Positions 1-64,000 of a stretch of 64,000 nt of DNA are shown here, one piece after another. A program made the translations under genes and the position numbers. The DNA lies in assembly GCA_964016885.1 (NCBI GenBank), contig OZ024740.1, forward strand, positions 419,802,001-419,866,000, read 5' to 3'. Under the pieces are notes generated by a model. That model searched no databases, was not told the origin of the DNA, and saw nothing but the letters and a program-made list of their open reading frames with translations. Source of the stretch: Eledone cirrhosa (taxonomy: Eukaryota). Each line of letters begins with the position of its first letter. Position 1 is the first letter of the stretch.

Positions 1-984
1 GTCATAAAATAGATAATGTGTGTGTTTGTCAAAGACGTAAATTACATCATTTTATTCAGTAATGATGTCATAAAATATATTATTGGTTTACATGTCAAGT
101 ATATCATTGAGAAACATCAATATTTATCCAGTTCTTCATATCGATATCATAAACCAGATCATTTGTATATTTCTTTTGTGATATCGTGAACTAGGCTATT
201 TGTTTATTCATTAACATCTTATTATATATTAGCTGTTTGTTAATGTCATAGAATGTAACATTGGTTTATTTCTGCCTTCGTTAGTATATGTATTAATGAT
301 GTTGTTAACGAGGCTCTTAGATTCATTACTGGTTTACTCTTTAATGATATCCTAAAATACCTCATTAGGTTGTTCAACTTTTTTTGCAATTAATAATTAC
401 TCTCTCAGTTCAATGTATTTTTCTAATGTTTAGTTAAGCTCCTACCAACATGTTTAATGTGGTGAACATCAAACATCTACTTAATCTATTTGATATTTAC
501 TTTCACTCTATATTCATCTCATTTCTCTTTATTCCCTACATGTTCTCATAGCTTATATTTCCTTATCATGTAACCATCAAAAGCTCCTTAAATTTGATAT
601 ACCTTGGAAGGATATTAAGCTATCACTGCTTTCCCAACTTCATTAGCAAACTCATTAGTGTAAAGAGTTGTTTTTCTTTTAGAAATTTCTGTTTTATATT
701 AGCATTGTAAAGCTGTTACTACATAAATCATAAGCTAAACAGCTTGTTAGTGCTATGTTTACTTGGCGATTTTAACCCTTTAGCATTTACATTACTCTAT
801 ATTTACTATTGTATTTTTGTGGTAAAAGCTTTATTACATAATTATCTCACATGATATTTAATCTATGAGATTTTGATATTATTTATTTTGAGAACAATAC
901 CTTAACATCAGTATTAGTGGCCAGTTGCAGCTGGTTTGAAAAGAAAGAGGTGAGAGAATTCTGGTCATTGTGAAAATTTTCAAT

Positions 985-1275
985 CATCATCATCGTTTAA
1001 TATCTGCTTTCCCTGCTAGCAAGGGTTGGACGGGTCTACATAGACCAAGTCAGTACTGAAATGAGGTTACTGACCTCCCAGACAGGCTGAGGGTTTGTAT
1101 CCTGTTTACATACAATCATATCAAGTGCAGAGGAGAAGCTGTCATGTCTTTTGACACAAATTGAAGGGTCCTCCCAACCCCTTGTTTGGCGAGTTTTCTA
1201 CAGCTGGATGCCCTTTCTAACACCAACCACTTTACAACATGTGCTGGGTGCTTTTATTGTGTAGACCACCAGTAC
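985..1275 (-). mobile_element. Degenerate RTE-related 3' end / SINE tail
   Basis: (CAT)n + cgtttaatatc..gctagcaaggg terminus and ctggatgccc..aacaccaacc motif, shared with the 3' UTR of the RTE at 57969-58320. Confidence 0.6.
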
Positions 1276-1717
1276 TAGGGAGGCAATAGGGGCAGGAGAT
1301 AGGTATGAAGTTATAGGTATATGTGGGGATTTGGCAGAGCAATGAGTAAAGGATAGGGGTGGCTGATTTGTGTATGGGGATGTATGGTTTGAGGGATGTG
1401 GTCAACATGGTGAGGGTGGAGGCATGGTGGATAGATAGGTTGGGGTAGCTACTTATTGTAAAGAGAGAGAGAGGGTGTACTGGTGTGGAGGATGTGGTAG
1501 ATGGGGAGGGGGTCAAGAGAAGATTAGTAAAGGGATAGTGATGGGGGTAAGGCTGGTAGTGGGGAAGATGAACAAGTATTAGAGTAAAAATGTTCCTTTT
1601 TTTAATGTAACACAGTTAGTGTGCTTTTTTGTGCTTTTCAAGAATGTCTTGCTAATGCGGTTTCATGTGGTAGAGGACACTAAGAATTAAACTCCAGACG
1701 CTAAGAATTAAACTCCA

Positions 1718-2060
1718 GGAGGCACATGGCTTAGTGGTTAGAGCATTGGCTTTGCAATCGAAAGGTTGTGAGTTCAATTCTCAGACCGGATGATGTGTTG
1801 TTTCCTTGAGCAAGACACTTTATTTCACATTGCTCCAGTTTACTCAGCTGTAGAAATGAGATGATAGGGACTGGGGTCCCTATAATTCCACTGCAAAGTG
1901 GTCGTGGAGGTGCCACGGCAAAAAGCACCCAGCACTCACTGTAAATGAGGTTGGTGTTAGGAAGGGCATCCAGCTGTAGAAATCAAGCCAGAATCAGTTC
2001 CCGTCCCACCCTTGCAAGCAGGGAAAAGCGGAAGTAAAATAAAATGATGATGATGATGAT
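1718..2060 (+). mobile_element. Full-length tRNA-derived CORE-type SINE with RTE-derived tail
   Basis: A box tggcttagtggtt, B box gagttcaattc, CORE-like ccttgagcaagacacttt..cagtttactcagctgtagaaatg, RTE-like ggttggtgttaggaagggcatccagc, ends in (GAT)n. Confidence 0.8.
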
Positions 2061-2424
2061 GTTGATAAATACAGCTGAGTCAAGCTGATGTTAGCAGAAA
2101 CTTGGAAACTTATATGTCACCTGTGTTGCATTGTACCCCTCTCAGCTAGGTCAGTGAGGTTATTAGGTTTGTTGTTGTTTAGTTCAAATAAGCCCTGAAC
2201 TGTAACCATCCCATCTTTTTATCTATCAAAGAGTAGGATCAAGACCATGTTACCCAGTGTCCTTCCTCTTTTAGTTGGAAGGATGTGATACAAAGCAGAT
2301 TTGGCTACTATTTCTAGCAGATTGAGCAATTATTTAAAAACTTTCTAGTTGGCCCATGGCTAATAAGGGTGTATCACTGGTGCATACAGGCCATCAAACC
2401 ATTGGGTGGTACACAACAATTATA

Positions 2425-2685
2425 ATAATAATAATGAAATTATTGTGTACAATGCTCAGGATGCACTAAAACTCATCAAAGGTGCATGTATAGTACATAG
2501 AATAATATACAAATGTCAGGGAAGTGAACAGTGTATGAGTCATGATATACATGTGTGTGTGTGTGTGTGTGGAGGGGGAATATTAGGTGTAGTGTTGGTG
2601 AATCTCAGGAAGCATGGAGGTTTTAAAGGATGCAGTGTCTCGACAGCTAACAACTGATGCAGGTAGTTTGTTCCATGCTTCAGCA
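2425..2685 (-). mobile_element. 3' end fragment of CR1-like LINE
   Basis: (ATT)n tail and sequence matching 5158-5550 and 56691-56903. Confidence 0.65.
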
Positions 2686-3089
2686 TGTATAAACTAAGAT
2701 ATATTCTATTAGCTTATATATAGTATGTGTAATGAAACACTGATATAAGAGGTCACACTCCTCAGTTATTTGTGTCTGTCTTTCCGTGAAACAAGTGTCA
2801 CAATTAAAAAAAAAATTTAGGCTCTTTCTCTAAAGATGCTTATCGAAGTGACATTCCAAATAAGTATCCTCCACCACCAACTAACTTACCCTTCACCTCT
2901 GGGTCCCAGGCAATAGGATGGAGAATGCATTGCCCTGGAGGGCAGCAAGGGAGACACGCTGAAACAGCCACTCCACCTCGTAAAATCTTTCCATGACTTA
3001 CAACCTTCTACACACTGTTAATGTTAAATATACATTGAGATATTTTCTCAGTTGTTTAATTCCTCACTAAATCCACTATCTACTCTTAC

Positions 3090-3870
3090 TTTACTGGTAG
3101 CACCTCTGTACATGGTTTATACTGCTTTCATGAGTCACTCATCTACACTTAATTTCCTTAACCCTTTAGCATTTACATTACTCTATATATATACTATTAT
3201 ATTTTTGTGAGGAAGGCTTTATCTGACATAATTATCTCATAATATCGAAGCTACGAGATTTTGATGTTATTTATTTTGAGAATAATACCTTAAAGTCACT
3301 ATGAGGGGCCAGTTAGGGCTGGTTTGAACAGAAAGAGGTGAGAGAATTCTGGCCAGATATGACCGGTTTAAATGCTAAAGGGTTAAAGACCAGATGACAG
3401 AATCAAGTGCTCTGTTAAAGGCTTTTTCCAAATTTACAGAAGCTAGATATAGTGGCTAACACTTAGCTACAAATTTCTCTTGTAGTTGTTTCACTAAGAA
3501 GAATGCATCTATGGTGCTGCTTCCTGACCCCATACCAAACCACACCTCATCTAATTTGACCCTTTCCCCAATTAGTTGTACTAACATCCTTTCAGTCTCT
3601 TTTATAACTTGAACAATCAAATTTATGTCTCTGTAATTACTCCTTTTCCCTTGTAACAATTAATGTGTATGCTGCTATGTCAGTCATTGTGAATGGCACC
3701 ATCACATATTACCTGATTGATTGTGTCAGTGACTAATTTCACTCCTACTTCCCTAGTTGATTTCAGTATTTCAGCAACTAGCTCCAACAGTCTAGCAGCT
3801 TTGTCATTTTTCATCTCCCTGATAACTTCTTTGATCTTATAGTTGTCTAGTTTGATAGCTGGTCCCTCTC
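3090..3870 (-). mobile_element. Degenerate RTE LINE reverse-transcriptase fragment, interrupted by a MITE
   Basis: Translates to decayed RSNYRDINLI..QLIGERVKLDE..STIDAFFLVKQLQEKF, homologous to the ORF at 58319-61345. Confidence 0.8.
3158..3386. mobile_element. piggyBac-like MITE (TTAA target, TIR CCCTTTAGCATTTA)
   Basis: TTAA-CCCTTTAGCATTTA...TAAATGCTAAAGGG-TTAA; removing it restores the flanking RTE sequence. Related copies at ~772-965, 4514-4736, 8294-8521, 31816-32227, 45234-45437, 51673-51897, 52062-52276, 55331-55530. Confidence 0.8.
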
Positions 3871-4734
3871 TTCAGTCTTCCTTCTACTAATCTCCAGCGA
3901 GAGAGATAGATAGACAGATAGACAGGCAGCACTATTGGCAGAGAACACTAATTTCTGGCATAAACGAAAACATTTTAGAACATCCCCCCCCCTCTTTTTT
4001 TTATTTGTCTTATTTTTAACAGTGTTCTGTGAATTCTAAATGAAAAATTTAGAACATCTTTGACTGATTGTAGTGTTTATGTGTGTGGATGTCAGCCAAA
4101 AAAGAAGCTGTACAGTTAATATAATGTAAGCATGGAAAAAGGGGACATAAAAAGCATGTTGATGATGATGGTGGTGGTGGTGGTGGTGTTGTTGGTGATA
4201 AGATGGCAATTACTTGTGTTCAGTGATCTACCAGTTATTTCTCTCTAACTCCCTGTTATCTAATATAGCTCTATCTTATTCAAATTTTATATAACTATTC
4301 ATATTTTACTAAAAATCTCCAAATTATTCTTTATGGAAATAATTCTGTTGTATACAATATATTATCACTAATTTTCTGGCAGGAATTTTCTCAACATTAT
4401 TATTACAACACAAAATCAAATTATTGTATTTAAATTTAGATATTTGCTGAGCAAGTGGGTGTTCATCAATGCTCAGTCCTCAGCCACCTCTGATTTATTA
4501 TAATACAGGTTATCCTTTAGCATTTAAACTGGCTGTATCTGGTCAGAATTCTCTCACCTCTTTCTGTTCAAACTGGTCGTAACTGGCCACTCATACTGAT
4601 GTTAAGGTATTGTTCTCAAAATAAATAACATAAAAATCTCGTAGATTCGATATTATGTGAGATAATTATGTAAGATAAAGCCTTTCCCACAAAACACAAT
4701 AGTTTATATAGAGTAATGTAAATGCTAAAGTGTT

Positions 4735-5156
4735 AATGGACTGTATCATCTAACAATACTAAGTACCAGTAATATACAGGGTAGATATAATGGACTGTAG
4801 TATCTAACAATACTAAGTACCAGTAATATACAGGGTAGATATAATGGACTGTATCATCTAACAATACTAAGTACCAGTAATATACAGGGTAGATATAATG
4901 GACTGTAGTATCTAACAATACTAAGTACCAGTAATATACAGGGTAGATATAATGGACTATATCATCTAACAGAAGTACCAGTAATATACAGGGTAGATAT
5001 AATGGACTGTAGTATCTAACAATACTAAGTACCAGTAATATACAGGGTAGATATAATGAACTATATCATCTAACAGAAGTACCAGTAATATACAGGGTAC
5101 ATATAATGGACTATATCATCTAACAGAAGTACCAGTAATATATGGAGTAGATATAA
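4735..5156. repeat. Minisatellite, ~54-bp unit, ~8 copies
   Basis: Repeated atggactgtagtatctaacaatactaagtaccagtaatatacagggtagatata; one further unit at ~5985-6040. Confidence 0.9.
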
Positions 5157-5157
5157 T

Positions 5158-5985
5158 AATAATGAAATTGTGTACAGTGCTCAGGTGCACTAAAACTCAT
5201 CAAATGTACATAGAATAATGTACAAATATCAGGAAAATGAACAGTGTATAAGTCATGATATACATGTGTGCGTGTGTATGGAGGGGGAATATTAGGTGTT
5301 GTGTTGGTGAATTTCAGGAAACATGGAAGTGTAGGTGTCACGATAAAAAGCACCCAATTCACACTGTAAATGTGGTTGGTGTTAGGAAGGGCATCCATAC
5401 ATAGAAAACCTGAAAACCTGCCAGATACAGTCCTATATGAGTGAGACACGGTCACCCAAGTGGGACAATTCCTCTTTAACCCATGCTAGCGTGGAAGATG
5501 CAGTGTCTCGACAGCTAACAACTGATGCAGGTAGTTTGTTCCATGCTTCAGTAACTCTGAGTGTGAAAAAATGTTTCCAAAAGTCATGGGAGCTGTGCTG
5601 TTTTCTGGCTTTGTAGACATGTCCACGGGTGTTAGACATATGGAGGTCATAAAGGTGCTCAGGGTTGGCAAAATGGTTAATGATTTTGTGGGTGTTTACC
5701 AAGTCAGTTGCCAGACGTCAGAGCTTCAATGCCCAGGGAAGCAAGGCACTCAGAGTATGGTAGATGCCTGATGGAGGGTATTTGCTTGGTTGCACGTCTT
5801 TCCAGAAGGTCAATGTTCTGTGCAAGATAGGGGTTCCAGACTGGTGATGCAAATTCTAAGTGTGGCCGCACCATAGCTATATACAGCTTTAAATAGATAG
5901 CTGGAGAGCGGCTAACAAAGGTCTTGCTGAGTGATGTCAAGACACCCTCGGCTTTCTTGACAATTTTAGAGATGTGCTTTGTCCA
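5158..5985 (-). mobile_element. 5'-truncated CR1-like LINE (ORF2 C-terminus and 3' UTR) with a nested SINE/RTE-tail fragment at ~5328-5497
   Basis: LYIAMVRPHLEFASPVWNPY, TRGHVYK and FFTLRVTEAWNKLP motifs typical of the CR1-group ORF2 C-terminus; (ATT)n tail. Confidence 0.8.
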
Positions 5986-6543
5986 ACAGAAGTACCAATA
6001 ATATATGGGGTAGATTTAATGGACTATATCATCATCCAACAATAAGAATTGTTAAAAAGAAATCAAGTAAGTATAAATCAGGATCTATTAAATATTTGTT
6101 TTCTGTATAAAGTAAGATATCTTATAATCTGATGTGTATACTGCCACAGGCTTCTGCAGAAGAGCTAATGTAGGAACAATAAAGCCAAGTAAAAACCTGT
6201 AACAAACTTTTACACAATATGTTGATGTTATCACTGTATTATCTTCTTTTGTATTACTGAATAATGACATTCAGCAAATATCTAAATTTGATTTTTTTTA
6301 ATACAATAATTTGATTTTGTATTGTGATAATGTTAAGAAAATTCCTGCTAGAAAATTAGTGATAATATATTGTATACAACAGAATTATTCCCATAAAGAG
6401 TAATTTGGAGATATTTTAGTAAAATATGAATAGTTATATAAAATTTGAATAACAGGAATTGTGAATAAGATGGAGATAAATAGATGACAGGGAATTAGAG
6501 AGAAATAACTGGTAGATTACTGAACACAAAGTAATTGCCATCT

Positions 6544-6709
6544 TATCATCATCATCCTCATCATCATTATCATCATCGTCGTCATCATCACCATTGTCAT
6601 CATCACCACTACCACCATCATCATCGTCTCCACCATCATCACCACCACCACCACCATCATCATTACCACCTCCATCATAATCATCATCACCACCATCACC
6701 ACCACCACC

Positions 6710-6743
<34 letters not shown>

Positions 6744-7002
6744 TTACCACCACCACCATCATCATTACCACCACCATCATAATCATCACCACCACCACCA
6801 TCATCATCATCATCACCATCATCATCACCATCACCATCATCACCACCACCATCATCACTACTACCAACACCATCACCACCACCATCATCATCACCACTAC
6901 CACCACCACCATCATCGCCACCACCATCATCATCATCATCACCACTACCACCACCATCACTACCATCATCGCCATCGCCACCACCATCGCCACCACCATC
7001 AT

Positions 7003-7034
<32 letters not shown>

Positions 7035-7221
7035 TCACCACCACCATCATCATCATCATCATCATCATCATCACCACCACCGTCATCATCATCACCATCA
7101 TCATCATCACCACCACCATCGCCACCACCATCATCACCATCACCACTATCATCATCATCATCATCACCACCACCACCACCACCACCACCATCACCACCAC
7201 CACCACCTCCATCATCATCAA
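6544..7221. repeat. Compound (CAT/CAC)n trinucleotide microsatellite
   Basis: Direct reading. Confidence 0.95.
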
Positions 7222-7947
7222 CATGTTGTTTATGCCCCCTTTTCCATGCTTACATTATATTAACTGTACAACCCCCTTTTTTTGGCTGACTGCCATACAC
7301 GTGAACAATCAGTCAAAGATGTTCTAAATATTTCATTTAGAATTCAGATCAGTACTATAACTATGATGAGGTATATTAAGATGGTCAACAGAAGGTCTTT
7401 AAGGAAATTAGGTGTAGATGAGTGGCTCATTAAAGTAGTGTAGGCCATGCACAGAGGCGCCACCACTAAATAACCTACTCTTACATTACTGCTAGCATCT
7501 CTATACATGGCTTATACTGCTTTCATGAGCCACCCATCTACACCTAATTTCTTTAACCCTTTTGTTACCAGCCTGGCCAAAACCAGTTCTGGTTCTATGA
7601 AATAAAACCACCTATTTTAAAGGTTTCCAATTTAACAGTCTGTCACAGCATCAAGGGTAGTAATTAAACTTGTTAAAAAATGTTAAGTGTTGGAATGACA
7701 GCAGTACTATCAGTATTTATTATAAGTTATTCATAAATCTTTAATCTTCACAGCTCTATCTTAAATAGACTTTTTGTAGATATCTCCTATAATATATTCT
7801 ATTTCTTTGTCTTTGTTAACCCTTTACCAACCCAGCCAAAACTGGCTCTAGTTCTACAAAACAAAACCACCCATTTTAAAGGATTCCCATTTAAATTAAA
7901 ATAAAATCTAAACTGAAGTGTTGATAGACTGTAGTTCAGTGATTGAA

Positions 7948-9060
7948 ATAATTGTTTCTACTATTGGCACAAGGCCAGCAATTATCCCAGTGTATTACTG
8001 GTACTTTATTTTATCGACCCTGTAAGGATGAAAGGCAAAGTTAACCTTAGTGGGATTTGAACTCACACTGTAAAGGGACGTAACTCGATGCTGCAAAGCA
8101 TGGTGTCCGACCTTCTATCAATACTGCCAATCCCCTTGAAATAATATTGATTTCTTTGGTGAGGCCGAGGTTCGTTTCTATGCATGAGTAATAAATCTGT
8201 TTCATTGAACAAACATCAGTATATTACTGGTATTGGTTTTATCAACCCCAGAAGGAGTCTCAGAACAGTTTGGTACTGAACTAGGTGTTGTATTAACCCT
8301 TTAACATTTACATTACTCTATATTTACTATTATATTTTCATGGTAAAGGCTTTATCTCATTTAATTATCTCATATAATATCGAATCTATGAGATTTTGAT
8401 GTAATTTATTTTGAGAACAATACCTTAACATAAATATGAATAGCCGGTTATGGCCGGTTTGAACAGAAAGAAGTGAGAGAATTCTGGCTGGATACAGCTG
8501 GTTTAAATGCTAAAGGGTTAAACCATCTTCGTTGGTCTAGTTTAACCCTTTTGACACCAAACTACCTGAAACCAGTCTTCTTTATACATTACAAAAGTGT
8601 TTATTTTAAAGTATTTATATTTATCTAAAAAAAAACTTCCACAATAGTTTTATATAGGAACCTTTGATAAGTTATGTTCCAAACACAACTTAATCACGAG
8701 AAACTTAGTTATATTATTATATCCTTCCAAATCTTGAAATTTACGGTGTGAGTTCAAATCCCACCAAGGTTAACTTTGCCTTTCATCCTTACTGGGTTGA
8801 TAAAATAATGCACCAGTAATGTACTGGGTAATTGCTGGCCTTGTGCCTAAAGTAGAAACAATTATTACATAAATGATTGGCAGAATCGGTAGAGAGTCGG
8901 ACACCATGCTTTGAAGCATAGAGTTACGTCCCTTTATGATCTGAGTTCAAATCCCGCCGAGGTTAACTTTGCCTTTCATCCTTACGGGTTCAATAAAATA
9001 AAGTACCAGTAATGTACTGGGTAATTGTTGGCCTTGTGCCTAAAATAGAAACAATTATTA
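7948..9060. mobile_element. Cluster of a second tRNA-SINE family (central gttaactttgcctttcatcct..gataaaataaagtaccag)
   Basis: B box gagttcaaatccc plus shared central block; copies at ~7948-8135 (-), ~8745-8868 (+), ~8878-9060 (+). Same family at ~37835-37960, 45470-46150, 49815-50300, 56498-56690, 63820-63940. Confidence 0.75.
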
Positions 9061-9584
9061 CATAAATGTATCATAATACCATTAATTATCACTGCCATAA
9101 GTTATATAATTAATTTCATAATTCTTTAAATACAATGGTTTTAATGATAGTGTCTTCCTTGAAGATCATTAATTTCCTAGTCCTAGAAAATATTTCTTAT
9201 TAGAGTTTTGACCCCATCTTTTATTGTCATAGAATAATATAACTGAAAACAGAGTAAATTATTATAGGTTCTGTCTAGCAGACAATAATTGGACATGGGT
9301 TAAATAATTGATGATTTGAACAAAAAAATTTAGTTTAAAAAAAATTAGTCTTTAGCTTCCTCTCCTCCTTACTATGCCTACAATCACCACCACTTCCATT
9401 AATTAATATCTTTACTGATAACACCTACTGTTTTTCTTAGTGTATCACATGCACATGATTATATGTCAGTAAATAGCGTTCTCTTTCTTCTTCCTCTCAC
9501 CACTTTCCCTCTGATTAATTCTCTTCTTTCTCTCTCTTCCTCCAACCCTGTAACATATGTACATACATATACATATTAATATCT

Positions 9585-9760
9585 TCTATATATATAAAAG
9601 TGAGGATGTGTGTGTGTCTGTGTACAACTTTGGATACCTAAGGCTTTTACAATTACCAACCGAATTTGACCAAATTTTCTGTGCACGTTGCACAGGTTGC
9701 TAAGATGGTTACATCACAAAAATTTTTCAAATCGACCCACGTTGAGCAATAAAAAATCGA
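9585..9760 (+). mobile_element. 5' part of a non-autonomous Helitron-like element
   Basis: tctatatatataaaagtgaggatgtgtgtgtgtctg..ccaaccgaattt, resembling the 5' end of 13249-14188. Confidence 0.55.
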
Positions 9761-10127
9761 TATCAAAATTGATGTAAGGGAGATAACCAACTTTATTGAC
9801 AATCCTTATAAAAAAGGGAGATAACCACTTTATTGACAGAAATATAAACATCAGATTCATTTGAAGGTAAATCACTAATATTATCGTTTGTTTCTTGTTT
9901 ATTCTTTGTTGCATTTCATTGTTATAGATAAAATTGAAAATAAGATAGTGAGATACTTAATAATTAACTCAATTCTCAGCATTGTAAATATATTTTATAC
10001 AGAAGTATGCCTTTCATATTTAAAAGATTCTTTTAAGGGAAAGAAAAACTCCAGGAAAGACAGAATTTAAAAATAAAATTAATGCTTGAAATGTGAAACT
10101 ATTGGTTGAGAACCAGAAAATATATAT

Positions 10128-10995
10128 CTTATATCCTCAAATGTATACCATACATCCTCAAATATATACCATACATCCTCAAATATATATCATATATCCT
10201 CAAATATATACCATATATCCTCAAATATATATACCATATATCCTCAAATATATATTGTATATCCTCAAAATTATATATCCTCAAATATATATCATATATC
10301 CTCAAATATATATTGTATATCCTCAAATATATATTGTATATCCTCAAATATATATCGTATATCCTCAAATATATATCATATATCCTCAAATATATACCAT
10401 ATATCCTCAAATATATATTGTATATCCTCAAATATATACCATATATCCTCAAATATATACCATATATCCTCAAATATATATCATATATCCTCAAATATAT
10501 ATCCTCAAATATATATTGTATATCCTCAAATATATATTGTATATCCTCAAATATATATTATATATCCTCAAATATATACCGTATATCCTCAAATATATAC
10601 CATATATCCTCAAATATATATTGTATATCCTCAAATATATACCGTATATCCTCAAATATATATCATATATCCTCAAATATATATCATATATCCTCAAATA
10701 TATATCATATATCCTCAAATATATATTGTATATCCTCAAATATATACCATATATCCTCAAATATATATCATATATCCTCAAATATATATCATATATCCTC
10801 AAATATATATCATATATCCTCAAATATATATTGTATATCCTCAAATATATATTGTATATCCTCAAAAATATATTGTATATCCTCAAATATGTATCGTATA
10901 TCCTCAAATATATGTGGTATATCCTCAAATATATATGGTATATCCTCAAATATATATGGTATATCCTCAAATATATACCGTTTCTCCTCAAATAT
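10128..10995. repeat. Minisatellite, 21-bp unit (ATATCCTCAAATATATAYYRT), ~40 copies
   Basis: Direct reading; source of the spurious YILK/YPQI ORFs. Confidence 0.95.
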
Positions 10996-12198
10996 AAGCC
11001 AACCCCCTCTTTTATGCCTGAGAAATAGGCTAAAAACCAAACCCTGTGTATAAGATGTGCCAGCTAACCAACACATTATGTTTAGATGGTGTAGTTTTTA
11101 AATTCTCTCGATTGGAGAATATATTTATGAAGTTTTAATATTTTGATATTTAAACTGTTTTAAATGTTGTTAGTATAGGTTTTGTTTCACAACTCTATTA
11201 TGTAATGATTTTTTACCATTTCATCCGTTTTATAAAATTTCAACAAGTTTCTCAAATTTTTGTTTACTTCCAACCATTCACATGCTTTTTTTTTTTTTTA
11301 TCAGGCACCATTTCTTGAATGTAACAGATTTTTTATTTAATATTCATATCAAATGCAATGCATGCCTTAAAACACTTGGAAACCATTAAATGCTGTAGAA
11401 GTATTAAAGCTTTAGGTAGATTTTTACAAATATACTCATCTCTTGCCAGTATACCCCCTCACTCAGTTCACTAAAAACATTAATAATTTCCAGCCATTTT
11501 GAAGGCCATATTCATTCAAAATGCATAAAAAACTAGGAAAAACAAATTTCACCTCCATATTGAAACCTGTGTAATATTCACCTGATAACTTAATGGCTGT
11601 CCTCAACCCTGCTGTTAACTAAAAAACAAATAATTTCTGATGGTTTTAAAAGCTAGGTTCATTCAAAAGATATCAAAAGCCATAGGAAAAACACAAATTT
11701 CACCTCCAATGCAAGACAGAAACAGTTATAAAAATTTATCAAGCTTTATATAGCAAACTTGATACACATAATACAATAGGAAAATAATTCAGATATTTTA
11801 ACACCTTATTTATGAAGTTGGTGAAAATCAGCAAAATATTGACCTCAAATATAAGGTTTGGATGAAAAGTTTATAAGCTGACCAAGATACTCTCAGGAAT
11901 TGAAATTAATGCATGCAATATTTCACAGCTGTAGCATCACTCCTTCATAGACTAACCAAGATACTCTCATGGAATGATCAAATGAGGTGTATTTTTTAAC
12001 ATAGTCTCTGGAAAGAAACAATACAGTTATTATAAGAAAAGTTGAAATTAATGCATGCAAGATTTCACAAATCTAGCATCACTTCTTCATAGGTTCCCTA
12101 TAAAATGTTCAGCCAACCCTTGTATAAGCCAACATTCATTTTACCATCGATTTGTTTTTGTCACATATTCCTCAGCTTATATATGAGTATATACTGTA
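10976..12198. mobile_element. Decayed pogo/Tigger-like (Tc1-mariner superfamily) non-autonomous element
   Basis: Left end taccg..ctcaaatataagccaacc and right end gcttatatatgagtatatactgta are imperfect inverted repeats with TA ends; internal tataagccaac sub-repeat. Confidence 0.55.
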
Positions 12199-12990
12199 AT
12201 TTCTTTTGAAATTGTAATTTTTTTTTTTTTTTCTGAAGCCATTTTCTTGAGATGGTGTAAGTTGCACCGAGGTAATACTGAAGGTACAGTAGTCTTGGAA
12301 AACATCTTTGAAATCTATATTGTCACACCTACCTTCATTGTTGTTTTATCTGTTACTTTTATCTTAACATCAAGAAGTAAACAGTCTTAACTAGGCAATA
12401 TAATCAATGAAATAATCTATTGATAATATTAATCTGCCATTGGTAAAGTTTCAACATAATTTAATCCTTTGAACCCAGAAAGCATCATATAGTTGGAATT
12501 GGATGTGTAGTCTTGGTGAAGGAGATACAGTACTACACCCCATTAAGCTGTGTATTCTTTAAAAACAACAACAAAATCAGTAATATATATAATGTATGTA
12601 AGCTTAATTCTCAGACTTTAAGTGTTGAGAATATATATATATATAGTCACGCAGTAATACAGAAGATCCAACTCCCCACAGGTACAAGCCATGGAAGAAC
12701 GGACGTAAAACGATGATGATGATGATGATATATATCGTATTCTACCTGGTTGTTGTGAGGCTGAAGAAGATGGTCGATGGAACAGGAATTTCCAGATTAG
12801 AAATAGGTAATAACCTAACCACTACCATGTTAGTCGTTACATCAATCAACCCTCGGAAACGATAATCAACCCTCGGAAACGATTGTAAAACAATGAACTA
12901 ATTGACTACCTACCTCTGACTTCTATCTTTGTGTCATTGTTCTATACACACACACACAGACATATATATATATATATATGTATATATATA

Positions 12991-13214
12991 CGTAAGAGAT
13001 GGCAACATGAAAGGACCTGTTATTTTTCCCTAAAAACATTTTTTCCAATTTCGCCCCGCCTGTCCCTTCAATCTTTTTAATTTCTCATTCTTTCTTCTGA
13101 TGAAGGACTAGCGTCTGAAACGTTAAGACCTTCTTCCTGCTATTTCAAGCGTTAACCTAATATATTCATTCCATATACTGTACCGATGTGTTTTTATTTC
13201 TGTTTACCTTTTAC
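12991..13214 (+). mobile_element. Penelope-like pseudo-LTR remnant between (TA)n and (CAT)n
   Basis: Contains the ctgatgaagg..ctgaaacgtt minimal hammerhead motif; related decayed copy at ~38325-38530. Confidence 0.55.
13093..13128 (+). ncRNA. Candidate minimal type I hammerhead ribozyme
   Basis: Stem I UCUU/AAGA, core CUGAUGA, stem II GGAC-UAGC-GUCU, GAAA, palindromic ACGU stem III, GUU triplet. Confidence 0.6.
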
Positions 13215-13248
13215 ATCATCATCATCATCATCATCATCATCATGTATA

Positions 13249-14187
13249 TCTATATATATATATAAAACTGAGGATGTCTGTCTGTCTGTGTGTGTGTGAG
13301 TTTGAATCCCTAAAACTCGAGAACCACCCAACCGACTGTTTTCAAACTTTACACATGTAATACTTGTGTTTCAGGGAGTGTTCTGAGCAAAAATAATTTC
13401 GAGCTTTCACTGCCCTAGAGATCGCATTAGGCGATTTAGCGATCTCTCTCTATAATTCTTAATCTTTCTCTTTTTAGATAGATACATACATATAACATCG
13501 CACCCTTATACTATCTGTCTGTATGTCTGGCTGTCTGCATTATGTCACTTCCCTGAGGATGTCTGTCTGTGTGTGTGTGTGTGTGTCTATGAGTTTGAAT
13601 CCCTAAAACTTGAGAAGTACCCAACCGATTTTTTTCAAACTTTACATGTCTTACTTATGTTTCAGGGAGTGTTATGCACATAAAAAATTCAACTTTTTTT
13701 TATCTCCTAGGGCCAACATTAGGTGAAAAACTGCGGTTTTTAAGATTTTTAGGGATTTTTTGAGGCGTTACGTCAGACCGATTTCCTTGAAATTGTAACT
13801 ATGTATTAGTCAGTCTCTTCTTCATACCATAGGCAAAGAAAATCCAACTTTCTTATGGCCTAGGGCCTACATTAGGTGAAAAACTTCATTTTTTCAGCTT
13901 CTTATGGCTTTTTGGAGGCGTTACGTCTAGCCAATTTTCCCGAAATTTCAAGGCATATTATGCACATAAAAAAAATTCATTTTCTTGATCCCCCAGGGCC
14001 CACATTTGGTGAAAACCTGCATTTTTCCTGCTTCATCGAGGAAAATGTTAAAGATTATCCAGCCATCAGAGTATTCGGTTTATTTTCTTCACATATTGTC
14101 CAGGCATTCAGTCTTTCCACAATTAGGTCTGTTGGTGGCCCGCGTTCCAAAATACCTTATCCCGTGCAACGCCGGGTATCACTACTA

Positions 14188-14188
<1 letters not shown>
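13249..14188 (+). mobile_element. Non-autonomous Helitron
   Basis: 5' TC start, (TGTC)n near the 5' end, 3' hairpin CCCGtgcaacgcCGGG followed by CTAG, inserted between A and T; internal duplication of the 5' block at ~13553. Confidence 0.8.
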
Positions 14189-14235
<47 letters not shown>

Positions 14236-14331
14236 TATAATGTATGTGTATGTGTATTTAGGGTAGTTATTGATGGTGAATAGACTGGTTGGAAGAATAA
14301 TGATCTTATTTGCATATATATATATATATGA

Positions 14332-14638
14332 ATATAACAAAGGAATTGTGGTAAGAAACCAGATGGACCATAACGTACCAGAGTACTCAATACTTAGGGT
14401 AGTAGAGTGGGAAATAGGAAAAAGTATGACCTCGATGGCGGAGCTCAAGCCATTTCGACGGCTATTTCAGTCCAGAAATAGCCATCGAAACGGCTTGAGC
14501 TCTGCCGTCGGGGTCATACTTTTTCCTATATATATATATATATATATAGAATATATATTGTAGTCAGACAATTATAATAGACACAGAAACATATGTCTTC
14601 ACACCGACGTTATATTTTTCTTGGTGCAATACTTGCTA

Positions 14639-14675
<37 letters not shown>

Positions 14676-14887
14676 TTCATTCATTCATATATAGGAAAAA
14701 GTATGACCCCGACGGCAGAACTCAAGCCGTTTCGATGGCTATTTCTGGACTGAAATAGCCGTCGAAACGGCTTGAGCTCTGCCGTCGAGGTCATACTTTC
14801 TCCTATTTCCCACTCTACTACCCTAAGTATTGAGTACTCTGGTACGTTATGGTCCATCTGGTTCCTTACCACAACTCCTTCGTTATA
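14332..14887. mobile_element. Inverted pair of ~200-bp hairpin elements in (TA)n
   Basis: Each copy has a ~115-nt near-perfect hairpin (ataggaaaaagtatgacc..ggtcatactttttcctat) plus a unique tail; third copy at 42219-42415. Confidence 0.8.
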
Positions 14888-16159
14888 TATATATAGAGAG
14901 AGAGAGGGGGGGGTATAAAGAACGATGTGCTCAAGCACATAGATGCTATGAAACAGCTTATAGAATAGGGTGGAAACCTTTAAAAGACAAAAAAAGAAGT
15001 TGTCAGCAGCCAATGGCAACTTCTTTTTCCATCTTTTATGGGTCTTCACTCTATTTTATAAGCTGTTTCATAGCACTTGAGTACATCACCTTTATTGTAA
15101 TATAACTATTTATATTTATCACATTTAATTTAAAATATCTATTATCAATTAAATGTCTTATAAATAATATAGATTCTGTGTGTCTCATAGATTATGCCTT
15201 TGAGTCCATTCCTTAGTTAAAGTATTACATATGTAGATATTAGTGGAATAATAATATAGATTTTTTTACTGGACTTCGTTTTTGTTTTTTTTTACTTGGC
15301 AAGAATTACAAATCAAATGAAAATCTCAAGAAGTTTTGAAAATTCCAAGAAAATTATTAACAAAGTAATAATTATTTTACAGTATGTCTTGTTTAGTATA
15401 TTTTCCAATTGTCTGGAATTACAGTGTTGTTTATATGTATACATCTTCTTGTGATAAATAAGATAGAACTGCCTTGTCTTTTCTATAGTAAAATAGTAGA
15501 TAATAGCTATTGGAACTTTAAATTACGACAAAAGTTTATAGATTCAATCTCAGTTAGTCAGATAATTATATATAAATCAAAATGTTTTGTAAATAAAAAC
15601 AGTAAAGATGAGGTTTTATGTGTCTGGTCAATTTTAACTTAACACCAGTAACAACAAATTTCATAAATTTAGAATTTTACTTAATTTTTTTTTTTTTTTT
15701 CATTTAATAACACAGTGGATAGAGAGATAAATAAGATATTTGATAGTGTGTAGTATTATGCTTCAGGTTATTAAGTTGTAATCCTGTTCATGTTTACTTA
15801 GTTACAGAGACACTGGAATAAGTAACAAAAGTATATTGAAATTTTGTCTTTACAAATAAATCACTTCCAAAAAGGACTTTCTACTTTGTAAAAATGTCAT
15901 TTAACCTTTTAGTTACCAACCTAGCCAAAACCAGCTCTGCTTCTATGAAATAAAGCCATCCATTGTAAAGGTTTCCAATTCAAATCAAAATCCTCCAACA
16001 TAATTTTATAAGAACCTTACATTAAGTTACTATCGTAGTAATGAAATATTTAATAATTTTAGTAAATCCCTCAAAATTCTTCATAATTAAAATAGTGTGT
16101 ATTTCATTAAACACTAAATTTGGTTTAGCTTTGTTATTTGGATGCTTTATATGATGGTC

Positions 16160-16337
16160 AGTTGAAGAGTTCATAGGCTGACTATGAAGGAGTGATGCTA
16201 GAGCTGTGAAATCTTGCATGCTTTATTTTCAACTCTTGTTATTAAATAACTGCATTGTTTCTTTCCAGAGACTATGTTGAAAAATAAACCTCATTTGGTC
16301 ATTCCATGAGAGTATCTTGGTCAGCCTATGAACTTTT
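16160..16337. mobile_element. mariner-like MITE, 3 copies (also ~17035-17214, ~18475-18660)
   Basis: TIR gggctgaaaagttcataggctgac..gtcagcctatgaactttt. Confidence 0.7.
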
Positions 16338-16380
<43 letters not shown>

Positions 16381-16403
16381 AAATATATATATATATATAT
16401 ATA

Positions 16404-16735
16404 CACATTGCTCCAGTTTACTCAGCTGTAGAAATGAGATGATAGGACTTGGGTCCCTATCATTCCACTACAAAGTGGTCGTGGAGGTGCCACAGCAAAA
16501 AAGCACTCAGCCCACACTGTAAAGTGGTCATGTAGGCGCCACGGGAAAAAAAAAACACCCAGAACTCACTGTAAATGAGGTTGGTGTTAGGAAGGGCATC
16601 CAGCTGTAGAAATCAAGCCAGAATCAGTTCCTGTATGAGCAAGACAAGGTCAGCCGACCGGACACTGCCCACAACAGGACAACCCGTCTAACTCATGCTA
16701 GCGTGGAAGAACGGACGTAAAACGGTGATGATGAT
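16404..16735 (+). mobile_element. Headless CORE-type SINE with RTE tail
   Basis: Matches 1826-2060 and ends with catgctagcgtggaagaacggacgtaaaac(GAT)n. Confidence 0.7.
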
Positions 16736-17234
16736 ATATATAAACATCATCATTTAACATCCATCTTCCATGCTAGCATGGGTTAAACAGGTTTGTCCCA
16801 TTTAGAGGCAAGTTGGGACAGGTGACAGTGTCTCGCTCATATAGGACAGTTTCTGGCTGGTTTTCTATGGTGTGTGCTGGGTGCTTTTTACCATATCTTT
16901 TACATGACCACTTTATAGTGTGGGCTGGGTGCTTTTTGTTGTGACACCTACACGACCACTTACAGAGTGGGCTGGATGTTTTATGGAACCAACGTACCAT
17001 ACACACATATATATATATACACACACACATATAAAAGGGTGGGCTGAAAAGTTCATAGGCTGACTATGAAGGAGTGATGCTAGAGCTGTGAAATCTTGCA
17101 TGTATTAATTTCAACTCTTCTTATTAATAACAGCATTGTTTCTTTCCAGAGACTATATTGAAAAATAAACCTCATTTGGTCACTCCATGAGTGTCTTGGT
17201 CAGCTTATGAACTTTGTACATGTGTGTGTGTGTG

Positions 17235-17292
<58 letters not shown>

Positions 17293-17295
<3 letters not shown>

Positions 17296-17930
17296 TCATC
17301 ATCTTCGTTTAACGTCCATCTTCCATGCTAGCATGGGTTAGATGGGAGTTGTCCCACTTGAGGACTATCTGGCAGGTTTTCTATGGCTCGATGCCCTTCC
17401 TAACACCAACCACATTTACAGTGTGGAACTGGGAACTTTTTACCGTGTTACCTACACGGCCACATTACACTGTGGACTGTGTGTTTTTTTTGTCGTGACA
17501 CCTACACGATCTCGATCTCATTTATTTGGTACCAACTTTACAGAGAGAGGGTGGTGTTATTGGGAGTGGGAGGATAGAGTTGGGGTAGTGGGATGGGGTG
17601 TATATTTGGTTAACAGGTGCCTACTGACTGTAGGTTTCACTTTGTACATAGGCAAGGAAGGTCTTCTGTATTACTGCGTAGTGCCCAAGATCTCGGTCCA
17701 GTGACATTGTCTTAGAGAGGTGTAAGTGTGTAAGGTTGGAATTTATCAAATTGTCCCAGGTTTTTCTGGGTCTGCCTACTCCGTAACTACCATCAATTTT
17801 GATCGCCCTGCACTTTTTTATACAGCTGTCGTCTTTCATGTGCATCATGTGACCATACCAACATAGTCTTCTCTCAAGTAAACAGCATCTGATCCCTCTT
17901 ATTCCTAATTTCTCACTTAGTTCATTTATG
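17293..17930 (-). mobile_element. 5'-truncated RTE LINE (ORF C-terminus and 3' UTR)
   Basis: SINELSEKLGIRGIRCCLLERRLCWYGHMM..GRPRKTWD matches the C-terminus of 58319-61345. Confidence 0.9.
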
Positions 17931-17941
17931 CTATATATATA

Positions 17942-18098
17942 TAATATAGAAATGGCTTCTACAGGACTAGAACTGATAATTTCTCCTGAATTAAACTGTT
18001 CTAGTCCTGTAGAAGCCATTTCTATATTAAATATTTATACTCTATGTATTGAGTACCTTACATACTGTGGTTACCCCCGATTGAACCCAGGATAAACA
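17942..18098. mobile_element. Hairpin element in (TA)n, probable Penelope-type inverted end
   Basis: ~32-bp perfect arms taatatagaaatggcttctacaggactagaac and its complement, tail tattgagtacc; related copy at ~38185-38308. Confidence 0.6.
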
Positions 18099-18113
18099 TA
18101 TATATGTGCCAAT

Positions 18114-18452
18114 GGAGGCACATAGCTTAGTGGTTAGAGAATTGGCCTTGTAATCGAAAGGTTGTGAGTTCAATTCTCAGACCGGGTGATGTGTTGTTTC
18201 CTTGAGCAAGGCACTTTATTTCACATTGCTCCAGTTTACTCAGCTCTAGAAATGAGATGATAGGGACTGGGGTCGCTATCATTCCACTGAAAAGTGGCCG
18301 TGGAAGTGCCACGGAAAAAAAAAGCACGCAGCACTCACTGTAAATAAGGTTGGTGTTAGGAACAGCTTCCAACTGTAGAAATCAAACCAGAATCAGTTCC
18401 TGTCCCACCCCTTGCAAGCAGGGAAAAGCGGACGTAAAATGATGATGATGAT
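18114..18452 (+). mobile_element. Full-length CORE-type tRNA SINE with RTE tail
   Basis: Colinear with 1718-2060. Confidence 0.85.
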
Positions 18453-18693
18453 ATATATATATAATATATATATAAAGGAGGGCTAAAAAGTTCATAATAG
18501 GCTATTAAGGAATGATGCTAGAGCTGTGAAATCTTTCATGTATCAATTTCAACTCTTCTTATTAATAACTGTATGTTGTTTCTTTCCAGGGACTATGTTG
18601 AAAAATAAACCTCATTTGGTCGTTCCATGAGGGTATCTTGGTAGGCTTATAAACTTTTCAACTATTAATGCTTTTCTACTATTTTTAATGTAG

Positions 18694-18826
18694 ATGTTCT
18701 ACAGATGATGGGCCGTGCTGGAAGGCCTCAATTTGATGCTCAAGGTACTGCTGTGATATTGGTTCATGACATTAAGAAACATTTTTATAAAAGGTTTTTG
18801 TATGAACCCTTTCCTGTTGAATCGAA
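18694..18826 (+). CDS. ASCC3: Internal coding exon of activating signal cointegrator 1 complex subunit 3 (Ski2-like helicase, second cassette, motif VI)
   Basis: tag|AT GTT CTA CAG ATG ATG gives (D)[43 protein letters not shown], then AA|gtacgt donor. [19 protein letters not shown] is characteristic of ASCC3 rather than SNRNP200. Confidence 0.9.
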
Positions 18827-18878
18827 GTACGTAACTTTACCTTTTATCTGTCATCAAATAAACATTTCCTTTTCTTTT

Positions 18879-20745
18879 CATCATCATCATCATCATCATC
18901 ATTGTTTAACATCCATTTTCCATGCTAGCATGGGTTGGACGGTTCTTATTCAGCACAGCATCTCTCCACTTGTCACAGTCCTTCGTCGTCTCCACCGTGA
19001 GCTTCAGCGATCTGAGTTCTGTTCTCACCACCTCCGCCCATGTTTTTGTGGTCTACCTCTACCACGTCTTCCTTCAACTGGCATTTCCTGGCACTTCTTC
19101 ACCCATCGGTCATCCTCCATGCGCATCACATGTCCATACCACCTCAGTCTCCTCTCTCGCACACTACATTCTATCCCTCTCAGACACAGTTTCTCTCTCA
19201 ACAAATTCATGCTGGGCCATTCATGCACATCGACACTGCACATCCAACGGAGCATGCTTGCCTCATTTCTCTCCAGCCGTCGCATATTCTCTGCAGTTGC
19301 TGCCCATGTCTCACTACCATGCAGCATCACGCTCCTCACACAGGCATCATATAACCGGCCTTTTGTACGCAGGGAGAAACCCTTCTTCGTCAGCAGAGGA
19401 AGCAGCTCCCTAAACTTCTTCCAACCCGTCCTTATTCTAGATACTATGGCCCCGGAACACCCCCCTCCCATGCTAATCTGATTTCCTAGGTACCGGAAGC
19501 TATCCACCACTTCTATAGCACCCGCCTGCATTTGAAAAATGTGTCTATCAATGCGACTTCTACTGTCTAATTTCCCTGTACATCTACTGCATACGTATTT
19601 CTCCCTACCTGTTAGTTTGCCTGCTATCCCGCTACATCTCTTGTGCACCCAGGATCTGCATTGTGTGCATTTTATAGAATTTATGCCAGTTCCTTTTCTG
19701 CATATCGAACATGGCCATTTCCCTGATGGAATCATAGTTTTGTCCTCTTTTCTACTCCTCAACACTTTTGTCTTAGCTAGGTTCACTCTTAGTCCTCTTG
19801 CTTCCAACTGCTGTTTCCATAGCCAGAATTTATTCTCTAGCTCCTCTACTGATTCTGCTATAAGAACCAGATCATCAACATAGAGAAGTTCCCATGGACA
19901 GCCAGTCTTAAACTCCTCTGTTATGGCTTGGAGAACTATAATGAACAAGAGCGGGCTGAGGACCGAACCTTGATGTACTCCTACTTGTATCTGGAATTCC
20001 TCACTAAACTCCATTCCTACCCTAACTTTACTGACAGTACCTCTGTACAAAGTCTGCACTGTCCTCACAAGCCATTCCTCAACACCTAGTTTCCTTAGGG
20101 ACCACCAGATGACATATCGGAGTACTCTATCAAAGGCCTTCTCTAGGTCAACAAAGGCTAAATATAGTGGCTTATTTTTCTCTAAGAACCTCTCCTGCAA
20201 TTGTCTCACCAAGAAGAGGGTATCTGTTGTACTCTTCCCAGGCACAAAACCAAACTGCATCTCATCTAGTTTGATCCTTTCTCTAATTAGTTATGCTAAT
20301 ATCCTTTCTGTCACTTTCATAACCTGATCCAACAGTTTTATACCCCTATAATTGCTCCTCTCCAGAGCATCCCCTTTACCTTTGTAGCAATTTATGAGAA
20401 TACTGCTGCACCAGTCTTTGGGTATTACACCACCATATATAGCCTGATTGATGATGCATGCAACCAGTTTAGTGCCTACATCCCCTGATACCTTCAGCAT
20501 CTCAGCAACTATCCCTGATGGTCCAGCAACCTTACCATTTTTCATTTCCTTAATCGCCTCTTGGACCCTATATTCGTCAATCTCAATAGCTGGTCCCTCT
20601 GTCGGATCTACTGAGGGTAATTTCTCTCTCTCCCATTCGTTCTCCACATTCATCAGTCTCTCATAATGACATTTCCAGGCCTCCTTTTTCTGATCATTCG
20701 TGACACTAAGTACACCGGCATCATTCTGGACACATTTATCTCTTT
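18879..20745 (-). mobile_element. 5'-truncated, inactivated RTE LINE of a second subfamily
   Basis: RT motifs QFGF, FVDLEKAFD, GVHQGSVLSP, YVDD and Cys/His finger; in-frame TAA at 20291-20293 and a frameshift near the C-terminus; (GAT)n tail. Confidence 0.95.
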
Positions 20746-20879
20746 TGTATGTATGTGTGCGTGTGTGTATGTATGCATGTGTGTATGTGTGTGTGTGTGT
20801 ATGCATATGTGTATATGTGTGTGTGTGTGTGTATGAATACACATGAAATATGCATGAAATATATTTTCTCAGTTGCTCA

Positions 20880-21120
20880 GGTGATTCCCTAGAAGCTGTT
20901 GACAGTTTTTCTTACCTAGGTGACTTGATCTGCTCTGACAGCATAGTAGCTAGAATAAGAATGTGATGGAGGACATTCAAGGAACTAGGAATACTGTTGG
21001 TAACAAAAGGCTTCTCTCTCAAAGTGAAAGATGGACTGTATGATGTTGCATGGCAGTGGGACATGTTTTTCCACACTTGCAGGGGTTGGATGGGTCCTTT
21101 TCAGCACAGCATCTCTCCAC
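20880..21120 (+). mobile_element. Small RTE relic
   Basis: VDSFSYLGD and TKGFSLKVKDGLYD homologous to the RTE ORF. Confidence 0.7.
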
Positions 21121-21297
21121 TTGTCGTGTTCTTTCGTCATCTCCTCTTTGACTCCTCCATTATAACTACTACAGTATTCTTATCCTCACTATACCCATCA
21201 ACCCTTCCTACATTACTCCACTCCTTTTCCTTCATATAAACTCTGTTTCCTCCCACCACATGTCATACATCTTTGTTTCACCACTTAGACATAGACT

Positions 21298-24068
21298 CTC
21301 CCAAGTCTTGAGACACATGAGACAGCCAAAGTGCTCCACTGACCATGGTCAGTTACACCTATCAATACATCCCATGTCTTGAGACACACGAGACAGCTAA
21401 AGTGCTCCAATGACCATGGTCAGTTACATCTATCAATACATCCCATGTCTTGAGACACACGAGACAGCTAAAGTGCTCCAATGACCATGGTCAGTTACAC
21501 CTATCAATACATCCCATGTCTTGAGACACATGAGACAGCCAAAGTGCTCCACTGACCACGGTCAGTTACATCTATCAATACATCCCACATCTTGAGACAC
21601 ATGGGACAGCCAAAGTGCTCCAATGACCACGGTCAGTTACATCTATCAATACATCCCACATCTTGAGACACATGAGACAGCCAAAGTGTTCCAATGACCA
21701 CAGTCAGTTACATCTATCAATACATCCCAAATCTTGAGACACATGAGACAGCCAAAGTGCTCCAATGACCACGGTCAGTTACATCTATCAATACATCCCA
21801 AATCTTGAGACACATGAGACAGCCAAAGTGCTCCAATGACCATGGTCAGTTACATCTATCAATACATCCCAAATCTTGAGACACACGAGACAGCCAAAGT
21901 GTTCCAATGACCATGGTCAGTTACATCTATCAATACATCCCACATCTTGAGACACATGAGGCAGCCAAAGTGTTCCATTGACCATGGTCAGTTACATCTA
22001 TCAATACATCCCATGTCTTGAGACACTCGAGACAGCCAAAGTGCTCCACTGACCATGGTCAATTACACCTATCAATACATCCCATGTCTTGAGACACACG
22101 AGACAGCCAAAGTGCTCCAATGACCACAGTCAGTTACATCTATCAATACATCCCATGTCTTGAGACACATGAGACAGCCAAAGTGCTCCACTGACCATGG
22201 TCAGTTGCATCTATCAATACATCCCAAATCTTGAGACACACGAGACAGCCAAAGTGCTCCACTGACCATGGTCAGTTACACCTATCAATACATCCCAAAT
22301 CTTGAGACACACGAGACAGCCAAAGTGCTCCACTGACCACGGTCAATTACACCTATCAATACATCCCAAATCTTGAGACACACGAGACAGCCAAAGTGCT
22401 CCACTGACCACGGTCAATTACACCTATCAATACATCCCAAATCTTGAGACACACGAGACAGCCAAAGTGCTCCACTGACCATGGTCAGTTACATCTATCA
22501 ATACATCCCACATCTTGAGACACACGAGACAGCCAAAGTGCTCCATTGACCACGGTCAGTTACACCTATCAATACATCCCATGTCTTGAGACACTCGAGA
22601 CAGCCAAAGTGCTCCACTGACCATGGTCAGTTACACCTATCAATACATCCCATGTCTTGAGACACACGAGACAGCCAAAGTGCTCCACTGACCATGGTCA
22701 GTTACATCTATCAATACATCCCACATCTTGAGACACACGAGACAGCCAAAGTGTTCCAATGACCATGGTCAGTTACATCTATCAATACATCCCACATCTT
22801 GAGACACATGAGACAGCCAAAGTGCTCCAATGACCACGGTCAGTTACATCTATCAATACATCCCACATCTTGAGACACATGAGACAGCCAAAGTGCTCCA
22901 ATGACCACAGTCAGTTACATCTATCAATACATCCCACATCTTGAGACACATGAGACAGCCAAAGTGCTCCACTGACCATGGTCAGTTACATCTATCAATA
23001 CATCCCACATCTTGAGACACATGAGGCAGCCAAAGTGTTCCAATGACCACGGTCAGTTACATCTATCAATACATCCCACATCTTGAGACACATGAGACAG
23101 CCAAAGTGCTCCAATGACCATGGTCAGTTACATCTATCAATACATCCCACATCTTGAGACACATGAGACAGCCAAAGTGCTCCAATGACCATGGTCAGTT
23201 ACATCTATCAATACATCCCACATCTTGAGACACATGAGACAGCCAAAGTGTTCCAATGACCATGGTCAGTTACATCTATCAATACATCCCACATCTTGAG
23301 ACACATGAGACAGCCAAAGTGCTCCAATGACCATGGTCAGTTACATCTATCAATACATCCCACATCTTGAGACACATGAGACAGCCAAAGTGCTCCAATG
23401 ACCATGGTCAGTTACATCTATCAATACATCCCACATCTTGAGACACATGAGACAGCCAAAGTGCTCCAATGACCATGGTCAGTTACATCTATCAATACAT
23501 CCCACATCTTGAGACACATGAGACAGCCAAAGTGTTCCAATGACCATGGTCAGTTACATCTATCAATACATCCCATGTCTTGAGACACATGAGACAGCCA
23601 AAGTGTTCCAATGACCACAGTCAGTTACACCTATCAATACATCCCACATCTTGAGACACATGAGACAGCCAAAGTGCTCCAATGACCATGGTCAGTTACA
23701 TCTATCAATACATCCCACATCTTGAGACACATGAGACAGCCAAAGTGTTCCATTGACCATGGTCAGTTACACCTATCAATACATCCCATGTCTTGAGACA
23801 CATGAGACAGCCAAAGTGCTCCAATGACCACAGTCAGTTACACCTATCAATACATCCCATGTCTTGAGACACATGAGACAGCCAAAGTGTTCCAATGACC
23901 ATGGTCAGTTACATCTATCAATACATCCCATGTCTTGAGACACATGAGACAGCCAAAGTGCTCCAATGACCACAGTCAGTTACACCTATCAATACATCCC
24001 ATGTCTTGAGACACATGAGACAGCCAAAGTGTTCCAATGACCATGGTCAGTTACACTTATCAATACAT
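21298..24068. repeat. Minisatellite, 71-bp unit, ~39 copies
   Basis: gagacacatgagacagccaaagtgctccaatgaccatggtcagttacatctatcaatacatcccacatctt. Confidence 0.95.
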
Positions 24069-24802
24069 TGTCCCAACTTTTGTTGATAGGTTTCAGGTCT
24101 CTGTCAATTGTCTGCCACTAGTTCATCTTGGGACGTCCTCTTCACCCCTTTCAATTTTCCTTCTATTCTTACTCTTGAACACATGTTGCCTAGCAACATG
24201 ACACCATCCCCAGTATTAGTACCACTATAAAATATCCTTAAGATACTCTGTAAAGTAGATGACATTCAGTCGGTAATAAAAGCAACAACATAGTGTAGAG
24301 CAGTCTCTTCAGTTAACTCAATGACCTGACAACCTTTTATGTTGGTGCCACAAAAAAATTTCACCTGGTGGCCTCTGTAAAGTGGTTGGTGTGAGGAAGG
24401 TCATCTAACTACAGAAACCCTTCCAAATAGCGTTGATAGGACCCTTTAATTATACCATGGACATGATAACTTCCCTAGTGCTGGCACTACAATAAAATAC
24501 ACCAAGTGCACTCTGTAAAGTTGTAGGTATTAAGAAGGCATCCATCTACAGAAACCCCTCCAAATAGGTTTGTTAGGACCCTTTAATTACATCACAGACA
24601 TAACTTCCTGGTGTTGGCACTGCAGTAAAATACACCAGGTGCACTCTGTAAAGTGATTAGTATCAGTCATCATAGAAATATAGATATAGTGTGTGTGATC
24701 TTGTCTTTTGTGTACAGGAAAAAAATGGAATCCTGGTCCTTTCTTTACACTCTGTTGGCCATCATTGTAGACAGAAACAGAAGAGTTGCTTGTTGTTAAT
24801 AC

Positions 24803-25295
24803 TTATCTCCCCCTCTCACTCATCTCTCCCACTCTCTCTCTCATCTCCCCCACTCTCTCTCTCATCTCCCCCACTCTCTCTCTCATCTCCCCCACTCTTT
24901 CTCATCTCTCCCACTCTCTCTCATCTCTCCCACTCTCTCTCATCTCTCCCACTCTCTCTCATCTCTCCCACTCTCTCTCATCTCTCCCACTCTCTCTTCC
25001 TCCACTCTATCTCTCTCCTTCTCTCTCATGCCCTCCCTCTCTCTCAAAGTATCTGCCTCCCTCTCTTTCTCTCTCTCACTCATCTCTCTCCCCTCTTTCT
25101 CAACATTGTCTCACCTGCCCCCTCCCTTTCTCATTCCCCTTCCACTCCTCTCTCTCCCCCTCTCCACTCCTCCCCCTCTCTCTCTCCACTCCTCCCCCTC
25201 TCTCTCTCCACTCCCCCTCTCTCTCTCTCCACTCCCCATCTCTCTCCCCCACCCCCTCTCTCCACTCCCCCCTCTCTCCACTCCCCCCTCTCTCT
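24803..25295. repeat. Polypyrimidine (CT-rich) low-complexity tract
   Basis: Direct reading. Confidence 0.9.
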
Positions 25296-25438
25296 AGTCA
25301 AAGCTGTAGGAGACAAGACAGTCCTTTGATCTTTTATACAAGCTAACTATGACATCAAGTCCCTTCATACCATTTACTTTATTTACTACATCACTGGCTT
25401 CTTCCCAGCAATCCTTCTTCTCACCTCTCTCCTCTCTC

Positions 25439-25638
25439 NNNNNNNNNNNNNNNNNNNNNNNNNNNNNNNNNNNNNNNNNNNNNNNNNNNNNNNNNNNNNN
25501 NNNNNNNNNNNNNNNNNNNNNNNNNNNNNNNNNNNNNNNNNNNNNNNNNNNNNNNNNNNNNNNNNNNNNNNNNNNNNNNNNNNNNNNNNNNNNNNNNNNN
25601 NNNNNNNNNNNNNNNNNNNNNNNNNNNNNNNNNNNNNN
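25439..25638. other. Assembly gap (200 N)
   Basis: Run of N. Confidence 1.
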
Positions 25639-25734
25639 TGGGTTAGATGAGTTGCCCCGTTGTGAGACAAGCCAGGTCCAATGACTTTATTTTGCTCATA
25701 CAGAACTGGTTTGGGTTGGTTCCTAACACCAACC

Positions 25735-26451
25735 AATCTACAGTGTGGTCTGGGAGCTTTTTATCGTGACACTCACACAACCACTTTGCAGTGTGGGCTG
25801 GGTGCTTTTTGTTGTGACACCTACACAACCACTTTGCGTGAGGGCTGGGTGCTTTTTGTTATGACCACTTTACAGCGTGGGCTGGGTGCTTTTTGTCGTC
25901 ACACTCACATGACCACTTTACAGTGTGGGCTGGGTGCTTTTGTCATGACACCTACACGACCACTTTACAGTGTGGGCTGGGTGCTTTTTGTCATGACACC
26001 TACACGACCACTTTACAGTGTGGGCTGGGTGCTTTTTGTCATGACACTCACACGACCACTTTACAGTGTGGGCTGGGTGCTTTTGTCATGACACCTACAC
26101 GACCACTTTACAGTGTGGGCTGGGTGATTTTTGTCATGACACCTACATGACCACTTTACAGTGTGGGCTGGGTGCTTTTTGTCATGACACTCACACGACC
26201 ACTTTACAGTGTGGGCTGGGTGCTTTTTGTCATGACACTCACACGACCACTTTACAGTGTGAGCTGGGTGCTTTTTGTCACGACACCTACATGACCACTT
26301 TACAGTGTGGGCTGGGTGCTTTTTGTCATGACACTCACACGACCACTTTACAGTGTGGGCTGGGTGCTTTTTGTCATGACACTCACACGACCACTTTACA
26401 GTGTGGGCTGGGTGCTTTTTGTCATGACACTCACACGACCACTTTACAGTG
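25735..26451. repeat. Minisatellite, 47-48-bp unit, ~15 copies, derived from the SINE/RTE 3' UTR
   Basis: cactttacagtgtgggctgggtgctttttgtcatgacacctacacgac; the monomer occurs in SINE and RTE tails (e.g. 16490-16540, 58120-58215). Confidence 0.9.
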
Positions 26452-27544
26452 GTAGCTACATATGTAGCTACCACATTATTTAATAATCCCTTCATATCAG
26501 CATATTTCTAATGTATCCAATCAGTGTATATCATACATTTAATAGAGTTCACCCTACCACCACTTTCCTGCTCATTCTACCTCTCCACATGGTTTACCAC
26601 TTGTCACCACATTTGTCTTGCCAATATTCACCTTCATATCTTTAGTCTCCATACATTCCTTCCCATTATTCACTCCACTTCTCCCTCAGTCCATCCATAT
26701 CCTCATCTATGTACAACTCCCATGGTAAACCCTCTATTACGCTTCAGGCCAGTACCTCCATCACTACAAATAAAAGTGAGTTTAATACTGAACCCTAATG
26801 CACTTCAACATGGTAAAAGAAATCATTATGTAATGTGGTGAAGCAAAAACTATACTGTAAATGACATTTAAAACATTTTAAATATAAAAATATTAAAACT
26901 TTATAAAAATATTCTCCATTCATGAAAATTTCAAAACTATGCCATCTCAACATCGTGTGTTGATTAGCTACCTCATGTCATACACGTGGTTTGGATTTTT
27001 GTCCACTTCTCAGTAATAAAATAGTGGGGTTGACTTATATAAGGTACTTTAGATTTCTGTATATACAAGTGGTGTTAAGAAAATCTCAGGAGAGCTAAAC
27101 TGCAAGTCTTCAGAGAAGAAACCACACTCAAGCAAGTGGTACCCATCCGGATATCAGAGACTTAGAGATTTTGTTGACAGGATCTAACTGGAACTACTTT
27201 CCGTATAGACAGATAAAAGAAACAGTTAGTAAAGAGTTATTGCCCTTAGATACATAATATTTGTTGTATAACAAAATACTGAATTATATAACTTATTGAA
27301 AATAACATCAAGTTTTCATTCTATAGCACATTCCTATTTTATTATGCAATGTATGAATAATATAATTTACTTAGGGTGGATTACTAAGTCTTATAGCTTG
27401 AAACCATAAGTTATACTGTCAATAGAATCTGATACGATAAATGAAATATAAGATAACATCACCTTTTATTAAATACATCTTGTTAATTCTCAAATAAAAT
27501 GGATAAAACACAAACAGTTGTATACTAACCAACATATTCATGGA

Positions 27545-28190
27545 ACAAATTTTCACTTATGAGAGCACCTGGAGTGTTTCATGTCTACACAATCTCTTTG
27601 AACACCCCCAACAATAGTCTGCCATCATGCGTGTGTTCCATCTACCTTGATATCTCTCCGCCATAACCCTGACATCTTGACAGAAGCGCTCACCGCTCAC
27701 GTCTCCAAGATTAGCAGGAAATTCATTGAGATGACTTTTGAGGAAATTAATCTTTAAGCTCATGTTGCAGCCTAAAAGATGAAAGCAATGTCGCCACTAA
27801 ATCCTTGTAGTTTTCAGCCCCTTTTGCTGCCCAAAACTCCTCTCACAACAGACACAAATGAATCCGATGCTTTTTCTTCTACATCATTCATCGAACTTGA
27901 AGTTTTGGTGCTTCATTAACTTTCTGATTTGCGTCCCGTCAAAAACACCAGCCTTTATTTTATCATATCTTAGGCCAGGAAATGATGTACATATGAATTT
28001 GAAACTGTCAAAGCTCTTAATGTGGAGAGTGACTGTTTCATTAGTCCCAGTTTAATATGAAGGGGTGGGAAGATGATGTTCTCTCTTGCCAAACAAGTGG
28101 TTGGTGTATGATATTCTTCTAACTGGCCAGTGCTTCCGTTCCCAATATTTGACTTTCACTCAGTTATCCCAGAAACACAGATATTTTGTG
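27545..28190 (-). mobile_element. Decayed DNA transposase relic, probably Chapaev3-like (CMC superfamily)
   Basis: Frame-broken motifs PLHIKLGLMKQ, KIKAGVFDGTQIRKLMK, SLKINFLKSHLNEFPANLGDVS.GERF.QD..M..RYQGRW..MMADYCW. Family name is from recall. Confidence 0.7.
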
Positions 28191-28355
28191 TCAAGAGTGC
28201 AACCACCTCTTTAATGCTAATGTCATGATAAAATGCACCATGTACATTAGCAAGATGCAGCCTCCCAACCTATGCTAGTATAGAAAACAGATGTTGAACC
28301 ACAATGATTATGATGTGTTTGTGGGAGTCTATATTATTTTATATTAAGTATCAGA

Positions 28356-28840
28356 AAAACCTGGGACGAGCTGATAAATTCCGACCTCACACACTTACAC
28401 CTCTCCAAGACAATGTCACTGGACCGAGACCTTTGGCGGTACTCAGTAATAGAGAAGACCCACCTTACCTAAATACAAAGTAAAACCTACTACAGTCAGT
28501 AGGCATCTCTAACAAAATACACCCCCCGTCCCACCATCCACAACGCCCCTTTCAATGTAAAGTTATGTTGGTGCCACAACATCCAGGCCGAAACAAATGA
28601 GATCGTGTATGTGTCACGACAAAAAAAAAAACACAGTCCACGCTGTAATGTGGCCGTGTAGGCAACACAGTAAAAACCTCCCAGTCCCACACTGTAAATG
28701 TGGTCGGTGTTAGGAAGGGCATCCAGCTGTAGAAAACCCGCCAGACAGTCCTATGCGAGCAAGACAATCACTCTTGCCTCAAGTGGGAAAAACCCCCGCC
28801 CAAACCCATGCATCCGTGGAACACGGACGTTGATGATGAT
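28356..28840 (+). mobile_element. Short 3' fragment of the same RTE subfamily as 57969-61924
   Basis: aaaacctgggacgagctgataaa.. through 3' UTR and (GAT)n, colinear with 44048-44560. Confidence 0.9.
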
Positions 28841-29023
28841 ATGAACCTGATGCTACAATATAAAGTTGGATACCAGATAAATACCTACTTCACATGCGAG
28901 ACTGAGTCATCTGTCTAACCTTGTGTATGGTTCAGTTACAGCATAACTATCTTTGCTCTTCCAAGAGAGTTCTCTCACTACTTGTTCAATATATAATGCT
29001 ACACATATATATGCATATGAGTT

Positions 29024-29175
29024 TAGGCATGGCTTAGTGGTTAGAGCATTGGGCTTGCAATCGAAAGGTTGTGAGTTCAATTCTCGGACTGGGTGATGTG
29101 TTGTTTCCTTGAGCAAGACACTTTATTTCACGTTGCTCCAGTTTACTCAGCTGTAGGACTGGGGCCCCTATCATT
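29024..29175 (+). mobile_element. 3'-truncated CORE-type tRNA SINE
   Basis: Head and CORE match 1718-1880. Confidence 0.8.
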
Positions 29176-29832
29176 AAAATCACCCAAGACACCTCCAACG
29201 AGATATACCTTGGAGGAGGCCAGCTAAACCTGCATAGGTGTGAGCTGTCTCACTCACACACACACACATATATACATATAAGCTTGTATATCTGACAAGA
29301 TATTGAAAAAGAGTCAGGGCCCCGTCACCTTGATTGTACCCTGATCTAATCAATATCGAAACAATTATAATATGCAAATAAAGTCATCTGTCACCACTGG
29401 TCTCGAAGTTGTAACCATGATTTTCTTTGTCTCTTCTTCACCCTCCCTCTACTCATCCATAAACAAAATAGCTAAGTAGAGATATTAATACTGTGACCTA
29501 TAAAACAAATAGGATTTCAATATATTTTCTCAATCTTTAGACATAATTTTTATTTCCTTTTGCTCAGAAACTAAAAAAAACAACAAAAAAAAAATTTGGA
29601 GAATTTTATTTATAAAAGTGCAAAAATAGTTTTTTTTAAATATGTTCCAGTAATTGATAGAAACTAAAAAATAAATAAACTTTACAACTGACAAAAGAAA
29701 TTCAACTCATTTTTGAAGAGGTTTATCCAAATGTCTTAAACTTATAGTAGTGAGACAAAAAAAAAAAAAAAAGGAGGGGGGGGGGGGCACAAAGAAATTA
29801 AATATTGCCATTATCCCATCAATGTTTTTACA

Positions 29833-29864
<32 letters not shown>

Positions 29865-30064
29865 ATTATATTTATTTACATAATATTCCATTATTAAGAT
29901 TTAATTTGAAATAGAAATCAAATACATAAATTAGTAAAACTTTCTAAAAACAGGACACCACTAGCCTGAAAGGCTAGAGGGGGAAAAAAAAAAAACAACC
30001 CAGTCTTGGGAGAAAGGTTTACATTATTTAATAAGGTAATGAAAACAATTATAAATTAAAGGGG

Positions 30065-30365
30065 TACCATATCCTCTAGCCAATAAGCCTTGAATAATTG
30101 ATCAAAGTACTTAAGCCAAACTCAAGCAGATAATAGAGTACATCATATCCTCTAGCCAATAAGCCTTTAAACAATTGGTCAAAGTACTGGTCAGTCCCTT
30201 AAGCCAAACTCAAGCAGATAATAGAGTACTCGATGTATGTAGCCTTGAACAATTGGTCAAAGTACCAGTCAGTGCCTTAAGCCAAACTCAAGTACACCAT
30301 GTCATGTAGCCTTGAACAATTGGTCAAAGTACCGGTCAGTCCCTTAAGCCAAACTCAAGCAGATG
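30065..30365. repeat. Degenerate tandem repeat, ~4 units of 70-85 bp
   Basis: Recurrent agccttgaacaattggtcaaagtac..cttaagccaaactcaagcagat. Confidence 0.8.
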
Positions 30366-31427
30366 ATATGAAGTGGAATGCCACTTATGAAGAAATATCA
30401 CAGATACACAAATGTGTTAGGGATTACAGTTTAGAGGCTAGATAGATGTTATTTTGACAAATCTAAGATTAAAAGGAATAAACAAACAAGCACAATGAAG
30501 AATGACAAATATTCAGATACTTGAAAACTGTTAGTAGTTTGTTTCAAGTTTTCTGTGAATAAAAATGACTAGGTTCACTCACAAAAATCCACCGCTAATG
30601 TTAGCTTTTGAAAGAAATAAAGAAGGAAAAAAAAGTTTCATTATAAACTTACTATATATACACACACACACACAAGAATATTATCCTCTTCCCCCACCCC
30701 ATAGGAACAGTATAGACAGTTTGGAAAAAAAAAACAAAAAAAAAACAATATAAATACAGTTACATTACAAAATATAAAATGAATAATTTACAAACATAAA
30801 ATATGAGAGCGAGATAAATAAATATAATTGTTGTGTGAAGAAGACATGTTAGAAATACATGACATGTTTGAAAGTCCTCATCACAACCATCTTACTTCAT
30901 ACACAGATTTACTGTCATGGAGTCTTCCATGTTGCTTCTTCCAGACACAGATTTACTGTCAAGGAATCTTTTTCAATGCCAGCAATCCAAATTAAAATAA
31001 ATCCATGTTTGTTTTAGTCAACAAACCAAATTAGGATTAAATTCTTTGTGTTAAGCATTTGTTATGAAAATATCTTCACACCAGCTTTTGTGTGTCCAGG
31101 GTTGTTTTACCCTCTGTTAACTCCAAGTCACTTGGCTCAGCCTTAATTGTTTCATTCTTTGTTGAATCAATCTTGTTTCATATCTCGACCTTCTTCATTT
31201 ACTTCAATGCTCAAACTAAATATTTTTAGTTTCAACTGTAAATCAAGCCATCTTTCATTGCTCTGTACTGCAACTATTCAAATATTTCACTAACAACTTT
31301 CACTTTAAGCCAGTTTATCTTTTTCATCTTATGATACAATGTCCAACATATCCACTTTGAACATTAACCAACTGAAAAAGATATTTCCTTCTCCAGGCCT
31401 TGTTAAACTGATAGATATTTTCCAATC

Positions 31428-31538
31428 TTAAATTTCAATATTTGATAGATTGCTAATAGTTTGATTATGACGTGTATTTTTTTGATTCCGATTGTGTACA
31501 ATGAAATTGCTGTAGACCTTTTGTCTTTTCTTTTTGAT
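31428..31538 (-). CDS. SUEL-CUB receptor, coding exon 6 (cytoplasmic tail and stop)
   Basis: tttcag|ATC AAA AAG.. gives IKKKRQKVYSNFIVHNRNQKNTRHNQTISNLSNIEI*; phase 0 matches the previous exon. Confidence 0.8.
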   Translation of the reverse strand: MKKKRQKVYSNFIVHNRNQKNTRHNQTISNLSNIEI

Positions 31539-31664
31539 CTGAAATTTAAAAAAAATATAATCACAATTAATTGACTTAAATTGGAAAGAAACATACTCCA
31601 TTAACATATATTCAATACATATTGATTGAAAAATGATATATTATTGATCGGTAAATATACTTAC

Positions 31665-31744
31665 ATGTATTTTGAAAACCAGGAATATAAGGAAAGCAAT
31701 TAAAATAAAGAGAAGTGTACCGATAACCCCAGCAGTTGCCGCAA
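31665..31744 (-). CDS. SUEL-CUB receptor, coding exon 5 (transmembrane helix)
   Basis: taatag|..|gtaagt; VAATAGVIGTLLFILIAFLIFLVFKIH. Confidence 0.88.
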
Positions 31745-31851
31745 CTATTAGTAAAAATACAAAAAGAAATAAAATGAATTAGTCTGTTGTATTCTTTTTA
31801 TAATAAGACATTCATTAACCCTTGAACATTTACATTACTCTATATATAGTG

Positions 31852-32048
31852 TGGAGGCACGTAGCCTAGTGGTAAGGGTGTTGGACTTATGGGTTCGATT
31901 CCTGGGTTGCGTGTTGTGTTCTTGAGCAAACACTTCATTTCACATTGATGCTGAAAATGAGTACCTGTAATGGACTGGAGTCGTGTACTCTCAGTCGCTT
32001 CACGCCATGAAACCAGAATGAGCCTTCCGGCTTACGGCAGACTTTAGA
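31852..32048 (+). mobile_element. tRNA/CORE-type SINE nested in a piggyBac-like MITE (31816-32227)
   Basis: A box tagcctagtggt, B box ggttcgattcc, cttgagcaaacacttcatttcac; MITE halves on both sides. Confidence 0.7.
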
Positions 32049-32287
32049 TATATATACTATTATATTTTCATGGTATAGACTTTACCTCACATAATATCAA
32101 ATGAGATTTTGATGTTATTTATTTTGAGAACAATACCTTAACATCAGTATCAGCAGCTGGTTACAGCCAGTTTGAACAGAAAGAGGTGACAGAATTCTGG
32201 CCATATATGGCCAGTTTAAATGCTAAATTTTGACATTTTTAAGTTAAAAAAATTAATTTGTGGGAATAAAAAAAAAAGGACATTTAC

Positions 32288-32479
32288 CAAAAATAACTGA
32301 ACTGTTCACTTGAGTATTTTGGTCACTTTGGTAATGTTGGTAGTTTTTAACAGTTGGATTTTCTGCTATGTTAGTGTTATATTCTGATACTATCAGTTTA
32401 GGACTGACAGGTCTCTCTGTTGTAGGGGTTTCTTTATTTGGCTTTGTTGGAGTTGGTGTACTTCCTGATAGAGGGATTG
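32288..32479 (-). CDS. SUEL-CUB receptor, coding exon 4 (Ser/Thr/Pro-rich stalk)
   Basis: aaacag|..|gtaaat, 192 nt, phase 1-1, open: AIPLSGSTPTPTKPNKETPTTERPVSPK..QVNSSVIF. Confidence 0.85.
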
Positions 32480-32735
32480 CTGTTTAAAATAAATAAAATA
32501 TAATTCATTATTAAAATGTTCAGTTTCTTTCGTAATTTAGCAAAGTGTTATTTTATGATATTTGACGAATTCAAATTAGTTGATTTAACAATATGAAACA
32601 AAGATGATAGTAATGTGGTATACAAGAAGTTACTATTAGCTGGCGCCAGGGGTATTTCCAAATTGATTAGCAACAACTAACAAGTATCAAAGATCAAGAT
32701 TTTAAGTGTTTATGTTATCACACACATTCGAAATC

Positions 32736-32774
<39 letters not shown>

Positions 32775-33475
32775 ACCAGTCTAATACTGAGATCGATTTT
32801 TCCTCTATATCTCTTTCTTATTTTCTCTCTCTCACTTTCTATCCTTCTGTGAGAGAAATCGGCTCTGATCAGACTTGGAGATCCAAGAAACGATGTATGC
32901 CACTAGAGTGACCCCATGACCCAATACCATATTTATATATACAACAACAAAATATATCGATTAAATTTAACAAATGACTGAAACTACTAAAATGGTGGAC
33001 CATTTGAAAATAAAGAATTTGTTTTAATATAAATTCCTCTCTCTTGCTCACATACAAACATATCCTTCGCTTCCCATACTTGTTATAACGTGGGATTTCG
33101 GCGTTGCTGCTGCCACCATCACCGCTTTCTCTCACACACATACTCTTAGGTCTTGAATAATGCCCCCCCCCCCCCCCCCCCCACACACACACAAATTTCA
33201 TTTTAATCTATCTCAGGCGAAATTTTATTGTAAATGATTCATATCGATACAGCAGCTGGATAATCTAAGAATAATTTCATTTTACATTTAAAAAGATTAC
33301 AAGAAATCCTATATTTACAAACGTACACTATACAATCCCCCTCCCCCCATTATTTTGGACCCGGGAGTACACACCCATCCCAGTGTGGCAGACTTCCTCT
33401 GTTATTTAACACCACAAAAGCACAGATTTAAAGCTCCAGACGATAGTTGTATAATATTTGAAACTCAAAACTTAC

Positions 33476-33823
33476 CTTCGTAATAAAGCCAAAGTCCCTT
33501 CCGTTTCCCTTTACTTGTCATGGTCAGTGTCAAATTTATGTCATTCTTTAATGGATGAAAACTTTTTTCATTGACACTTCGATTACATATCGTTATGGTA
33601 TTAAATCCCGAATTCAAAAACAAATAATCTGTACAGTTTTTATTTCGTTCACCCTTTAGATCAAGATCGAGTATATATAACTGGATTTTTTTGTGAGGCT
33701 CCACTTTAATATTCAAACTACAACTGAACTGTCCTTGAACATTGTTAGGGTAACGATCACTTGAAATATAACCACTTTCGGCAGTGAGGAGTTTAGTGTC
33801 ACATATCTTTGTGATTTCAGATC
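33476..33823 (-). CDS. SUEL-CUB receptor, coding exon 3 (CUB domain)
   Basis: ttcaaag|..|gtaagt, 348 nt, phase 1-1; ICDTKLLTAESGYISSDRYPNN..CSLNIKV..IQLYILDLDL..CTDYL..TIC..KGLWLYYE shows the CUB pattern with 4 Cys. Confidence 0.9.
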
Positions 33824-34318
33824 CTTTGAAAAAGAAACAAGAAATGGTTAAAAATAATTAATAACCAGGATAATAATTTAGTTATTGTAAGACGTGTCAA
33901 TATAGCCGTCACAAAGATCAATTCTTTTAATGAACAATAATATAACTGATTAGAAATATATTGGAACTATATATTAATACAATATTTTTCAAGATTGTTA
34001 GAATGATGGAATAAATATATATATATATAGTAATAATAATAAATGTGAAAACTGAAATCCAAAGAGGGCTCGATAAGGATAAATATATAAGAACCCTAAA
34101 GCAAATATTTATTAAAATAACAGATTAAAGTTCAAGTAAAGAATCGGTTATTTTAATATTATATATAAACAACGATTTATTTCCCAAATGTGAAACATTT
34201 GCTAAATTACTTTCATTGTTTCAACCAAATAAATAAAAAATAAACCCCACCAGTTTTCACAAACCCAGGCAAGAGAGTATATAGTTTCCACCCTCTCGAT
34301 TATATAATATCCCTGTCT

Positions 34319-34590
34319 TATTTTAAGGTTCCATTAAAGTGAAAGTTAAATTTCTAGGCGAGAAATAAATTTTAAAAAAAAATAGACGTAAACACATACA
34401 GAAATTAGTTTCTCTATTTATACCGCTACTAGTAAAAAAATATATGTAAAATAGAAAAATAGTCACCCTTAAATGTAATGAAAATTATATTCACATTTAG
34501 CAAGAAATGTGTACATGAATAGAATGATTATTTATGTTTTGGTTTTCCATCTAGAAATTTCAACTTTCACTTTAATGGAACCCTAAAATA
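34319..34590. mobile_element. Small MITE-like inverted-repeat element in an intron
   Basis: ~40-bp arms tattttaaggttccattaaagtgaaagttaaatttctag / ctagaaatttcaactttcactttaatggaaccctaaaata. Confidence 0.65.
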
Positions 34591-34882
34591 GGACTATACC
34601 TCAAGGATTACGAATGCATCTCTGATGTAGAATAATCATGTCCCTTTATTTACTTCACACACACATACACACATATACATATACCAACATGTTAGGGGGT
34701 TTAGAGAATCACTCCGATTGTTTGGTCTAATTTCTTAAGGTGATCGCCATCTAGTAACAAGCAGTAATTCTGATAGCCATCGAATCATTGTATCAATATA
34801 AAAAGCCAACAAACGAAGCAGTTTGTTTGATATAATCAATATGAAATATTAAAGATGTTTTTTTGTTTTTTTTTTTACTTAC

Positions 34883-35164
34883 TCTTTACACATTTGTATT
34901 CCACTTGAAAATAATTGAAGTCACATTTCTTAATTCTGCGACCAGTTTCTGCCGTTGGTAAGTTAACCCGACAGAACTCCCGACCCATGCAAGGGTAGTT
35001 TTGTTCATCTTCTTGTATACAATCGTTCTCCTCGTAACTACAAGCTCCCCTGCTACTGTGGCCATAAAAACTCCTTAATATGCGAACCATTGAACCTCTT
35101 GGACAAAAAGCGTCTAAAAAATCCTTTTTTTCTTTAAAACAAGCACTTGCTTTCAATTTCAAAC
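34883..35164 (-). CDS. SUEL-CUB receptor, coding exon 2 (SUEL/rhamnose-binding-lectin-like domain)
   Basis: ttgcag|..|gtaagt, 282 nt, phase 1-1; 8 Cys: AC..CPRGSMVRILRSFYG..C..C..CMGREFCRV..C..YFQVEYKC. Confidence 0.9.
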
Positions 35165-35510
35165 CTGCAAAATAATAATATTTCCTTTTATTTTGAGTTA
35201 TTAATTTGAAAAAACAAACAAAGAAAGCATCGCTGATTTATTATTATTTTTTACTATGATTGAAATATTTTAATAAACAAGATAGCAACATCTTTGTGTG
35301 CAAATCTATTACATTTTGTTATGATTCTGATATCAAATTTTGTTGTGTTTGGGTTATTTTTTTTACTATGATCAAATAATATATTTTAATATTATAAACA
35401 AGATAGCAACATCTTTGTGTGTAAATTTACGAAATGTTGATGTGTGTGTTTAGGTTATTGTTTTTTGTAAAAAATAAAAATCTCTGTAATAAATAAACAA
35501 AACAACTCAC

Positions 35511-35586
35511 CTAATACATAAGGACAAATATTAAAACAGAGAAAGAGTGGAAACAGGACAATCGACCAGCTAAATAATCTTGCCAT
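35511..35586 (-). CDS. SUEL-CUB receptor, coding exon 1 (start codon and signal peptide)
   Basis: atcATGG context; MARLFSWSIVLFPLFLCFNICPYVL G|gtgagt; acceptor tttttccag 12 nt upstream implies an earlier non-coding exon. Confidence 0.85.
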
Positions 35587-36565
35587 GATTGCTAGTCACT
35601 GGAAAAATATAAAAAAAATAAGAAGAAATGATGAGAAAATGTTAGTTTTTTTGTTAAATATTAACTGTAGTATTTAGTATTGATTAAAGAAAAATTGCAA
35701 GCACAAAGAAAGTGATATTAAATGTAATATATATTAGCTGTGTACGTCTCACAGCTGGACTAAGTAGAGTTAGTAACATACCTGGAACCGTTGTTCATAT
35801 ATTATACACCTGCTTAGAATGTTGTGTATCCTTTATATATATATCGACTGAATTTCCCTCCAAAATATAGAAAATATATAAATATGAAAGAGGATTGTTG
35901 AAGTCGGCGAGGACAACGACTTGCATAGAATCAGGTTTCTGGAACGGCTGCTTGTGGAGACAAAGAGCAGGAAGTATACCATCTGTGAATGCTTAAGGGG
36001 CTTTTAAAATATCTATCTTCGTAGAAAGAAAGTTCATTGTGTTGAAATGTAAACAAAGTATCCTCATTGACTAATTACTCATCAAAGACACTGGCTTATT
36101 ATTTTATTTACTCTGACGATCGTCATACTGTAAGCTGGCAGGTGCCATCATACTTAGAAGTCAGGCTATATCTGTTTATATATCCTCCTTCCCCCTACCT
36201 CGTGCAGCTTCAATTGATAGTGTGACCCGACATATGTTCGACTTTTTCTTTCTTTCTCTCTCTCTCTCTCTTTAGACTCAACCATTACTACTAAAGGGGA
36301 TTTCTTACACTCCTACTACTTCACTTTAGCTTTACGAGAACTAAGAAGACTGAAATTCCAACATTTCCATTGTTTGTTGTAGAAAACCGATGAAAACAAA
36401 GCAGAGCATTTTAATAACATTACAATATATATATATACATTTATATTTGCATATATATATATTTGCATATATATATATTTACATATATGTTTACATTTGC
36501 ATATATATTTACATATATGTTTGCATTTGCATATATATATATATATTTACAAATGTGTTTGCATT

Positions 36566-36616
<51 letters not shown>

Positions 36617-36887
36617 GCAAATGCAAACACATTTGTTTTACTTCACATGGCATTACAATTAATTAATTAATTAAATAATTAACAAGAAAATACTTTTGGT
36701 TGCATGCACTTTAAATATATTGAGTGGATTTTAGAAAATAGAAATAAAATAGATGACCAGATCAGTCGAGAAAATAGAAAAAAACTAGCAGAGTATATAT
36801 ATGTATGTGTGTGTAATAGAAGATTGTTTATTATTATCAATATTGGGATTTTTAGTTTGAAAATGTAGCTGTGATTATCTTACTTAC

Positions 36888-37460
36888 CCAGTCACTAGAA
36901 AAATGGAATAGCTCTAGAAATGGTTTCTCCACCTGTCAAGTTGATTACTAGGTATCATTGTTATGGTAATGAACAGTTGATACAGGTATTGTGTCGTCTG
37001 GCAGCGGTTGAATGATTAGTGAGTCTTAGGGGGTCAGGAAGCAGTCAATGTAGACGCTTCAAGTCGACAGTCTGCCACACTTTAGGGTGAAGTGGTGTGG
37101 ATGGGAGGCAGCAGAAAGAAAAGAAAGGAAAAAAACAACCTTTTTCTTTATCGAGCAACACCTGTCTTTCTGGTTGACAAACAATGAGCCTATCCCGACC
37201 TCTTACTTGTTAGGCGCGTGTCTGGCTTTACTTATCAACGACTAGAAAGAAAGAGAGAGAGAGAATCAGTGTCGTCTTTTCATAAGTAAAGCCACTTGAG
37301 GAGGAAAAACGAAGCTGATAGTGGAAGGAGGGGAGTGTTACCCTGGCGGGAAGTTGGGAGGATATTAAGTGTGTAGCGCACGCCTGGCTCTAAGCCGCCA
37401 CGTGCCAACCTTACAGCCTACTCCTAAAGCAATATTTTCTCTAATCTTACAGTTTCGGTC
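36888..37460 (-). promoter_or_regulatory. Candidate non-coding first exon / promoter of the SUEL-CUB gene
   Basis: Unique, relatively GC/CpG-rich island with a minus-strand donor gg|gtaagt at 36888/36887, E-box CACGTG (37399-37404) and GCGCACGC. Confidence 0.4.
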
Positions 37461-38572
37461 GTTTAAAATGTCACCAAAGCCATTATTAATTTAAGTATTT
37501 CCAAGATGAAGCAATATGTTAAAACTAAATATGAATATATATAATATATATATTTCACAGTGTGAAAATATTCTTGTGTTCACCAATGTTCATATGAAGC
37601 AATTTTACTGTTTTCTTTTATGAAAATAAGTAGTAGTTATTTTCAGAGGCTAGAGTAAACGTTACGGCAGATTGTTAGCAGGGGACGGTATATATATATG
37701 TGTGTATATATATTATATATAGATGTGTGTGTGTATGTATATATAAATGAATGAAAGTATAGAAATTATTGTGTGCGTGAAGCCAACAGTATTTCATAAT
37801 ATATATGTGTGTATATATATATGTGTGTGTGTCGTTAGAACGTCGTATAGAATACTATGTGGTATACGTTCTAGCTTTCACCGCCCTGAGTTCAAATCCC
37901 GCCAAAGTCAACTTTGCCTTTCATCCTTTTGAGGTCGATAAATAAAGTACTAGTCCAGTACCATTGTTTATTCTGTCTCTCTATCTCTTTTTCACTTTTT
38001 TCTTTCTCGCTCTCTTTCTCTTCTCTGGAAAAAAAACTGGGTGTGTTCTGGGATGGGCTCCGCCAAGTTTAATGCTCCAGACACGCCCTACTCCATATAT
38101 ATATATATATTATATATATAATAAATGTAATCTGAGTTTTTCGAATATTAATGGGGGGGGGGGGGGGGCTAGCCACAATTAAAAAAGGTACTCAATACAT
38201 TGGTAGAATATAGGCATCTTTATAATATATACATATACATATATATATATAGAGAGAGAGAAATGACGTCGACAGGACTAGAACTGTTTCATTCATATGA
38301 AATCTTCAATATATATATATATACCCAGACCATTACCTCGCCCGTCACTACAACCCTCCTCCCTCCTCTCTTTTTTATTTTCTTTGTTCTTTTCTTTTCC
38401 TTTTGTGTTTTTTCTGATGAAGGACAAATGCCTGATACATTGACTATATAACTCTCTTTCTTTTAAGTGTGAAACTAATACAAATTTATGTTAATGTAAC
38501 CTCTGTCTTATTTCCTTGATATCTCTTTCTCTCATATATATATATATATAAAGCAATGAGTTATTTTATTAT

Positions 38573-38609
<37 letters not shown>

Positions 38610-39145
38610 ATTATTTGTTTATGTTCATACATGGAATAAATGCACTTCCCAAGGTTTCAAGGGGCAAATTCGGCCATACATAACTTCAGAATACAAGAGA
38701 CATCAAATTAGTGACCTTTCTTCAGACATTGCTACACACACACACGCATATATGTAGCAGAGTAGCAAACAAAATATTGTGTAGTATTGGGAGTCCAGGC
38801 TGCACAACGTGATAGAAGAAGCTGGCCATAAGCTGCACATGACACAACAAGAGAGACAGGGGGACATGGCAGCAAAGCTAGTGTATAACAATAGCAATAT
38901 AGGTGTATGTATATGTAGGTATACATGTATATATATATATATGTGTGTGTGTATATGTAGGTATACATGTATATATATATATATATGCGTGTGTGAGTGT
39001 GTATAGTCAATATATTGATTTATGATCCCTGATTTATCATGAACCCTCTGAAACAATCATAAATCAATGAAGTAAGAACCTCTCTTCACCTTTTGTTTTA
39101 TTATCATTGTTCAAATCACACAAACACACACATACACATAATTAT

Positions 39146-39180
<35 letters not shown>

Positions 39181-40064
39181 CCTATATATATATATATAGG
39201 CAATATTAATATATATCTATTGAGATATATATTGAGAGAGAGATCAGGATTGTACTAGTTAAACTAATAAGACCATAATTCAGCAGAGTACTTGATACTT
39301 GGGATAGAAGAGTGAACAAATATTAGCAAGTTGGGACTTGAAGGCTGAGCTCTTGCTGGAATTTGGTGTTGAAAGAGAAAGAGATCAGCCCTCGGGCCAC
39401 AACTCTCTCATATATATATGTGTGCACATGTGTTTATGTGTGTTTCCCAAGGCAGTGTAAACTCAATGATGAGAAACTTTTTTATCAGACTACTTCTGTC
39501 ACATATGGGGTGAGGGTCCTGCTGTGACTTACCTATACTGTGCCCACCCACCAGAGGGAAAATAGTGCCTATGACAAGCAGTGAATTTGTATGTCCCTGC
39601 CCACCACTGTATTTTTACCTATGGACCTAATAAGTGCTTCTGAACTCTGACAAAGAGACATCATACATCTGAAGAAGTTACTTCACTCTCCAACAATAAC
39701 TTACCTGACTTTAGTAGAAAGTGTTCCTCATCCAGGTGGTGCCATTGCACATGCTATGCTTTCTATACCCTAATTACACCTTTGCCACCCACTAGTTCCC
39801 TCCTAGGACCCACATAAACCATTATGCCCCCAGAAAGTAAATCCTTTGAAGTCCCTCACACCATCATTGGCCTGCAACAGTTTAAGCAGAACAATATGTA
39901 AACTAAACAACTAATTCTGTTTTTGTTTTTTTTAAATCAACAGAAACAACCTAGAAACATTACTGATTCCCCCACCCTGCTCCCTATTATTTGGACCCGA
40001 GAGTAGACAAAATAGATAAAAAGAAAGCCACTCTCTCTATATATAGTAGAGTAGGATAGAGCTC

Positions 40065-40262
40065 CCTCCTTGCCCACTTATTCCTGAGAGGGTTATGGGG
40101 GCAGAGTCCTGAAACACCCCTTCCAGCGGGTCCTGTCAGAAGCAACTGTCTCCAACTGATCCAGCTGGATCCCCAAGTGAGACCAGCCAAGCTCATGGAT
40201 ATTATCTAACCATATTGCTCAGGGTCTACCTCTGGGTCTCCTGTCAGTTGGTTTTGCCAGTA
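40065..40262 (-). mobile_element. 3' end of a divergent RTE-like LINE
   Basis: Encodes RRPRGRP..W-type C-terminus; second copy with (AAG)n tail at ~62420-62685. Confidence 0.6.
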
Positions 40263-41316
40263 GGACAGATAATATATTAAACACATTAGATGTAGGGTCT
40301 ACCTCTGGGTCTCCTGTCAGTTGGTTTTGCCAGTAGGACAGATAATATATTAAACACATTAGATGTAGGGTCTACCTCTGGGTCTCCTGTCAGTTGGTTT
40401 TGCCAGTAGGACAGATAATATATTAAACACATTAGATGTAGGGTCTACCTCTGGGTCTCCTGTCAGTTGGTTTTGCCAGTAGGACAGATAATATATTAAA
40501 CACATTAGATGTAGGGTCTACCCCTGGGTCTCCTGTCAGTTGGTTTTGCCAGTAGGACAGATAATATATTAAACACATTAGATGTAGGGTCTACCTCTGG
40601 GTCTCCTGTCAGTTGGTTTTGCCAGTAGGACAGATAATATATTAAACACATTAGATGTAGGGTCTACCCCTGGGTCTCCTGTCAGTTGGTTTTGCCAGTA
40701 GGACAGATAATATATTAAACACATTAGATGTAGGGTCTACCCCTGGGTCTCCTGTCAGTTGGTTTTGCCAGTAGGACAGATAATATATTAAACACATTAG
40801 ATGTAGGGTCTACCCCTGGGTCTCCTGTCAGTTGGTTTTGCCAGTAGGACAGATAATATATTAAACAATTTAGATGTAGGGCCTACCCCTGGGTCTCCTG
40901 TCAGTTGGTTTTGCCAGTAGGACAGATAATATATTAAACACATTAGATGTAGGGTCTACCCCTGGGTCTCCTGTCAGTTGGTTTTGCCAGTAGGACAGAT
41001 AATATATTAAACAATTTAGATGTAGGGCCTACCCCTGGGTCTCCTGTCAGTTGGTTTTGCCAGTAGGACAGATAATATATTAAACAATTTAGATGTAGGG
41101 CCTACCCCTGGGTCTCCTGTCAGTTGGTTTTGCCAGTAGGACAGATAATATATTAAACACATTAGATGTAGGGTCTACCTCTGGGTCTCCTGTCAGTTGG
41201 TTTTGCCAGTAGGACAGATAATATATTAAACACATTAGATGTAGGGCCTACCCCTGGGTCTCCTGTCAGTTGGTTTTGCCAGTAGGACAGATAATATATT
41301 AAACAATTTAGATGTT
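40221..41316. repeat. Minisatellite, 73-bp unit, ~15 copies
   Basis: agggtctacctctgggtctcctgtcagttggttttgccagtaggacagataatatattaaacacattagatgt. Confidence 0.95.
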
Positions 41317-41681
41317 ACCATTAAATCATAGTTTTCTTCAACAGTACAGAAATATCCAATGAAGAACTGCGGCAGTTAATGTTGGATCTTGTGAGATGGA
41401 AAGGTCTTTATTTATCATGCCACCCAACCCAAAGAACTGGAATGAATTTAGTAGTTTGTTGGTTAGGTTTAGTTTTCTTTAAGCAGGGTTAATACCAACA
41501 ACTGGTGTCGCTGATATATCCACAAGGGTTTTTATCATCAATGCAATCAGGACAAAGGTAGCTGAAGTAACAGGTGTAGCTGCTGCCGATACTTAATGGC
41601 TTTGTCAAGGTTTTGTGTGCCAGAGCACTGTTGCTTTATTAAAGGCCCCACCCTACTTTTATTGTATATATGTAATAAAAG

Positions 41682-41762
<81 letters not shown>

Positions 41763-42040
41763 GTGTGTATATGTGTGTATGATATATATATAGTGTAAAT
41801 ATTATATATATGTGTATGTGTTGATGTATATATATATATAGTGTATATTATATATATATATGTGTGTGTGTGTATATATATATATATAGTGTATACATTA
41901 TATATATGTGTATGTGTGGATGTATATATATATATATAAAGTCTATATTATATATATGTGTGTGTGTATATATATATATAGTGTATATTATATATATATG
42001 TGTGTGTGTATATATATATATAGTGTATATTATATATATA

Positions 42041-42079
<39 letters not shown>

Positions 42080-42218
42080 CATCATCATCATCATCGTTTA
42101 ACGTCCATCTTCCACGCTAGCATGGGCTAGACGGTTTTGTTCCATTATATATATATGTATATGTGTATCTATATAGTGTATTTAGTACAGTGTGGATATG
42201 TGTATGTATATATATATA

Positions 42219-42415
42219 TAGGAAAAAGTATGACCCCGACGGCAGAGCTCAAGCCGTTTCGACAGCTATTTCTGGACATTTTGAGTCCAGAAATAGTCGT
42301 CGAAACGGCTTGAGCTCTGCCGTCGGGGTCATACTTTTTTCCTATTTCCCACTCTACTACCCTAAGTATTGAGTACTCTGGTCCATCTGGTTCCTTACCA
42401 CAATTCCTTTGTTAT
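42219..42415. mobile_element. Hairpin element, same family as 14332-14887
   Basis: Near-identical arms and tail, flanked by (TA)n. Confidence 0.85.
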
Positions 42416-42458
42416 ATAATGTATATAGTGTTTATATTATATATATATATATATATAT

Positions 42459-44560
42459 GAGAAAGACAGTCTCCCCCATATCGACCCAATAGAGGGACCA
42501 GCAGTGTTAGTCGAGGGGAGTATAATAAGTAAGGCAATCAAGGATATGAAGACGGGTAAGGCGGCTGGGCCTTCGGAAATAGTTGCTGAGATGCTGAAGG
42601 CATCTGGCACGGTGGGACACACCATGGTCACCCGCATAGTTAACCAAGTCGTACAGAATGGGGTTGTTCCGAAGGACTGGCATAGCAGCATCATCGTTAA
42701 CTGTTATAAGGGTAAAGGAGACGCCCTAGATAGGAGTAACTATAGAGGCATTAAATTAATCGACCAGGTCATGAAGGTCACGGAAAAAGTAATAGCGCAA
42801 CTAATCAGAGAGAGAATTGACCTAGATCAAATGCAGTTCGGGTTTGTGTCAGGCAAAAGTACCACAGATGCTCTTTTCATAGTACGACAACTACAGGAGA
42901 AGTACCTAGCTAAAGGTAAACCCCTCTACTTAGCTTTTGTCGACTTGGAGAAAGCCTTCGACAGAGTCCCCCGCTCCATTATCTGGTGGGCTCTTAGAAA
43001 ACTAGGCGTTGACGAATGGCTTGTGAGGGCTATACAAGCCATGTATAAAGAAACAGTCAGCAAGGTTAGAATTAACAACGAATATAGTGAAGAGTTTAGC
43101 GTAAAAGTTGGCGTCCATCAGGGCTCTATTCTCAGCCCCCTACTATTTATTATTGCCCTTCAGGCTATAACAGAGGAGTTCAAGACAGGCTGCCCATGGG
43201 AACTCCTATACGCAGACGACCTGACACTCATAGCGGAATCAATGGCCGAGCTAGAGAAGAAATTCCAAACATGGAAGCACGGCCTAGAGTCAAAAGGACT
43301 TAAAATTAACCTGGCTAAGACCAAAGTTCTAGTTTGTAGGAAAGAAAACAAGGCGGCGATCCCTTCTGGGAAATGGTCGTGCTCAGTGTGTAGGAAAGGC
43401 GTAGGTAGAAACTCCATTTTATGTCCTAAATGCAAAGTATGGGTGCATAAAAGATGTAGTGGGATCACAGGTAAGCTAACTAAGAACATAGATTTTACAT
43501 GTGGCCGGTGTTCTGGTGCAATAAGTAGCAGCAAGTGCCCACAAAATACTAGCTCTTTCAATTGCGCAGAGGGTTCTATAGAAATAGTGGACAGCTTCCG
43601 TTACCTGGGCGATAAAATCAGCAGTGGGGGAGGGTGCTCTGAAAGTACTGTAGCTAGAGTCAGAACTGGTTGGAAAAAGTTCAGAGAGCTTATACCACTA
43701 TTAGCTGCTAAAGGGTTCTCCCTAAAAATGAAAGGCAGGTTGTATGATGCCTGCATACGAACAGCAATGCTGCATGGCAGTGAGACCTGGGCATTGTGTG
43801 CAGAGGATATACGCAGACTAGAGAGGAACGAAGCTTGCATGCTCCGCTGGATATGTAACAGTAATATACGTGAACGGCAAAGCATAAACGAACTAAGGAA
43901 AAAACTAGAGATAAGAGGGATCAGATGTTGTTTACTCGAGAGAAGGCTACGTTGGTATGGACACGTGATGCGCATGAAAGTCGATAGCTGTATAACAAAG
44001 TGCAGGGCAATAAAGATAGACGGTAGTCACGGAATAGGCAGACCTAGAAAAACCTGGGACGAGCTGATAAACTCCGACATCACACACTTACACCTCTCCA
44101 AGACAATGTCACTGGACCGAGACCTTTGGCGGTACTCAGTAACAGAGAAGACCCGCCTTACCTAAATATATAGTAAAACCTACTCCAGCCAGTAGGCATC
44201 TCTAACAAAATACACCCCGTCCCACCACCACCACCCCCACCCCATCCACACCACCCCGTTCTATGTAAAGTTATGTTGGTGCTGCGCCATCCAGGCCGAA
44301 ACAAATGAGATCGTGTAGGTGTCACGACAAAAAAACACACAGTCCACGCTGTAATGTGGCCGTGTAGGCAACACGGTAAAAACCTCCCAGACCCACACTG
44401 TAAATGTGGTTGGTGTTAGGAAGGGCATCCAACTGTAGAAAACCTGCCAGACAGTCCTATGCGAGCAAGACAATCACTCTTGCCTCAAGTGGGACTACCC
44501 CCGTCCAAACCCATGCAAGCGTGGAACACGGACGTTAAACGTTGATGATGATGATGATGA
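42459..44560 (+). mobile_element. Young 5'-truncated RTE LINE (open RT, PHD-like finger, C-terminus, 3' UTR)
   Basis: Uninterrupted ORF to 44165 with YADD; only about 7 amino-acid differences from the copy at 58319-61345 apart from the extreme C-terminus; starts in (TA)n and ends in (GAT)n. Confidence 0.97.
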
Positions 44561-44771
44561 TATGTGTGTGTATGTATATATATATAGTGTTTATATTATA
44601 TATATATATGTGTGTGTATGTATATATATATAGTGTATATATTATATATATATGTGTGCGTATGTATATATATATGTATATGTGTATATATATATATAGT
44701 GTATATATATATATGTGTGTGTGTGTATGTATATATATATGTATATATGTATATGTGTATATATGTAGTGT

Positions 44772-44960
44772 ATCATCATCATCGTTTAACATCTATCTTC
44801 CACGCTAGCATGGGTTGGACAGGTTTGTCCCACTTGAGGCAAGATTGGTTGGGTGACCGTGTCTCGCTTGTACATAACTGTATCAGGCAGGTTTTCTACG
44901 GCTGGATGCCCTTCCCAACACCAACCACATTTACAGTGTGGAGTGGGAGCTTTTTGTTGT
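44772..44960 (-). mobile_element. RTE/SINE 3' tail fragment
   Basis: (CAT)n cgtttaac..ccacgctagcatggg..ggatgcccttcc. Confidence 0.75.
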
Positions 44961-45055
44961 GTATATATATATATTATACATATATATATGTGTGTGTGTG
45001 TGGATATATATGTGTGTTTGTGTGTGTGTGCATATATATGTATGTGTGTATGTAC

Positions 45056-45089
<34 letters not shown>

Positions 45090-46675
45090 AGATAAATATG
45101 TGTATATATATATTATATTTATGTGTGTGTGCATATATATGTATGTGTATATATATATCTGTGTTTGTATGGATTAAATACTAGTTATACTGCTTTTTGA
45201 GGTCCTTACAAAGTAAGTTGTACATAATTTGTTTTAACCCTTTAGCATTCACATGACTCTATATATATTGTTGTATTTTCATGGTAACGGCTTTATCTCA
45301 CAATATCGAATCTATGAGATTTATTTTGAGAACAATACCTTAACATTAGTATGAGCAGCCAGTTACAGCCAGTTTAAACAGAAAGAGGTGAGAGAATTTC
45401 TGGCCGGATATGGCCGGTTTAAATGCTAAAAGGTTAAATGATATCAATATTTTTGTGAACTTTTGAAGGTGGTAAACTGGCAGAATTGGTAGAGCATCAG
45501 ATAAAATAGCATTGTGGTATTTATTCTGGCTCTTTACATTCTCAGTTCAAATTCCACACAGGTCAACTTTGTCTTTCATCCTACTGGGGTTAATAAAGTA
45601 CCAGTCAAGTACTAGGTTTGATTAAATCAACTTCGCCCTTCCCCCCAAATTTGCTAGTTAGTGTGTGACTGGGCTTTATTTTATCAACCCCTGTGGGATT
45701 TGAAATCGGAATGTAAAGGGCCGTAACTCTGTGCAGCAAAGCATGTTGTCTGATTCTACCACCCTAATAATAATTGTTTCTACTTTTGGTACAAGGCCAG
45801 CAATTACCCAGTACATTACTGGTACTTTATTTTATCGACCCCGTAAGGATGAAAGGCAAAGTTGACCTCAATGGGATTTGAACTCAGATCGTAAAGGGAC
45901 ATAACTATGCTGGAAAGCATGGCGTCTGACCTACTGATACTGCCAATTCACATAATAATGGTTTCTGATTTAGGGGGAAGAGAGTCGGCTACATCAACCC
46001 CAGTACATGTTTGGTACCTTATTTTCTTGACCCCAGAAGGATGAAAGGCAAAGCTAACCTTAGCAGGATTTGAAATCAGAATGTAAATGGCCGTAATTCT
46101 ATGCAGTGAAGCATGTCTGATGCTCTACCAATTCTGACAGTCCACTGTCTTTATATTAGAACCTTCTGTTTCTGATTTAGGCACAATGCCAACAATTTTG
46201 GGCACAGGGAGAGTCAAGATATTAGAACCTTGTGTTATTTCAAGGTTAAGTTGCTGTTAAAACTGCCTCTAGCATTATTAGGATGTCTTTTGATGTAGAA
46301 GAGCAAAACCAAATAATTCATTAATCTCAGAAGATTGACAAATTCAATCCCAGCAGAAGGTAATTGTTTGAAAGTAACCCTTTCATTACTGTGTTTCTAA
46401 TGAAAAATATTGCCTATACTAGTGAAAATAATCTAGAATTTGGAGGGATTTTATTGTATAGATAACGTTTTTCACGTTTCTGTGCTATTTGGAAGATAAA
46501 TTAACAAAGGTTCTGTTTTTCTTACTCCAAATTATGATGGAAGATTTTTTAGATAAATATAAATACTTTAAAATAAAGTTTCTAACATAGAACTGAGGGT
46601 GGTTTCATTTGGTTTGTTATCAAAAGGGTTAAATACAGCAAGGCATTAAGGTTGGCACTCTAGCATTTCTGTTAT

Positions 46676-46985
46676 CTCCTCCTCCTCCTCCTCATTATCA
46701 TCACCACCACCATCACAACCACTATCATCATTATCACCACCACCACTATAATGATGGTGGTGGTGATGGTGGTAATGATGGTGGTGGTGGTGGTGATGAT
46801 GGTAATAGTGGTGGTGATAATGATGGTGGTGGTGGTGATAATGATGGTGCTGGTGATGATGGTGATAGTGGTCGTGATAATGATGGTGGTGGTAATGATG
46901 GTGGTGGTGATGATGGTGATCATCACCACTATTACCACCACCATCATTACCACCACCACCACCACCACCACTATCACCACCACAG
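46676..46985. repeat. Three-block trinucleotide microsatellite with strand switches (CAY)n-(RTG)n-(CAY)n
   Basis: Direct reading. Confidence 0.9.
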
Positions 46986-47190
46986 TTACATTCCATATAA
47001 TACTTACCCTGTTCATGTCTATTGAGAAAACAGTTTTATTAAATCCTCTAATAAATTTATCACATTACGATAGCCATGGCAGCTGCTCTCTGAGATTTTA
47101 ATTTAAATGTTAATTAATATAATGATAACAGCTGATAACACTTGACATCAAAGATAACATGGTATTGAGTACATCATTACATGCCTTCTT

Positions 47191-48702
47191 TGTTGTGAGA
47201 TGTGTTGTGACTGTTGTGAGATGTCTTGTTACTGTTGTGAGATGTCTTGTTACTGTTGTGAGATGTGTTGTGACTGTTGTGAGATGTGTTGTGACTGTTG
47301 TGAGATGTCTTGTGACTGTTGTGAGATGTCTTGTGACTGTTGTGAGATGTCTTGTGACTGTTGTGAGATGTCTTGTGACTGTTGTGACTGTTGTGAGATG
47401 TCTTGTTACTCTTGTGAGATGTGTTTTACTGTTGTGAGATGTGTTGTGACTGTTGTGAGATGTCTTGTTACTGTTGTGAGATGTCTTGTGACTGTTGTGA
47501 GATGTCTTGTGACTGTTGTGAGATGTCTTGTGACTGTTGTGACTGTTGTGAGATGTCTTGTTACTCTTGTGAGATGTCTTGTTACTGTTGTGAGATGTGT
47601 TGTGACTGTTGTGAGATGTCTTGTTACTGTTGTGAGAAATCTTATTACTGTTGTGAGTTGTCTTGTTACTGTTGTGAGATGTCTTGTTACTGTTGTGAGA
47701 TGTCTTGTGACTGCTGTGAGATGTGTTGTGACTGTTGTGAGATGTCTTGTTACTCTTGTGAGATGTCTTGTTACTCTTGTGAGATGTCTTGTTACTCTTG
47801 TGAGATGTCTTGTGACTGTTGTGAGATGTGTTGTGACTGTTGTGAGATGTCTTGTTACTGTTGTGAGATGTCTTGTTACTGTTGTGAGATGTCTTGAGAC
47901 TGCTGTGAGATGTCTTGAGACTGCTGTGAGATGTCTTGTGACTTGTGAGATGTCTTGGTAGTGCTATGAGATGTCTTGATACTATTGTGAGATGTCTTGG
48001 TAGTGTTATGAGATGTCTTGGTACTATTGTGAGATGTGTTGTTACTGTTGTGAGATGCCTTGGTACTGTTGTGAGATGTCGTGTTACTGTTGTGAGATGC
48101 CTTGTTACTGTTGTGAGATGCCTTGGTACTGTTGTGAGATGCCTTGGTACTGTTGTGAGATATCTTGGTACTGTTGTGAGATGCCTTGTTACTGTGGTGA
48201 GATGTCTTGGTACTGTTGTGAGATGTCTTGTTACTGTTGTGAGATGTCTTGTTACTGTTGTGAGATGTGTTGTGAGATGTCTTGTGACTATTGTGAGATG
48301 TGTTGTGACTGTTTTGAGATGCCTTGTTACTGTTGTGAGATGCCTTGTTACTGTTGTGAGATGCCTTGGTACTGTTGTGAGATGCCTTGGTACTGTTGTG
48401 AGATATCTTGGTACTGTTGTGAGATGCCTTGTTACTGTGGTGAGATGTCTTGGTACTGTTGTGAGATGTCTTGTTACTCTTGTGAGATGTCTTGTTACTG
48501 TTGTGAGATGTCTTGGTACTGTTGTGAGATGTCTTGGTACTGTTGTGAGATGTCTTGTTACTGTTGTGAGATGTCTTGTTACTGTTGTGAGATGTCTTGG
48601 TACTGTTGTGAGATGTCTTGGTACTGTTGTGAGATGTCTTGGTACTGTTGTGAGATGTCTTGGTACTGTTGTGAGATGTCTTGTGACTGTTGTGAGATGT
48701 CT
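47191..48702. repeat. Minisatellite, 21-bp unit (TGTTGTGAGATGTCTTGTTAC), ~70 copies
   Basis: Direct reading; variant tggtac units dominate the right half. Confidence 0.95.
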
Positions 48703-48921
48703 CTGCCCATCATTTATATATATTTTAACTTACAGTTGGTTGCACACTGCAAATCATATGAAATGATATCATCTATGGTTGCTATGTGATAAATAGAAGT
48801 TACAGGTGATAACTGAACAGGAAGAAGTTATTGAAATTTAAACTAAAGATGTTTGAAATCCAGCTGTATTTTATCTCCATTGAATGAGAAATATTTAGTA
48901 TATTTATTGGTGGACATATCA

Positions 48922-49668
48922 GTGTGGTGTGGTGTGGTGTGGTGTGGTGTGGTGCAGTGTAGTGTGATATGGTATAGTGTGGTATGGTGTGGTGTGGGGT
49001 GGTATGGTATAGTGTGGTGTGGTGCGGTGTGGGGTGGTATAGTATGGTGTGATGTAGTGTGGTATGGTATGGTATAGTTGGTGTGGTTTGTTGTGGTGTG
49101 GTATGGCATGGTATGGTGTGATGTAGTGTAGTATGGTATGGTTGGTGTGGTGTGGTATGGCATGGTATGGTATGGTGTGATGTAGTGTGGTATGGTATGG
49201 TAGGTGTGGTGTGATGTAGTGTGGTATGGTATAGTGTGGTGTGGTATGGTGCAGTGTGGTGTGATGTAGTGTGGTATGGTGTGGTGTGGTATGGTTGGTG
49301 TGATGTGGCATGGGGTGGGTGAGGTGGTGCGGTGTGATGTGATGTGGTTGGTGTGGTGTGGCATGGGGTGGTGTGATGTGGTGAGGTGGTGTGAGTGGTG
49401 GCATGGTGTGGTGTGACGTGGTGTGGTATGGTGTTGTGGGGTGTGGTGCGGTATGGTGTGGCATGAGGTGGTGTGGTGTGGTATGGTATGGAGTCGTGCG
49501 GTATGGGGTGGTGTGGTGTGATGTGGTACGGTGTGGTGTGGTGTGGTGTGGCATGGGGTGATGTGGTGTGGTGTGGTGTAGTACGGTATGGTTGGTGTGG
49601 TGTGGTACGGTATGGTTGGTGTGGTGTAGTACGGTATGGTTGGTGCGGTGTGGTGTGGTGTGGCATGG
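48922..49668. repeat. Degenerate (GGTGT/GGTAT)n pentanucleotide repeat
   Basis: Direct reading. Confidence 0.9.
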
Positions 49669-50810
49669 CCCCGTAACTCCTGAGGGAGTCGTAGTGACAT
49701 ATGGCATTTCTTGGACTTTTTTAAAATCTGGCAGAGCTCATCTCTTCTCCAGGTCTGAATACAACAGATTTCTTCCAGAGAAGGAGAGAAAGTGTGAGTG
49801 AAATATAGAGGAAGAATCGACCCCAGTATTTGACTGGTACTTTTTTATTATCAACCTCAAATGGCTGAAAGGCAAAGTTAACTTTGGCAGGATTTGAACT
49901 GAGAGATCAGAGAGCCAGACCAAATACCACAAAGCATTCTATATGAAGTTCTAACAACTCTACCAATTTACTGCCTAGTTAGTTTAGTAGTAACATACAG
50001 CCATTTCATCTGATGAATTCAGATAAAATATGACTGAATTGATCACATCATTACAATCTATCCATTTCTTCTGATTTGATATTGGTTTCTGATTTAGGCA
50101 CAAGGTCAACAATCTTTTTTGGTGGGGTTGATTACATGGACTCCAGTACATGAGTGGTACTTTATTTTATTGACCCCAGATGGATGAAAGGCAAAGCTAA
50201 CCTTGGCAGGATTTGAACTCAGAACGTAAAGGGTTGGCTGTAATTCTATGCCACACAGCAAGTTGTCTGATGCTCTACCGACACTGCCAATCCACTGCTC
50301 TTATATTAGAACGCTCTGTTCTAATAATGGTTACTGATTTAGACAGAAGGCCTAGAATTCTGGGGGAAGGGAAAGTTGAAATATTAGAACCTTCTGTTCT
50401 AATATTTCAAGGTTAAATTACTGTAAAACTGCCTCTAACATTATTAGGAATTCTTTTGATGTATATCTACCATTCTCAGTTTATTGGTATTTAGTTAAGT
50501 ACTTTGTGATAACAACTTAACAGCTCCTTCTGTACAACTGTAAAACAATATTTTTTAAATTTGATAATTTAGAAGTGTAGTAAAGAAATGTTTTGGAAAT
50601 AGGATGTAGGTTTTGTTGCTATTGTATATCATGTAAATAAGGAACCTTCAGTTACAATATCTCTATTTGGTAACATTTTAATACTGAAAATGTATTATTT
50701 ACATTACTATAGTTAATTACATCTATGTGTCGATATATGTACAGATATATGTGCATATGTATACATAATGTTTGTATATGCATATTCTTATAGGTAGTTC
50801 ATTGCATACA

Positions 50811-50854
<44 letters not shown>

Positions 50855-50933
50855 CTAACCCATGCTAGCATGGAAAATGAACGTTAAAAAATGACACACA
50901 CACACATACACACATACTCCTTATAGTTAGTTC

Positions 50934-50973
<40 letters not shown>

Positions 50974-52509
50974 CATGCTAGCGTGGAAGAACGGACGTAA
51001 AACGGTGATGATGATATGCATGCAATGAACTAACTATAAGAATATACATATACAGCTACACACATATATATATATATATATATTTATATGCATTGAACTA
51101 ACTATAAGTATAATTATTTCTATAAGATACTGTGTGGTAGGTAAGTTAGAGGGACCAAAATACTGAATAGATACTTAAAAGGTAATTTGTTGTATCAAAT
51201 TACTGTAAATAATTCACAGCAGTTAATTCTACTTTTCCTGAGTTACTGATTCCACATCCACCTTCACCTAAATCCTCTTCATACACTTACCATTCCTCTT
51301 CATACACTTACCGTTCCTCTTCTTCTTCCCCTCTTATCATCCTTAATATATCTTTCTTTCTCACACACTTTTTTTTTTTTTCCCCCTAATCCTTCTTCCC
51401 TAGGATTTCATCTCTCTAGATCTTATACATATCCCATCATTAATCTGTGACATCCAGTTTCTGTGGCATTAAATTGATGAGAAATGGAAGTACCCTCTGG
51501 ATAAGATGCTTGTCTATCATCAGTAACTTTCTTTTTGCTAGATAAATTGAATGCAACACTGCAAAGCAATAACAATCATTGGTCAATTCAACTGCAGCTT
51601 GTACTTGTGGTAGTATGCAGTAACTACGAAGCTCTTCAGAGCCAGATTCAGTCCTTTTGAGGCCATATATGTTTAACCTTTTAGCATTTAAACCAGCCAT
51701 ATCAGGCAATTCTCTCACCTCTTTCTGTTCAAACCAGCCGTAATTGGCCACTCATACCAATGTTAAGGTATCGTTCTCAAAATAAATAACATCAAAATCT
51801 CATAGCTTTGATATTATGTGAAATAATTATGTGAGATAAATCCTTTACCATGAAAATACAACAGTAAATATAAAGTAATGTAAATCTAAAGGGTTAAAAG
51901 ATTATGGCGTATGTGTCCATATATAAAGTATGACAAATACTATTAATTTGCATAAAATTGTGCCCCCTTCCCTTGATGCCTTTAGAATCTGCTTAATTTG
52001 CATAATAGTTAATAACTTCCCAGTTATTTATTTCTGTCTTCTAATTGGAAGGATAAGATATATTAACCCTTTAGCATTTAAACCGGTCATATCCGGCCAG
52101 AACTCTCTCACCTCTTTCTGTTCAAACTGGCTCAACTGGCCATTTATACTGATGTTAAGGTATTGTTCTCAAAAGAAATGATATCAAAACCTCATAGATG
52201 CAATATTATGTGAGATAAAGTGTTTACAGTGAAAATACAATAGTATATATAGAGTAATGTAAATGCTTAAGGGTTAATATATTATCTCTTATTTCAAAGA
52301 ATTCTCCTCCCAATGATGGAATTGTAATTTTTTCAATATTGATTATTCCAATGTCTTGGAATGGTCAATGTTGTTTTTTTTTAATCCCAGAAACCATGGT
52401 CAGGGAACTCTGAGTAAAACCAACTTATTTTAGTCAGTCTAGCTTATATTCCCCCCCCCCCAATAGAGGGGGTTAAGTTTTAATTATATATATATATAAT
52501 TATATATAT

Positions 52510-52815
52510 ATATCACATAAGAAATGGAGAATCAGTGGTGCAACGAATAAAATTTATTAGACATATTATTTGGAAACAGTGCTTCGAAGAATCGAGACGT
52601 ATCTGAGGACCTTGCGATTTCAGAGTCAGGTTCGAGCATTGCATCGATCATGCCTCGAGCTGGTCGCCAGAGAAACGATTGTAATATGTCTAATAAATTT
52701 TATTCGTCGCACCACTGATTCTCCTTTTATTATGTGATATCATACTCTGCTCTGTAAAAACATTAAGTGATCAAACGGCCTACCGCTTACGGATGCTTTA
52801 AGCATCCCACACCAA
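52510..52815 (+). mobile_element. Hairpin (Penelope-like / retrozyme-like) element in (TA)n
   Basis: ~58-bp inverted arms (52510-52568 / 52682-52740) enclosing a hammerhead motif; (TA)n on both sides. Confidence 0.7.
52595..52691 (+). ncRNA. Candidate type I hammerhead ribozyme with extended stem II
   Basis: Stem I AGACGUAU/AUAUGUCU (8 bp, one G:U), CUGAGGA at 52603-52609, ~60-nt nested stem II, GAAAC-GAUU-GUA, predicted cleavage after 52683. Confidence 0.7.
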
Positions 52816-52850
52816 TTATATATATATATATATATATATATATTTTTTTT

Positions 52851-53165
52851 CATTTTACGTCCCCTTTTTCCTTGCTTGCAAGGGTGGGACAGGAACTGAT
52901 TCTGGCTTGATTTCTACAGCTGGATGCCCTTCCTAACACCAACCTCATTTACAGTGAGTGCTGGGTGCTTTTTTGCCGTGGCGCCTCCACGACCACTTTT
53001 CAGTGGAATGATAGGGACCCCAGTCCCTATCATCTCATTTCTACAGCTGAGTAAACTAGAGCAATGTGAAATAAAGTGTCTTGCTCAAGGACACAACTCG
53101 ATCCGAGAATCGAACTCACAACCCTTTGATTGCAAGTCCAATGCTTTAACCACTAAGCCATATAT
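52851..53165 (-). mobile_element. CORE-type tRNA SINE with RTE tail
   Basis: Reverse complement of the 1718-2060 family. Confidence 0.85.
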
Positions 53166-53168
53166 CTT

Positions 53169-53207
<39 letters not shown>

Positions 53208-53667
53208 TGTGTGTGTATGTGTTTTTATATTTCTGAGTTGAAAATCCCAACTGATAAGAATCAACAGAAATATTATAGCTAGGTACAGTTAAATCTATCT
53301 CACCTTTCTTAATGTTTACCTCAGCAATACATTGATTAAATATCACGAGCTGTTGAACAGTTTGGGATTTCTTTCTTTCTTCTATTGAATACTTCTGGTC
53401 ATCAATATGAACTCAATACACATCTGTCGCAGGAGGTCAGGAAATAATTTATATTTTTGATATTTTATTTGTTACCTGAAATAATCTAAAATCTCAAATC
53501 CTGGGCCTTCTCACTCCTGTTGCAGGACCCTGTTTGACCTCCACCACTTCCTATCTATGGTCACATTGGGCCATATTGGGCCAAGGTATCAGGCCAGATC
53601 ATCACCCCATCTGGCCTTTGGCTGCCCTCTGGTTCTTCTCTACTGCCTTGGTGTCCACTCTGTCATT

Positions 53668-54475
53668 CTAATAGTCCACCTGTTGTCTCTGAGACGAGAG
53701 ACATGGTCAGCCTAGATGTCCACTCCACCACACTAATAGTCCACCTGTTGTCTCTGAGACGAGAGACACGGTCAGCCTAGATGTCCACTCCACCACACTA
53801 ATAGTCCACCTGTTGTCTCTGAGACGAGAGACATGGTCAGCCTAGATGTCCACTCCACCACACTAATAGTCCACCTGTTGTCTCTGAGACGAGAGACATG
53901 GTCAGCCTAGATGTCCACTCCACCACACTAATAGTCCACCTGTTGTCTCTGAGACGAGAGACATGGTCAGCCTAGATGTCCACTCCACCACACTAATAGT
54001 CCACCTGTTGTCTCTGAGACGAGAGACATGGTCAGCCTAGATGTCCACTCCACCACACTAATAGTCCACCTGTTGTCTCTGAGACGAGAGACATGGTCAG
54101 CCTAGATGTCCACTCCACCACACTAATAGTCCACCTGTTGTTTCTGAGACGAGAGACATGGTCAGCCTAGATGTCCACTCTGTCACACTAATAGTCCACC
54201 TGTTGTCTCTGAGACGAGAGACATGGTCAGCCTAGATGTCCACTCCACCACACTAATAGTCCACCTGTTGTTTCTGAGACGAGAGGTGTGGCCACCCCAG
54301 GTGTCCACTCTGTCACTCCAATAGTCCACCTGTTATCTCTGACATGAGAGACATGACCAGTCCAGATGTCTAATAGTCCATCTGTTATCTCTGAAACAAG
54401 AGACCTGGTCAACCCAAGTGTCCACCCCAATAGTCCACCTGGTGTCTCTGAAACGAGAGACGTGTCCAGCCCACC
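53668..54475. repeat. Minisatellite, 65-bp unit, ~10 copies plus decayed units, inside an RTE-like LINE relic (~53540-54480, -)
   Basis: taatagtccacctgttgtctctgagacgagagacatggtcagcctagatgtccactccaccacac; minus strand reads GHVS..RDNRWT..VTEW.P. Confidence 0.9.
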
Positions 54476-56690
54476 TATGTTTGCCTTTAGTAAATTACAT
54501 TTTAATGCAACTCTCAGCAAATACTTCTAAGTAGTAGCTTGCAATATGTGCTGTTTAGTTAGACCCTAAAACTGTGAAACAGCGAACCATTTGGTTAATC
54601 CAAGAAAATCATTATATGACAACTAAGCAGTTCAATGAATGCTGTCCAGCTGTTGCAGTTTCTTCATCTGTGTTTATTTTAGAATCTGATTAAGTATAAT
54701 AGAAGTAGAAGGCTTTAAAAGAAAACAATGAGAAAGGTGATGTTGAGACGAAATCTGATTAAAGAAAACACTAGGCTCTCTTACTTTTTAAAAGGTTTTT
54801 TGTTCTTTTCTTTTGTTTGGTTTTTTTGTTGTTGTTATCACAAAAGCCACTGCATTAGTAAGGGTTTATCTTAATAAAAAATCTATTCTTGGCTAAGAAA
54901 AATTTCAAACAAATTTTTAGTTATTGTGACTGAGAATATAATGTTGGTGTTTGTGATTAGCTACAGTATGGCTGATGTGATCAAGAGGATTTAATAGTAA
55001 TAAGTTACATTAGTATTGTTTGAAGCTCAGAATTAAGAAATGTTTGGTGTGGGGGATTGTAAATCATAGCTTAATTTCTATTGTTAAATTAGCTTATTAT
55101 TTGCTTTCTGTTTTAAGTGTTGGAATGACAGCAGTACTATCAGTATTTATTATAAGTTATTCATAAATCTTTAATCTTCACAGGTCTATCTTGACTCTAT
55201 CTATACTTTTTGTAGATATGTCCTATAATATATTCTATTTCTTCGTCTTTGTTAACCAACTCTGTGTGTATATCATTGATACCAACCCAGCCAAAACCAG
55301 CTCTGGTTCTATGAAACAAAACTACCCATTTTAACCCTTTAGCATTTAAACCGGCCGTATCCAGCCAGAATTCTCTCACTCCATTCTGTTCAAACCAGCC
55401 ACTCATACTCAGGTATTGTTCTCAAAATAAATAATATCAAAATCAAATAAATTTGATATTATGTGAGATAAAGTGTTTACCACGAAAATGCAATAGTATA
55501 TATAGAGTAATGCAAATGTTAAAGTGTTAAAGGTTTCCAATTTAAATTAAAATCTTCCAACATATCTTAGTAATGAAATAATTAATAATTTTAGTAACTC
55601 CCTCAAAATTTTTCATTAATCAATTAAAATAGAGGGTATTTCATTAGAAAAGATTAGATATGTATAATGTGAAATTCAAAAGAATCATTATTTTTCTTAT
55701 TTACCATTTTGGCATGGGTAGAACATACAATAAATAGTCATTTAAATACCTCAACACCTAATACTGGCACTAGTATTGCTCTGTATTGGTTCCTATTATA
55801 CTGTTTTAGTTCATGCTTTGGTTGCTGTTTTACAACCTTCTAATGTCACTGTTATCAGTTTAACATCTGCTTTTCCTAATTAACAATAATATATCACCAC
55901 TCTTATCCTGCCCCTAAGTCACTTGTCAAATATAGCAACTGATCAAATTATTTCAATCCAAATCTACCTATTTTTTATTTCTGTGTTTGAGATATCAGGC
56001 CATCTTTAATACATCATTGATTCTACACATCTTATCTTAGATTAGAAGACTGCAAATAACAGAAACAAACAAATAAAAGTAATGTTTGTGCTGAATATAG
56101 CAGGGGCCTCAAACTGAAGGACTTAAAAGGGGTCATTACATCTTTGAGAAGAGGCACAGCAGGCCAAAAGTGAGAGGGTGGGCATGGTTTCTACCAAATA
56201 TAATATTAATATGTTCTACAGTTAATAAGCTGCTATTTATTTATTACATCAAAATAAATACACATATGATAGTAAGTGTGAATTAGTACAAAATTTAGTG
56301 GGGGACATTTACTGTTTTAAATTTTCCTTAATTTCATTTTGGTAAATTCCCTTCATTTCATGGGTAAAACAATAAATTGTATTATGAATATTATCAAAAC
56401 AGAGACAAACTCACTATCTTCAATTCGGTATTGGTGCCAACAGTTACCTATGGTCATGAAACTTGGGTAATGACCAAAAGAATATATTAATAATAATAAT
56501 TGTTTCTACTTTTGGCACAAGACCAACAAATACCCAGTGCATTACTGGTACTTTATTTCATCGACCCCGTAAGGATGAAAGGCAAAGTTAACCTCGGCGG
56601 GATTTGAACTCAGAATGGCAAGGGCTGTAACTCTATGCATCGAAGCATGACATCCGACCCTCTACCAATACTGCCAATCCACCGCCCTCA

Positions 56691-56903
56691 TAATAATAAT
56701 AATGAAATTATTGTGTACAGTGCTCAGGTGCACTACAACTCATCAAAGGTGCATGTATAGTACATAGAATAATGTACAAATGTCAGGAAAGTGAACAGTG
56801 TATGAGTCATGATATACACACAGATACACACTCACACATACGCATGTGTGCGTGTGTATGGAGGTGGAATATCAGGTGTTATGTTGGCGAATTTCAGGAA
56901 GCA
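56691..56903 (-). mobile_element. 3' end of CR1-like LINE
   Basis: Matches 5158-5325. Confidence 0.7.
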
Positions 56904-57524
56904 GCCGAATGGGGTTCCTCCAAAGAATCTCTGGAGTAACATTACTCAATAGAGTGTGTAGCTTAGAGATGAGAGAGTCACTCAAGGTATATTAAAGAGG
57001 CGGGAAAGGTGTGAGTATAATACTCATGAAGTCTGAACATGGTATAAATACAAGATATGTTTGTTGTTTAACCTATAGTAGTAGAGATTTCTGGTATTCT
57101 TGGTCCCTAAACAACCTTAACACTGCTAATGGGACTGAGTTGATCTCATAGGAGTGAGCTCCACAAGTTGAAATAGTTATTTAATTGCGTATCCCTTGCT
57201 CTCTTCCAAGGTTACAATTTCTCCCTTCTGTCTACTAGGACCATGACCTGGCATGTACCTAGGGTTCTGCATGTCAAAGAGCATTCTCATATAGCAGTAG
57301 CGATGGTGATGATCTGTGTGGTGAATGTTTTAAATTTGCTACAATTTAAAGTCAGAACCAAGTTGAAGTTATATCCTACCATATAGATAACTTTGTCATC
57401 AGCTAAAATTTCAGCCTAACTAACCAAAGTGGAAACCATGTGCCTCAGGTTCTGTACATCAGAGAGTATTTCTCCACATTGTCCTGGTAATGTGGGGGCC
57501 TTAGTAGTATTCTTAGTTCTACTA

Positions 57525-57880
57525 GAAAGTGAGCGACTGACTGACAAACAGAGAGTGAGTGAGGGAGAGGGAGAGATAGACTGACAGTGAGTGAGTGAGC
57601 GGGAGAGACAGACTGACAGTGAGTGAGTGAGTGAGAGAGAGGGAGGGAGAGATAGACTGACAGTGAGTGAGAGAGAGAAAGCGAGACAGACTGACAGTGA
57701 GAGAGGGAGAGACAGACTGACAGTGAGTGAGAGAGAAACAGACTGACAGTGAGTGAGTGAGAGAGAGAAAGAGAGAGACAGACTGGCAGTGAGTGAGTGA
57801 GAGAGAGGGAGAGAGAGACTAATAGTGAGTGAGTGAAAGAGAGACTGACAGTGAGTGAGAGACAGAGAGTGGAGAGTGAA
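57525..57880. repeat. GA-rich compound repeat (gactgacagtgagtgagaga)n
   Basis: Direct reading. Confidence 0.85.
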
Positions 57881-58318
57881 TGAAATACAAGACATCTAAG
57901 AAAACTCAGTGGAAATGGGGAGTACTGAAGTGTTGTGTTGAACATCCTTTATATATATGTGTGTGTGTATCATCATCATCATCAACGTTTAACGTCCGTG
58001 TTCCACGCTTGCATGGGTTTGGACGGGGGTAGTCCCACTTGAGGCAAGAGTGATTGTCTTGCTCGCATAGGACTGTCTGGCAGGTTTTCTACAGTTGGAT
58101 GCCCTTCCTAACACCAACCACATTTACAGTGTGGGTCTGGGAGGTTTTTACCGTGTTGCCTACACGGCCACATTACAGCGTGGACTGTGTGTTTTTTTGT
58201 CGTGACACCTACACGATCTCATTTGTTTCGGCCTGGATGGCGCGGCACCAACATAACTTTACATAGAACGGGGTGGTGTGGATGGGGTGGGGGTGGTGGC
58301 GGGACGGGGTGTATTTTG

Positions 58319-61300
58319 TTAGAGATGCCTACTGGCAAGGCGGGTCTTCTCTGTTACTGAGTACCGCCAAAGGTCTCGGTCCAGTGACATTGTCTTGGAG
58401 AGGTGTAAGTGTGTGAGGTCGGAGTTTATCAGCTCATCCCATGTTTTTCTAGGTCTGCCTATTCCGTGGCTACCGTCTATCTTTATTGCCCTGCACTTTG
58501 TTATACAGCTATCGACTTTCATGCGCATCACGTGTCCATACCAACGCAGCCTTCTCTCGAGTAAACAACATCTGATCCCTCTTATCTCTAATTTTTTCCT
58601 TAGTTCGTTTATGCTTTGCCGTTCACGTATATTACTGTTACACATCCAGCGGAGCATGCAAGCTTCGTTCCTCTCTAGTCTGCGTATATCCTCTGCACAC
58701 AATGCCCAGGTCTCACTACCATGCAACATTGCTGTTCGTATGCAGGCATCGTACAACCTGCCTTTCATTTTTAGGGAGAACCCCTTAGCAGCTAATAGTG
58801 GTATAAGCTCTCTGAACTTTTTCCAACCAGTTCTGACTCTAGCTACAGTACTTTCAGAGCACCCTCCCCCACTGCTGATTTTATCGCCCAGGTAACGGAA
58901 GCTGTCCACTATTTCTATAGAACCCTCTGCGCAATTGAAAGAGCTAGTATTTTGTGGGCACTTGCTGCTACTTATTGCACCAGAACACCGGCCACATGTA
59001 AAATCTATGTTCTTAGTTAGCTTACCTGTGATCCCACTACATCTTTTATGCACCCATACTTTGCATTTAGGACATAAAATGGAGTTTCTACCTACGCCTT
59101 TCCTACACACCGAGCACGACCATTTCCCAGAAGGGACCGCCGCCTTGTTTTCTTTCCTACAAACTAGAACTTTGGTCTTAGCCAGGTTAATTTTAAGTCC
59201 TTTTGACTCTAGGCCGTGCTTCCATGTTTGGAATTTCTTCTCTAGCTCGGCCATTGATTCCGCTATGAGTGTCAGGTCGTCTGCGTATAGGAGTTCCCAT
59301 GGGCAGCCTGTCTTGAACTCCTCTGTTATAGCCTGAAGGGCAATAATAAATAGTAGGGGGCTGAGAACAGAGCCCTGATGGACGCCAACTTTTACGCTAA
59401 ACTCTTCACTATATTCGTTGTTAATTCTAACCTTGCTGACTGTTTCTTTATACATGGCTTGTATAGCCCTCACAAGCCATTCGTCAACGCCTAGTTTTCT
59501 AAGAGCCCACCAGATAATGGAGCGGGGGACTCTGTCGAAGGCTTTCTCCAGGTCGACAAAAGCTAAGTAGAGGGGTCTACCTTTAGCTAGGTACTTCTCC
59601 TGTAGTTGTCGTACTATGAAAAGGGCGTCTGTGGTGCTTTTGCCTGACACAAACCCGAACTGCATTTCATCTAGGTCAATTCTCTCTCTGATTATTTGCG
59701 CTATTACTTTTTCCGTGACCTTCATGACCTGGTCGATTAATTTAATGCCTCTATAGTTACTCCTATCTAGGGCGTCTCCTTTACCCTTATAACAGTTAAC
59801 GATGATGCTGCTATGCCAGTCCTTCGGAACAACCCCATTCTGTACGACTTGGTTAACTATGCGGGTGACCATGGTGTGTCCCACCGTGCCAGATGCCTTC
59901 AGCATCTCAGCAACTATTTCCGAAGGCCCAGCCGCCTTACCCGTCTTCATATCCTTGATTGCCTTACTTATTATACTCCCCTCGACTAACACTGCTGGTC
60001 CCTCTATCGGGTCGATATGGGGGAGACTGTCTTTCTCCCATTTATTCTCCTCATTTAGTAGCCTTTCATAGTGACACTTCCAAGCTACCTTCTTATCAGT
60101 GTCGGTGATGGCAAGTATGCCATCATCGTTAAGTACACACTTCTCCCCGACAATATCACGGTTTTCCTTGACGCATTGCCTGGCAATCCTGAACACCTCA
60201 CGTTTTTGGTCATCGCGTTGTAGAACATGCTTGAACTTTCTTTCCTCAGCTTCCCTTCTTGCTAAGTACACTTCTCTCCTAGCTTCCCTCATGGCCACTT
60301 GATAGTCTACTCTACTTCCCCCATCCCGCCATACTTTCCAAGCCTGCTTTTTGGCCTTAATTGACCCCTCCACCCTACTGTTCCACCACCAAGTTACTCT
60401 CCTCCTGCCTACAGGCCTGCTCCAGCCACAGACTTCGTCTGTCGCCAACAGCAGGTTTGCTTTCAGAAATTCCCACTGTCCCTCTATATTGTCCGATTCT
60501 AGATGCTCTTCCTTACTGTCGAAAGCATCAAGTAATATGCTTTGAAATTTATTTCTGGCTGTGGGGTCCTTTAGTTTCCATATTTTCCTCCTGAGGATAG
60601 TCCTCTTCTGCTGTCGAGTACGTCTCGTCCTGACTATGAGGTCGCTAATTATCAGTCTATGTTGGGAGGTGCATTCTTCATGGGGGAGGGATTTAGTGTT
60701 TACAACAGACACTCTGTCACGTCTTCTGGTAAGGATATAATCTACCTGGCTTGTGTGTTCCCCTGATCTATAGGTGATCAGGTGATTGTCACGTTTTTTG
60801 AAGTTAGTGTTACAGATAGTTAGGTTATTTGCATCACAGAATTCCAGGATTCTGGAGCCTCCCTCATTTCTAGTACCAAACACATAGCCTCCATGGATTT
60901 CGTCGTAGCCGTCACAATGTTGTCCAACGTGACCATTTAGGTCGCCTGCAATAATTATATAGTCACTGTCAGATATTTGGGAGGTAGTTAGCAACAGTGT
61001 CTCATAGAATCTGTCTTTTATAGTGCCGGGCAGTCCGGATTGGGGTGCGTACGCAGATATTACTGTCACCGTAGTTTTATTGAGGACAAGTCTTATTTTA
61101 ATTATTCTGTCGTTCACTCTATTTACGTCTATTATCTTATCTGCCCACTTTTCTGCTACCATGATTCCTACTCCACCCAGCCCATCGTCGTTTCCCATCC
61201 AGAAAAGCTTATAACATCGTTTTTTACCCTCAATGAATCTAGCAGACCCACCCCTCCACCTGGTCTCTTGAATACAACAAACATCGACCTCCTTACGTTC

Positions 61301-61423
61301 AAGCATTTCTACAACCTCGTTAGCGCGACCCTTTAGGGTGCCCACATTTATGGTACCAACTCTGAAGTTTTGGGTTGCGTTTGGAGGGTGGGGTGGTGGG
61401 GGGCGGGGGGAGATAGGGTTACG
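58319..61423 (-). CDS. RTE polyprotein: AP endonuclease, reverse transcriptase, C4HC3 PHD-like finger
   Basis: Frame open from 61423; EN motifs GTINVGTL, CIQETRW, SAYAPQ, GDLNGH, VDYIL, SQHRL; RT motifs NYRGI, QFGF, DLEKAFD, QGSVLSP, YADD, FRYLG. Confidence 0.95.
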   Translation of the reverse strand, partial: RNPISPRPPPPHPPNATQNFRVGTINVGTLKGRANEVVEMLERKEVDVCCIQETRWRGGSARFIEGKKRCYKLFWMGNDDGLGGVGIMVAEKWADKIIDVNRVNDRIIKIRLVLNKTTVTVISAYAPQSGLPGTIKDRFYETLLLTTSQISDSDYIIIAGDLNGHVGQHCDGYDEIHGGYVFGTRNEGGSRILEFCDANNLTICNTNFKKRDNHLITYRSGEHTSQVDYILTRRRDRVSVVNTKSLPHEECTSQHRLIISDLIVRTRRTRQQKRTILRRKIWKLKDPTARNKFQSILLDAFDSKEEHLESDNIEGQWEFLKANLLLATDEVCGWSRPVGRRRVTWWWNSRVEGSIKAKKQAWKVWRDGGSRVDYQVAMREARREVYLARREAEERKFKHVLQRDDQKREVFRIARQCVKENRDIVGEKCVLNDDGILAITDTDKKVAWKCHYERLLNEENKWEKDSLPHIDPIEGPAVLVEGSIISKAIKDMKTGKAAGPSEIVAEMLKASGTVGHTMVTRIVNQVVQNGVVPKDWHSSIIVNCYKGKGDALDRSNYRGIKLIDQVMKVTEKVIAQIIRERIDLDEMQFGFVSGKSTTDALFIVRQLQEKYLAKGRPLYLAFVDLEKAFDRVPRSIIWWALRKLGVDEWLVRAIQAMYKETVSKVRINNEYSEEFSVKVGVHQGSVLSPLLFIIALQAITEEFKTGCPWELLYADDLTLIAESMAELEKKFQTWKHGLESKGLKINLAKTKVLVCRKENKAAVPSGKWSCSVCRKGVGRNSILCPKCKVWVHKRCSGITGKLTKNIDFTCGRCSGAISSSKCPQNTSSFNCAEGSIEIVDSFRYLGDKISSGGGCSESTVARVRTGWKKFRELIPLLAAKGFSLKMKGRLYDACIRTAMLHGSETWALCAEDIRRLERNEACMLRWMCNSNIRERQSINELRKKLEIRGIRCCLLERRLRWYGHVMRMKVDSCITKCRAIKIDGSHGIGRPRKTWDELINSDLTHLHLSKTMSLDRDLWRYSVTEKTRLASRHL

Positions 61424-61572
61424 TTAGCCATCCGCGGACGAAACAAAGAGGAGTGCTCGCATTCTCGTCCACGAGGTGAATTTGACTTTAACTTTGGCAT
61501 TTTCGCTCTGGGCGTCCAGATTTTTCTCTCCCTTCCACTCTCCAGGATTCCGCAGTCCATCCATCCAACCAT
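61348..61572 (-). CDS. Short upstream ORF overlapping the RTE polyprotein frame (possible ORF1)
   Basis: Contains ATGs and overlaps the first ~75 nt of the pol frame, which lacks its own ATG before the first EN motif. Confidence 0.45.
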   Translation of the reverse strand: MVGWMDCGILESGRERKIWTPRAKMPKLKSNSPRGRECEHSSLFRPRMANVTLSPPAPHHPTLQTQPKTSELVP

Positions 61573-61924
61573 CCATCATATATCGAAGGCAACCGGGCAA
61601 GCGATAGTATAGGCCTCTGGCTTATGATTGGTCCGCGTAATAATAATAATAATAATAATGGTGATGCGTGGGGGTGGGGGGTGGGGCTCTGGCTTATAAT
61701 AATAATGGTGATGCGTGGGGGGGGGGGGGCTCTGGCTTATGATTGGTCCACGTATTAAGTATGGTGGTGTGTGGGGGCGAGTGGGAGGGGTGTGGGGTAG
61801 CTAGCTGGAAGGTTATGAATGTTTAACAGCGAGTAACAAAAAGCAAAACTGCAAGATTTGTTCTGTTCAATACGACAAAAACACCGTATTTAAACCTTAA
61901 ATAGATAACAAAAGATACAGATTT

Positions 61925-62208
61925 GTGTATGTATATACATATATATATCTGTGTGTATATATATATATATGTGTGTGTATATGTGTATGTATATATGTGT
62001 GTGTATATATATGTGTGTGTGTATGTATATATGTATGTGTGTGTGTGGGTGAGTATGTGTATGTGTGTATATATATATGTGTGTGTGCGTGTATATGTGT
62101 GTGTATATATATGTGTATGTATATATATGTGTGTGTGTATATATATGTGTATGTGTGTGTATGTATGTGTGTGTGGGTGTGCATGAATATGTGTATGTGT
62201 GTGTGTGC
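61925..62208. repeat. (TG/TA)n compound microsatellite; similar tracts at 36420-36625, 41690-42080, 44560-45170
   Basis: Direct reading. Confidence 0.9.
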
Positions 62209-62802
62209 CTTTCATTTTATTTTACAAAGCTGTTTATACAAAAACAAAACACGCTATTAAAGGGAACAAAAAATAAATAAAAATAAAAAAAGAACCAAGC
62301 CAAGAGAGGTGGGGGGGGGGGGTATACAGGAGTCTGTATTCCTAAGATTGGTCTCAATGAAATTTAGTAAACTAGTACTTGAGATTTCTCACTAGTTTTA
62401 CTTTGGTAGATTTAAATATTCTTCTTCTTCTTCTCCTTCTCCTTCTTCTTCTTCTCCTTCTTCTCCTTCTCTTTCTTCTTCTCCTTCTCCTCCTTCTTCC
62501 ACCTATTCCAGAGAGGGTTGTGGTGTCAGAGTCCTCAAACACACCCCTTCCAGCAGGTCCTGTCAGAAGCAACCATCTCCACCTGATCCACCTGGATCCC
62601 CAAGCAAGACCAGCCAACCCCATGGATGTTAACCAACCATCTTTCTTGCAGTCTACCCCTGCGTCTCCTGCCAGTTGGTTTTGCTCTATTTCTAATTAAT
62701 AAATTAATTAGTATCCAATATCACCCCACACAATTCCAAACTTAAATGTTGTTCTCTGGATTTGTTGAACTATGACTAAAGCATTGTTTTATCTGTACTT
62801 GT

Positions 62803-63228
62803 CTCACTCACACTTCACTCACACAGTTACACACTTCACTCACACAATCACACACATGCGGTCACACACTTCACACTGTCACACACACTTCACTCTAAAG
62901 CATTGTTTTGGCTGTACTTCTCTCACACAGTCACACTCACACTTCACACTCACTGACACATACTCACAGTCACACTTGCTCACACTTCACACTCACTTAC
63001 ACAGTCACACTTCACACACATACACACAGTCACACTTCACACACACTCACACAGTCACACACACCACACTCACACTTCACACACACTCACAGTCACACTC
63101 CACACACTCACACACAGTCACACACTTCATACTAAAGCATTGTCTTCTCTGTACTTCTCTCACACACACTCCATACACACACTTCACACACTCCACACGC
63201 ACTTCACACACACCCACACACACACTTA
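62803..63228. repeat. CA-rich degenerate repeat
   Basis: Direct reading. Confidence 0.85.
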
Positions 63229-64000
63229 CCATAATGGTCAGCAATGTTTCACACCCCATCAACCATGACTAAGATAATATATTCCACAGTAATACCACTA
63301 AAATCACAAAATCTATCTGATTCACTGCTTAACACAATAAATATGCCAACATACTTTGTGTTAGTAAATCCATCAAGAAAAGCTATGTTACACCTACATA
63401 TTAATTATAGAAACATGGCCACCAACTTTCAGAAAGAAACTTTTCATTTTATCTTTTTTATCTTTATTTATTGATAACTTTTAATGTTCGCTTTTATGAA
63501 TTAGGTTAGATTTTGAAACCAAATATTTATGTAGAAGAAAGTATAATTTATTTATTAGAAGGAAGTCATTATTTCATAGAAAATGAATTAATTAGCAATG
63601 AAATATTAATTGCTTTTGTGAATTTATTTATCTATTTATTTGATGGGGGGGGGGGGCTTTCTGATCTGTAACTCCTGGTGTAGAGGTGCAGTTATGATGT
63701 ACAGTGTTTCTAGGGCATTTTTAAAACCCAGTAGACCCCCCCTCTCCAGGTCTGAACACAGCTGATTTCTTTCTAGGGTAGATAGAGAGAGGAATTGAGA
63801 AAGAGATATAGAGGAATAATCAACCCCAGTATTAAACTGGTACTTTTTATTTTATCAACCTCGAAAGGATGAAAAGCAAAGAGAGTCGGAACAAATGTCG
63901 CAAAGCCTTCTATCTGAGGTTCTGATGACTGCCAATTCACCACTTTTTTATGAATTATGTGATCTCAAATCACTGAGACTCACAGAGGAGATGATGAAGG

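What the first reader, a model, noticed from the sequence alone, without database searches (positions are those of the whole stretch)
52510..52815. Hammerhead ribozyme with long stem II inside a (TA)n-embedded hairpin element, next to its own antisense arm
Seen: AGACGUAU-CUGAGGA-[nested stem gcgau/gucgc, cag/cug, ucgag/cucga, gcau/augc]-GAAAC-GAUU-GUA-AUAUGUCU. This has all core nucleotides, an 8-bp stem I and a minimal stem III with a near-palindromic loop. The left outer arm (52510-52568) is complementary to the 3' strand of stem I and beyond, so the 58-bp hairpin and the ribozyme fold exclude each other. Known: minimal type I hammerheads with palindromic loop III occur in Penelope-like elements and retrozymes and cleave as dimers. 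Inference: a small non-autonomous ribozyme-bearing retroelement. It is in sense orientation to the presumed ASCC3 pre-mRNA, and the antisense arm may stop it cutting the host intron. The base of stem II has a C-A mismatch, so this copy may be inactive.
Basis: partly seen in the sequence, partly recalled or inferred. Interest (0 to 1): 0.75.

Follow-up and report, generated by a model that had tools for sequence, protein, structure and literature searches.

The report
Truncated Hydra-Penelope end, long-armed hammerhead
This is the cut-short, fold-back end of an ordinary protein-coding Penelope-type jumping gene with over a thousand copies in the genome; it carries a predicted self-cutting hammerhead RNA with an unusually long arm that is likely inert at this site, and its sister copies break off at a likely transcription start rather than at the predicted cut.

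Summary
The hammerhead motif (52595-52691) and the 59-bp inverted arm are real. The stretch is the 5'-truncated 3' repeat of a protein-coding, (TA)n-targeting Hydra-clade Penelope-like element of 4.8-4.9 kb, with over 1,000 copies. It is not a separate non-autonomous element: short and long copies share haplotypes. The left arm is the usual inverted, tail-less second copy. Sisters end at two fixed sites 76 nt apart, and 38 of 65 hammerheads are not covered by an arm. The C-A mismatch is lineage-wide. 5' ends pile up 116 nt upstream of the cut (35 of 53), at this copy's start, and not at the cut (3 of 103). That site is likely a transcription start, but 0 of 6 full-length 5' repeats stop there. 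Cleavage and expression are untested. The scan found similar Hydra ends, long arms and promoter-like hotspots before on other DNA.

The parts
52484..52509 (.). (TA)n target, left side
   Evidence: Sequence; 110 of 115 sister termini at the two fixed sites run into (TA)n
52510..52568 (-). Inverted, tail-less, 5'-truncated second copy of the element's 3' end (reverse complement of 52682-52740)
   Evidence: 59 nt, 95% complementary; outer end at the fixed terminus used by 66 of 140 sister segments
52568..52575 (+). 5' end of the sense unit = family 5'-end hotspot, 116 nt upstream of the cut; predicted transcription start
   Evidence: 35 of 53 segments that reach it end in 11 nt; 12 of 22 in a subfamily with different upstream sequence
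52595..52602 (+). Stem I 5' strand; also a DPE-like motif at +28 to +35 from 52568
   Evidence: 7 of 8 letters match the RGACGTGY element of PMC2377424; the +28 position is recalled
52603..52609 (+). Hammerhead core CUGANGA
   Evidence: core intact in 105 of 156 copies; U4C in one lineage of the older subfamily, 12 of 18 readable cores
52610..52671 (+). 62-nt stem II insert (family fold up to 22 bp, 8-nt loop); apical helix broken at two pairs in this copy
   Evidence: RNAalifold and pair counts on 29 copies; private changes at 52636 and 52650
52672..52683 (+). GAAA, self-complementary stem III/loop III (52675-52682) and H17; predicted cut after 52683
   Evidence: both stem III pairs unchanged in 29 of 29
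52684..52691 (+). Stem I 3' strand; taken by the left arm in this copy
52692..52740 (+). Repeat sequence up to the first fixed 3' terminus (52740), a predicted reverse-transcription start
   Evidence: 66 of 140 sister segments end here; function inferred from PMC11167929
52741..52816 (+). 76-nt tail up to the second fixed terminus (52816); 5' UTR sequence in full-length copies, ATG 43 nt further on; tail hairpin degraded in this copy
   Evidence: 56 of 140 segments end at 52815-52816; tail-to-ORF joins; hairpin -10.7 kcal/mol in L029 vs -0.4 here
52817..52843 (.). (TA)n target, right side
   Evidence: Sequence

Best explanation
The stretch is a doubly truncated, fold-back insertion of the hammerhead-bearing terminal repeat of a protein-coding Hydra-clade Penelope-like retrotransposon into (TA)n, likely made by two reverse-transcription events primed at the element's two fixed ends, and it is likely inert in the ASCC3 intron. 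Shown: the parent element (5' repeat, ORF with RT and C-terminal GIY-YIG, about 1.9 kb of 3' UTR, 3' repeat), the two fixed 3' termini at 52740 and 52816, the tail/no-tail inverted pairing, and a 5'-end hotspot at 52568 with none at the cut. Inferred: the endonuclease nicks both strands of (TA)n, each end primes cDNA inside the RNA at one of the two termini, and the two cDNAs are joined head to head. The long cDNA here ran from 52816 to 52568, likely off the 5' end of an uncleaved transcript (about 55% for this step). The short one stopped after 59 nt. The hammerhead would cut after 52683 only as a dimer or with protein help; in this single copy it has no partner in cis and loses its stem I strand to the left arm.
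For: ORF link: 18 of 20 loci picked by the ORF end carry the unit 1.6-2.0 kb downstream on the same strand (8 of 10 among those picked by the ORF end alone). 9 of 13 loci picked by the ORF start hold ORF end and 3' repeat. Hydra motifs read from translations against PMC8557442 section 11 and supplement: DKT, RWR for RWK, CxCx5C linker, CxxC and CxH around the endonuclease E and N. Termini: 66 and 56 of 140 segments at the two sites; 42 of 45 inverted pairs are tail plus no-tail. 5' ends: 35 of 53 at -108..-118, against 62 of 115 over the 138 nt before, 7 of 18 over the 182 nt after and 3 of 103 within 5 nt of the cut. The hotspot recurs in subfamily C (12 of 22), and upstream folds are no more stable than shuffles (z 0.87, 0.04, 0.07). 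PMC11167929 shows two internal RT starts bounding the tail, extension of both strands, and unprocessed RNA as the main template in vitro.
Against: No RNA evidence and no cleavage assay. None of the 6 ORF-joined 5' repeats that reach the hotspot stops in it (nearest about -123; p = 0.0015, or 0.02 if that one counts), so simple run-off from one transcription start does not explain full-length copies. A second family has a cluster at -118/-119 (9 of 27), but there it is confounded by (TA)n microhomology and lacks the DPE-like motif; a third family shows no cluster. A smaller cluster at an AT-rich spot (+18..+21, 7 ends) shows that AT microhomology also attracts ends. The stem II insert of this copy folds no better than shuffles (z -1.02; a family-type copy -2.52). 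No intact ORF was seen among the copies translated. Pfam gave no significant hit on four ORF pieces; the Atlas gave RT-bearing clusters at 0.89-0.93 with low family shares.
Confidence: 0.85

Rival explanations
1. The element is as described, but the 5'-end hotspot at 52568 is a polymerase stall or a microhomology-favoured joint, not a transcript start.
For: A loose stem closes next to the site in some long copies. By eye, 7 of the 44 junctions listed abut (TA)n and about 6 are short fold-back palindromes. 0 of 6 full-length 5' repeats stop there. An AT-rich spot at +18..+21 also gathers 7 ends.
Against: The upstream fold is not more stable than shuffles. The hotspot keeps its position in subfamily C, whose upstream sequence differs. 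A stall should also stop cDNAs that enter a 5' repeat of a full-length copy. A DPE-like motif sits at +28.
Confidence: 0.35
2. A separate small non-autonomous element (retrozyme- or SINE-like) of about 250-300 nt that amplifies from its own short master copies.
For: Most copies are short: over 1,000 3' ends against 14 tail-to-ORF joins. A solo repeat would keep an internal promoter (PMC2377424). Another family in this genome does form 520-570 bp tandem units.
Against: Short and long copies share haplotypes in like proportion. Arm lengths vary freely. By eye, none of 86 sampled insertions has two complete same-strand hammerheads within the stretches fetched.
Confidence: 0.1
3. The left arm was kept by selection because it silences a ribozyme that would otherwise cut ASCC3 pre-mRNA.
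For: The arm abolishes stem I in silico, and the copy is in sense within ASCC3. PMC bioRxiv 10.64898/2026.07.22.740005 (abstract and part 1) reports depletion of tandem retrozymes from introns in vertebrates.
Against: The arm arises with the insertion. 30 of 65 sampled hammerheads have no arm and 8 have one too short. A lone hammerhead with a 2-bp stem III is expected to be inactive without a partner (PMC4209133). Both arms have drifted by 2 of 59 letters.
Confidence: 0.07
4. The left arm is a cDNA that ran off a ribozyme-cleaved 3' fragment, so it records cleavage in vivo.
For: The arm's inner end lies within 1-2 nt of the predicted cut.
Against: Only 3 of 103 sister segments at risk end within 5 nt of the cut, no more than background.
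Confidence: 0.08

Closest known systems
Hydra clade of Penelope-like elements, incl. Hydra-1_Obim (Craig et al. 2021, PMC8557442; outline, passages, section 11 and three supplement look-ups seen)
   Same: C-terminal GIY-YIG, DKT, CxCx5C linker, CxxC and CxH motifs, (TA)n insertion, type I hammerhead near the 3' end with a short palindromic stem III, inverted 5'-truncated copy and a one-sided tail.
   Different: Unit 4.8-4.9 kb with about 1.9 kb of 3' UTR (Hydra generally under 3 kb); stem II insert 62 nt (Hydra rows of File S2: 3-7 bp plus a short loop); C-A or U-A at the base of stem II; tail 76 nt (30-40 described for PLEs); hammerhead sequence unlike that of Hydra-1_Obim, so another family.
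Poseidon PAc of Anolis carolinensis (Frangieh et al. 2024, PMC11167929; parts 1-2 of 4 read)
   Same: Hammerhead at the repeat-ORF junction, two internal RT starts that bound the tail, AT-rich targets, catalysis dispensable for insertion in vitro.
   Different: Other clade; there the ORF starts inside stem II, here the ATG lies 175 nt after the cut; no 5'-end hotspot was described in the parts read.
Minimal and palindromic-stem III hammerheads of metazoan PLEs (Cervera and de la Pena 2014, PMC4209133; parts 1-2 of 4 read)
   Same: Type I fold, palindromic 15.2-16.2 region, predicted dimer, thousands of solo motifs from truncated copies, some in close opposite-strand pairs.
   Different: Helix II there is 6-8 bp with a conserved G10.1-C11.1 pair; here it is up to 22 bp and starts with C-A or U-A.
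Metazoan non-LTR retrozymes (PMC7229834, passages; bioRxiv 10.64898/2026.07.22.740005, part 1 of 5)
   Same: Short non-coding stretch with a type I hammerhead, related to PLE repeats.
   Different: Retrozymes are head-to-tail tandem units; this family is dispersed, head-to-head, and continuous with an ORF.

Membership tests
Type I hammerhead ribozyme | Core CUGANGA, GAAA, NUH with three stems | tested here: met
   intact core in 105 of 156 copies
Type I hammerhead ribozyme | Stem II supported by covariation | tested here: inconclusive
   92.6% of cells paired; one compensatory change U-A to G-C at 52612/52669 (11 of 29 rows, probably one event); two one-sided compatible changes; slid controls 27-42%. 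Rows were hand-picked: 14 of subfamily A, 15 of C.
Type I hammerhead ribozyme | Base pair at 10.1-11.1 (usually G-C) | tested here: not met
   C-A in this copy; U-A in 69 and C-A in 59 of 136 subfamily A copies. U-U mismatches occur in Hydra rows of File S2 and in active variants (PMC3088659).
Type I hammerhead ribozyme | Self-cleavage after H17 | not testable with these tools
   Needs an in vitro assay
Hydra-clade PLE | Single ORF, RT followed by C-terminal GIY-YIG | tested here: met
   Order read from broken copies; no intact ORF seen
Hydra-clade PLE | DKT, RWK-like motif, CxCx5C linker, CxxC and CxH flanking E and N | tested here: met
   Motifs read by eye; RWR in place of RWK
Hydra-clade PLE | (TA)n insertion | tested here: met
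   110 of 115 termini
Hydra-clade PLE | Hammerhead in the terminal repeat; inverted truncated copy; one-sided tail | tested here: met
Hydra-clade PLE | Generally short (<3 kb) | tested here: not met
   4.8-4.9 kb between like points of the two repeats; a typical trait in the paper, not a diagnostic one
Hydra-clade PLE | Placement in the RT phylogeny | not tested
   No tree built; published proteins were seen only as supplement text
Non-LTR retrozyme | Head-to-tail tandem units each with a hammerhead | tested here: not met
   0 of 86 insertions by eye
Non-LTR retrozyme | No coding parent in cis; own amplification lineage | tested here: not met
Naiad PLE | N-terminal endonuclease, no canonical hammerhead | tested here: not met
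   Endonuclease is C-terminal and the hammerhead has canonical strand order

The most novel reading that the evidence does not exclude
Hydra-type Penelope elements use two templates. A capped, uncleaved RNA that starts 116 nt upstream of the hammerhead cut gives short run-off copies, like retroviral strong-stop DNA; these are most of the genomic copies, this one included. A template with no end there, a cut-and-ligated circle of about 4.85 kb or a read-through multimer, gives full-length copies with 5' repeats of free length. The internal promoter's downstream element and stem I of the ribozyme are the same eight bases.
Probability: 0.3. Interest if true: 0.65.

Novelty: new variant of a known kind. 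Interest (0 to 1): 0.36.

Why it matters
The locus itself is a dead fragment of a known class. Its value lies in the family. What hammerheads do in Penelope-like elements is open (PMC8557442, PMC11167929), and the end map of sister copies gives a genomic read-out: no excess of ends at the cut, a strong excess at a promoter-like site, and full-length copies that ignore that site. This names exact positions for 5' RACE and circle RT-PCR. The family also shows that descriptors with short stem II limits, and Rfam in this test, miss such hammerheads. An unbiased sample suggests on the order of 300,000 type I motifs in this genome, against 126,247 reported for axolotl (PMC7229834) and 235 Rfam hits for giant squid (PMC6962438).

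Tried and rejected
Rfam scan: no hammerhead hit. Sequencing runs: no RNA holder listed. Contigs of four runs were laid; they show the family in organisms B and C and three opposite-strand joints at 52568-52569, but contigs cannot show RNA starts or levels. A Penelope ORF upstream on the opposite strand in L047 was rejected as the parent: it has its own hammerhead and no similarity to this RT (E 0.64). Apparent starts of full-length 5' repeats at -110 were an artefact of subfamily divergence, so that support for a transcription start was withdrawn. The first all-against-all end mapping for two other families was spoiled by (TA)n and redone with anchored alignments. One fold ran on an empty string and was redone. 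Within-subfamily substitution rates barely separate core (3.0%), paired (3.3%) and outside (3.9%) non-CpG sites, as expected for neutrally decaying copies; they were not used as evidence. Cofolding two 97-nt copies gains about 9-10 kcal/mol over two monomers, but partly through non-hammerhead pairs; not used. A-to-G editing marks in the arms: none among the 4 arm differences from L029. Lunse et al. (PMC5785218) is not held; seen only as a reference title, and it may already describe long-stem variants. bioRxiv supplements are closed and could bear on the retrozyme comparison.

Full report
Observation. The window holds one type I hammerhead motif on either strand, at 52595-52691. Shuffles gave none with stem I >= 8 and loop III <= 8 in 100 tries. 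Rfam missed it. The left arm 52510-52568 is 95% complementary to 52682-52740 over 59 nt. The whole stretch folds as one long hairpin (z -12.6). Stem I has mean pair probability 0.0 with the arm and 0.54 without. The host gene is ASCC3 on the + strand, with exons on both sides, so the motif is in sense within an intron.

Family. A DNA search of the 3.0-Gb genome gave 3,039 first-look candidates, 40 of them scored. Exact 26-mers gave 1,015 matches 3' of the cut and 930 across the 3' half of the core, with 0 in reversed controls. Longer copies run upstream through about 1.9 kb of non-coding sequence into the end of an ORF. Of 20 loci picked by that ORF end, 18 carry the hammerhead unit downstream on the same strand; ten of the 20 were chosen because a second search also hit them, and 8 of the other 10 carry it. 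Of 13 loci picked by the ORF start, 9 contain ORF end and 3' repeat. The ATG lies 43 nt after the tail end, and the unit is 4.8-4.9 kb. Only 14 tail-to-ORF joins were found genome-wide with at most one mismatch. All copies translated have stops or frameshifts.

Clade. The translations show DKT, RWR, an RT core with DD, a CxCx5C linker, a C-terminal GIY-YIG and CxxC/CxH motifs. These match the Hydra clade as defined in PMC8557442 section 11 and the Hydra-1_Obim rows of its supplement; the comparison was by eye and no tree was built. The hammerhead of Hydra-1_Obim differs, so this is another family. That the host is an octopus is my inference from its repeats (recalled) and from earlier scan notes; no call names it.

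The left arm. In 86 insertions picked by a 26-mer inside the arm region (from the first 100 of 1,015 matches, all on contig C1), 140 segments reach the 3' region. 66 end at the 52740-equivalent and 56 at the 52815/52816-equivalent, and 110 of 115 exact termini run into (TA)n. Of 45 inverted pairs, 42 join a tailed and a tail-less segment; 42 loci have no adjacent pair. This is the inverted truncated copy and one-sided tail described for PLEs, and it fits the two internal RT starts and two-strand extension shown in vitro for PAc. The tail is 76 nt here. Of 65 hammerhead-bearing segments, 27 are covered by an arm, 8 have an arm too short and 30 have none. The arm is therefore a by-product, though it does block this copy in silico.

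The ribozyme. The core is intact in 105 of 156 copies. Position 52610 is T in 69 and C in 59 of 136 subfamily A copies, and C in 18 of 20 subfamily B copies, so the C-A mismatch was inherited from masters. On 29 hand-picked copies of subfamilies A and C, RNAalifold predicts a 19-pair stem II with an apical helix 52633-52637/52646-52650; it did not predict stems I and III. My 22-pair version is 92.6% paired, with one compensatory change at 52612/52669. This copy breaks two apical pairs and the tail hairpin. Of 18 majority differences between subfamilies A and B, 16 are unpaired or outside the motif and none is in the core. One lineage of subfamily C carries U4C (12 of 18 readable cores), a change that lowers activity in vitro (PMC3088659). 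Full catalysis thus seems not to be needed for amplification, in line with PMC11167929. Across other families in the fetched loci, 33 of 47 motif types have a fully self-complementary stem III segment, which the descriptor did not require (chance 2-39% by loop length; types are not independent). This supports dimer action as proposed in PMC4209133.

5' ends. Ends do not gather at the cut (3 of 103 at risk within 5 nt). They gather 108-118 nt upstream (35 of 53), with background rates on both sides. The window's sense unit starts there. The cluster recurs in subfamily C (12 of 22) despite different upstream sequence, the upstream fold is unremarkable, and a DPE-like motif lies at +28 as the 5' strand of stem I (about 2% by chance for a 5-letter consensus recalled from memory). 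Against a simple start-site run-off: none of the 6 ORF-joined 5' repeats that reach the site stops in it. Of two other families, one has a confounded cluster and one has none. Short and long copies share haplotypes, which argues against a separate short master lineage.

Mechanism. Shown: anatomy, termini, pairing of arms, end distribution. Inferred: two-strand nicking of (TA)n, two internally primed cDNAs joined head to head, run-off at a transcript start for the short copies (about 55%), a different template for full-length copies, and dimer- or protein-dependent cleavage after 52683. Untested: expression, cleavage, promoter activity.

Literature and novelty. Hammerheads in Hydra repeats, inverted copies and tails are published. 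Searches for octopus or cephalopod with hammerhead and Penelope, for long or extended stem II in retrotransposons, and for pLTR, truncation, transcription start and strong-stop found no description of a 62-nt stem II in Hydra elements or of such a hotspot. The library lacks many subscription papers, and Lunse et al. could not be read. Long stem II inserts have precedent in the spike-moss PLE-X rows of File S2. Earlier notes of this scan reached similar readings on other DNA; none matched this sequence. They are leads, not support. Papers seen: PMC8557442 (outline, passages, section 11, three supplement look-ups), PMC11167929 and PMC4209133 (parts 1-2 of 4), bioRxiv 10.64898/2026.07.22.740005 (part 1 of 5), and passages of PMC6765202, PMC7229834, PMC2377424, PMC3088659, PMC13725137 and PMC6962438.

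Verdict. A real but probably inert fragment of a new Hydra-clade family with a long-armed hammerhead: new variant of a known kind, interest 0.36.

Noticed in passing
L069-L107 (39 stretches of 10 kb at round coordinates): 40 type I hammerhead descriptor hits in 390,000 nt, against 0-2 (mean 0.3) in 20 shuffles and 0 in a reversed control. This extrapolates to about 2.2-4.2 x 10^5 motifs genome-wide (Poisson; hits are clumped, so the range is wider). Stem II inserts run from 13 to 115 nt.
   Followed up: partly
L224-L253: Another hammerhead family with 8,808 exact 23-mer matches, often as same-strand repeats 520-570 bp apart and as inverted pairs; retrozyme-like.
   Followed up: partly
L254-L283: A third family (2,659 exact 34-mer matches) whose 5' ends cluster 118-119 nt upstream of the cut in 9 of 27 copies, at an ATAT that can pair with the (TA)n target.
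   Followed up: partly
L327-L356: Older subfamily C (625 pattern matches) splits into a lineage with U4C in the core and one with an intact core and one extra base in stem II.
   Followed up: partly
L357, L360, L361: Three ORF-joined 5' repeats align to about 417-434 nt upstream of the cut (L361 may reach 544); possibly a second fixed 5' end, or only the limit of the references.
   Followed up: no
window 51673-51912 and 52058-52292: Two related copies about 390 bp apart; the second has 23-nt terminal inverted repeats with TTAA at the ends, like a piggyBac-type MITE (recalled).
   Followed up: no
window 53103-53160 (-): tRNA-like hit above Rfam's gathering score (31.6 bits); likely the head of a SINE at about 52890-53165.
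   Followed up: no
window 33468-35237 (-): Two open frames that look like CUB- and lectin-domain exons (names recalled): a possible nested gene antisense within the ASCC3 intron.
   Followed up: no
window 58322-61423 (-): Uninterrupted 1,034-codon frame of an endonuclease-RT LINE, with a near-identical partial copy at 42429-44162 (+): a young element.
   Followed up: no
G000:C1:419243031-420125594: Sec63-domain exon matches of ASCC3 span more than 880 kb.
   Followed up: no
window 40222-41375 and 53645-54232: Tandem arrays with 73-bp and 65-bp units.
   Followed up: no
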